Assembly: GCA_028534125.1 (NCBI GenBank)
Contig: CM052829.1
Span: forward strand, 38,936,001-39,000,000
Direction of reading: 5' to 3'
DNA from: Lama glama
Taxonomy: Eukaryota
Length of the DNA stretch: 64,000 bases
Of the stretch, positions 1 to 64,000 are shown one piece after another. Each line of letters starts with the position of its first letter. The first letter of the stretch is position 1. The notes under the pieces were generated by a model. That model had not been told where the DNA came from and searched no databases. It saw nothing but the letters and a program-made list of their open reading frames with translations. Both the position numbers and the translations under genes were made by a program.

Positions 1-1004
1 ATACTCTGCACATCTGAACAAACTTCATCTTCTAATGCTGAGTTGTTAAGTCGTCCAGGGCAAAATAAATCTAAATTTCTAGTTTATCATGCATATTGTT
101 TCTAATAAGATTTATGTAATAAAAATGTGTAGAAGCTGTTATTAAAGGTTGTGATTATATATTTGCTCTTTCTAATTACAAAACCAATATATGATTTTTG
201 TAGAAAATTAAAATAATGCCAAAATGAATAATACAAAGAGTGAAAGTTTCCCATAATCCCAGTTCCCAGGAATAATTTCTGAGTTGTTGGTAGCTATTTT
301 TCCAAATATTTCCATCCCATGTAACTGTGAGATGTACACTGAAACAGATATTTTGAGTGTTTTAAAGAGATTTTGGGACAAAGTTCATGAACATAAAGAG
401 CAAAGCATGATTAGCTATAAAATATCTATGCATTAAACTCATAGTATGCTGGTAATAGGATATGAAAAAGTTACACTTCCTGATCTTAAGGAATGTATCT
501 TTTGTTTTGTTTTTGTTTTGGTTCCAATAATTCCAGAATAACCCAGTGTAAATAATAACTTGTGTATGTATCTAGTGAAATTCTGTTATTCAGAAACTTA
601 CCATGCCTTGGGTTTAGCAATGGATCTTTTCTCTCTACTACAGAGAGACTTTAAACAGATATCCAACTTTTTTGATGACAACAACATTTTAATGAGGTTT
701 TGCCATCCATAAAACGTGTTAGTAGAGGTTTTATCTGGCTGGGAATTAAGAAAATCCTGTGAGCTTCAGTTTGATGTAGGGAAGAGTTGATTGCCAGGAT
801 CTTAAGTGGATTTCAGTAATGACCGTTGTGGTTTATGCACTTAGCAGCCCAAAACAGAATGGCTGAATTATCATCATTCTTAGATGACATGGAAATCTTG
901 TATACAAAAGTGGATAGATAATCCTCCACTTGTACACAAAGGTGGGTAGATAATCTTAACACTTATGATATGCCTACAAGATGCCAACATACTCTATTTC
1001 TAGT

Positions 1005-1235
1005 GTCATGTGGGCTTTGGAGCCAGCCAGAGCTAGGCACGAATCCTAACTTCATTCCCATTATCTACAGGGCCTTAAGTCACTTAAACTGAGTTTTGGT
1101 TTTCTTATCTGTAGAGTGGGTATAACTAGTACCTACTTTGTAGGCATGTTGTGAAGATTAGTGTTAATGTGTATGTAAAGCACTGAGCCACTGTCTTATG
1201 TTTAGGAGGAGCTCAAATAATGTTATTTCTTTTTT
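1005..1235 (+). mobile_element. MIR SINE
   Basis: Core MIR motifs: ggctttggagccag...ttttcttatctgtagagtgggtataactagtacctac...gttgtgaagatta...gtaaagcact. Confidence 0.8.
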
Positions 1236-1399
1236 ATTGCTACTATTTGAGAGATCTTTGGATGATCAATCCAGCCCTCCGATTTAATGGAAGCCGAAAT
1301 TGGATTCAGAAAGCTTCTGATCCTTACTCCAGTCTTCTTTCTATCATTTATTTTTTCACCATTTATTCTTTATTCATCATTTATTATGTACCTGTTAAG

Positions 1400-1850
1400 T
1401 TCCAGTACTGAACCTTTAGATTATAATGAAGAATAAAATACAGAATATCTTGAGAAGCTTCCAGTCTAATGGAAAGCAGATGCATAAACAGGTACATTAT
1501 TGGTCAGTTTCTTAGATCCTATAATGGAATTATTCTATATATATTTATTAAAAAATGGTTGAGATAGTGGTCTAACTCAGCTTTGGGGAACCATTAAGGC
1601 TTCATGGAAGTAGCATGATATTTGAGTCTAGCCTTGAAGTCTGTATTGAAGATTGCAAGGCAGTTAAGTGTGTGTATGTATGCATGTGTGTGTTTGGGAG
1701 GGGATCGGTGGGTGGTTGGAGGTGGTGTTTTATATAAAAGAAACAGCCTGTGCAAAAGTTATGGAGGTATTAGGGTATGACATATTCATGGCTGCTTGGA
1801 TAGTTTGATGTGGTTTGGGTTGTGGGAAGAGGAGAGACCAGAGGATGCCA
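1400..1850 (-). mobile_element. Degenerate L2 LINE fragment
   Basis: agcttccagtctaatgg...ggcttcatggaag...tttgagtctagccttgaag...aacagcctgtgcaaaag resembles the antisense L2 3' region. Confidence 0.55.
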
Positions 1851-2079
1851 CACAAAAGGGTCTGTAACATAGCACCTCTTTCTACCTAAATGCCGTACTA
1901 ATGAGAGTTAAATGTACATAAGGGGATAAATGAGCTTCTGTGAACTGGCTTGGGAAACTGCCTTCCATTTATGGCACTGTTTTGGAATAAAAAAGGGTCC
2001 AACTTCAAAATAACAGAACCAAAATAAACATTTGGAACCCAAATTATATGAAGAAACTCCTTATAATGGCTAATTTACA

Positions 2080-2168
2080 GGGGGTGGATATAGCTTAACA
2101 GTAGAGCACCTGCTTAGGATGCATGAGGTCCTGGATTCAATCCCCAGTACCTCCATTTTTTAAAAAAA
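2080..2168 (+). mobile_element. Camelid tRNA-derived SINE (Vic-1-like), short tRNA-head-only copy
   Basis: A box (tagcttaacagtagagc), B box (ggattcaatccc), A tail; TSD aatggctaatttaca (2065-2079) / aaaggctgatttaca (2166-2180). Confidence 0.85.
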
Positions 2169-3374
2169 GGCTGATTTACATATAATAGGCACTGAGTAAG
2201 TAGTAGTTAAATATTTTTACACAGTGGTCCAGTTATTGTAGGGTTACTTTTGATATGAAACTTTAAGACAATATAATAATTTATACAATTCCATAGAGTA
2301 CAATAAAACTTTATTGACCTGTATTATAATTACAGGTCTCTGGTTATTAGTTCAGCATTACAATCTGATTAATGTTATTTGGCTCATTTTCCTGGGACTT
2401 AATCCAGATAAATTTGATTTTGATGATTGCTAATTGGGCAAGGGGAATAGTCTGTACTGTCATAACTATGTGTCCTTATTTAATTACATTATCTTTCCAT
2501 GTCCAGTTGAATTTATGTCTCATGTACTCAGTATTTTACTACCTCTATGTATTTCCTGGTTTTAGTTTTATTGAGGTGACTTACATAATTTTTTTTGTAT
2601 GTGTGTGATTAAAAAATCCACCATTTGTCTCTTTTTAGTGTAATCTAAATTATATCATCTTTGGAAAATATCTGTCTTCCATCTATTGCTCTAGGCCTGA
2701 TATCCTAACATAACCATATTTCTGTATTCCTTCTTATTTTGTTGGTTCCATGATTTGTTATTTTTCTTCTTGGTTTTTCATTGAGTTAGCCTTCGGGCAT
2801 GTTTATTGCATTGAATTTACTCAGAAAATCTTACAACTTTGTGATATAATTCTGAATATGATCTGATTATAGAAACTTTAGGCTTTGTTTCATTGAAAAT
2901 GGTCTCTTATTTACATTCTGTAATGTGTGTCAGTCAGGACCACCTACAATTTAGAAATAAAAAAGTCTTGATAGGCTGGAGGGAGCTGCTCAGAACTTTT
3001 CTATGCTAGGGGTAGGTAATAGGTGAGGAGTCAGGCAAAAGGGTGACACATAGTGTCAACGTGAGGGTTTAATTGAAGAGGAATGTCAGCGAAGGTGGTC
3101 TCTGATAAAAGATTTTGCAGATGGCTTTTAAAAACTTAACCAAACTTCTGTTTACTTCCTGGGGCATCTTTAGAGATTCTGAGTCTTTCAGGATTTGCTT
3201 GGTCTCTTGGTTCCATTAGTTAAGTAACTTTTTAAAAAAATGTTAACTGTGCACAAATATAGTGTTTCAAAGTCTTAGAGCTCTTTAGAGCATAGGAGTA
3301 GTTATTCCCTAAACAAGTCACTGAAAAGAAGTTTCTGGAAATTTCTGTAGCTACGACAACCATAGGTCAAAGCA

Positions 3375-3815
3375 TCAGTCAGCTTTTGCTACATGACAAA
3401 CCACTGCAAAATTTACTTGCTTAAGGAGACAACATTTATTCTTTCTTCTGTTTGGCTGGGTTGGCCTGGTAGAGGTTGGATGGTCGAGGATGGTCTCACT
3501 CACTCACATGTCTGAGGCCTCATCTGGGTGGCCTGGATGATTGAAATGCTTGGAGTCTTTCTCCCTGTGGTATCATCCAGCAGGTTAGCTAATCTGGACT
3601 TGTTCATAATGTCCTAGCAGCAAAAGAACACAAATATCAATGTGCCGTTTTCAAGTCTCCGCTAGTGTCATATATTCTTATATCGTATTAGCCAAAGCAG
3701 ATCGTACAGCAAAGCCCAGATTCAAAGGTGAAAATATAGACTTTGCCTCTTGACAGGAGGAACAGCAAAAGGGGCTTGCTTGCATACAGGGCCTTGAGAA
3801 ATTGGTCGTCATTTT
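3375..3815 (-). mobile_element. MaLR (MLT1-type) solo LTR
   Basis: tcagtcagcttttgctacatgacaaaccac...acaacatttatt...ctcactcacatgtctg...ttagccaaagca...aagcccagattcaaagg is typical antisense MLT1. Confidence 0.7.
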
Positions 3816-4599
3816 GAAGTTGATCCCAGCCGGTCACTGTAAATGTTATTCTGTATGTTCAGTAAGAGGGTATAGCAGTGAGCACAGCTGTGTATGGCTT
3901 CAAAAACTACCACACTTACATACAATATTTGCTACAAGCTAAGTCCATAAAATTAAAAAAAAAACCCTACCAATTAAGGAGGCTGAACTTAAGGAGGGGA
4001 ACAAGAAAATCCACTTATATTTCTGTATTGCTTCACATTTTACAAAGCATGTTCACGTATATTGCTTTTAAAAAAATCTTCCAAGCTTCTTTGTGAGGTG
4101 CCTGTTAGATCATTATCCTCATTTCATAGGCATGTAAACCGATGCCCGTACATGTTAAGAATCTTACTCAAATTTGCTGACCTATTGACAAGTGGATTTT
4201 AAACTTAGTTCTTTTGGTAACCGTGCCACCGTACTGCACCCAGAGGTCTGTGGAAGTGCCCCATTGGTCATTTAACATTGCAAGGGACAAAGAAAAGTAA
4301 TTACTAGAGAGCTCTGCAGTTTTTAAAGCCATACCACATTCAATAAACAGTCTGACCAGCTATAATTTTTTTAAGCAAAAATGACTGTATAAATGATACT
4401 CTCATTAAGAACTTAGTGAATTCTCTTTGTCTGTCTATGTTTCATTTCTGGATATTGTTAATATATATATTCAGTTGTTTCTGCATTATACTTATATGTT
4501 TACTGAATCTGACCAGAATTGCTGAATTCCACAACATTTTTTAGATCCTAAATATTAGCAATTCCTACATCCATTTTATGGTAAGAAACTGGTTTGTCC

Positions 4600-4740
4600 T
4601 ATATACACACATACACATACGTATACTGAAATTGTACATGTATGTATGTGTGTGTGACTATATATATAGCACATACATATATACACATATCCTATATTGT
4701 GTATATACTATATAGCATATGTGTGTGTGTATATATATTT
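4600..4740. repeat. (CA/TA/TG)n low-complexity alternating purine-pyrimidine tract
   Basis: Directly visible. Confidence 0.85.
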
Positions 4741-6479
4741 GTCTTGTCTTTTATTTCACTCTGCACAGGCATAGTTCTCCAACAGAACTTGTAGATGTTC
4801 CACGCATCAGGGAGAAGGAGGTTCCCAAAGATTTCTTTAGTGAGAGATCAACATTCCTTAAGCCTATACTTTCACACAACACAATACCTTACATACTTGA
4901 TGGGAGGTTCAAATGAAGTAATGTAGGTAGAAATCATTTGTAAACCTTTAAAAGTGATAGAAACATGAGCTATTAATATAAACCTGCCCTAACAAAGTAC
5001 TATTAAGAGGGACCAGCACAATTACTTTGAATTCTTAATTAACTAGATTTGTAGGAATTCAAGAATTTTTTGGAACCACTCTCTGTACCTTTCCTATTTC
5101 TTTAAGTTCAACAATACTTGAGAAACACCCCAAGTCTGGGAATCATCACAACCCTGGCGACTGTACAGAGCCAGGAACTGAGTCCAGCAGTGAAATGTTT
5201 ATGGTTAACTTCTCATCTCCATCACTGGGCCTCACCCCCCAACAGAATGGAGAGGGCCTGCAGGATCTCCTTAGGGGTCCGTTCAAGAGGCAATTAACAT
5301 TCCTACCTGACCAGTCTCGGGTTGCTCCCTTCACACTGTGCAGGACTTAGACCTGTCCTCACCCTTGGTCTGGATTCTTTTAGGTATCCTAATTATATTC
5401 ATGGCCTTGGCTTTCAGGCTGAGGTAACCTTTATGGCCAATTTATGAGCTATTTTCAAAGAAATTCCCTAGTGTTTTACAGGGACTTTATTTACTTTCAT
5501 AAGACCTCATCAGTGTTCATTATAAAGAACCATCTTGGTTTGCTTTTCTGCTCTTTCCCTCATGCCGCCACCTCTACAGGAAATTACACTGCAGGCAGAG
5601 GCTTCACGCAGAGAAAAGATGTCTCTTTATTCAGTGGGAGCAATTTCTGTCTTCTGTGTTACTTTGACTGTCATAACATTCTCAGGCATGAACTTCACTC
5701 TCTTGATTAATATTTATAAACCTCTTTAGGCACCTGTAATGTCAGTGCCTGTGGGGGTGAGAATCTTAGGACATGGCAGACGGGAGGGTTAATACAGTCT
5801 GTTAATACATAAAGAGACTGGGGTCATCAGAAGGTCCCTGTCAAAAGAAGCCCTTGGACTAGTTCTGGCTGCTCCAAGTAATCTTAACTGGAGGTGGCCT
5901 GGCACACTGGCCTCGGGCAGGAGACCCCAGCCCTTTGCTGCTGTGACTACTTGCTGTTGGTTTGCTCTGTGACTTTGGGTAGTCCCCTGATGTTTGATAC
6001 CTTTATTTCCCCAACTATAACATGGACTGAGTGTCTGCATGGGGCTTATTATAAATAGGACAAATGGCATGTCTGCAAAGCTGCCTTCAAGGCATTCTGC
6101 TGCTCACAGAAAGGTTAAAGCTAGAGTATTTTCCTCCCTCTGGAAAGAAGGGATTTCCAGGAGCAGCACAGAGTTACAGGCCCTGGAAAGGCAAGTCTGT
6201 GTCCATCACTCCACTGGCTCTCAGATACTGCCCAGCTCTGGAACAACACAACTATGTCACACATCCCTGGTAGATCCTGATACAGGATCTGGGTAGACTG
6301 GAAGATTAAGGAAAAACAAAAGGCTGAAATGTCTGTTGGATAGATAACCATTCACGAGCCATTCCTATTAAGCTTTTCTAAGCTTTGTCATTACATTAGT
6401 GGGTGATTTTTGATAAATCATCTTATACTTTGTGATCAGTTTCATTATTCATTAATTCATTGTTTTTCGATCAGCACAT

Positions 6480-7600
6480 ATTCTTGGAGAACCTGGTATG
6501 TCTAAGACACCAGAGAATGATATCCAAATTTTAGGATTCAGATCTAATGCTGCCTTTTCTATGAATTTCTTTTCCAGATACTTTAGTTGTAGGTAATCTT
6601 TCTTTGCTCTGGTTTCCTACGTTCTAACTTTCTTATGGTACTTACCATATGATGATACATATTAATGTTATTTGTGTACATGTTTGTTTCCTCTACAGTT
6701 ATTATTATTTCTCATGAAATACCTAAACTGCCTAGCACATGCCCTTATACTTCACAGATACCCAATAAATATGTAAAAGAAAACAGAAAAATAACAACAG
6801 TAAGACAATATATGATGTTATATGGGCATATGGTGCTACATGTAATGAATGCTCAGGGAAGAAAGAGAAAATGAATTGATGAGCTTGGAGAGACAGCTGA
6901 GGTAGTCAGGATGGTAATGGGTAGAGATGGGGTGAAGGCATTCTAGGTAGAACAAAGGCTTTTATTAGCACTTGGCACATATCAAAAATAATACATCTTT
7001 GGGGAGCCAGGGAACATTATAGACATAAATAGTGACTAGAGGATGGGACATTGCAAATGACAAGCTAAGGCAGTTAGATTCTTCTGAAAGCAAAGGCTAC
7101 TCTTCAAAACATTTTGAGCAAGTGAATGATGAGATAGAAGGGATATTTTAAAACGATTTCTCAGGTAATGTATGCAAGGTAGTGAAACATCCTGGAGGCA
7201 TGCAGAACTAAAAGAATTAGTTACTAGCGCAAGGGTACATGAGGTTATGTCAACACTTGGGTGCAGATAGACATAAAGGCATGAGGCAGAGAGACTAGAG
7301 CAGAAGAGTGGACTCCAAAGAGTATGAAGCAAAGATCAACAGGACCATGTGATTGAGTTTGAGGATAAGGAAAAGGGTGGAATAAAAACTGACTGTCAAG
7401 TCCTGTGTTTGGATGATTTTGAAAATAGTGATGCCACTTACAAAAAAATCAGAAAATCAGTTTTAGAGGGAAAATAATGCCTTTGGCTTTAAACATTTCA
7501 GCTTGAGAAATGCTTTGGAATATACGGACACAGAGGAGGCAGGTGTTAAGCAGCTTGTTCGAAGTTCAGGACTGGAGCTTAGGAGGGAGGTAAGGAGGTG
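6480..7600. mobile_element. L2 LINE fragments (both orientations)
   Basis: tgcctagcacatgccc...cccaataaatatg (L2 3' end), followed by an antisense L2-like purine-rich stretch (gcaagtgaatgat...gactagag...atagtgatgcca...ttgagaaatgctttgg). Confidence 0.6.
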
Positions 7601-10600
7601 GGAAGTAACTACAGATAAGAGTTGTCCAGCTACTTGCCTTTGTTATAACTCCCTGATGGCAGGACCAAGTCCTATTTATTTTTTCCATCTGCCCAACATG
7701 TAGTATGCATTTTGTGAATCATTTTTCTTGAAAGCTACCTGGGATCATAAGCAATTCTGTGCTATCTGTGCCTGTGATTGGGGTACAAAGAAAGCACTTT
7801 AATGTGAAATTCACAGAACTGTGAAACATTCAGGAAACAGTCTCAGTCTTTTCTCTCCCCTGGGAAATATGTTATTAGTACAAGTTACTAAATTAAAATT
7901 TATATTTTCTTTTAAATGTAAAATAACTTGAAAGGCTTTAAGTCTCTTACAGATAGGCTCCCTCAGTTAATTGGTATTTTGTACTTGCTGGCTTCTGAGG
8001 TCCATTAAAATTCTAAGAAATTTGTTTCTCTAAGTTAGGTGGGGGAAATAAACAGATAAAACTAGATAAATCTACTAACCCTTGAAAAACTTAGAGTGTA
8101 CATTACACCAAGCAATTCTGTTTCTCCCCCATGTTTCCCCATAACTTTACCCAGCCCTGAGAAATGATGGCTGAGCCTTGTGAAAGGGTACTTTTTGGGT
8201 TCAGCTCCTGTAACTTCTTAATCTGTGTCTCCCCTCCCAGCCTGGGAGAGCTGGGCAGTGCGTCTTTCCAAGCGTGGAGGGAAGAAGTCAGCTGCCCCCA
8301 GCTCCGTCAGTTCTCAGAGGGGCTGGACTGATGCCGGTCGCCCCTGGAGAACTGTGCGGCTGCCAGTGCAGCTGCGTTCCTAGTTACACGGTGACCAAGA
8401 AAAGTCCCTTTCTATGCACTGGTTTCTGAGCCTGTAGACACTGAGGCACCAGGATGTCGTGGGGATTTGGGAGGCCCACTGCCCTATAAATACGGCCTCC
8501 TCCTTGCGCTAGCCCACCCTACAGTTTACATGGTCACACAGCAAAGAGACTGTGGCTGCCTTTCCTGAGAGACACTCACCCCTGCCACAGTGCAGGGAAA
8601 AAGGGAGGGTGGGATGGTAGAAAAGGGCTTTTTTTTTGGTGTTCCTCCAGCGGCAGAGCCCTGGATTAGGACCCAGCAGGAGGCCTGCCACTTGGAGCTG
8701 TGTGACACTTTGCAAGTTACTCTACCACCCTATCTCCATTTCCTCTTTGCAAAAAGAGGGATTCTCACTAGATGATCTCTAAAGCCTATTTCCTCTCTTA
8801 ATATTCTATTTTTAAAACATTTTATGGGATGAAAGAGAATAAACATTCCAAGTTAGTCTTGTCACAATCCCACTGGAGTACTGATAAACACTTCTTGATG
8901 CTTTTTGAAGTACTTTGAGAAGGAAAGCGTAAAGAAAAAGTGAAGTTCAGAGGATGAAATTGATCCTGACAACTCTATTAAATTCAGGAAACTACAGCCT
9001 TGGAGTAGTGTTCATAAAGTGGCCAGAACTGGAGTTTTGAGGAGGTAACCACTTCCAGGCTGGGCTTCTGACTTATGCTGGCCTTGAACAAGCTAGGCTC
9101 CCAGGCTGAAGGGCTGTGATACAGGATGGCTTTTGATGAAACTGTTCCATCTAGCTTTGCTCCTGGTTGCTGGGGGATGTGGAGTCAGTCACCACTGTGA
9201 GTGAGCCGTGGGGTCCGTGTAGATGCTTTGGCAAGGGTTGGCATCTATAGGGTCACGTGCGTTGTTTGTGCTGAAATCCCATAATATCCCCAGGCAGTTT
9301 AATTCTGTGGTAGAACCAGCTTGAATAATTGAACAAAGTGAAGATTTGACAACACTGTACTTGTGGTACAACACAGCTGTGATTCCATGAGCTCAGCGGA
9401 GAGAAGGAGTTGGGGGCATCTGTCATAGCAAAAGCACGCTTTGTAACAAACAACAATTTAGCAGACGTCCAAAGTGCTGCAGAACAGAGGCTACAAAGAA
9501 AATGGTCTGTCAGGAGTGAAAGGGTCATGGTGTCTGTCTGGGGGATGTTAAAGGGTTCACCAGCATCTTATGAAATGAAACTCTGTGCCAGGGAAGGGTC
9601 ACCACACCCTACTCTCCTTTTATAAACAAGCTGGCTTATATATGGTCAGTAAGTAAACAGCTAGGGGGAGAAAAGATCATTCTTTGGAACCTAAAAATAC
9701 GACACCTTTTTTTGTGTATCTGAGGTAACCTTGAAGATAGACGACTACAGACCCTTTGTGTATTATATGTAACAGAAGTTCGTACATTTGAAAGGATTTC
9801 TTCCCTGCTGCCTCTTCTTATTGGATAAGGCTTTAAAAAAAAAATCAAACGATTCTTAAGACATAACTAATTTTCTGATGCTAGACCCTAAGATCTCTAT
9901 CACAAAAGGATTCTCTTTTATTTTGTCCTGAACGTGATGGCTCTTTGTGTTCCCAAATAGTACAGGGGATGCTTTCCAATAGCTGTTTCCTCCCCAGTCA
10001 CATTCAGACCTGCAGAAGCCATTTGTACAACACGTGAGACCCAAAGCATGTTAAGCATTGGAACAGTTCTACTGCACTGTGTTTCCGCAGAACCGAAATG
10101 ATCTTGGATCTTAATGTTGCATACCTTTGAACTGCGGGGCTCAGCCACATAAATAGATCAGCACATGATTCTAAAAAGCAGAAATGTTAACATGTGATTT
10201 GTGTGTTTTGACTTCAGCAGTCTCCAAAAAGCGTTAAGTTACTTTCATGCTTTTATTTTGTGATTAACATAACGGCAATTACAGTTTCCTCAAAAAAATC
10301 AATTTACGTCAAAATTCAATTTTTTTCTCACTTTTAACATGAACAATAGATGTAATTTAAGATCACAATAAACTGAAATGACGTATTTCAAATTTCATGA
10401 AAGTTGTGTGAAGACAATTATATATTGACTTTTTTTTTAACTCCTTAAAATCTTTCTTTTGATTGGGGCTGTCTTAGCACTGATTTTTTTTCTCCTTCTG
10501 TTTCTATTTATTTTTCTCTTGACTCCTGACTCCTCTTTTGGAGACCTTCCCCCCTGTCCAGGGTACGAGGTTTCTCTGTTGAGTGCACACTCTTTTCCTG

Positions 10601-11264
10601 GTACAGTTTCTCCGCTGTACGGTGTCATCATCCTGGTTTGGTGGCCTCATCATCCAATTATCTGTCCATTGATCCAGTTCCTCCTCGATCAGACTTCCAG
10701 AGTCTCTGCTGCACAACAGCTGCCTGGTGGGTCAGACTACGCAGCCCGGGTTGTTTTCTATAGAAAGTTCTTCACTTCATTCGGTTCCTGTATACAGTCG
10801 GCCACCCTCAAAACGCTGAGCTGTTCTCACTGGGCGGTTCCCGAACCCTGGTGTTTCTGTGTCCTTGACGCCTCACCCTGCCATTCCTTGTCCTCTCATG
10901 CCTGGAGTATTTTCACTTGGACTCCCTGTCTGAGCTTTCTCAACTTTGATTGGTATAAAATGTTTCAGAACAAAAATTTCTTTTCTCTCTGGTGTGTTTG
11001 CAACCTACTTTGCTTCAGATTCTTTCATCAGATGTTTCTCATCTTTAGCTTTACCTTTAATTTATCCATATGTAATTTTTAGGGCAAAGCTCCCAGATTC
11101 CCGCTACTTAAATTTCTTCATTGTGCTACTTGCACCTTTTCTGTATAGCCTCGCCCACTGTCAGTGACATTCCTTCCACAGATTTACTTCCAAATGTGTT
11201 TAACTTCTTTTGCTCTATTCCCAAATGTACTCCTTCCTTTTCTTTGCCAAACCCACACCTATAC

Positions 11265-11520
11265 AGGGTGGTGGTTTAGAGCTTGGGTGCTGGGGCCAGA
11301 TTGCCTGGCTTCCAATTCTGTCTCCACCATTTACTAGCTGTTTCATGTTGTGCAGGACACAATCTCTTTGAGCCCCAGTTTATTCATCTATAACAGGGGA
11401 ATGATAACAACGGACTTTATTTAATAAGGCTGTTGTGAGGACTGAATGAGGTTATACACATGAAGTGCCAAGAATGGGTCTTAACAGAGTGAGCACTACA
11501 GAGTGTTAGTTCTTACCATT
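11265..11520 (+). mobile_element. MIR SINE
   Basis: gtggtttagagcttgggtgctggggccagattgcctggcttccaattctgtctccaccatttactagctg...gagccccagtttattcatctataa...gttgtgaggactgaatgag. Confidence 0.85.
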
Positions 11521-14399
11521 CACTCATGTTCAGTGTTTCGCTGGTCTTCAGTCTAAGGGTGCATCTGTCTCCCCAGTCCCTTTTGTTTTCATTCTCTGAG
11601 GATCTAACACACAATTCTGCACATAAGAGTTGCTCAACAAGTATTCATTGAAATAACCTAGACAGTGTTGGGAGACAGCTGAATTTCCTTGTCAGTTGCC
11701 TGAGAAAAGAACAGTTATATGTCACTGTCGTATGTCATATGTTTTCTACTGTGTCCCTGGCCCCAGTGCTCAAAAAATATTTGTTATAAATGATTAACTA
11801 AATGAATGAATGAATTGTCAAATTTCTCCAAGTTTAACTTAGAAAACTCTTAAGTCACAAAGAAATAATATAATTTATTTTTAAACTAAAAATAATTTTT
11901 ATTATTAGTAGTAATAGTATATATAATATATAATATAAAAATGTATTAAAATATATACACATACTAAATAGGCATATGTACTATATATATCTGGTAAGTA
12001 TATATATAGTAAACCTATATACATATAATTTATATATATGTATATACTTTTGAAATTTTTAATAAAGATAAAACACACAATCCCATAATCTAAAATATCT
12101 ATTTAGTGTATATATTTTTTTCAGATATTTTCCTGCACATCTATGTGTAGATTTTTTTAAAGTGTGTAGATTTTTAAAAAATAAAATCAGATCATACTGT
12201 ACCCAATATTTTATAAGCTCTATGATTTTGTTCATTTAAAACTAGAGTGTGAATTAGATGTCTACTCTATAATGAACACCAAAAGTGGGTTAAAAAGGTC
12301 ATCAGGGCCTTTTTTTTTTTTTCTGTACATCTTCCCTTTCAGTTCCACTTTCTTAGCTCTATGATGCCTACTTTGAAATATTACAATCTAAAATGCAGTT
12401 TCCAAGGTTGGAGGGGACTGTCTGACTTATACTAGAACATGTTAGCCTTCCAGAAAATATGCTTAGTAACTTTGTTTTATCTACTACTTTGATTTTCCTT
12501 TTAAATTGATTCCTTAATATTTTACATGGATTTATAACTGAAATTCCCTATTGATTTTAGAACAAACACTGAAATTAAGGGCTTAATAACAGAGCATAAA
12601 TGTGATACATACCTAGATAGATGTATTCAAGGAGATCAAAAGCATTTTTTTTCTATGCTGCAACTATACAGTTCAGCTGTATTGGGTAATTTCACCACTA
12701 GCTCTCTCTTCCTCTTAGTAAGTGTCAAGAGAGACCAAGGACGCTGTTGCTTCTTCCAAATTCCGTTTTTGTTTACAAGGGACTCTCAGTTTTAAAGGTC
12801 AGGGTAATGTCAAAATGGCTGAGCAAAGGGGCACAACAATTGATAGAAAAATGACCATGATGTAACCAAGAAGCCACCATTTCATTGTAAATAAGATAAA
12901 GTAGTAAAAAATGTGCTGAGTCAAAATAATAGTTTGGGCCATACTGATGAAATCCTCAAGTGGTAAGCCTTTCAGTGAGCACACACCTTGGCCTGGCCTT
13001 GCTCAGTCAGGTCTGGGAGAGCCTCAGATCTGGGCTGTGAACCAGGAAGTGTCAGGTTGTCAGTAAGCTATCTTTGCTTTCACAAATATTTACGAATCAC
13101 CACCTCTCCTCTTCATTGCTATAGAAATGAAAAAAACAAAGGAGAAAACAATTAAAAAAGGAACATGAATTTCAGTTCCAGGTTTATGAAATGTGATAGA
13201 TAAGGAATTATAATTATAATTAAGGGAACTTTTTTGTTTTATTTAAAAACAGTAGGATTTCTTTTGCTCTCCTGATCCTCTCAAACAGCATAGCAAGTAA
13301 ATATTTAACAAAAGCTCAAGGTAAAAGGAATGACTTCAGTAGAATCTATAAGTGAAATGTACATAAATATCCAGTTTACTTCACAAGTTTAGTTGAATTT
13401 TAAGTCTGCAGGCTAAGAGCATGGAAGGTGAGGGAAAAGTAATAATATATATCATATTAAGGCTTATTGAAGTAATTTAGTTATGATAGAGATGAATAAT
13501 AATATTTAATGAAATGGCAAAGATAAGTAACCCTGCAGAAATGGACAATTTCTATAAGGTCCCTACTTAGTGTACCTTTAAACTATACCTTTAAACAAAC
13601 AAACAAAAATTACAATGTATATACTGATCAGAGTGTTCTCCTAAGAGTTTGAATAGTTGTGTCATGTTTTGTTGGTCCAACAGTTAATATTATGCTCAAG
13701 TCAGAGATATTTCATTCTTCCAAAGGTTTTGTAAAATGAGTGTTTGTTTAGTAATGCCTCTATAGCTACTGGTAGAAAGGTTCATTTTTGTGACATTAAA
13801 TCTTATTTACTTAGAGTTTGTCTTCTAAATGTGTAATGTCTAAAGAGAATGACAATCTGAAAGGACAGTGCTGCTTCAGCTGGTCAGTTTCATTTCTCTC
13901 TCTCTTAAATCTGTCTTTGGCTTATGCAATACCAACAGAATAGAGTGATTTCTAAAGTATTTATTTACTTTGTAAAGGTACTAATTTTCCAACAGACTTT
14001 TCATATATCAGGTCCTTGGGAATCAAACCTTATCTGTCTCTCTTTTTTCCTTCTCCCTGCCCTCTCTTGTTTGGTAAAACTTGTAAATTGTTTCATTGAC
14101 CTTGAACATTGTGTTCACATCCTTTGAAGGAAGACGGGTATGAAATGTTTTTCAAATTACTGTATTACAAAAGAAAGAGTGCCTGAGACCATGTTTTGGG
14201 TAATAATACTTCTCAGGCTTCCTATTTGGCAATGCACAGATAACCAGAATATTACAGCTAGGTGGAAAGACTTTTAATGATACCTTCAAAACCCTGATTT
14301 ACTAGAATTAGAGGAGATTTAACATAGTTCTGCTCTGAACCCAGACAAAATATTATCAAATGATTTTTTCTTGATATAAATATAATATAGAAGGTCAAT

Positions 14400-16480
14400 G
14401 CAAAAATTTGTGGAAAATAACAACTACTTCTGTGCATTCTTATCTAGCTTAAAATATAAAACATTATCCTGGTCTATATATAGTTTAGTTTTGTATGTTT
14501 TTTCAAGTTGATATAAATGGGAGTCGTGATAATAATTCCACCAGCAGTGTTTACGTTCTGATTGTTCCACATACTTGTCAACATTTGATACTGATGGACT
14601 TTAAAATTTTGCTTTTCTGGTGTTTGGAAATGGTATTTTGTGATTTTAATTAGCATTTCCTTGATAACTAACAAGATTGAATATCTTTCTGTATTCTTTT
14701 ATGATACATTCTTGTTTCCTTTTCAGTGATGCCTATTTTTCTTTTGGGTTATTTGTATTCTTCTTAAAATATACAGAAATTTTTCATGTATTTTGGATTA
14801 TAATTCTTTGTCAGTTATGCTTTGCAAATAGCTTTTCTCGGTCAAGCTTAACATTTTCACATCCTTTGTCATATATATTTTGGAGGTCTTATCTACAATC
14901 TGCAAGTGAATAAACTTAAGTGTATAGAATTATATACATACAGACCCATATAGCCATCACCTAAATCAGTATATAAAGTGTAGTACTCCAAGACTACAGT
15001 TAACCTCCATTAAAAATAAATAAATAAATCTAATTACCTCCCCCAGCCAAAAAAACCAAAGAATTCAAAAAGAAAAGAAAAGAAGTGCTAGTGTCTTTTG
15101 CTCATTTTTGGAGGGAGATTGTCAGTCTATCTGATTTTGATTTGTATTTCTTTATGTATTATGGATTCAAGTCCATTGTCAGACATATGTAATAGCTACT
15201 TTTGGTATGACTTACCCTTTCCTCTCTACATGTTGTCTTTTGATAAACAGAAGTTCTTAAGTTTTAATGAAGTCCAATTAAAGAAAAATTTTTGATGGTA
15301 AATGTTTTTTAATGAAACCCTTTAGAAAATATTCCAAGTTGTAATCTCCCAGCCTCTCCCTAGAAGTAACCACTATCCTGATTTTTTAAATAATCAGATA
15401 TTTATTTTTCTTTCAGTTTCCATACTAAGATATGCCATCCTAAATGATGTAGTTTTGCCTGCTTTTGAACTTTATATGAATGGAATCTTTATGCATTGTT
15501 CTGTCATGTTTCTTTTAGTTGATGTTATGTTTTTGTGATTCATCCATGTTGTTTTATCTTTTTAAAAAAAAAATTAGATTTTTCTAATTTTTTTTTTCCC
15601 CAGAAGCTTAGACGTTTAATTGATTTGCCTGTTTATTTTGTGTAGCAACTTTACTGAACTTTCTAACTATAGTTTATCTGTAAATTCTTTTGGATTTTTT
15701 TTTCTATAGATGATTGTATCATCAGCAAATTATAAAAGTCTAGTTTTTCCATTACAATCCTTATACCTTGTATATGCAGTCAACATTTTCATTCATTTCT
15801 GCTTTATTGTGCTGGCTAGGACTTCCAGAACAATGTTAAATAGGTCTAAGAGTAGTAAATATGCGTATTTGTTTCTAGTTTTAAAAGAATCTCCATTGCT
15901 TATGATGTTTATTATATTTTTTGTAGATATATTTTAGTAGAATAAGGTTTCCCTTTTTCCATTTTGATATGACCATTTAAACAAATCATGAATGGAATGA
16001 ACTTACTCAAGTGCTTTTTCTGCATTTATTGAGATAGTCATATAGTTTTTCCCTTTAATCTGTTAATGTGGTAAATAAAATTATGTTTTCAAACATTAAA
16101 CTATTTTTTTCCTGTGGTAAACCTAACTTGAACTTTATATAGTACCTTTTATATTCATTGTCAAAAGTAGATTTATAGTGAAGCTAAGAAAATTGAATCT
16201 TCAGGACCCCACCCTTGTCCAAGTATATATGTGTATTTCTGCTCCCAAATGATTCCATTTTAATTTTATTCTAGGATTGTAAGATTGTTTAAATGTCATT
16301 TAGGGCAAGATTTATCTTTTTTCTTCCCCAAAAATTTTCTTGGAGGTTTGATTACATTTTCACTTTTAGATATAGTTTTAAGTCAACTGATTCAACTTTT
16401 TTTTTTTAAGATCCTCTGGGCTTTTGATTGAGTTTATATTAAATTTATGGTTGAATCTGGGAAGAACTGACATCTATACA
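14400..16480 (-). mobile_element. Old L1M (L1MB/MC/ME-type) fragments, antisense
   Basis: ttttaattagcatttccttgataactaac; ttattgtgctggctaggacttccagaacaatgttaaatagg; ttttctgcatttattgagat; gggaagaactgacatc. Confidence 0.8.
15003..15083 (+). mobile_element. 5'-truncated Vic-1-like SINE (3' half only)
   Basis: acctccattaaaaataaataaataaatctaattacctccccc plus A-rich tail; matches the 3' halves of the copies at 38623 and 48795. Confidence 0.75.
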
Positions 16481-16484
16481 ATCT

Positions 16485-17634
16485 GGCCATGGTGGGCTAA
16501 AAGGGACCGGACTTACCCCTTGCCTTAGACAACTAAAAGCAGGACAAAATATATAAAACAATGATTTTCAGACATTAGACAACAGACAGTGCAGAACTGT
16601 GACCCTTAAGAGAGGGAAATAAATGAGGAAGGGCCTGCAAATGCCCCAGTTTGCTACCTGTAGAGAATTTCAGGTGACAAGGCAGTGGGGGGAGAACCCA
16701 GACAGAGCCTGATGGGTGGACTAGCTAAATATCTCAGAATTCAGGGATTCCAAGGCCGCTAGAATTCACAAGGCAGAGTACCAGAGGAAAGAACTGAAGA
16801 GAGCTCTGGAGTTCCACAGAGGGTTCTCCTCAAATCTGCTGCTGAGTAATGATCGGCATGCACGTGTGAGGAAAGCTGCCTAAGGACAGGGAAGGAACTT
16901 CATGAAAATATCAAGCAAACAATGCCTAAACCTCATACAGGGCTGAGGACAGTTTGTGTTCTCACCGTCCTGTGAGGAAAGGCCTAACACACAGGTTATC
17001 AAGGGGAATACTCACAAGGAGTACTCGGTGGTAGGACAAATTAGTCCTATACCACCAAGCTGTTCTGGTCCTACCTGAAAAGCAAGCATCAAAAGACTCT
17101 TTCCAAGTAACTTAACCATGTCCCAGAGCAATACTGAGAATATTTATAAGAATACAAAAGCATCCAGGACTCAGCAAAGCAAAATTCACAAATCAGGCAC
17201 CGATTTAAAAATTAACAGGCGTAACAAAAAAGCAAGAAAATGCAACTCATAATTGGAAAAAACCAATCAATTGAAATTAATCCAGAAATGACATAGATGA
17301 AAAATTAGTAGAAAGCACATTGAAATGCTATTGAAAATATACTCCATATATTCAATAAGGTAGGAAAGCATGAACTTTATAAAAAGAGAAAAGATATTCT
17401 AAAAATCACAAATCAAGCTTTAGAGATGAAAATAGTGGCTAGGGTTAACAGCATGTTAGAAATTGCAGAGCAAAAGACTAGGGAACTTGAAGATACTGCC
17501 ATAAAAACTATCCAAAGTGAAACAAAGTGAAGATAAAGCATTAATGGGGGCAGAGGTGGAACAATTTATAGAGGCGAAATATATGTCTAATTAGAGTCCC
17601 AGAAGGAGAAGTGGACCAAGTGGGGTCCAAAAAA
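16485..17634 (+). mobile_element. Old L1M 5' region/ORF1, left part (interrupted at 17634)
   Basis: gcaaaattcacaaatc; ttgaaattaatccagaaatgacatagatg; gaacttgaagata...aaaactatccaaagtgaaac; ctaattagagtcccagaaggagaa are L1M ORF1 hallmarks. Confidence 0.8.
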
Positions 17635-18886
17635 GGTGCCCGGAGAAACAATGTCTGGACGCCCCTGCCCAGCGATGAGAGGCTGGGGGGTTACGTGCGT
17701 GCGTCGCGCCGGGAGCGCGGGGAGCGCGGGGCGGGGCGCGGCAGGTGCGCGGAGGAGCGATGGCGGCGGCCTGAACTCACCTAGCAGCGCGGTGGTTTCC
17801 GGCCTGGTCAGGCTCGGGGTTCTGTGAGTGAACAGTAAGTACGGGCCAGAGAGCCCAAAGAGGCGCGAGAGAGGGAATGAGGGGCTGGGGGATGCCGGCA
17901 CCACCGGGCTTGGTGACCTGGTTGTGAGGGGCAGGGGCTGGCATGAGGTGAGGGGCGGCTGTGAGGGTCTAAGGTAAGCGGAGCAGGGGAGCCGGGAGTG
18001 AGCTGGCTGAGTAAAGAGCTGAGTTGTATGAGAGGCGGGGATGCTTTATGAGTATGAGAGGCCAAATGGAAGGGACTGTGAACACGCTTTTCTGAGGGGC
18101 TGGGGCTCCTGTGGACAGGAGTGAGGGACAGCCCTGGCACCAGGGTGAGGGGCTGGGGCCTGTGCGTGGTCGGGGTGGGGGTGGGGGGACAAGGGGGAGG
18201 ACAGGGCGAAGGCGAGAGCATGCCGCTGGTGGTGAACTGGGAGGGAGTTGAGGGTAGGGCATGGAGGAAGGAATGCGGCTTGTGAGACTTGGGTCAGGGT
18301 GAGAGGTTGGTTCTGAAGCCTCCTTCAACAGAGTGTCCTGCCTAGTGAGAGCAATAGTTTTGGATTGAGTAGCACAACTTGGGTACAAGTGTTGTGCACT
18401 TGGCTGTCTCCTGCATGGGCTCTGCCTATTTTGGAGGACCGAAAAAAGAAGGCAGCATGGGCAACAATAACAATGATAATGAAAATCATTTGTGAGGCTT
18501 AGTCTTCAGCTGGAGTCATCATTGGCATCCCTTGTTCCCTCAAGTTCCTCCTTGGGACTGCACACTGGAAGGTGGTCCCTCTCATAGAGATTTTTTGGCT
18601 GTTACTGCCTGTATTTGTTTTCTCTCCACCTGCTTCTGGGCACCCTTGCTTCGCTGCTGCTCCCTACCTGGCTGAGCTATGGGGCATTGATGGTTGGTCC
18701 TCTGTGTTGGGCTGACCACTTTCAGTTGCTAATTCTACTTATATGTAAATCACATGGTTTGTTACATACACTGCTGCATTTACACTCCCAAACAGGATGG
18801 TTTTGCTCTCATTTTCTTACAATTAAAGTAAAAAAAAAAGACTAATTTGTTTATAATAAACTACTCATATTTAAAACATAAAAAAA
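17635..18886 (+). other. Foreign GC-rich insertion in L1 ORF1: probable retroposed/duplicated 5' end of an unidentified CpG-island gene (first exon plus intron-like sequence, AATAAA, A-tail)
   Basis: Abrupt GC jump; L1 ORF1 is continuous across it; donors at 17835 (ACA|GTAAGT) and 17974 (AAG|GTAAGC); AATAAA 18855-18860 followed by A-rich 18873-18886. Confidence 0.6.
17690..17840 (+). promoter_or_regulatory. CpG-island-like promoter/first-exon core
   Basis: Dense CpG; GC box GGGGCGGGGC 17728-17737; YY1-like GATGGCGGC 17759-17767; ETS-like TTTCCGG 17796-17802; 5' splice site GTAAGT 17835-17840. Confidence 0.55.
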
Positions 18887-19535
18887 TTATGTCTGAAAAA
18901 TTCCGAATTTGATAAACGTTATAAATCTAGAGATCCAAGTTCAATTAACACAAAGAACAAGAAACACGAAGAAAACTTCACCAATGCCTATCACAATCAA
19001 ATTGTTTAAAACTGATGATTAAAAAAATCTTAAAAGTGGTAAAAAAAAAAAACCAACATATAAACAATGTAAGCAGAATATAGTTGGGCAATGTCTCTAA
19101 AGTACTGAAAAAATAATTCATCAACATAGAATTCCATGCCTGCGAAATTATCTTTCAAAAATAAAGGCAAAATAAGGACGTCTTCAAACAAGCTAAAAAA
19201 GTTTACTACCAGCAGACTTACAGTATAAGAAATGTTCATTGAAGCCCTTCAGACAGAAAGAAAATGATCCCAGGTGTAAGTCTGGATCTACACAAAGGAA
19301 TGAAGAACACCAGAAAGAGTTAATAGGTACATAAACATAAATATTGTTTAAACAAATCTCTTGAAGTGATAATTGAATGCTTAAAGCTAAAATAATAACA
19401 ATATATTGTGAGTTTTATAACAACAACACATGTAGCTTATACAATATATAAAACAACAGCACAAAGCCTGGGAGAGGGTGATTAGACATACACAGCTGGG
19501 AGATTCTTATACTATTTGTGAAGTGGTAGACAATA
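18887..19535 (+). mobile_element. Old L1M ORF1, right part (continuation of 16485-17634)
   Basis: ttatgtctgaaaaattccgaatttgataaacgttataaatctagagatccaag...aagaaaacttcaccaatgcctatcacaatcaaattg...gaaattatctttcaaaaataaaggcaaaataaggac. Confidence 0.8.
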
Positions 19536-19539
19536 TGAA

Positions 19540-21665
19540 GACTTTTTCTCCAGGATCACTGCTTATTTTTATATATTTTCATGTTTTCTTTTATGTCCTT
19601 CATACGTAGGATGATTTTTTTACATATGCCTTGCAAATTTTATATTAGATTTAATTTTTAATTCAACTTTAATTTTTATCAAATACATGTACATAATTTG
19701 TCATATGCTATTACAAAAATAGTATTCTTCCAGCTTTCTCCAGCTCCATTTTTTATTCCACTACCACAAATGTTTTCCAATCCTTATTTCTGATATTTAT
19801 CTTTATATTTCTAGTATCATTCTTGTACTTCTATTTTTAAGTTTTAAATTTATTTTATTTCCTACTTATTTCATGCTTTAGAAGAGAATTTAGCTCTCTT
19901 ACATTACCCCCACACATACTTCTCCATCCCCACATACTCCTATTTGTTACACCATATTTTTTTTTGCTAAGTAAAATGTTCAGTGTCAATATTAATATGA
20001 CTGTAAAAACTTTATTCCCAGATAAGCTATACAATATACTATAATTACATTTCCTTTCTTGTACAACTTTATTTTTTTCTTTTTTGCTGAGTTTTTTGTG
20101 TACCTATCACTAATTGAGCCTAAGACCTCCCAAGAAAACTACAAAATTTATTTCAATATGGTCAAGTAAAGTAATATGTATATTTTATTTTTTCTTTTAA
20201 AAATCTTAGGGACTGCTTCTTGTTCTTGCTGTTATGGTGGTAGTCATTTAACAACTTTACAGAAGGGGACTGCCCTCTTGGCCTGATTTGTAAGTGACCG
20301 TAGTAAGCAGAGATTGTCTGCTAACTAAGCTAATCTACAATGGACATGTAGTGTGAGACAGAAGTTAATCTTTGATGTTCTAATTCACTGAGGGCTTTTT
20401 GGAGTTGTTTATTGCTGCAGCATAACTTAGCCTGTCCTGACTGTTACAGTATTCCTTTAGCTAAATATAAGTGCTGAACTTCAGTCATCCCATGTTTTGC
20501 CTCTGCCATCAATCTAGGATGTCCTTTGACCTCTTCCTTTTCTTGCATCCCTGTTTTTGGAATAGCAAGTCTTCCTCTTTCTTATTTTACTCTATTGTTT
20601 TGGTGGCACACATTCTTCAGTAGCTTCCTTAGAAAGACTTGTGGAAAGTAAAGTTTTTGAGACTCTGAATGTCTGAAATGTGTCACACTAGATATGATTT
20701 GTAACTTGGCTGAATTCAGGTATTTATGTTAGCAATATTTACCCTTCAAAATTAAGATGTTAATTCTTTAATTACTTGGTAAAAGTGTTATTATATGAAA
20801 TCCAGTGCCATTTTAATGTAACCTATTTTCCTTTCTGTGAGTTTGAAGAATCTTCTCTTTGTCCTGAGTGCTCTGAAATTTCACAGCAGTGTGCCTTGGT
20901 GTGCCTTTGTGCTTTGTAGTTGAATCTGGAAACCATGTACATCAGTTCTAGAAATTTTCTCATATTGTTTCTTCAGTAATGTCCTCCCCACCATTTTCTT
21001 GGAGCTTTCTCTTTAGAATTCCTGTTATTCAGATGCTGGATCTCCTAGATTGATCCTCTAATTATTTTATCTTTTCTCTACCATTTTTAAGTCCTTTATC
21101 TTTTTGTTTTAGTTTCTTGGATATTTTCTCAGCCTTATCTTCCAACTATCTTCTTGGTTTTTCTTTGTTTTGTTTTCCATATATACTTTAAAATTTCCAG
21201 AGCTCTTTTGTGTTCTCTGTTGTCTTCATTTTTTCCTTTTCCCCCTTCTTTCCTTCCTTCTGTCCCTCCTTTACTTTCTTCCCTCTCTCTAGTTTTTTAA
21301 AAAATCTTTTATTGTTCAGAAGAACATTAAAAGATTTTTTTCCCTCTGTGCTTGTTTATCTCGATCTTGTTAGAGATTTTAACCAAATGTCTAAGGATCC
21401 TTGGCTAGTCATTCATATTGTGAGTGAGTCGCTAAAACGCTAATTGGAATCTCCGGGAACATGGGTTTTACCATTAAGATTTTTTGTTGTAGAATTCTGG
21501 TAGGTCCTATACAGCACATTTATTTAAGAACATTTATTCTCATTATTAGCTGGCTAAGATGAAATTTAAAAAAAAAAAGAATGGATTGTATTTCAAAAAT
21601 GCTTTCTTGGCATCTGCTGAAATCATCATATACTCTTTAACCTTTAATCTGTTAATGTAGTTTCC
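19540..21665 (-). mobile_element. Old L1M(E) fragments, antisense, with a nested MLT1 LTR fragment (~20290-20448, +)
   Basis: ttctctttgtcctgagtgctctgaaatttcacagcagtgtgccttggtgtg; aattcctgttattcagatgctggatctcctagattg; MLT end ttgtttattgctgcagcataacttagcctgtcctgactgttaca. Confidence 0.65.
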
Positions 21666-22741
21666 TAATGGTAGGGTTTCTAACAGTGGTATTTCAGAAG
21701 GGTTTTGTTGCCCTTCTCCAAGGAGAAGCTAAAAATTTCTGCTTTTTTAAGGAAGGGGAAGCTGGGGTGGGAAGGCTGACAGTGCTGTTCATGCTGCCCC
21801 TGTTTAGGGCTGGTGTACCCTCTGTGCTCTGTGCAATGCAGAAGTTAACATGTTCCTTTTCAAAACAAGGATTTGACCTAGAAAGACAATGACATATTTT
21901 AAGGAGTCAACTAAGTTTGTTGTTATTCTTAGACATTTTGTGTTTAATACAGTTTTTGCTTTATGAACAGCCCATATGGCATTAAATCCCCTTACTAGCA
22001 TGACATCTAAGGCATTGCATTTGACACATTTTAAGCATAAGAAAGCGTATTTACAAGATGTTTTTTCAATGAGCTCCTCATCTGTGGTTTAGCTACTTTC
22101 CTTACCACAGCATAGCTTTCCTCTTACTCTTTATCATCACATGGCAATCAAAAGACCAAGACTTTTTTTCCTTCTGCTGTATCTTAGTCTTTCACCTACT
22201 TCCCCAAAGAAGAAGGAAGAGTAAGAGTCCTGTTCTAATCATTAGCATCAGCTGTGAAGGAGTGTCTGAGTTGCCCAATATGCCAAGGGATATTTAGCTC
22301 AGATTTTTCCTTAAGCATTAAGGTAACAAATTTTATGCAGAAGTCCCAGAAATTATTGGTAGATTGAAAAAATGAAAGGCAGCCTAAAGGTATCATGGAG
22401 GAGGCTGAGACCTGGGAACTAAGCCAGGAGGTGTTCTGCTCCCTTTTCACTCACTAACAAGTCACTAGCCTCCCTAAACCCTCGTTTCTTCATTGTAAAA
22501 TAAGGAGGCTTGCCTTCACTAGATCGTCTCTATGGTCTTTTTGGGCTCTAACATTCTTGTGTACTTGAAACAATAACAACTCTAGAAAATATTCAATAAA
22601 TGGACATATGCACTTCATCGTTTAGTTAAATGTAAACTCCATTCATATTTCAGAATTGAGTATTTTTCCTTTTTGTTAAGGAACACTTTTGTTTTAAATA
22701 TATGAAACAGAAGGCTTCCCGAGAACCCAAAAATATGCCCA

Positions 22742-23223
22742 TAGCAGGCAGAATAATACCCCTCCACCCAACATGTACCAGTCCTAATCCCTGAAATCTG
22801 TTAATGTGTTACCTTACATGACAAAAGGACTTTACAGATGCCATTAAGTCAAGGGTTTTGAGATGGAGAGGTTATCCTGGATTATGCAGGCAGGCGAATC
22901 TAATCACAAGTGTCCTCATATGTTAAAGAAGGAGACAGAAGTCAGAATAATGTAATGTGAGGACTGAACCTGAGTTGCTGGCTTTGAAAATGGAGGAAGG
23001 GTGCCATCAGCCAAGGAACGCAGGCAGCCCCCCCGGGCTAGAAAGCCAGCTAACGGGATTCTCCTCTAGAGCCCCCAAAGGGATGCAGCCCTGCTGAAAC
23101 CTTGGTCTTTAGCCCTGTAAGACACATTTTACATTTCTGACCTCTAGAACTGTAAGATAATAATTTGTTTTGCTTTAAACCAATAAATTTGTGGTAATTT
23201 GTTAAAACAGCAATAGGAGACTA
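22742..23223 (+). mobile_element. MaLR MLT1 (MLT1D-like) solo LTR
   Basis: tagcaggcagaataat...cctaatccctgaaatctg...gagatgggagaggttatcctggattat...ttctgacctctagaactgtaagataataatttg...gtggtaatttgttaaaacagcaatagga. Confidence 0.85.
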
Positions 23224-23729
23224 TTATTTCTATGCATGTTGTTCACATAGTAGCAAACGCTGTTCTACCCAAGTAAACAAGAATTGTGCCATATTGAGTT
23301 ATTTGTTTATATTATAGCTAAAGGAATAATTAGAAAATTAATTAATTATGCTCCTGTGTACCATTCTATTCCTAAGTTTAATTACTTCCTGGGACTATGT
23401 TTTATTCTTAGAATTTATAGAATGTTAGATCTGGAGAGAACAATAAATATGACTTAATGAAGTCTAGGTCTCTCTTTTTACAAGAGAAGAAATTGTAACC
23501 TATTGAGATTAAAGCCGTGAGTTTCTCCATAATCATCAGGCTAGTTGCCTATAACACAAACATGGAAATTGAGGACTTCTGGCTCCCAGTCTATCACTAG
23601 TTCCATTACGCCATACTTTTTCCAGTTGAAAGTATTAAGATGTGAAAATTTTTACTAAATCTTTTATTATGAAATATGGAGGAGTATGAAATTCAAATGG
23701 GCCTTGTGTAATTCAGCTCATTCTCACAT

Positions 23730-24000
23730 GAGAAGCAGTGTAACAGAGTGAATCTGATCTAGGACCCCAGAGCGAGATTCCCTTTGTGCAGATCCCATCT
23801 CCAGTACCTCTTAGCAGTGTGACCCTCGACAAGTTACTTAACCTTTCTATGCTTTCATTTCCTTATCTGTAAAACGGAGATGGCAATACTACTGACCTCA
23901 TAGGGTTGTGGGGAGATTTAAATACATTAATAACTATTAAGCTCCTAGAAAAGAGCCTGGAACAAATTCAGTACTAAATAATTGTGAGCAATTACTATTA
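23730..24000 (+). mobile_element. MIR SINE (an antisense MIR also lies at ~23420-23610)
   Basis: ttagcagtgtgaccctcgacaagttacttaacctttctatgctttcatttccttatctgtaaaacggagatggcaatactactgacctcatagggttg. Confidence 0.85.
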
Positions 24001-24672
24001 TGAGCAGTAGGCTATATGATAAAGACAGACTATTACAGTTAAACAAAATAATATTTTTATTAATATTTTTAAAATTATTTAGTAGAATTATTAATATTTG
24101 TTCCTGCTGTGGTTATTAGCCACCTCCTGTGGTGAAGGCAGGAACCGTTAATCCTAAAACAGGGGCCAAATGTTCTGGTAAATTGTCTGTAGACTGAAAG
24201 TCTTGTCCTCATCCATGCCATCAGACATTTTGTGGACAATTAGCACATGACTGTCATGAGTACCCTTGCTAATTAAAGTCACATTAATACCGAAGAACTG
24301 TACAATGACTAGTTCTATAAAGTCACTTCTGCAAGCTGCTTTGTTTCAAGAGCAAAGTGGCTGATGTTCTGTTTCGTTTCTTTCATAATGCTGAGCATGG
24401 GTATCTGGTAGACTTGCTTAGGTTGGCAAACTTGTGAGCAGAAGTGCTAGATTTGTATGCAGCTTCAAGAATGAGGCAGTTCAAAGCTAAAGTGAGTTAG
24501 GAAAGAAACAGGAAGTGAAAAAGTAGAACGGAAAGACATAGGTAGATAGAGGAAGAAAAAAGAGGAAGGAGGAAAGGAGCCATGAAAGAGCATGAAAGAT
24601 AAATGAAAACACTTAAATGAAGAAGAGACTGGTAAGAGGCAGTTTAGGCAAAGAGGAGACACTGTTTTATTT

Positions 24673-24850
24673 GAAGTGCTTCTCAAATGTTAACGTGCGT
24701 CAGAATCACCCAGAGGACTTGTTAAAACAGTTTCCTGGGTCCCATCAGCAGAGATTCTGATCTAGTGGGTCAGTGTGGAGCCCGTAGTGCAGGTTCTGAC
24801 AAGCTCAAAGGTGATACCGATGCTGCTGGTCTGAGGACACCTTGAGAACC
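24673..24850. mobile_element. MER5-type hAT-Charlie MITE
   Basis: agtgcttctcaaa...cagaatcacccagaggacttgttaaaacag...gattctgat...gatgctgctggtctgaggacaccttgagaacc. Confidence 0.8.
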
Positions 24851-25407
24851 TTTGGGTTAAGCCATATTCACACAAAATAAGTATAATTGTTTTCGGCATT
24901 GTTTTTATTGAGCTATATGTTACATACAGTAATTTGCACAGATATTAATGTTCTTGGTTTCCTAACATAAGCAGCTCCCTACTAGACCTGATAAAGATCT
25001 GCCTGTTCCCATATGCTGTCTCTGTCAAGGATACCAAGAGCCTTTTTTGAATAAAGTCCTAGTGGCCTGCTATTACTTTCCATCAGAATGATATAATAAA
25101 GTTCAGTTAGTTTGTTAGTGTTTTGAAGAAAAGCATATATCTCTGTAACATGGAATTGAATGCCAGTGAACCAGAAAGCACCTGTACTGCTTTGATTACA
25201 CCTGGAGTTTTCCTGGTCTCATCTAAACTATTGCTTGTTTTCTGTCTCTTATTTAATATCCCGTTTGAATGGAGGATATTTTGGTGTGTTATATGGAATT
25301 CTCTCTCATCTCATCTCATCTCATCTCATTGATTAACATCGTTTACTGGATTTGTATAATAAATATTCTGAGGTGTTGGGCATGGAAGCTGTTGAGATTG
25401 AAATCCT

Positions 25408-25772
25408 TCAGCCATGCTTCTCAAACTTCATGTGCATCTGAATCCCTAGGGATCTTGTTAAAAATGCAGATTCTGATTCAGCAGGTCAGGTGTGGGGTTC
25501 TAAATTCTACATGTGTAACAAGCTCCCGAGTGTTACTGATGCTGACAGTTTATGCCTCACAATTTTGGTAGTAAGGCCCTGTATGTTGTGTGTAAGTGGT
25601 TCTCAGTAGTTTAGCGAGTATCAAATCAATGGAGGGTTTATTAGAACACAAATTTTTTTTTTGTCTCTGCCTCTGAGTGTCTGATTCAATGGAAGTGGGG
25701 CCTGAGAATTTGCATTTCAGAGTTCTCAGATGATGTTGGGGAATGTGCGGGGAACACATTTTGACAGCTACT
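25408..25772. mobile_element. Two adjacent MER5-type MITEs
   Basis: cttctcaaactt...tctgaatccctagggatcttgttaaaaatgcagattctgattcagcagg; second copy gtggttctcag...ctgattcaatggaagtggggcctgagaatttgcatttc. Confidence 0.75.
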
Positions 25773-25849
25773 ATTCTATTGACGAGCCTCCTCATTTTGC
25801 TGTTGCTTACTGATTTGCTGGAAATTTACACTGCTGGTTGTTAACATCT

Positions 25850-26775
25850 GCCCTCAAATGTCTCTGACAAAGTCACCAATGGTCTCTTTGTTGACAAACC
25901 CAATGGACATCTCTCAGTGTTCACGTTACTTGGCTTCTCGGTGGCTTCTGACTGTTGTTGCTCCCCTCTTGATACCTTCATCTCTCTCGGTTACTGTAAT
26001 AGAATTTTCTTTGTTTCCTTCTTACTTCTCTAACTCAGACTTTTTTTCTGTATCAGATTCTTTTGTAAGTTTCTCTTTTATCCAGCCCTGTGTTTTAATC
26101 TCATAATTGTGCCTCACATCCGCCTTTAATCAATAAATCTTTTACCTAGGACCAAATCAATACTCTTCTAATTAATCTCTTTGCCTTGGTTTTGAGTCTC
26201 CAAGCCACCCTTCCCACCTCTACCAAAGTGATCTTTCTAAAATACAAGAGTGATGATAGTCTCACTGTGCTTAAAACCCTTAAGTAGCTTCCCATTTATT
26301 GTAGGATGCAATCCAAACTCTTTAGCTTGGCTAATGTGGCTCTCTATAATCTAGCTCTTATGTACTCTTTCCTTGTATCATGCCTACTTTGGAATCTTAG
26401 TGGACATACTTAAAAACAACCAATTTCCATAGAGGCTACATGATTTCACACCTCCATAACTCTGTTCGTGCTCCTTTCTCTTCCAGGGTTTCCCTTCTTC
26501 CCATATCCATTTAACCAGCAGACATCTTCTCAGCTTTCATATGTCCCTCCTCTTTGAATGCTGGGTGACAATTCCAGGGAGCAGTGACCACTTTCTTGTG
26601 CCCACACATTATAATGACATCAGCAGTACTGTATTGTACTTCTTAGTTTATATGTCTGATTCTCTCTATTAGATTATAAAGCTCTTGAGAACAATGTTTT
26701 TTTCAATTCAGTGTCCCTGTGTATTGCTCTGTGCCTGATACATTGCCTGTCTGTTTTCTGAACAAATGAATGAGC
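25850..26775 (+). mobile_element. L2 LINE 3' portion
   Basis: aaagtgatctttctaaaatacaa...cttaaaacccttaagtagcttcccatt...tccaaactctttagcttggc...ctattagattataaagctcttgag...gtgcctgatacat...gaacaaatgaatga. Confidence 0.8.
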
Positions 26776-26806
26776 AACAGAAACTGAGGAAGCAGCAACT
26801 GATCAA

Positions 26807-26956
26807 NNNNNNNNNNNNNNNNNNNNNNNNNNNNNNNNNNNNNNNNNNNNNNNNNNNNNNNNNNNNNNNNNNNNNNNNNNNNNNNNNNNNNNNNNNNNNN
26901 NNNNNNNNNNNNNNNNNNNNNNNNNNNNNNNNNNNNNNNNNNNNNNNNNNNNNNNN
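26807..26956. other. Assembly gap (150 N)
   Basis: Run of N. Confidence 1.
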
Positions 26957-27257
26957 CATTAGGAGAGATTCCTTCCTCTCTGTTTCCAAATGCTGGGGGC
27001 TCCAGCTGTTCCTTGGGTTGTGGCTGCGTCACTCCAAACTCTGTCTCCATTTTCCCTTTTTCTTTTCTTTCTCTCATAAGGGTGCTTGTTGTTGCTCTGG
27101 GGGCCAAACTGGGTAATCCAAGATAATCTCATCTCAAGACTCTTAATTTAATCTTCTAAGACTTTTTTTTTCCTCCTCCAAATAAGATCACATTCTCAAG
27201 TTCTAGTGGCTAAGACATGGACATAGCTTGTTGGGGGCCACCATTCAACCCACCACA
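26957..27257 (-). mobile_element. MaLR MLT1 (MLT1C-like) LTR, cut by the gap
   Basis: ttccttgggttgtggctgcgtcactccaaactctgtctcc...taatccaagataatctcatctcaagactcttaatttaatc...ggccaccattcaacccaccaca. Confidence 0.85.
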
Positions 27258-27441
27258 GGCACTGTGAAAAAAATAAGGATGGTATTCATAAGTAGAAATA
27301 GGAGAAAGGCAGGAAATCCTCTTCTACCTTCTGGATCCCATGTCATAACAATGAATAGAAGGTGATAGACATGTACTCTGTTATTCCAGTTCTCTTCAAA
27401 CCAGTCATCACCCACAGACAAACTCTTCTTTAAAAAAAAAA

Positions 27442-27443
<2 letters not shown>

Positions 27444-27475
<32 letters not shown>
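27444..27475. repeat. (GT)16 microsatellite next to an A12 run
   Basis: Directly visible. Confidence 0.95.
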
Positions 27476-27476
<1 letters not shown>

Positions 27477-29669
27477 GAGGGGCATGGGTTAAGCACTAAG
27501 AATATTCTCCTTTCTGCCTAAATGAGACCAAGTCCTTTTCCTTAAGCTTAAAAAGACAAGGAAAAAACAACAACAAAACACAAGGATCTCCTTTATTGGT
27601 CCTTGAAAAGCAATACTTTCTGAACTGATTTTGTTTTCTTACAATTTTACATTTGTCCTGTTTCACTTCTTGTTATAGTATCTTGCTTTCTTCACCAGTT
27701 AGGCACGTAAATGCTTTTGATGAAAATGTTAATTTGTATTGGTTGCAAGCAAGCAGAGAAGTAGGTTTGGAATAAGCAGTTATGGAAATTGTGGGGATGG
27801 GAGACTGGGCAAAGGCCTGGGAACGCTGTTCCAGATTCCAGCCCAACCACTCACTCTGCAGTTTGCACATGATCCCCCGGCACCGAAGCCAGGGTTTCCA
27901 GAGCGTACAGCTTGCATTTCCATTAGAGACTGACTGACAATTGCCAAGATCAAACCTTTTCCTCTGACTTTGCAACTGAAGATTGAAGGCTTTCTCATCT
28001 AGTCAACAGCCGTGAGAGAGCTCAGGACAAGTGGGGAAAACGTAAAAATACAGAATGAAGAATCTGTAGAGCTACGTTTCCCTTTGTTTTTCCACAAGAC
28101 AGAAGAGCACAGGATACTGTAATTTGTCAGACCCCCAAACAAAACGAAACAGGTCTGTTGTTAATACAGACAAACGGTCACAGCTGCAGAAAAGTTTCCA
28201 CATGAAATCTTTCAGTCCTCAATAGTCATTTTGCAGTTTTGTGATCGCTTTTCCAGGATTCTTTCCTCCCTCCATGTTTATTCATGTTAACTATTTGTTC
28301 CATGTTGCAAGGCCCTTCTGGTAGATATGCTTCTGACAGTGCTGCTCTCCATACAGTAGTTTTCTAATTTTCTACTCAGTTGCACCAGTATGCATGTGTC
28401 GTTCAGTTGGCCCAGTAGCTTTAACAGTGAAATGTTTTGGTTACCTGGTCTGTTAGAAGGACTGCTGTTACACTCCCTGCCGTACTTCCATTCTCAGCAT
28501 TCCGGTGATGGTGATGCAGCACACACACACACGCTGCCCCCCCGCCAGAAGCATGTGGCTAACTGTTGTGCCACAAACTAATGCAGTGAAGCTTGAAACC
28601 CCAGTTGTCATATAGCTCAAATGTAGGCCAGGTGTGTTGAGAGTTTTCCAAGAGTTTGACTGTATTTTGGTTAAGTTGAATTTCCTAGGCTGGCTTGAAT
28701 TGCTGTGAAGTGAGAAAGCCAGGCTGAAAGACCTGGTGTTTGATCACTTAAGGCTGAAATTTAAACCTCAAGCAAAACTCAAGGAATCCAAAACTGATTC
28801 AAAACAGAAAGAAGAAAGTTTTATGGGACATTTCTGTGATGGAAACTGATGAGTTATGCATTTTTACTGTTGATTCTAAGCTTGTCTTCCTCTTTTGCCA
28901 GTGTATATTTATCTCTTTGGGAATAATACCATGTTACAGTAAAACTGCTTTCATTTTGACTGCATCTGTGATACTCAGATACATAGAGGTTGATGTTTAC
29001 TTTTGCTCTGACAAGAGAGAGTTTCCAAAGAATGCTGTACAAACTTGGGAGATAAATGTTTAACCCTTGTAGGAGGAAAAGGATGCCTGGGCCTTTGTAT
29101 AACACTTTACCAGCACAGAAATAATTTGAATATAAATAATTACAAAATTGAAATGACAAAGTATTCATATATGAAAATGGAGTCCAGAGTTTTCTACTTG
29201 GCAGACTTTATGGACTTTCAGAATTATTCAATATAAATGAAAGTAATAAAAATTGAACTTAAATATAAAATAATTTTTATAATACTTTTTACAGTGTGTC
29301 CATTTATTCAGATGGACTTTTATCTAAATTAGTAAGATATTACTGTGTTTATTTGTATAGAGTCATACACATAAATTTTCTAAAGATACGTGTATTTACA
29401 TGCATTTTAAGCTATAATTTTACAGATTTTATGCTATATTTAAAGCAAATAAGGAAAAGTAAATGTGAAAAATTAAATGTTTCATACATTTTGGATATAA
29501 AGTATTATAGGTTCATTGTCAAAAATTAAGGAAATACAGAAAAATCTAAAGAAGACAAGAAACCACTTCTAATCCTACCGCTTAATAATAATCATGGTGA
29601 ACATTTTTAGAATTACTTTTAGCATTTTTGTGTGTATATTATCTTTTTAAACAATTAAATCAAGATCAA

Positions 29670-31440
29670 TTAATGTGTCAAAGCTGCTGGAACAACTGAA
29701 TATCCATATGGAAGAAAACAAATGAACTTTGACCCATATCTCCATACACAAAAAATTAATTTGAGATAGGTCATAGACCTTAACTTAAAATCAGAAACAT
29801 AAAGCTTCAAGAAGAATAAAAAGAGGCCATCTTGATCTTGGGACAGAGATTTCATAGGGAGAAAACCAAACACATAAGAGAAATAAGATAAATAATGTTT
29901 AATTCAACAATGCAAAATTTCTTTACTCATTAGAAGACATCATTCAGAAATGACCAGACAAGTCATAAACTGGGGAAAAAAATATTCTCAGTACATATAT
30001 ATGACAAAAGGCTTGTATCCAGATATATAAAGAAACTCTAAAAACAGTAATAAATTAATAATACATAGTAATTATTAATTTTTGTATAATAATTAGGTAA
30101 AGCAACAAATATTTATTATCTTGTACTTTTTGAGAGTCAGGAATTTGGGGGAAAGTTAGCTGCATGGTTCTAGTTGAGTGTTGCTTATGAGGCTACAGTG
30201 AATATATCACTTGGGGCTGCAGTCAGTTGAAGGTCTGACTGGAGCTGGAAGACTCCCTTGCAGGATGACTCACTCACATGGCTGTTTGCAGTAGGCATCA
30301 GTTCCTTGCCACGTGGGCTTCTTTATAGGTTACTTGAGAATATGTCCTCATGATATGGCAGCTGTCCTCCCCCAGAGTGAGCAATCCAAGAGAGACAGCC
30401 AAGAGGAAGTCACAATGCCTTTCACATTCTGTTTTAGACATGCACACCTTCACTTCAACCATAGTCTCTTTATTAAAATCAAGTCACTGAGTACAGCCCA
30501 GATTTAAGGAAATTAGGCTCCACCTTTTAAATGAAGGAATATCAAATAATTTGTGGATATATTTTTAAATCACTATAGATGCTTCAATGAAGAAGATACA
30601 TATATATATACATAAGTGGACAGTAAGTATAGGAACAAAACTATTCAACTTCATTAGTCATCATTAGTCATTAGATAATGCAAATTATATCCACTATGAA
30701 ATACTATTTCAACTCATTAGGGTGGCTAAAGTGAAAAAGATTGACAACACCAAATGTTGGAGGGTATATGGAGCAACTGGAACTCTCATTATTGTTGGTG
30801 AGAGTGTAAAATAGCATATACACTTTGGTGAATTTCCTAGCAGATCTTACAAAGTTTACACCTAACTTACTCCATTTCTGATATTTTCTGGAGGGAAGTT
30901 AAACACATGTCCACAAAATAACCTAAGATGTGGCAATATTGAGATTATCCATAAACACTTAAAACTGTAAACAGTCCAATGTCTATTAACAGGGAGAAGG
31001 AAAAATGAATTTATACAATGGAATTCTTACAAAATGTGTATTTATACAATCAGTTATTACTTAGCAATACAAAAGAATGAACTCCTGATACATTCAACAA
31101 CATGAATGTATCTCAGAATGTAATGATCTCATATAATTATTAAGCAAAAGAAACCAGACATGAAAGAGTAAATATTGTATGATGCCATTTATATGAAGTC
31201 TAAGAACAGGCAAAACTAGTCTATAGAGACAGAAATAAGAAAATGATTGCCTAGTGAGAATAAAGGCAGGGAATTGATTGGAAATGGGCAAGAGGGAATC
31301 TTAGGAGGGTGATGAAAATGCTCTATTTTTTGTTTTGGTTAGTAGTTACACCAGCATACACAATTTCCAAAATTCATAAAACTGAATACCTAAGATATGT
31401 GCATTTTTTCATGTTAATAATGCTATAATAAAAAATAAAA
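29670..31440 (+). mobile_element. L1M (L1MB/MC-type) 3' region interrupted by an MLT1 LTR
   Basis: gctggaacaactgaatatccatatgg; ggcttgtatccagatatataaagaa; gataatgcaaatt...gacaacaccaaatgttgg...gagcaactggaactctca; ccatttatatgaagtctaagaacaggcaaaacta. Confidence 0.85.
30090..30577 (-). mobile_element. MaLR MLT1 (MLT1F/G-like) LTR nested in L1
   Basis: gagtcaggaatttggg...ggggctgcagtcagttgaaggtctgactggagctggaag...cagttccttgccacgtggg...aagtcactgagtacagcccagattt. Confidence 0.8.
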
Positions 31441-31889
31441 ATGAAGCTCATCTGGAGAATATTTACTGCTTCTTTGGCTAAAATTATATTGTGTTTTTTT
31501 ATTCCCTTTGTTTTGTGAGTGTTTTGATGGCTGCATATTATTTCAGGATGTTGATACCATCTAAATATAAATATCATGATATGAATAAAATTGTTTATCA
31601 TAATATGAATATATCACTATTGAATTTATAAATATCAAGATTAATCTCAAATTTTATAACAAGCAATGGTAAATTTCCTCTTATCTCTAAGTGTCTTGTC
31701 TTGTGTGCATTTATGATTATAGGAACATTATATTTAAGCTTTTATTTCAAGAGTAGCTGGTGTTCCTGATTAGATGATGAGTCTTAAAGGTCTTTCTTCA
31801 TTAGATGTTTCCTGGTGGATCTTTCCTCCCTCTCTTCCTTTCCTCCTCCTCTTCCTCCTTACCCTTCTTTTCATTCTCTCCCACTTTGT

Positions 31890-32855
31890 GTATTTTACCT
31901 AACTTTTTATTTTAAAAAGTTCAATTCTTTAGAAAAGTAAGATAAAGAGGAGTATAATGAATGCCTGTATATCCTTCACATAGATTCACCAATTCTTAAC
32001 ATTTTGCTGCATTTGCATTGTGTGTTTGCAAGCATATAAGTTTTCTTAAGTTGCAGATGTTACTTAAGCCTGTGAAAACATGGGTAATATCCCGCAAAGT
32101 CAAAATAAAATGATCACTCTCAAGAAATTTAACGCTGATGCAATAATATTATCAAATGTAGAGTGCACGTTCAAAGTTTCTAAATGGACCTCAAACTTCC
32201 CTTCCTACTTTTTTTGTTGTTGTTTCAGGATCCAAGCAAAGATAATACATTGCATTTGGTTGTTTCCTCAGTCTCCTTTAATCTATTTTAGAACAACCTC
32301 TCTACCTTTTTTTCTGTTTGACATTGATATTTTTAGGGCTCTAAAACATTGTAGAATGCTCCTCAAAATGGATTTGTCTGATTATTTCCTCACGATTAGG
32401 TTCAGGTTGAACATTTTTGGCAAGAATACCACATGAGTGATGTGTATAATGTGTTGCATTATGTAGTGTCACTGTGTTCCTTCGCTGGTGAAGCTAAGCT
32501 TGATCTCTTGGTTAAGATGTTTTCACCAGATTGCTTCCTCTTTGAAACTAAGAAATTATCTGTAGGATGATCATGTGAATATTGTGCCCTCCAATAAGCT
32601 TTCTTCTAATAATTATAATGTTTACCAATGATCCTTATCTGACTCAGTTTTAACAATGAAGCTGTAAATGGAGATTTTCTAATTCTATTTGTTTTTTACA
32701 TTTATTAGCTACATTCTTCTGTGTAACAGTGCTTTCCTCTTTCCTCCTTCTCTATTTTAGCATCATCGATTCTTAAAAAAATTTTTTTATTTAATATATT
32801 GTAATGTCTTTTGGACATTGTAGTGTTCAAATTGCCCTAAATTTGGCCAGTAGAG
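31890..32855 (-). mobile_element. L1MC-type 3' end, antisense
   Basis: tagattcaccaattcttaacattttg; caggatccaagcaaagataatacattgcatttggttg; ggatttgtctgattatttcctcacgattaggttcaggttgaacatttttggcaagaatac. Confidence 0.8.
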
Positions 32856-32962
32856 ATCAGAGGTAATATTTTAAAATCATTTTAGATTGTTTTAAGCCAT
32901 TTGTCCCAAAAGTCATAACTGTTCAAATTAAATTGATTTCTTTAATGTTTGAAGATGATGTC

Positions 32963-33378
32963 CAGTAGTGCGACGGTAAATATTTAACAATCAGTTTTCT
33001 CATAAAAAAAAAAAGATCCCATTTGTAGTGTTTGCTAATTTCCATGGTGTACGTACTCTCACCCTGGTTGATTTCAGGTTGACAATGGGGAGAGATGCAT
33101 GATAACTTGCTATTGTTTTGTATTTCTACCATGCAGGTACAATAAATATGAATAAATTCAAGAGTTTGTATGAGTCAAACATAATCAACTTATTAGGAGG
33201 TGATGGATTTTGAATATTATTACCTTTGTGTTTAATATCACTTATTTAATATTTAGTTTGTATAGTTCAATTTTAAATAATATCTGTGTTTAACAACTGG
33301 CTCACCAAAGTTTTTTTGCCAGAGTTGAACAGTTGGCTTTTATGAGCAGGTACAAACCAGCTTTAGGACACAATCCCA
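32963..33378. mobile_element. MER63-type hAT-Blackjack DNA transposon
   Basis: cagtagtgcgacggtaaatatttaacaa...tttgctaatttccatggtgta...aacaactggctcac...gagcaggtacaaaccagctttaggacac. Confidence 0.7.
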
Positions 33379-34379
33379 GTGTCTATCAGCAACCAAAGTC
33401 TGAGCCTAACTTTTGACTTCAATATTAATTAAATGTCAATAAAATTTTACTCAAAATCAGATTGGAAAATCCTAGAATACTTTTTTCCCCAGAGAAATCA
33501 CTTTGTCAGAGAAATCAGTTTCCCTCCCTCTTCTCCACTTGATGCTCTTAGATTAGTAGTGTCAAAAACTGTTACTGTCTTCAATTTCCTGAACTGTAAA
33601 GTTAGTAAGGACTTCAGGTAATACGTGAAGGAGAAATGACGGACCATTTAGGGACAAGAGGCCCCCGTGTATAATCCTGTCCAGATCTTCTGCTGGGAAA
33701 CATACTGTTTCCTCTCCCCAGCTTCCATCCCTTCTAGAATCAGTTCCACTTTTCCTGGTAAATGTCCTTCACCCACACCAGCTGTGTACCTTGCTCCCTT
33801 CCCACAGTTTTTTCCTTGGGACTTTTTCAACTGGATCTAGAAGAGAGATTCAGTCCTTCTCTGGAGGGGAAAGTATGATGTAAATGTGGGAGAAACTGGC
33901 AAGGGAAGTTGTGTGATCAGATTTCCCCTCTAGACTAGTGCTCTTAACGCCCCTGTAGGCACTGCTCTGTGTATTCTGTGTCTCTCGTGGTCCGAGGATG
34001 CGCCTCCTTAAAGTGGGATGGAGAAATTAGGGTGGAGCCACCGGTTGCAAGGTGCTAAACACTGATTCTTGAAATGAAAAGGTAATCATAATCTAGTTCA
34101 GCTCAGTTCAACTTTATTAAGTGTCATCCTTGTGCCAAGAAACAGTGTTATATGCTGGAGAAAAAGGATGAGAGTCACATCTATATCTTAAAAGATCTAG
34201 TCTAGTAGGAAAGAAGTGTGTGTAATCAAGACATACAAATACATAGCAGTCTTACAGCGTATCTATACAATGAACACTCAACAGCCATTATCTGTATGTA
34301 CATCTGTGAAATACTACATAGCTACTAAAATCACATCTCTGAAGAGTATTTCTAAACAGAGGAAAGAGTCATCATATGA

Positions 34380-34500
34380 TCATTATATACACACCCATAT
34401 GCACATACACTCATGTATATATATATACACTCTGCATATATATACATATGTACATACACATATGTATACACACACATATATAAAGCATATATGTATGCAA
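34380..34500. repeat. (TA/CA)n low-complexity tract within an old L1 3' end
   Basis: Directly visible. Confidence 0.8.
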
Positions 34501-34754
34501 AACTAAGATTTAAGAACATGCATAATGGGGTGACTCTAATTTTACTTTTTAAAAGTATATATACATAGAAAAAGGATAGAAGGAAATACTGTAAAGTGAA
34601 GAGTAAGTGGTAGATTGTAAATGACTTTATTTCATTATTTTTTCTGTTTTCATAATTTTCAAAATTTTCAGAGACTAATATGGCTGACATCAGTACTCAA
34701 AATATTTTATTGTTTAAGATATTGCTCAGTTATCATAGGTCTTAATTTATGCAG

Positions 34755-35122
34755 TGTATTAATCTTCTAGGATTAATACAAAATACCTGAGACTAGGTGG
34801 CTTAAACCCAGAAATTCATTTCTCACGGAAGTCCAAGATCAAGGTGTCAGCATGTTTTGTTTCTCCTGAGGTTTCTTTCCTTCACTTGCAGAGACTGGTT
34901 GTCACTGTGTCCTCATGTGGCTTCTCCTCTTTGTGCTCAAGTTCCTGGTGTCTCTTCCCTGCCTTACAGGGATCCTAGTTGGTTGGGTTAAGACCCCACC
35001 CATATGATCTCATTTAACCTTAATTATCTCCTCAAAGATCCTCTCTCCAAATTCAGTAACATCAGAGTTATATCTTCAACCTGTCAATTTTGGGGAGGGT
35101 GGACATGAATCAGTCCATAACA
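34755..35122 (-). mobile_element. MaLR MLT1A-like solo LTR
   Basis: tgtatta...gactaggtggcttaaac...gaagtccaagatcaaggtgtcagca...ctcatttaaccttaattatctcc...aatcagtccataaca. Confidence 0.85.
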
Positions 35123-35784
35123 TACAACTTATAAAATGAGTTTAAACCTAAAAAAATGATGCAAAATAAAGCAATTAAAGTTCTAAAAGTGAAAGAATTT
35201 TCCATGTAGCTTATTTTAACTGGTGATTATTTGTAACATCTTTGTAAATTTGAAAATCAGTGTCTAGTTTTCTAAATAAATGTTGCCACCTCCATTTTCC
35301 ACATCCACTACCCAAATATTTTCTTAGTTATATTGTCATTTAATTATATGGGTATAGAAGATATTATTGTTAAAAGTATTCTGTACTTTAAAACATGAGT
35401 TTATCTTTGAAACTTTTTTTTTAATTTCAATGCCTTTTTTCTTTTCTAAAACATATCCAGGTGAATGCTCTTCCAAATGACTTGATTTAGTTACATTGTA
35501 GTGGGAGAAATTTTATATTTAGGCCTATGGAAATTCAATCCTGGATATAAGAAGAATTTAGAGAACTTTAGAGATGGTGACAGTTTCTCCAAGATCAGTG
35601 TGCCTTAAAGTGCGTATATGTATATATACATACAGATAGATGAAAACACGTATTTGTCTCTGATTTAAAAATAACACATTTTCATTGTAGAAATTTTTTA
35701 AAAAGACAGAAAAGCACAAAGAACAAAAGCATACACTTTATCCCAATATCCAGAGATATCCGATGTTAGTATTTTGCTCTGTAT

Positions 35785-36312
35785 TTGTGTCTGGCCTCCA
35801 ACTTGGCGTCCAATGGTCCTCACCTCCTGATAGTCACACCCTTGTGTAGCCTCTTCCCCTATGGAATCAGGCTGATCCATGTGAGAATTAAAATCTTCTG
35901 AAAGTAACTGTGTGTGACTCCTGAGACTAAATCATTAAAGAAACCACAGCTTCTGTTCCGGTCTCTTGGATAGATCCCTCTGAGGAAATCTAGCCACCAT
36001 GTTTGGAGATACTCAGGCGTCCCTGGAGAGGCCCATAAGAAGAGGAACTGAGACCTCCTACCAACAGCCAGCATCCACCCACAAGCCATGTGACTGAGCC
36101 TCTGTGGAAGTGGATCCTCTAGCCCTGGTCAGACCTTCAGATGACTACACCCTGGCTTTGCAACCTCATGAGAGAACCCAGGCAATAGCTGCAGACTCTG
36201 CTCCTCCCAAATTCCTGACCTATCAAGAACATGAGAGATGATAAATGATTGCTACTGTGTTTAGCCCTTAAGTTTTGGCATGATTCATTACACAGCAATA
36301 GATAAATAATAG
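35785..36312 (+). mobile_element. MaLR MLT1E/F-like solo LTR
   Basis: cctcacctcctgatagtcacacccttgtgtagcc...gaggaactgag...gaagtggatcctctagccc...taagttttggcatgattcattacacagcaatagataa. Confidence 0.85.
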
Positions 36313-36377
36313 CATATTCTTCCAGTTTTTCTATTATATTTATTTTTTTCATTCAACAAATACTCATTGAACTCTTG

Positions 36378-37258
36378 CTACATCAGTCAGGGTTGAACCA
36401 GAGAAATAGAATAAGAAGGGAATCTGTGTGTGGGGTGTGTGTGCATGTGTGTATTTATGACATGGGACTAACCTACATATTGCCATCATGGGGGTCTCTG
36501 AGCAAGCCTGAAGTCCACAGCGCAGGCGGTCAGGAAGAAAAAGTCATGAGCAGGTTGGAACCCTGTGAGCACAGGCTGAAGTTTGTCCTCAGGAAGCAGC
36601 CACTCAGGAAGATCGATCCAGGGGGAAGAGAGAGTAATTGTACCTTCAACTGCTGCTTTGAAGTCTTTTAGCTCAGGGAAGTCTTAAGCTTTCTTTTAAA
36701 GGCCTTCCAGCTGATTAAGCCAGGTCCCCTAAGGGTAATCTCTCTTTGGATTTGTTTGAAGTCAGCTGACTTGGACTTTAATTACATTTGCCAAATCCCT
36801 TCATAGCAGCACCTAGCTTAGTGTGATTGAAAAACTGGTCAGGAGAGAGAGAGTTTTTTATTATGAGGAATTGGCTCACGTAAATATGGAGGCTGAGCAC
36901 AATCTGCTAACTGTAAGCAGGAGACCCAGGAAAGCCAGTGGTGTAATTCAGTCTGATTCTGAAGGCCAGAGAAACATGGGAGCAGATGATGTAAACCCCA
37001 GTCCAAGGGCCAGAGAAGATGAGATGTCCCAGCTCAATCAGTGAGGCAGGAAAAAGGGCAAATTCCTCCTTCCTCTGCCTTTGGTCCTCAGTGGACTGGA
37101 TGATGCTCACCCACTTTGGGGAGGGTTATCTACTTTACTGGGTCTGCTACTTGAAACGTTAGTCTCATCCAGAAACTACCTCAGAGACATACTAAGAAAT
37201 AATGTTTAATCCAGCTGCCCTGTGGCTAGTCAGGTTGACACATAAAATTAATCATCAT
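36378..37258 (-). mobile_element. ERVL MLT2-type LTR sequence (two abutting/nested copies, junction ~36840)
   Basis: tcagtcagggttgaaccagagaaatagaa...cagcacctagcttagtg; ttattatgaggaattggctcacg...gagacccaggaaagccagtggtgtaattcagtc...gttgacacataaaattaatcatca. Confidence 0.8.
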
Positions 37259-38622
37259 GGCTGGTTTCTCCATATTATCACCTACCTATTACTAATTAAC
37301 ATGCTGCTTTTTTAAAAACTAATTCTGCTTATTCATATTCACTTAGCATGAGCTGTGTATGCAATATTGTACATCAATTCTGCATCTTTCTTCCATGACA
37401 CGTACAAATTTTTAGAAAGATTTTCAGAAATGTTCATGCTGTTTTCTATATTAATGTATTTAAGACATCAATACAGAGCTATAATAACTGACTTAAGAAA
37501 TCATCCTTGATAAACATTGTTCAGAGAAAGCAGTTTTTATTGTTTATTATCTTATAGATAAAAATTGTGTCTTGCATTTGGATTGGGGTTTTCTTCTCAT
37601 TTTCAAAATACTTTCACATCTGCATCTCACATGATCAGAATGTGAGCAGGGCAAGATGTCACATAACAAAATGTACAAGGTGGAAGGGGGTCTTGTGGTT
37701 CATTGTGAGTATACTAAGTGTAAGAGAAAGTACAAAGTTAAGGAAGACTTTCTATCTTAAGGAGTTGTTAGTCTTGTAGGGGAGAACAGTCTGCAAACAG
37801 ACAGCTATAAGAGAAGATCTGATATGATAAGTAACGTTATGAATAACAGACAGGGATGGGTTTGGGGAACATGGAGGCAGAAGAATCAGACTGAGCAGAG
37901 TCACAGAATATGCCTAAAATGCCTCACCAGAGAGCATATTATGGTGTTCTTGGCACGTGTTTGCAATGAAAAGTTAGGCCAGTGGAAAGTCATGAATGTA
38001 ACTAACAAAAGTTATGTTTGAGTCTGTCTCAAATAATGTTTCCTTGAAGCTAAGCAGGGAAGATATTTTTTTACCCAGTGGAACGAAAAAAAAAGCTTTT
38101 TTTGGAAAATGTTAACCCTTCCAAGGCCTCCATTGAACTATGGATTTTCTGTGGCTGATAATTTTCATCAGGATTTTAAGTGATATTGAACAATATCTGA
38201 TTTGCGAGAGGACTGAAATCTTTTAACACTGAAAACATATTTGTTATTGACACTGAAAACCTGTGAGGCTGAACATAAGTGGAGCAGGACCAGAGAGATA
38301 ACTACGAATGATAGGAGTGTAGAAACCTCTCTGCTCAGTAACCAAGCTCAGGAACAGGCCTGAGAACACGGTCCTGGCCCTGGAGTGGCATGGCACTAGC
38401 AACGTGGGACTGGTGGAACCACAGTGCCTGCCCTTCTAGGAGTCATCTTGGGTCCTTTGGGCTCTGCTAGACTAGTGTGTGCATTTCTTCTGGCAGGGTC
38501 CCTGCATCGCCTGATTGCAGTCAAGGAGCCTACCATCAACGGGAGAAATAAACGGCAAGCTGTGTCCTCTCTGTGTCGGGAATGAAACCAGTGGTCATTT
38601 ACTTTAAACATTTATCTTTTAA

Positions 38623-38749
38623 ATTTTTTTGAGGGGGAGATAATTAGACTTATTTATTTACTTATTTTCTTATTGGAGGTTCTGGGGACTGAACCCAAGA
38701 CCTTGTGCATGCTAGACATGCACTCTACCACTGAGCTATACCTTCCTCA
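38623..38749 (-). mobile_element. Vic-1-like camelid SINE, full length
   Basis: Reverse complement ggaaggtatagctcagtggtagagtgcatgtctagcatgcacaaggtcttgggttcagtcccc; perfect 19-bp TSD ttaaacatttatcttttaa at 38604-38622 and 38750-38768. Confidence 0.92.
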
Positions 38750-39102
38750 TTAAACATTTATCTTTTAACATGCATTTTCCTCCAATTGTAATGAATCTTG
38801 TCAGTAAGTCAGGGTATTCCTGTCACAGTGTGCTAGAAACTTCTCTCTTCCCTAGCATAGTGGTTCTTCTGCTGCTATTCTAAGGTGTTTTATGGGCACA
38901 GTTTGAGTAATATCATTGTTTCCTTAGAATGTGCCTAGGACTAATCCCATTAAATCAGTGCATGTAGATATGTATGTGCATGTATGTCTGTATGCCTGTA
39001 TAAGAAATTCCATTGCAGCAAAACTGGTTAGATTGCAGATCTCTGCACAATGAAACTGTTCGGACAGCTTGTTTATTTCAAGCACTCCATTAATACTCTT
39101 TT

Positions 39103-41001
<1,899 letters not shown>

Positions 41002-43362
41002 TTAATACTCTTTTGACCTCCTATAAACTTAGACTTCTTAAGTGTCAAAATGAATAAAATTATTTCTAACATCTGAAAAAAATACAACTATTTTTATTAA
41101 CAGTCAGAGGGAAAAAATAGGGACATATTCAGGACTTAAGGGAATGCTCTATCCTAATTTTTGTATAAAGGACTTAAATAAGTATAGGTAATTGCACAAT
41201 AAAATTCAACTAGATGAATCAAGAAAGAAACCTTTTACTTCATGTGTATATTATCTTGATTTGGATTTAGAAAGCCTTAATTAACTGGAATTCAGTAAAG
41301 TGAAATTGTAAGGAACCATCGTTTGCTTTCTTAGGATTTCTCTGTAAGAAGAAGAAAGACAAATCACAGAAATTGGCAGGATGCATGGTGGTCCAATTGA
41401 GAAAAGATTGTGACTGCACCATATTTCTGCTAAGGGTCTATGAGTAGCTCTAAAATACAAACAAGAAACAACAACTCATTTCAAAGACTTTAAAAGACAA
41501 CATAATAATTGCAGGGTGTTTCTTAGGGTCAACGTAGGTTCACATCAATATGTCATACTTTTCCAGATAAATCTACACAACCATTTAATTGTAATTGTTA
41601 TCAGTGACTCTAAGGCACTGTAACATTTTCTGTCATAAAAGAGGTTAAAGCAATTTTTATATACTATATTTACTAAAGTAGGAAAACTACTAAAATATTA
41701 GAAAAATGATCAACCATTAAGTTTGAAATAAAAAAGGATTTCGTTTGAGTCCGTCTGAAGTTTTCATTCTTTAGAAGATCTTGTTCCTCTAATTTCAGGC
41801 AGTCACTGACTTAATTTTACATTTTGTTTGAGGCCAAGTATTGTAATTGTAAAATGCATTTCAATAGATAAAAGCATAAGTTATTTAGGAATTACTAGAA
41901 ATCTAAATAAAATTTAAAGTTTCAAAATAAGAGTGTCATGGACTTTAAACCACCTTTATGCTCCCAAGTTAATTATACATGTAGTCATGACCATATGCTT
42001 TTCACAATGTATACACTGTGTTTTAAACTGTTATCAATGCTCATTCAGTCAACAGGGAAGGTCTCAAATCCCTGGAAAATATTATCTGTCTGATTTTGTA
42101 ATATCCATAACAAAGGAAATTTAGCCAGGCATCCCATTCTAGATTTACTGTGGACGACAGGTTTGACAGGAAGAAGAATATGATTTACAAATTGAAGAAC
42201 AGAATATCAAAGTGAGTAGATATTTTTTAAAAACATTTAAAATAGACCTCTGTATAAAAAGCTGATAAAAGTATTATATGAAAGATGGGAGCTATCTCTT
42301 TAAGTTGATTTATGTGGTCAGTATTAACATTTAATATATCAATATTGTGTGTGCTATATGTTCTTTGGTAATCTTCTGTTTTCATGGACAAGCTCAGTAT
42401 ATAAATGTGCACCTATTGGCAGTAAATTCCGTCTTTCTCTTATGCCAGGCCTTAACAAATACATTTTGGATTTTAGGCATATATGCAGTGGGGGTTTTTT
42501 CCCCACAAATTAATTATTTTATAAAGATTCTATGAGGTCTCCTTGTTGTAAATATTATGAAAGTATGCTTAGAGCCTGTGGTGGCAGTGGGGAGGTATTG
42601 TCTATCAAAGGGAGACCATTTTCTTCTGGTGATTAACTCAGAATCACCAAGCAATACCCTTTGGGTCCAATTTCCTGATACGTGGTTTGCAGTGGCTAAT
42701 TGCTAAAGGACCTCTTTATGATTCTATAAAACAATTATCTCTGAAATTTCATTTTCAAACAAAAAAATACAGGAAATTTGGGATCTTTTAAAATAGGAAC
42801 TTAAGAAAACAGGAGTTAGGAAAATATAAATGGATGTTAATCCAAGATATACCCTTTTATCATGAAAATTTTTACTCAGAACTAGGTAAAATTAGAATCC
42901 CAGCCTCAGTATCTGCATGTGTTGAATATTTTTTTGGTTTTAATATGCTTTAGTACACTGTTGTGCCAGCACTAACAAAATGAGTTTTCAAGCAATGGTG
43001 TTTTCCCTAAGGAGAAAATTAAATGCTGGTTTGGTCTGTGTAGGAAGTGTGTAGGCGGGACTCTCAACTTTCAGGAAAATTTCTGTTTTTATGAAAAGAT
43101 ATTTTCCAGCTTCCCTTTGAATTACTTGCCTGAAAACAGTGAAAAAGACTATGAAAATGGAATTGTCATGGTGACTTGCTTGATGGCAGAGGTGATCTGT
43201 GGCTGCTTCCACCTTTGCTGTAGTTGAGAGCAGAATCTAGGAGGAAAGAGAGAGGAGGTGTCACAGTAAGGTTGGGGAGGCAGTGGGCCCAAAGCTGCTT
43301 TAGAACGTGGTCTGATTGACAAGATCGCCTTGAGAGCTCTCGGTTGTTGACACCTGGTACCT

Positions 43363-43768
43363 GGTATGGGTTGAGCTGAGTCCCACCAAAATTCGTCTGT
43401 TGAAGTCCTAACCCCTAGTACCTCAGGATATGACTTTATGTGGAGACAGAGGCTTTACCAGGGAAATCAAGTTTACATGAGGTCATTAAGGTGGGCATTT
43501 CTCCAATATAACTGGTGTTCCTACAAAAGGGGGAAATTTGGAGACAGACACATATACAGGGAGAATACCATCGGCACATGAAAAGTGCCATCACCAAGCC
43601 AAGGGGTAAGTCCTGGAACCGATCTTTCCCTCACAGTCCTCAGAAGGAGCCAACCCTGCCAACATCTCGATTTTGGATTTCTAGCCTCCAGAATTGGGAG
43701 ACGAGTTCCTGTTAATTAAGCTACCTGGTTTGTTGTACTTTGTTCAGCAGCCCTAGCAAACAGTACAA
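43363..43768 (+). mobile_element. MaLR MLT1B-like solo LTR
   Basis: tatgggttgagctgagtcccaccaaaattcgtctgttgaagtcctaacccctagtacctcag...gatctttccctcacagtcctcagaaggagccaaccctgcc...gcagccctagcaaacagtaca. Confidence 0.88.
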
Positions 43769-46330
43769 CCAACCTATATAAATTTAAGGAATAAGTAAGC
43801 AGCAAAAATTCTGATTGTATTTGAGTCATTGCAAAATGAAATTTTTGTGTATTTGTTTGAAATGGAATTGAGTCGGGTTTCTTGTGATTTTATTTGTCAT
43901 CAAAGGAATTTTAACTAAAAACAGTTACATATACATATTTATTCACACACATATGTTGTTAAAAAAAAGTTAAACTATATGTAAATATGGACTATAAAAT
44001 GAAAGTCATTCTTCACTCTTCCCCCAGTTTTAGTTAGCTCCCTAGTGGTTAGCTGTTTGAAATCTAGCATTGTATTTTTACAGTGCTAGATTCTTCATGT
44101 TATACCATACAGACTTGAATGAGATTTCAGCCTGATACTGGAGTTTTGCTAAAACATCACATTTAGAGTCTGTGCTGTAGGACTGTGTTATAAGTGGGAT
44201 CTTACGCTTCTCTTACCTCAACACCATAGATAGGCTATAAAATAGGTAGGCCTTTTATTTTAAATTCCATCCTATAATAATTAATATGTTCAGTGTTTGG
44301 TATATTACCAATCAAGGATGTATTTTTGACAAATCAACTCTCAGTTGGGGTTTTTCCTGAGTTTGTTTTGTTTACTACTAAAAATATTGTCATAGTTAAT
44401 TAAAGAACAACTGACTACCTCTTGTTCAAGCTCTTTCCCAGGAATCAATAATAAATTACTTGCTTTCTATGAATTTTGAATTGGTTATAGTGGAGTGATG
44501 CCCTTTTTATGAGAACTGAGTGAATCAGTAGCTCTCCTACCTGATGTGGGATAGCCTGGGACTTGAGCTATTTAAAGACCTCTGAGTAGACAACCTGAAC
44601 ATTACAGAGTCCACACAAGAAAGCTCAAAGATTTGCTGACAGACATGCCCCCGAGTCCTTAGCTGTTGTTTGTGTACTCATGGTTCCTGCATAGTTCCAA
44701 TTACTTTTCTTGATGTTCCTAAATCCAAAGCAGATTGAAAGTCATAAAAATAAAACGTTTTACTCCTCCTATGCACAATGACAAGACTCAGAAGGAAAAT
44801 CTAAACACTTAGTGGCTAGGAGGGAACAAAAAAACTGTAAAATGCTACAGTAAGTTGAGGTCATTTTTATATTAGAGTATGGTGCTCAAAGTTGCCCTGA
44901 GTCATTTTGAAAAAAATTTTATTGTGATCAATATGCCCTGTTCAAGGTGGTAGAAAATTGTGTAATATATTTGAGAATTATTTCCATTTTAAAACTGTTC
45001 AGATATCAAAAGAAGTTGGTACTTACCAAGGGAAAGATTTAGCAATATCAAAAAATTTGCTCTCTACATAGTTGAGGTTTTATTAGTATCCTAATTAAAG
45101 TATGTCCTTTGCTAAGATGCCTCCATTTATGATTGTACCTTAATTTATTTTACTTAGTAAGATAAAGACTTCATTCCACTGGCTGAAAATAAATTATAAG
45201 GTGATATGAAAGAAAATGTTTGTAGTACTCTACGTAGGCACATTGAAAGCTATATTGTATCAGAATAAGGGATGCCCCCCAATATCAGCATACAGAATTT
45301 CACCAATGAATGGACTTAAGTGAAGGAACTTCATTAAAATGTACGCCTCTAATTTTTGGAGCTCTGCTACTAAAGGGGAAGCAAGAGATCATAAACAAGA
45401 TGGGATATTTTCGGCAATTTTAGATATCTTCTTTTCTTCAGCATCAGATCAATTGGTACATTGTTATTCAAATTGTATTCAAATAGCCCAATGTCAGTTT
45501 AGGATTGTAAAACAAAGGCCAAGAACATATCAGATGAATTTTTCAGTATTATGATTAAATCAAGGTGGTATTTGTCACGTTGAACAAAGAAATTGTCTAA
45601 TGAAATCTACCCCAAGTTTTGAACAGAGGGGTTTATGCTTGCCTGCTATTTGGCGATTCCTTGATAAGACATCTAAGTGTGAAATTATGTGCGCAATGTT
45701 AACAAAGAACAACTTATATTTGTAACAGCATTGTAGGCAGAGGTCTTTCAAAGTGCAAACATACCATCTTTCCTTCCCAAGGAGCTGTTGCGTTGCACAT
45801 ATGCTCTATAAATACCAAGTACAAGGAACCTGGTTTTTAATTACAAAGTAAAATACCATTCCAGAATTGCATAATTGGTGGTTGCCTTTTGCAATGCAAT
45901 GAACATAAGGGAACCTGACATTAAATGTTTGATGTGTTGCCATGACATTTTCTGAAATTTTATTTTGCGCCACTTTTAAGCTGCAAACTATGTTAAATTT
46001 GAATTCCTTGGTGGGTAACAGAGTGATACAGAATTAAAGAATCTAACTGATGTTGGGATGCCTATGCTCATAGATTGTACAGTTCAGATTTTAGAAAAAA
46101 AGGAAATACAGAAATAGAGATACACTAGGGTCTTTATTCTCTCCTTACAGTAGTTATATGTTTTTCTGGATATAGAGGCCTTTTAGTCGGGGAGGGATGT
46201 CTCTAGCTTTCCCTCTGAATAAAGGGAAAGATAACAGAGTGGAGGAAAAGACAGTGGCAGTCACTGCCCACCACATTTGAATGTGCAGGCCACTAAGTAA
46301 AGAGTGTCACAGACCGTGCAGTGTGTATAT

Positions 46331-46527
46331 ATTTGTCGCTCCGTATACACAAGGGGATTTCACATGGATACCAAAATCCATAGAAGCTCAAGTCTGTTAC
46401 GTAAAATGGTGTAGTGCTGCTGGGCCTGTGAGCCGCGGGCTCCGCCTCCATGAGCGCTGCATCCGCGGATTCAGCAGCGCGCGCAGAATCCGGGCACTCG
46501 GAACCCGCGGATTTGGAGGGCCGACTG
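46331..46527. mobile_element. Tigger/MER2-type MITE (~200 bp)
   Basis: gtcgctccgtatac...ggataccaaaatccatagaagctcaagtc...aaaatggtgtagt...acccgcggatttggagggccgactg (terminal inverted repeat). Confidence 0.75.
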
Positions 46528-48794
46528 TGTTCCTGTGCATCATACCATGGCTGGAAGGAGCAGTAGTAGGACTGCTGTTGTTCTAAATCCTCTCCGTTCT
46601 AAAGTGGCTTTTGGAGTTAATATTTGCTCAGCAGGGTTCAATACCACTGCAAATGATGGCAGCACCCCTGTAAACGGGAGGATAACGAACACCAGTTTCC
46701 CTCCTTCCTACACGTGCATTTTCTACACAGGCAACCTTTTATTCCCCACTCCCCAAAGATCTCTGACATCTTGAAAAGTGGAGAGCCCAAATCTTAAAGC
46801 TAGAAGACACTTCAAGACGTCCTCTGTTCTGTTGCTGTAAGAGCAAAAGGCAATTGGGTGTTAAATTTTCTTCCTCATAATAAAATAAGGAGAAAAATAA
46901 ATTCTCAATGGTGAAAATAAAAAATCTTGGGTTATTAATTTACTTATTCCTTCTTAAAGCACCTACCGAGACATAAGGAAAACAGCTCTTCCAGGGTGGG
47001 TAAAATATAACTTGAATACTTCATTAGTTCTGAATTCTTAATGTTCACGTAAGTGCTTAAAGTTCAAAGTAAGTACCGTCAGGAGTGCTGAGAATGAAAT
47101 GGAGCCTGAGGAGGTGGCGAACCACCAGCCCTGCCCAAGCAGCCCTTCATATTTCCCTAAATATTAGTGCTTTTCACTCAGTCACATTTTGGGGTTATTT
47201 CCTTTGCCCCAAACAGAACTTTTTGTTTTCAATGTTATTTATCATTCTGATGATCTAAACGTCAGAAGTAGGGTCACTTAAACACATGGATAACCTAGCT
47301 ATTTTGGCATTTTCCTTGATCTTAGAAACATTGTAAACAGAGCATGGCTGTTTCTGCCTTAATCTGCTGAGAAGTGCTCAAGGCCAACACTTAAATTCTC
47401 TGCCCCCCAACTGCCCCCACCAACCTTGCTTTTTAAAAATGATGCTTTAGTTATTTATTTAAAATATTAAGTTGTTTTTGTTACTGATATAACCAATAAT
47501 ATTTCTTGCATTTATAAAGCAGTATATCTATAAGATATTTATGAAGAAGTATTTATGTTTGCTGTTTTAGAGGGAAGTAAAAGCCTTCCTCAGAATCAGT
47601 CAGCTTCGGCTAGAATCCTAGAGCTAATGACCATTACAGTGTTCCTTTTTGACTATTGCTCTGGGTACCATAAAAAAATTAATCTGTTTCCTAACTAATA
47701 TTCCCCGTTTATATCTTCTCTTTAAATATCTTGCAAAAGTGCACCCAAATTAATTCTATGATGACATGCATGTAGATTGGGTTAGTTTTGAAGGCGTCTA
47801 ATTTAGCCAAATGATTCCACTTAAAAAAATTATGAGTGCTATTTTTTATTGGGTTGAACACCGGAATAATTGATTTAATTACATGTATAAGTGGCTTGAA
47901 GTAATGTTGCAGATGGACAATTTAAAATTATATAAAATTTCCTTGCTTATGTACATTTTTCAAGAGTGATTGCTGATTTAGTGAAACATCTATAAAACAT
48001 AGAGTCAGAAGAGGGCTGAAGATTCTGAGGTTGAAAATGAGAGTTTTAGGAGATGTTATAATCCCAGTTATGTTTCTGTCTGATAACAACATGCAGAAAT
48101 GGGATCTGTTCTGCCAAAGGGAAAAAATATACTCTTCAATGGAGAGTAAATATATATTTTTGCAGTCAGGATTGAAAACATTCCTTTCAGTAAAGGATTG
48201 GCAGCTTTAATTGGCATTGGAAAGCTAAATTTAGCCATTAGACAAATGTAGCAACTGTATTTCACTCAATACACATTTATGCAGCTTTTTCAATAGCGAT
48301 GATTTATACTGCCTTGACCCAGGACACTGAAACATGTAAGCAGAGCATCTCATTTTCTGAAATTAAAACAAAACCAAAAACAGAATCTATCTAAGGAGAT
48401 AAACCAATTTAGAAAAGACCACATCAGTTCAGATGGAGTGAAAATGGCATACGTGATAGATTTTGGCATTCACAGACTATGGCTGTGGAAATTATGAGCC
48501 AATTTTATTTCCTGTTGTTTACAGTGGACTAATGGCATAGAAAGTTCCATAATCTCAGTTAAATTTAATTCCTTATTCATGGTTCTTGGCATATATACCA
48601 AAATATTTGTTGAATTTTTTTGAAGGAATGAATGACACTGAATTGGAGAAAAATTCAAACTGGTTTTATGGGTATTTAGAATCATATTTGATTTTCTCTA
48701 CACCACTAATGTTATTATGAAATTTATCAGCAGTAAGCTATCATGATTATAATATGAGCTTATTTACATAAAACACAGTATAAAAAGCTGACTT

Positions 48795-48950
48795 GGGGGG
48801 AGGGTATAGCTCAAGGGGTAGAGCACATGCTTAGCATGCACAAGGTCCTGGGTTCAATCCCCAGTACTCCCTCTAAACATAAATAAATAAATAAGTAAAC
48901 CTAATTATCTCTCCCCCTAAAAATTAATAAAAATAAACAATTTAAAATAA
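48795..48950 (+). mobile_element. Vic-1-like camelid SINE, full length
   Basis: ggggggagggtatagctcaaggggtagagcacatgcttagcatgcacaaggtcctgggttcaatccccagtac...aaataaataa...cctaattatctctccccc; TSD core gctgactt at 48787-48794 / 48952-48959. Confidence 0.92.
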
Positions 48951-50199
48951 TGCTGACTTATCCTATCTTATATGGTTTTCAGAGGTTCAGTGTGGGCCAA
49001 ATGTCTTTGACCTCTAAGACATCCAATATAGCTAAAAATGATATAGTAAGTTAAGTGAGTGAAGAGTAACTACTTTGTGGATTATTGTGAGCAGGGTTGA
49101 TACAGAGACTTTAAAAATCTATTATCTTGTTTTTAAGTTTCACACCAATAGCTCACATATGCATTTTAACTCCAATAGTCAGCTAAATGTTTGGAAATAA
49201 ATCTGTCTTTCCTTCACCCTCACCTAGACTGTTCTTGCCATCCCCACTGCCTGTCTAAACCTTCAGAGCCAATCCAAAAGGTCACCATCCATGGGCTTGT
49301 CTCCATGAGATCTTTAAAATTCATCCTCAGTATTATAATCTTCATTGAGCTTTTACTTTTTTTCTCCTATTGCGCTGTGCCTAATGGAGTGTTTCGTACA
49401 TAGCAGTTATTTAATAAACATTTGTTGTAGGTCAACCATAAGATACAATTTAGGGTTTTCTTAGGTCAGGAGCTAAGTCTTCTCCTTGTTGATCTCCGCC
49501 TACTCCATGATGATAAAATGTATCCTAAAATAGAGAGAGTGAGCTCACCTCAGTGCTTTGCTAATAACTTTTAAAAATTACGTATAATAGCTAACATTTA
49601 CTTAGATTTTACTAAGTATTAGGCACAGCAAGTTCACTGTGCTAAGACTTTCATAATCATCATTTTAGTTATGTCTCATAATTTTGTTAGAATAGGTAAC
49701 AATGTTCCCCCATTGAGACCTAGATTCATAAGTAGTTTGCTTAATCCTACTCAGCTCACTAATGGCAAAGCAAAGACCTGAACAGCACTTAACTACTGAG
49801 TCTATTGTGCCTATTCAAGTGCTCAAATCAAGTCCAAAAGTAGGAAGGGCTAAGTTTGAGTTCCTACTGCTTGGTTGAGCAAGCAGATTATTTTGATTCC
49901 TTGATGGCTTTTTTAAAACCCAATATTATTAATCAAGTAATACATCTGTAATACTAGGTACATAAAAGTTTTGTGGAAATATTAAGCCAGCTTCTAAATA
50001 TGGCATCTGTGGTAATATGATTCTGTATGTCAATTTTTAATCCAAGAGTTATATTTCATTAAATCAAATGCTATAATTGACAAAATATTTTATATATTAT
50101 CTCATTAGATTCTTACAACCATTGAGTTCAGAAACTATAGTATCTGGCTTTACTGCAGAGGATTTGAGCTTGAGAAAGGTCAGGAAACTTCCATCAAAT

Positions 50200-50325
50200 A
50201 GAGAAGAAAATGTGACAATCAGTGTGTATATGTCCATGTATGACTGGAAAATTGTGCTGAACACTGGAATTTGACACAACATTGTAAAATGATTATAAAT
50301 CAGTAAAAAATGTTATAAAAAATAC
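50200..50325 (+). mobile_element. Heavily 5'-truncated lineage-specific L1 3' end inside a MIR
   Basis: gtatatgtccatgtatgactggaaaattgtgctgaacactggaatttgacacaacattgtaaaatgattataaatcagtaaaaaa resembles the L1 ends at 59383 and 62563. Confidence 0.7.
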
Positions 50326-50377
50326 AGCAAGTAAATGTGCAATAATTAGCTCTTTTTATGACTTCTGATTCTGGAAT

Positions 50378-50413
50378 ATGTATTAATATCTCAACATGTA
50401 TTAATATCTCAAC
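50378..50413. repeat. Perfect 18-bp tandem duplication (atgtattaatatctcaac x2)
   Basis: Directly visible. Confidence 0.95.
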
Positions 50414-51759
50414 ATATGTAAATTCATAATCAAAACTTCACTAAAGTATATTTGCATGTTTAACAAATTACTAATAACAATAATAATAGCAGCTTTACCA
50501 CTTTCACACAGGTTGAGCACATGAATTGTCATCCAAACCAAGACTCCTTGAGAATGGCAAGTGTCAAGTTGGAAAGCTGAGACAACAAGCATAAACTGCA
50601 CCAGCCCAGATAAACTGGGACGTGTGATCCCCCAACAGCACCCATCTTGTGTGAGGTCCTATTCTAAATGCTTCATATGAATTAATTCTCAAACCTGATG
50701 AGGTAGGAATTATACTCATTTTTCAGATGAGCATTTTGTGATGTGTTTATGGTCACACAGCATTTGTGGATTCTTTTCAGTGCTCTGTACTCTACTGCAT
50801 CTCTCTGCTTGCTTAATATAGGGGAAGGGAGAGCAAAGGCCAAAAGGATAAGGACCTGGGAAAAGGCAGATAATGGTTATGAGAATTTAATAGCCGCAAG
50901 TGATAGCTAGCTGTTTTCTAATGCCTGTAGCAGAGTTGGGGGAATAGAAGTTTGTGGGAAGCAGTGGCGATTAACTAAGGAAATACAGACAATATATCCA
51001 ACAGTCTTGCTGGTTACTCTCTTTTTCTTTTTAAATTGCACATTGACATGTAATAGGGGTAGTTTTGATGTACTTGGTGCTCTTAGATATTTAAAGACCT
51101 GTGAGCAATTAGGTGGAGCCTCTAGCAGATGACTTTTTCATGTTTCTAGGTGAGATGAGTGAACCAATCAGAATTAATTTGTTAGTATTAATTGGACCCA
51201 GCCTGGGGTAGACCCCAGTTTCACACTGTGAAAAACCCTTGAGCTTGTCCTGCCTCTGCTAAGGCTAAAGTTTGTTTGTTTTTCTCTAAGTGATTGTCAT
51301 CTGTTTGAAGTCCTGGACCCTTTCTTTAAGTACATTTTTTTTCTTGCCAGCTCTATCCCCTTTTAGTTTGTTGAAAAAAGGTTGTTGGCATTCCACTTCA
51401 CTTGTCAGGCCGCCTATAAAGGCAAAGATTAGAGATCTACAAGTGAAAAGGAATATTTCAACAAACAATGCCTGGTACTTTCATTCTGATCACTTTACAA
51501 ACAAGTGGATGCTTTCTCTATTGTACAAATGACCTCATCAAGGAAAGTAGATTAAGCTCTGGATCACCCTACGCAGAGCTACCCCTGGCGCTTACCGCCA
51601 TCACAGGCCTGTTCTTCCGCTCTTTTCTTTCTTTAAGAAAAAACAAAGACAACTCTAAATAACATTCATCTCATTATTTTTTAAAAATGGTATATTTCTA
51701 TACCTCAAATAGTTAAATGTAAACAAAGTTTTGTTAAGTGTGATAAATTACATTCACAA

Positions 51760-52900
51760 TGATTTTAAAGCATCCTCTCTTTTGCACAGGCATTGTGCTA
51801 GAATTTCTTTCATATCTTATTTAATTCTCAAAATATCCTAGTACCACTTTCCCGTTTTAAACATAAGATAAGCATGGGTCAGAGAGATTACATAACTTGC
51901 ACAAGGTCAACAGTAATTGCTTCAGAAGATAAATATGTTGTCTTGGTTTCTACCAAAATTAAAATTTTTTCAAAAAAAATGCACAAGAATATTTGCACTT
52001 CTCTTTAATAACATATTTAATGATATATCACTTTTGTGCATTTACTGTATACTAATTGTTTTGCTAAATACTTTTTTGTATGTATTTGTATTTTAGCTTT
52101 ACCATAACCTTAGAAAAAAGTCACTATTATCTTCATTTTACAGGTGAGAAAATGGTAGCTAAATAATTTATCCAAGGTGATTGATAAATAGCAGAGCTGG
52201 AATTCAAACCCAGGCCTATATGACATGAAAGGAAACTTAGTTATACTAAATTATTTTCAGTAGTGCAAGTGGAGTCCTTTAATAAAGCACTGATTTTGCA
52301 CAGCATTGATAGGCTTTTTATAATTTTATAAATTTACACTACTTACACAATTTTTTTCCCCGCAAAATTGAATACAGGTTGATGACCTTAAATTTTCTAT
52401 TTGGGATTCTTAACAACTTGTGCCATATGGTAATTTTCTATGTCATTTAGACTCAAAAAGATTTTAAATATCTAAGGAAGTGATTTTAGAAACCAAGCAG
52501 TTCCGTTGCACAAAGGAAATGACACACAGAAAAGTGAGGTTTGTCACCATCACACAGGTTCTAGATGAAACATCTCCTGATTTTGCTGACAGTGCTGAGC
52601 TGTGAGTGGTTTCTACAATCATTTGTATTTTGGATCAGGCCACAGTAATAATAATAGCAACAATAATATTGGTATTACAGCCACTAACTAACTAATAGAG
52701 CTTGGCTATATTCTATGGTTCTGTACATTTATTACCTCATTGAACTCTCAACAACATTGTGAGGCTAGTTCAGTTGTGATTCACATTTTATAGGCAAATG
52801 ATAAAACTCAGAGGTGGTTAAGAATCTTTCAAGATCACTCAGCAGGTAAACTGAAATCAGCCTAGGTCAGGCCAGAGGCTCTTAAGCTCCATGCTATAAT
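51760..52900 (-). mobile_element. Cluster of antisense MIR fragments (~51760-51910, ~52080-52225, ~52670-52900)
   Basis: caggcattgtgcta...aacttgcacaaggtca; cattttacaggtgagaaaa...gcagagctggaattcaaacccagg; ctcattgaactctcaacaac...cacattttataggcaa...aagatcac. Confidence 0.7.
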
Positions 52901-55628
52901 TACTCCCCTGGCCATGCTCAGTTCTCAGTCTTGCTAGCTCTTCCCTCTCCACAGTGAGGGGCCCTGAACTATTATGAGCATGCTGATCCCTGGCTGAGCC
53001 ACTGGAACCAATTCTGATCTGGTGCTAGAGAGATTTGAAGTCACCTCTGCTGCTTTCGTGGCATCTGCTTATTTCTGAGGCTTTTCTTCCCATCTGCACC
53101 TCTTGCCTATTCTTATATCACTGCAGGGCTCCTCTCCTAGCCCACTGGTGGTACCTCCTTCTGTGATGCAGGCCTCTGGGGATGGATTGTGAGCTTACAC
53201 GTTATTTGTGTAGTCTGGGCACTGATGGCTAACTTCTGTTATAGCCACTTTCACAGTCCACTTCTGGGTGAAAATCCTATTTTATAATAGGATATTAACC
53301 AGGAATGACCAGTTCTAAATAAAGCACTAATCCTTTGGACTAAAGTTTGTATATATTTAATATGTTTTCTGTATACAAAGTAGAAATCATTTTGATTTTG
53401 TCCCTTTTTGGAAAAATGGTCTCTAACATCCAGTGAGACAGAGTGTATTATTGGAAGTTACCAAATCAAGAGATAATTTCTTCTTCAGAATTGATCTTTT
53501 GTAAGTGAATATCTTCTATAGAACAGATGTTCTATTAACTAGAGCCACATCGTGAATCTCTACTATGAAATCTGATTATTGAGAACTCTATTGGTGAAGA
53601 ATTCTTGAACTTAAAATGTATTACTGATTTTTTAAAATTGGTATTGGATGACTATGCTTTTGTAAAATTATTCATAGACGAAAGCTTACCAGTTGACCAG
53701 TTGTAGAAACCCAAGAAAACAAGTGTTCTGATATCTTAGAGAATTCAAACCAAGCTCATCTGTTACAAAGCATTTTAAAAGTAATTTCTGTTTTTAAATT
53801 GTTTAATAAGGAAAGATTATTATTTGTCATTTCAAAATCCCTTGAAAAGTCAGTTAAGTGGAAAGTAACTGAAGGCTCTGACTGCTGGAAGTCTTGTTTT
53901 AATAACTGAAGAATCTAGATTCAGAAATTCAAAGTGATCTCAAGCTGCTTGGGGCAAAGGTGAAGAAGGGAAGAGAGAGATAATAAAAATCTGGCATACA
54001 GTTTCTGCAAGATTTTTGGTCAATAAATCTCAACTCTTAAATCTCTGCTCTGATCTAAAAGAAACATCCAACAAAGCATGCCAATGTTGTGTGTTACTGA
54101 GAAGTGTCATCAGGTTATACACAGTTCAGAAGGAAATTGATGGAAAACCACAAGTTCATTTTAGTGAGGATTTCAGAGATATTTAGTTAAAATGGGTTCT
54201 GTTCTATCTGGCCAACACTGATAACTTGTGGAAAGGAAAACCTGTCCATCCTGCTATTATTAAAAGTTGAGGATCTAGAAAAGGCACACACAGATGAGGG
54301 CACAGATATTTGTTTTGGAAATAATGCAGTTGTACTTATCTGTAGCATTCATGTAAAATGGCACTTTTAGTTCAGTGTTTTATGTTCCCAGTGTATTTAA
54401 GTTAAACAGAGGACTGCAGTAAGATAGTCCCCAAATGTTGGAACCTGGTCACAAAAGGTTCACATTCTCCATGGTTGAATATAGTCAAAATCAACATAGA
54501 ATCAATAAGTATATTCATGTGAAGAGAAACATACCTTGCTGATAAATATAGAATGTTTCTCAAATCTTCATTTTGAGGGTGAGTGTGTGCTTAAAGAATT
54601 CATGACTGGAATGTGATGATGTAGAGAAACTGAAGTCAACTCAATGATGTCATAATCTGACTGAGATAAGGATGAATTAGGGAAAGAATTGCTTGGAGTT
54701 CAGATCTATCTCCTAGTCTCTCTTGCCAGTGACCAGGAACATCCATTCCTAAATGAAGTGTCAATACCCTTGGATTAAATTTATTCTGGAGATAATTCTA
54801 TGTGACCACCAATTTAGTGGAATTTTCCTTGGGAAACTTTCCAACTTTCTTTGCCCTAATTTGTACCTCACCAATATTCCATCCAAACCCCAAACAAGAA
54901 GAAAAATCTGAGGACACATTACAAGCTCTATTCTTTTGCATCAGCTCTAGTGCTCTTAAATAAACTGATCATATAAATCTTTAACTTCTTATGGGTTTGG
55001 TAAAGGTGAGTCAATGAAGGTAGGAAAGAGAAACTTCAAACTATTGCTAATATTTCAACAAACCTAATAGAAATTACATGTTTTTCATTGATGGGGTTAT
55101 AATAGTCAATTATTCTAGCTAAAGATTCTTGGCAAGAATTATGTCACGTCATAGGGCAGCAACATTGGTTATTAGAGTCTTATGTGTGTGTGTTGGGGGT
55201 GGCTAAAAAGAAAACAATGATAGGAATTGTTGGAAAAGAGATAGGAATCACTGTTGTCTGAACAGATACACTCTGGTTTAATTAATAAACCAAGTTTCTT
55301 GATCTACAAAGCTGAAGTTTGCACTGTGTACTTACTTTTTTGTGAAGAGTTTCCCATTTACTGTCATGACTCTTTAGATACAGGAAGAATGAGTAATTTT
55401 GAATTTTGAGGTAGGTAGGCAAAAAGACATCATAATAAATCATCATAGTGTAATAAACTCCATTTCTGAGTTAACGAGGAAGTGAAGTTGAAAGATCAGT
55501 CCATCACTGGAGAGCTATGCAGAAACAGAAGAGTGAAGAGAAAGCATTTAGAAGGTCAGGTATGAATCTAGAACAGTCTAAAAGTTTACCCTTGACACTT
55601 CTGTAAAAGAATAATATGTGCTATAGGG

Positions 55629-55843
55629 CAGGATTTTTTCCATCTCAGCACTGTTGATATTTTGAGCTGGACAGTTCTTTGTTGGAGGAATGCCCTGTGC
55701 ATTCTAGGGTGTTTATCAGCATTCCTGGACTCTACCTAGTGGATGCCAATAGCATCCTCCTAGTGGTGGCAATAAAGTGTTCTCAACATTGCCAAATGTT
55801 GGGAGAGGGTTGGGTACAAGATTGCCGTGGTAGAAAATCAATG
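55629..55843. mobile_element. MER20 hAT-Charlie MITE
   Basis: ctcagcactgttgatattttgagctggacagttctttgttgg...ccctgtgcattctagggtgtttatcagcattcctggactctacctagtggatgccaatagca...acattgccaaatgt. Confidence 0.88.
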
Positions 55844-56369
55844 CTCTGATGCTCTGGCAGGCTTGCTGGGCACAATTCCTTAACAAAGTAGCTTTTCTTG
55901 GTGCTTTTCTTTTGCTGTATTATATCTTCAAGTGTTGGGGAAACCAATTAATTGATTCTAAGGTGTTGAAAGAATCTTTACAGCTAATCAGTTGGCTTTG
56001 ATGCAAACAATGCAGGTTCTTGTATCACAAGTTAAAGACGTCAAATGACATACAGTTGTGTTTTATTATCAGTCAGTAACTCCACCCTCTTCCAGATTAT
56101 CTGGCAAAATATGCCATTTAAAAGATAGGAGTCCACTTTTCCAGGATACCTGCCTTTGTATTTTGTTCTAATTTGTCACCTAACAAAATGAAAGAGGAAA
56201 TGTAACTTGTCCCACAACTTATTTAAAAATAATATCCTACGCAGTTGTTTTCAACTTTGTTCGTTTTTTAACAGAACTCTCTTCCTTAGATATCTATTGG
56301 GGAAAAAATCACTATTTAAAATAGATAAAAATAGTATCCGAGTAATATGCCCAGTTGTAAGGTCATTTT

Positions 56370-57610
56370 ACTATATTTTCTTATAATATAATGCTACATT
56401 TCAATCCACAGATGCTGTTTGAATTTTCCCAATACTGTTTTTTTCCTTATGGTCCAAAATTATGCATTATGATTATTTTTACCACTCTTTCATCTTCTTT
56501 AATCTGGACCATTTCCTTAGTCTTTCCTTTTAATTCATGACCTTGACAGATTAAAGAATACAGACATTTCACTTGATAGGATGTCCGTCAATCTGGGACT
56601 TTATGAGATTTTCTTATGACCAGACTCAGATCATTCATTCCTGGCAGGAAGACCTCAGAAACGATGCTGTGCTCTTCCCAAGTTAATCTCACAATGGAGG
56701 CTCAGGACCACAATCCATCCCACCCCTGGTGATGCCAATCTTGAACGCTTGGTCAAGTTGCTAGCTTTTAACACCTTAAATGTCACCATTTCCCCATTTT
56801 GTAATTGATAAAAATTTTATGTTGAGATACTTCAAAGCTATGCCAATAGCCTCAAACTCATTTAGCCTCCACTCACCAGCCTTAGCATCCTTTCCTGATT
56901 CCTGCCTGAATTAAAGACTATTATATATGGCTGTCAAATGGTGATTTCCTATTTCCATCATTTATTTGTTGGCGTTCTAATGTAGGATAGATTTTTTTCT
57001 CTTCCCCTTCATTTTTCATTCAAATATTTCTTTCTATCAGTATACATTTAAAGATTCCTATTTTATTCAAAGGATTGTGATCTATTACTGTCATTATTCT
57101 GATGCTCAGTTTTCCAGAACTGGTCAGTTGGAAACTTTGTAAACTGACCCCCAAGTCTTTTTGACAATGTTTACATCATTCTCTGAACATTCCCTTACTT
57201 TCTGCGACAATAAGATAATCCAAGCCCGTATTGTTTCTTCCCCACCCAGGTGCTGGAATCTTTGTGTTTATCGTAGGAGTCCTGGTTCCTTTTAGTGGAG
57301 AATATTATCTGGAAACCAAAATCTCTCAGAATGCTCATTGCTACTGGAGCATCACTACTTTTAGACTCTCTTGGGAAACAGAATTGAAATTCTGTATGTA
57401 TATACATACAGATGCATATATATGTATTTCTACACATAAATCTGTATCTACTTATCCATCATCAATTTATCTGAAATTACAAGTTCACTCCAGTAGTCCC
57501 AGTTCCAGTTCATAATCTCAGGGTTATTTCTGACTTTCTCATTTCTTTCACTTTCTTTGACAGTGAGGAACTTGGCTCTCACTATTGACAATATAGGTAT
57601 ATTTTCTCAA
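56370..57610 (-). mobile_element. L1MC-type 3' end, antisense
   Basis: ttcatgaccttgaca...gaccagactcag; ggagtcctggttccttttagtggagaatattatctggaaaccaaaatct...tgctcattgctactgg; cagtgaggaacttggctctc. Confidence 0.8.
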
Positions 57611-58304
57611 AGTGATTGTCTGTAACTAACCTACCTATCATGCTTTGTTCCTTTTCTACCATCTTCAAGGCAAGGGAAGGAAACTGAAAGGTGCAGCTAT
57701 AGTTTTCAATTTACGTGGCAAGTGTGGCCTTGGGTATTCACTAAAGTGCATCTCTAGAGGTATTTGCTAATCATTTTACCCATTTTTCAGTTTCTCTTGC
57801 TCCAGGTTTGGTTATAGAATATTTTGTGGAATTAGTCAGAGAATAACGTTCAACAATTGTCCTTGGTCTAGCTACTATTTCTTAATTTTACCCCTCTTCT
57901 TCCTCATCTGTTCTGCCACTGCTGTTGACTTATTTCTTGCTTTAGTTGCTTTAATGGGCTCCTAAATGCCACCACTCTTGTTCCCCTTAAGATCTTCCTT
58001 CACATAAACACTAGAGTGATCCCTTTAAAACACAAAGCTGAGTACAACATTCTACTGCTTTAACATTTCTCATTGGCTTTCCTATTGCTCCAAACTCATT
58101 AATGTGGTTTATAAGGACTTATGTAGCTTGATGAATTCTTGTTTTCTCTCCAATCCATTGCTAATCACTTTGTTCTCTGAACTTTCTATGTCAGCTACCA
58201 CAGGTGCTTATACATATAAAAAAAAGTCATTAAAAGAGTAATTTTTGATACCAAAGTTTCTGGATTTGAATTCTCTTTTATTGCCTGATTAGGCATGTGT
58301 TTGT

Positions 58305-58730
58305 GTGACCCAGTTACTATTGGTATAAAACAAACCACTCAAAACTTAGTGGTATAAAACAATAACCATTTTAAGGCCAGATTTTGTGGATTTGGATTCA
58401 GAAAAGGGCCAGTGGGGACAGTTCTTCTGTGCTGGGTCTAGAGGATCCATTTCTGAGATGACTTCTCACATGTCTGGTGCCTGAGCTGATGGCTGAAGGA
58501 TCGTCTCCACTGGGATGTCCACCAGAGAGCCTCCATGTGGCCACTCCAGCATGGCCATCTCCAGGTAGTTGGACATTTTACCGGCAGCTCAGGGATCCTA
58601 CATGTGTGGTTCAGCAAACCGGGTGGAAGTTGCTTGACCTTTTATGATCTGGCCTCAGAAATCATATAGTGTCTCTTCCACTATACTCTATTGATCGTAG
58701 CAAGATTCAAGGGAAGGAGACATAGATCTT
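58305..58730 (-). mobile_element. MaLR MLT1-type solo LTR
   Basis: acaaaccactcaaaacttagtggtataaaacaataaccattt...cacatgtctggtgcc...ggtagttggacatttta...ggcctcagaaatcatatagtgtc. Confidence 0.75.
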
Positions 58731-59109
58731 TTAAATGTTTTAAAACTGTCATACCTTGGAGGTAAATTGGAGATACTAGAAGTATGGATTGAATGAGATA
58801 TTTTATAAGGTGGCTAATACTTAGTAAGGGGTTGATAAATATTAGATGTTTTTGTTTTTCAATGACATTTCTGCCTGGAATTTGGGTGCTGTTCCTCATT
58901 GTCTGATGAAGTTGGAGATGGATCAGCACCTCTCTCAGGAAGACTTCTCTCACTCTTAAAATTGCCACGGGAAGTTTCAAGGCTCTCTGACCACTACAAT
59001 GCTTTATAAATGCTTGTTTATGTGTTTGTTTTGCCTACTAATCTGAGGCCTCTAGGGCAAAGACAGTTAATATAGTATCACTAGCATACAGGGACCCAGA
59101 CCTTGAGAT

Positions 59110-59705
59110 TGGATGATCCACTTTGCCTGGGACAATCTGCATTTACATCTGCTGTTGTAGCACAGTTTTTGTTATTGTTGTTGGTTTTTTTTCTTTTAGA
59201 ACTCGGGTACTTTTATTTTATTTTTTAAAAATATTAACTCTAATAACTGTCCTAAGAGGATTGTATTATTTCTGCAGGAACTGAATCAAAGAATATAAGT
59301 CACTTGCCTCAGGTCATACAGATGATACTGGTAGAGCTGAGCTAGGACTCAGATCTTCTGACCTAAATCCAGGGCACTGTCCTTTTTTTTTTTTTTTTTT
59401 AATTGAAGTGGGTAGTCAGTTTACAACATTGTGTCAATTTCTGGTGTACAGCACAATGTTTCAGTCATATATATAAATATATTCGTTTTCATATTCTTTT
59501 TCATTATAGGTCACTACAGATATTGTGTATAGTTCCCTGTGCTATACAGTATAAACTTGTTGTTTACCTATTTTTTATACAGTAGTTAGTATCTGCTAAT
59601 CTCGAACTCCCAATTTATCCCTTCCCACCCGTAGCACAGTTGTTAATAGTTCCACATTTTATTCTCAGAAGGTTCCCAGGTTGGATGATAAATTATGCAG
59701 CATAT
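59110..59705. mobile_element. MER81-like hAT-Blackjack MITE split by the L1/transduction insertion
   Basis: tttgcctgggacaatctgcatttacatctgctgttgtagcacagtt | gttaatagttccacattttattctcagaaggttcccaggttggatgataaattat joins into one element. Confidence 0.65.
59383..59630 (-). mobile_element. 5'-truncated young L1 3' end with long poly(A)
   Basis: T18 run, then aattgaagtgggtagtcagtttacaacattgtgtcaatttctggtgtacagc...atagttccctgtgctatacagt...tcccaatttatcccttcccaccc. Confidence 0.9.
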
Positions 59706-62562
59706 ACTCAAAGACCCTTCTTGAGTCTCAGTCATGTTGTTAATGGAAAGACTGCCCTGGGCCCTCTGACACACTCTCCCACTGTAGCACTGGGTACTTA
59801 TGGATAACACTGGAGCCTGGGAAATTCACCTCTCACCAACGGGGTAGGAAAGCTGTTGAGGGAAATATCCCTTATGATGTCCCAGTGAACCAGCTGGTAG
59901 TGCTGAATCACTGGCAGCATTTCCCAAAAATGAATTAGGAAACTGTTTTCAGTTGACTCAAAGGGTGTGGGGCTGTCACTGGTCTATAATGACTAGAAAG
60001 GAATCACCTGGTTAGCTTTGATTTATGTTGAAAGGTAGCTTAAGTCCCCTTTGAAGCCCATTTATGTTGTTCTCCAAGGGTCTTCAGGTATTGCCCCAAA
60101 GATGTTCTTCAGGAAACACTGGCTGATGAGTGCTCTTTGGTTGTGCTAAGGAGGAGTTTTAAATGGAGCAAAATTGAGTTAGGACTAAATTGTAAATGAG
60201 CTAATGCTCTGATGTTTGCACTTACCTGGAAAAACAGGTTTAAAAGATACCAGAAATCAAGCCATGGGATCACTCAAGAAAGGAGTTTGAAAGAATGTGT
60301 CATCACCTTGGAGAGGCCTGCCAATGGCCATTTTTGGAAGTGAATGGGACTTTTTTGCCTTTTAGTTGGTCTTCCTCATTTTTCAAGGTCCAGTTTAAGT
60401 CCTACTTTGTCAAAGAAATTTTTCTGGGTTGCTACAGACAGCCTCACCTCTCCTTGACCTCTGCTTCCCCACTTTGGAGCTTGCCTTTATTTTAAAATTT
60501 TGTTTATCTGGCAGTTCTCCTGTAACAACAATAGCCTTTGATGCAGCACTTAAGCGTGCCAACCGCTGTGCTGAGTTCCTTGCAACAATAATTCCTTCTA
60601 ATCCTTACCACCAGGTAAATACTGTTACCTACATTTTATAGGTAAGGAAACACAGGTAACGCTGTATTATTATTTATGTTATTAGCATTACATCACCTCT
60701 TCCCACCTAACTTGTAATCCTCTCAAGAACTGCAAACAGGTTTCTTACTTCTTGGTGTCTTAGTTTCCCCACATATGGTAGGAACCCAAAGGAGCAAGTT
60801 GTTGATGTTAATGGCTGATATTTCTTTCTGAATACTCCATGAAGATGTAATTTTAAACCTAAATGCAGGCCATCTTGAAAGCCTCAGAAACCTCATATGA
60901 AGCCAGGGAAATTAAGTGTGAAGAGAAGGAATAATATATACGTGGGACTTGCCATTTTGAAAGTCCATTGATGTTGCTTTGAAACACAGGAAGCTTTGCT
61001 TCAGCATTTGTTTAAAAGAGGAAGAAATTGTTTAAAATGTTAGGCACATTGTGACTATTTGAATATTCTCGGCTTGATTTCCTGCATTGCGTCTTTGAAA
61101 GTGTCCTGATTTTCATATGTATTCCAGTGCTGACTGGTATTTCCTGTCTCAGCCTGAAAAATGGGATTTGACTCTTAACGGGGAATCGGCAGTATCAGCA
61201 TCAGCTGCAATGACAGAGATGTTGAAACGATGACTAGCACATGGGAACACATTTGAATTTTGATCTTAAAATAAGCCACACACCCTGAAAGTATATAAAT
61301 GTATATGAAATAAGTCTGAGTGCCTTATCATAACTCTGTCTGATTTTTATTGACAAGAATATTTCCATTTAGAGTTCTTTAATTCTTGCCTCAAAGAGTT
61401 GGCCAAAAATCGTTTTTGTGTGTTTTGGACTCGCATCCTTAAGTTGTCAGATATTATGTGTGAAGAGGTCATTCAGGGTAGAATCATGAAAATTACAGAT
61501 GGAAAGTTGGGTCATTTTCTTTCTCCTTTTCCAGTATAGGCTGTTTTCTTTACAGAATATTCTCAAGTGTTTTTTCCATCCTTGTTTATTGTGTGCTTAT
61601 AGACACAGCCTAGGGAGGCATAATGATAGTCGGCAATTATTAAACATAATCACAGAACTGAGTTAGAAAAGGTTCATTAATATCCTTTCAAGTAGATGTA
61701 AAAAATGTTTGGCCCCTTCTTTGGGGCATATGCAAGGCCTCTAATTTATGGGAAAATGAATGAAATAAACAACCTGATCGGTTTGGTCTTGGGTGTCTGG
61801 TAAGTTAGAGTTTGGCTTCATATTCTAGCCATAACTTGGGCCTTTCCAATTTGCGAGGTCCCAGAGACACTGACCTCAAGGCTTGATCTGTGTTTTATTG
61901 GTCCCTGTATGTCCACATCTGAGCTGGTGCCTGGCAGACATCAGTTGGGTAATTAAATAATGAATTATGCCCAAATTAGGAAAAAAAAAAAAGTAGAGCA
62001 GCCATGTATCTAGAGTTTTTGACACCCACTGCTGATCATTTTTAACACTGTTACATGAAAAATGTATTTCAGTAATAATTATGCTATGAAATGAATCCTA
62101 GTAACAGCCAGAAACATGGACAATGAAATTTTATTAACCTTAATAGATAATCATGCAAATGAATAAATTAAAAATAAAAACAAAACAAATGTTATGGAAC
62201 AAAAATATTTTAGTTCTACATCTGTAAAGTAAAATATAATACATTAATGATTTCCTGGGAAAAGAGAAAATATTTTATATTGCCATGTACCTTGTTCCAT
62301 TATTTCCTGAGGCAGGATTGAAGTAACTCAAGTTTTCCTTCTTTGTCTTCACAATTATTGTTTGTTTTGAATACATGAAGCTGTAGCACCCTAGGAGCTG
62401 GAGATGCTCACTGCCCTCCAGGCCAGCTCAAAGGATTCCTAGCCATTTTGAACTTATTCCCTAAATGCATATGGGCAGCTGAGTTTCTGGGTGTACAAAT
62501 GGGAGTTCTTTGACTTAATTTCCATGTGCATAGAGAATGATGTTTATTTAAGAATAATACAG

Positions 62563-62771
62563 GTACTAACTACTATATATAAAATAGATAAACAAGCTTC
62601 TTCTGTATATATAGCACAGGGAACTATATTCAATATCTTATAGTAACCTGTAATGAAAAAGAATATGAATATGAATATATAATGTATATGTATGAATGAA
62701 ACATTATGCTGTACACCAGAAATTGACACATTGAAAACTGAATATACTTCAATTAAAACAAGAAGAATTAA
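62563..62771 (+). mobile_element. 5'-truncated young L1 3' end
   Basis: tatataaaatagataaacaag...tatagcacagggaactatattcaatatctt...gctgtacaccagaaattgacaca...cttcaattaaaa; TSD aagaataatacag 62550-62562 / aaaaatagtacag 62772-62784. Confidence 0.9.
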
Positions 62772-64000
62772 AAAAATAGTACAGTCTTTATATATTTGAA
62801 GATTACATATTTATTATTAAAATTCAATATAACCACAGCAATTATTTAGAATTTGGGCCAACAAAATATATTTTAAATGAGAGAAGTGTTTTATCACTGA
62901 CATTATTTAAAGTTGAGAGAGCACAGAGAAAGTAGAAAGCAGTGTGCCTTTGAGCTTATTATTTCTTTTAGTTTATTATTTTAAAATTCTTATTATTATT
63001 TAAAAATTCTCTACAGACAGTGAGCGGACCCCTCCCATCCCTGTCTTTGGTACATCACTGTGGAAGATACTAATTTTGCTTTGAACACAGTTTGAGGGAA
63101 AAAAAAAGTGCAAAATCTCAAGGTGTCTACTAGAGTTTGACTTCTACAGTTCACAGGTATCTAATACAGTTTTTTGGATGCTTAACTAGGAGAGAGTGGT
63201 GGATGGGTGAGATCCCTCAGAAGGGGGCTGTGGGCCATTGGAGAGTAGCAGGCCAGTAGCAGGCCCCAGGGGCAGAGGAACTGGCACGTCAGCAATTTAG
63301 AAAGGGAAGTGAGCAGTAGACCAAAGAACAGATATTTCGTTCTGTTGGTGATTGTCTTGGGCTGGGGATGGGAAGAGCAGAAGCAAGACAGTTTTTCTAG
63401 GTGTAATTTCCCATCTCATTTAAATTTCTACCTTTGACCAGAGTTAGCCGTACATGTTTTCCCCATTTTGTTTCTCAGTTCCTGAGAAGATCCCTCCCAC
63501 TCTTCCTTCAGTGGCTTATCTGCTTCTGTCAGGGAATTTTACAGTGAAACTGTGCAAAACAGTGAAACCCTAAAATGCATCCCAGGGTCATCCGGAACAT
63601 TTGCATGCCAGATGCGCAGTGTGAGTAAGGAGTACTTTGCGTTGAATTCCTTCTGACATTATTCTCTTCTCGGGTTCAGTTTTCTCTTGCTGACTTAGGG
63701 TTGGCAGGGAAATCCCCAACATCCTTTGTAGGCATTTTTATACACTTCCTCTCTAGTCAGAGCAAGGGTAACCAAGAAGTACAGTTCTCTGAGATGGCTC
63801 TTGGCCACTCTGTTTTAGTCTTTATCTTCCAGTCCAAGAAAAATCTCATACAGGTATATGAGAATGCCCTGTAACCTGTTTCATCTTGGTGCTTCTATCT
63901 CCTACTCTCTTATCAAAAATGGAGTTTCAAGATACCCATTAGAATGGCTTCTATAAAAATATAACAAGCGTTGGCAAGTATATGGAGAAATTGGAATCTT

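Follow-up and report, generated by a model that had tools for sequence, protein, structure and literature searches.

A probable retroposed, unspliced 5' end of an FHIP1B-type gene, carrying its CpG island, inside a decayed L1 of Lama glama

In the 64,000-nucleotide stretch of Lama glama DNA analysed here (the window), an L1 element is interrupted by the 5' end of a cellular gene. Positions 17658-18880 (+ strand) are a copy of C36:40835509-40836720 (C36:40.8355-40.8367 Mb), with the CpG-island start, exon 1 and 1.04 kb of intron 1 of a gene that we take, from its peptides, to be of the FHIP1B/FAM160A2 type. We consider it likely that the insert is an L1-retroposed, unspliced and prematurely polyadenylated 5' RNA of this gene, the head of which has been unmethylated in the germline since.

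Source gene, host L1 and junctions

A search of the species' own genome with 17635-18886 as the query returned three matches, namely the window itself, a 53-nt piece on C25 and the C36 locus. Among these three candidates, the C36 locus is the sole full-length paralogue (79% blast identity, query positions 21-1246); copy and source differ by 193 mismatches in 1186 aligned columns (16%). The C25 piece was rejected as a source, being a chance GC-rich similarity within another promoter. An earlier note, made from the letters alone, had predicted that BLAST would meet the transcription start, exon 1 and intron 1 of another gene, and the locus found on C36, a different contig, is of this kind. The exons of the source gene match RAI16-like PF10257 and DUF5917 in Pfam, and its start codon lies ~9.4 kb beyond the source stretch. 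Upstream, on the opposite strand, is a cyclic-nucleotide-gated channel gene, presumably CNGA4 from its peptides.

The source stretch makes up the downstream half of a CpG island; GC boxes and a CCAAT box closely precede it. The CCAAT box was narrowly missed by the copy, the 5' end of which falls in the promoter right after this box. The first ~70 nt of the copy would lie upstream of the main start of the parent and were presumably transcribed there. Copy and genomic source are collinear over the whole of 17658-18880, with no intron removed. The insert had been described as not repeat-like, which holds for its single-copy, gene-derived body and fails for the final ~45 nt. These belong to a repeat fragment that extends further within the source intron, a reversed LINE 3' end at 18835..18880 (- strand, left edge approximate; 40/40 scored genome matches). 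The alignment marks the window as the derived side and C36 as the source, because the repeat fragment is cut at the 3' end of the copy and continuous in the source.

The host L1 has decayed on both sides of the insert. Its left part, 16480..17657 (+), holds the 5' region and the first half of ORF1 (blastn to L1 relatives; tblastn), and its right part, 18896..19528 (+), holds the remainder of ORF1. Young L1 ORF1 frames match 17357-17634 up to the GVPEGE motif in tblastn and continue from 18903. When ten ORFs of the window were searched against Pfam, the amine oxidase retrocopy alone gave a match, and the two host pieces taken by themselves gave none. We aligned the flanks separately to 48 L1 relatives, of which 28 projected both sides and 20 did not; in 19 of the 28, positions 17653 and 18891 project on the same base (offset <=1). 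The alignment to relatives thus makes both flanks one ORF1, in line with the insertion into a collinear ORF1 that had been proposed. The left boundary had been placed 23 nt too far left, at 17634: the L1 reaches 17657, and homology to the source begins at ~17658. The nucleotides 17635-17657 are target and not insert, because at 17639, 17641 and 17649 the orthologous contig of sequencing run X2 has the letter that most L1 relatives have.

About 16 nt of L1 sequence occur on both sides of the insert (17642-17657 and 18880-18895), with 11/16 letters identical. The left copy (17642..17657, +) is recognised from the majority letters of L1 relatives and has an uncertain left edge, which gives a length of 10-16 nt; the right copy (18880..18895, +) comes from the flank projection and is merged with an A-run. 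Both carry TGTCT, otherwise seen in 1/41 L1 relatives. By these comparisons the insert is flanked by a decayed target-site duplication (TSD) of 10-16 nt, where the earlier note had seen no clear long one. At the 5' junction the target shares CAATG..CTG with the source, which makes the exact place uncertain by ~9 nt. At the other end, the A-run at 18880-18886 (seven A's) overlaps the right TSD, and no poly(A) tail can be told apart from it. At 17637-17648 the L1 relatives are T-rich and then read GAAGAAA; taking a TT/AAAA-like sequence as the L1 endonuclease consensus, an endonuclease-type target fits with a 16-nt TSD and less well with a shorter one.

That the insert is an assembly artefact, or a known LTR or L1 5'UTR, has a negligible probability. 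The DNA run X15 gave no matching contig (its records are filtered), which would suit an artefact. The divergence of 16% from the source speaks against an artefact and a known repeat alike, and six runs from two studies contain 0.88-0.97 of 121 sampled words. Junction-spanning contigs, named beforehand as the check for misassembly, were sought, and RNA contigs cross the left junction as well as the right one, with two studies contributing. An LTR or L1 5'UTR would be multi-copy; the insert is single-copy besides its source and without terminal repeats.

The 3' end, age and route of insertion

The first AATAAA in the copy, 18855..18860 (+), is the likely poly(A) signal used, judging from its position and from the repeat relatives. 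The copy stops 20 nt past it, at 18880, and a random point of intron 1 has a 2.1% chance of lying 10-30 nt after AATAAA or ATTAAA. The A-run therefore starts 20 nt after the signal (18880-18886) and not 12 nt after it, as had been read before. A T-run and TTTATT open the repeat relatives, as in a LINE 3' end read in reverse, and we take the fragment to be L1M. In 24 repeat relatives, some of them near-duplicates, AATAAA occurs in 6 within the 32 nt examined, and the others mostly carry one-letter variants of it (by eye). The source today reads AACAAA at this position, which is likely a later change, because the relatives mostly have AATAAA or a one-letter variant. Another AATAAA lies in the source ~50 nt before the end. 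ATTAAA at 18822 was rejected as the original signal: both the source and run X8 carry G at this place, and by this comparison it is a recent change in this lineage. Both motifs stand where the earlier note had put them, as do GTGAGT at 17824, GTAAGT at 17835 and GTAAGC at 17974.

The non-CpG K2P distance between copy and source amounts to 0.17 over the whole length and to 0.19 within the distal intron. Between the window and its orthologous contigs in runs X2 and X8 the difference is 3.3-3.4%, and the divergence between copy and source is 5-6 times as large. At general mammalian substitution rates, these distances would place the copy roughly 40-90 million years ago; the earlier idea of a young insertion is refuted by them. 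A metagenome scan with a 23-nt head motif for outgroup orthologues in host DNA gave 0 matches. Run X8 has a 23-nt tandem duplication at window position 18384.

We regard an origin by L1 retroposition of an early-ended, unspliced transcript as probable, with good confidence. The parent lies elsewhere and the copy is confined to transcribed sequence, a TSD flanks it, and a poly(A) signal precedes its 3' end, as in other L1 retrocopies. The retroposed, intron-retaining, prematurely polyadenylated 5' transcript of the earlier note is upheld by the single-copy source, the TSD and the end after a poly(A) signal. Processed and semi-processed pseudogenes have lost at least one intron, and the copy does not belong to them. 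As it has no spliced junction, the RNA intermediate is a step that we infer.

A DNA-level event could also have produced the insert, if a 1.2-kb piece of the FHIP1B promoter had been patched into a break of the L1 by templated repair, without target-primed reverse transcription. All intron sequence is kept, a clear tail is absent and the 5' junction has microhomology, as such a repair would leave them. We nevertheless find it quite improbable: a 10-16 nt TSD lies at an A-rich site, both ends fit transcript ends (a promoter on one side and a point 20 nt after AATAAA on the other, with the low chance given above), the copy stands in sense orientation, and terminal repeats are absent. In the retroposition that we favour, an FHIP1B RNA would have started upstream of the main start and carried the GC box and the CRE-like motif. 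It would have escaped splicing and been cut and polyadenylated where the poly(A) signals of intron 1 first cluster, inside the reversed LINE fragment. L1 proteins would then have primed its reverse transcription at an A-rich site in the dead L1 ORF1.

Fate of the CpG island and RNA at the copy

The transplanted CpG island covers 17658..17990 (+; 70% GC, 31 CpG, o/e 0.87). Its head, 17658-17920, has 71% GC, 29 CpG and an o/e of 0.95, and bears out the earlier description as CpG-dense; its composition is that of a CpG island by the limits that we assume for one (>200 bp, GC >50%, o/e >0.6). The stretch 17501-18000 is the densest in CpG of the window, with 34 against 436 in all 64 kb. Two motifs are shared with the source, TTACGTG at 17691..17697 (+), which we take to be CRE-like, and a GC box at 17728..17737 (+). 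An upstream ORF of four codons (MAAA stop) at 17760..17774 (+) is identical in the source and overlaps a core that we presume to be YY1-like. Three G-quadruplex-like runs (17711, 18172, 18239) occur in the copy; searched with the same pattern, the source does not have them.

The CpG positions of the source have fared differently along the copy. In 17655-17830, 18 of 24 source CpGs are kept and 0/24 became TG/CA, at a non-CpG divergence of 12.6%, and 17831-17990 keeps 5/7. In 18301-18880 none of the four is kept, and 4/4 became TG or CA. Between these parts, 17991-18300 has 9 CpGs in the copy vs 4 in the source. As a control for CpG decay, we used the younger monoamine oxidase (MAO) retrocopy in the same window, which has a non-CpG divergence of 4.9% and in which 22/58 parent CpGs became TG/CA. 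This processed pseudogene lies at window 39200-41100 (- strand), and its parent exons at C37:29.02-29.09 Mb match it at 86-100% per exon. The difference between the head and the control is marked (Fisher p 1.9e-4), and the substitution pattern shows that the head was spared methylation-caused CpG decay. Because no CpG of the 24 decayed and 22 of 58 did in the younger retrocopy, the head has very likely been unmethylated in the germline throughout its history, and the still unmethylated island of the earlier note gains support from this fate of its CpGs. A recent gene conversion from the source appears unlikely, because the head has diverged just as far as the G-rich intron. The copy thus provides a natural experiment, in which one sequence was placed at a new site, where its head retained the CpGs and its tail did not.

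The GC box that came along and the GC-skewed island probably kept the head unmethylated. Promoter activity, as in a retrocopy with an inherited parental promoter, is plausible; a GC box and a CRE-like motif were copied. That the island presently acts as a promoter is, in our estimate, only just short of an even call: RNA contigs give no start site, and DNA can enter RNA libraries. In the proposed course of events, the island would now be a weak orphan promoter of an unspliced non-coding RNA, with the chances about evenly balanced, and would supply no protein.

With the same origin, the island could instead be inert. Its sequence (GC box, GC skew) would resist methylation, biased gene conversion would add to its GC content, and any RNA would be read-through or noise; this is a serious possibility, though one that we place somewhat below even. 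A tie between GC-biased change and hypomethylated loci is described in the text consulted of PMC11161765. Sites with a strong base in the copy and a weak one in the source outnumber the reverse by 90 vs 63 (p 0.035), and the host L1 has 68 W>S vs 39 S>W changes, against 3336 vs 2906 in its relatives (p 0.04). The non-CpG divergence of the head is also not far under that of the distal part (16.6%), and contig depth in X2 is 6.8 for the copy vs 53 for the source, a poor measure. However, the recent polarised changes stand at 12 vs 7 (p 0.36), with no excess in the head alone (6 vs 7), and pairwise alignments may be biased in favour of the window; the signal of GC-biased change appears weak. Resistance to methylation is, moreover, compatible with promoter activity, and both can coexist.

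RNA was searched for in sequencing runs. Besides the six runs with high word shares, 14 RNA or probable RNA runs (5 studies) contain 0.12-0.22 of the 121 sampled words, and the 5 recorded as RNA among those 14 are labelled reproductive system. The small word shares of X3-X7 and X9-X14 were not counted as evidence. Contigs of four runs (X1, X2, X8 and X15, with filtered contig records) were compared with 17590-18940, and copy-type RNA contigs were found in two of them, X2 and X8, which belong to two studies. X1 and X15, the latter a DNA run, gave just unrelated 34-nt pieces from their filtered records. One X2 contig crosses the left junction (17590-17701), and another (17769-18076) reads through every donor unspliced. 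The X8 contigs cover 18332-18589, 18681-18792 and 18779-18914, the last of which crosses AATAAA and the right junction. Two X8 contigs are led, in + orientation, by the letters of a template-switch oligo as given in the consulted part of 10.1101/2021.04.04.438388. Such leaders suggest that the RNA came from the + strand and had internal 5' ends, which can be artefacts. The RNA at the copy could also be read-through from elsewhere. The X2 contig over the left junction is 1302 nt long, runs ~1.2 kb leftwards from 17701, past the stretch compared, with a depth of 15.4 vs 6.8 for the contig inside the copy, and may reflect divergent transcription from the island.

The earlier note had gone further and proposed that the copy gives its first exon and donor to a chimeric transcript that splices to downstream acceptors. 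Donor-like sites do exist, two of them scoring above those of the source. Exon 1 of the copy ends in a donor cluster at 17824..17844 (+) with GT at 17824, 17835 and 17839 (rough donor scores), followed by the copied intron 1 (17839..18880, +), which starts G-rich and GC-skewed (skew 0.44) and is AT-richer in its distal part. The donor of the parent is probably the GT at 17839; a source-type RNA contig of X2 stops at the base equivalent to 17838, and such an end is a hint only. At this donor, the -1 G of the parent is A in the copy, which weakens it. The GTAAGC site at 17974..17979 (+) is, by comparison with X2, a recent gain in this lineage: the orthologous X2 contig has one A missing at the 17974 donor and the source letter at 17971. 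The contig over 17769-18076 is unspliced, 0 splice joints from the copy were seen among the filtered contigs of the four runs, and no downstream coding exon was found. A spliced chimera is therefore unlikely.

The neighbourhood was surveyed for partners of the copy. MARCKS is encoded on the - strand, and its start codon is 37 kb left of the copy, which is oriented away from that gene; a histone deacetylase exon lies further left. On the + strand up to C14:39.1 Mb there are 3 frames of at least 130 codons, none recognisable by eye. An exon scan of the window with rough splice weights gave no candidate; it recovered only part of the true FHIP1B exons and is insensitive. A coding chimera is unlikely on these grounds, and a spliced non-coding RNA is possible, given the filtering of contigs and the weak exon scan. 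In the interval from MARCKS to the window there is a frameshifted EEF1A-type retrocopy (L057:7800-9100; C14:38.9238-38.9251 Mb). Another CpG island, at L057:3000-3750 (C14:38.9190-38.9197 Mb), precedes the MARCKS start codon by ~2.5 kb and might send divergent RNA in the direction of the window. At window 46200-46650 there is a small CpG-rich patch with 15-16 CpG per 300 nt.

Relation to known retrocopies

The copy is an uncommon form of known kinds of retrocopy, resembling 3'-truncated, intron-retaining copies and also those with an inherited parental promoter. It preserves the start and end points of an ancient transcript and suggests a route by which a promoter and its CpG island move without coding sequence, namely as a retroposed, early-ended, unspliced first-intron RNA. 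Retrocopy catalogues that need lost introns, exon junctions or coding similarity would overlook such copies. On a bolder reading, which we rate well below even, the fossil RNA would have carried an active housekeeping promoter into the dead L1. There the promoter would have remained open, over tens of millions of years, as an orphan CpG island that either gives rise to non-coding RNA in reproductive tissue, perhaps on both strands, or influences MARCKS 37 kb away; unspliced 5'-end copies would then be an uncounted source of orphan CpG islands. With a single locus and a putative function, its weight is moderate. Literature on this locus or on the exact class was not found in open-access full text (supplements aside); further retrocopy cases are listed in the supplements of Okamura 2008 and Carelli 2016.

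TMF1 in CYBB: In the parts consulted of Kazazian 2014 (PMC4151081), the TMF1 insertion in CYBB is a semi-processed, 3'-truncated retropseudogene. As in our case, it retained intron sequence and is an L1-type copy of an RNA whose 3' end lay at a poly(A) signal within an intron. As described there, several introns were removed and the tail has 100 bp, whereas the FHIP1B copy, which is old and intergenic, has no spliced junction, coding sequence or distinct tail.

Retroposed promoters: Retroposed or inherited parental promoters are treated in the sections consulted of Okamura and Nakai 2008 (PMC2386082) and Carelli 2016 (PMC4772013), the latter giving ~3% of expressed retrocopies. As in the cases described, a CpG-island transcript that started upstream brings core-promoter sequence to a new locus. 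Those cases are spliced and coding with mapped start sites, whereas the FHIP1B copy is non-coding, unspliced and without a mapped start.

PPP1R26P1: In RB1 intron 2, PPP1R26P1 carries a differentially methylated island that gives an alternative RB1 transcript, and its parent is methylated, according to the portion consulted of Kanber 2013 (PMC3839921). Here, too, a truncated retrocopy brings a CpG island to a new site. The island of the FHIP1B copy differs from the one described in that it stems from the promoter of the parent and lies within no known host gene.

First-intron RNAs: Premature cleavage and polyadenylation in the first intron behind CpG-island promoters yields unstable RNA, mostly on depletion of U1 or the cap-binding complex, as the excerpt consulted of PMC7471841 has it. 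The FHIP1B copy has the shape of the RNAs described there, with a start, an unspliced exon 1 and an end at an intronic signal ~1 kb in. Unlike this unstable RNA, it would persist as a fossil in germline DNA.
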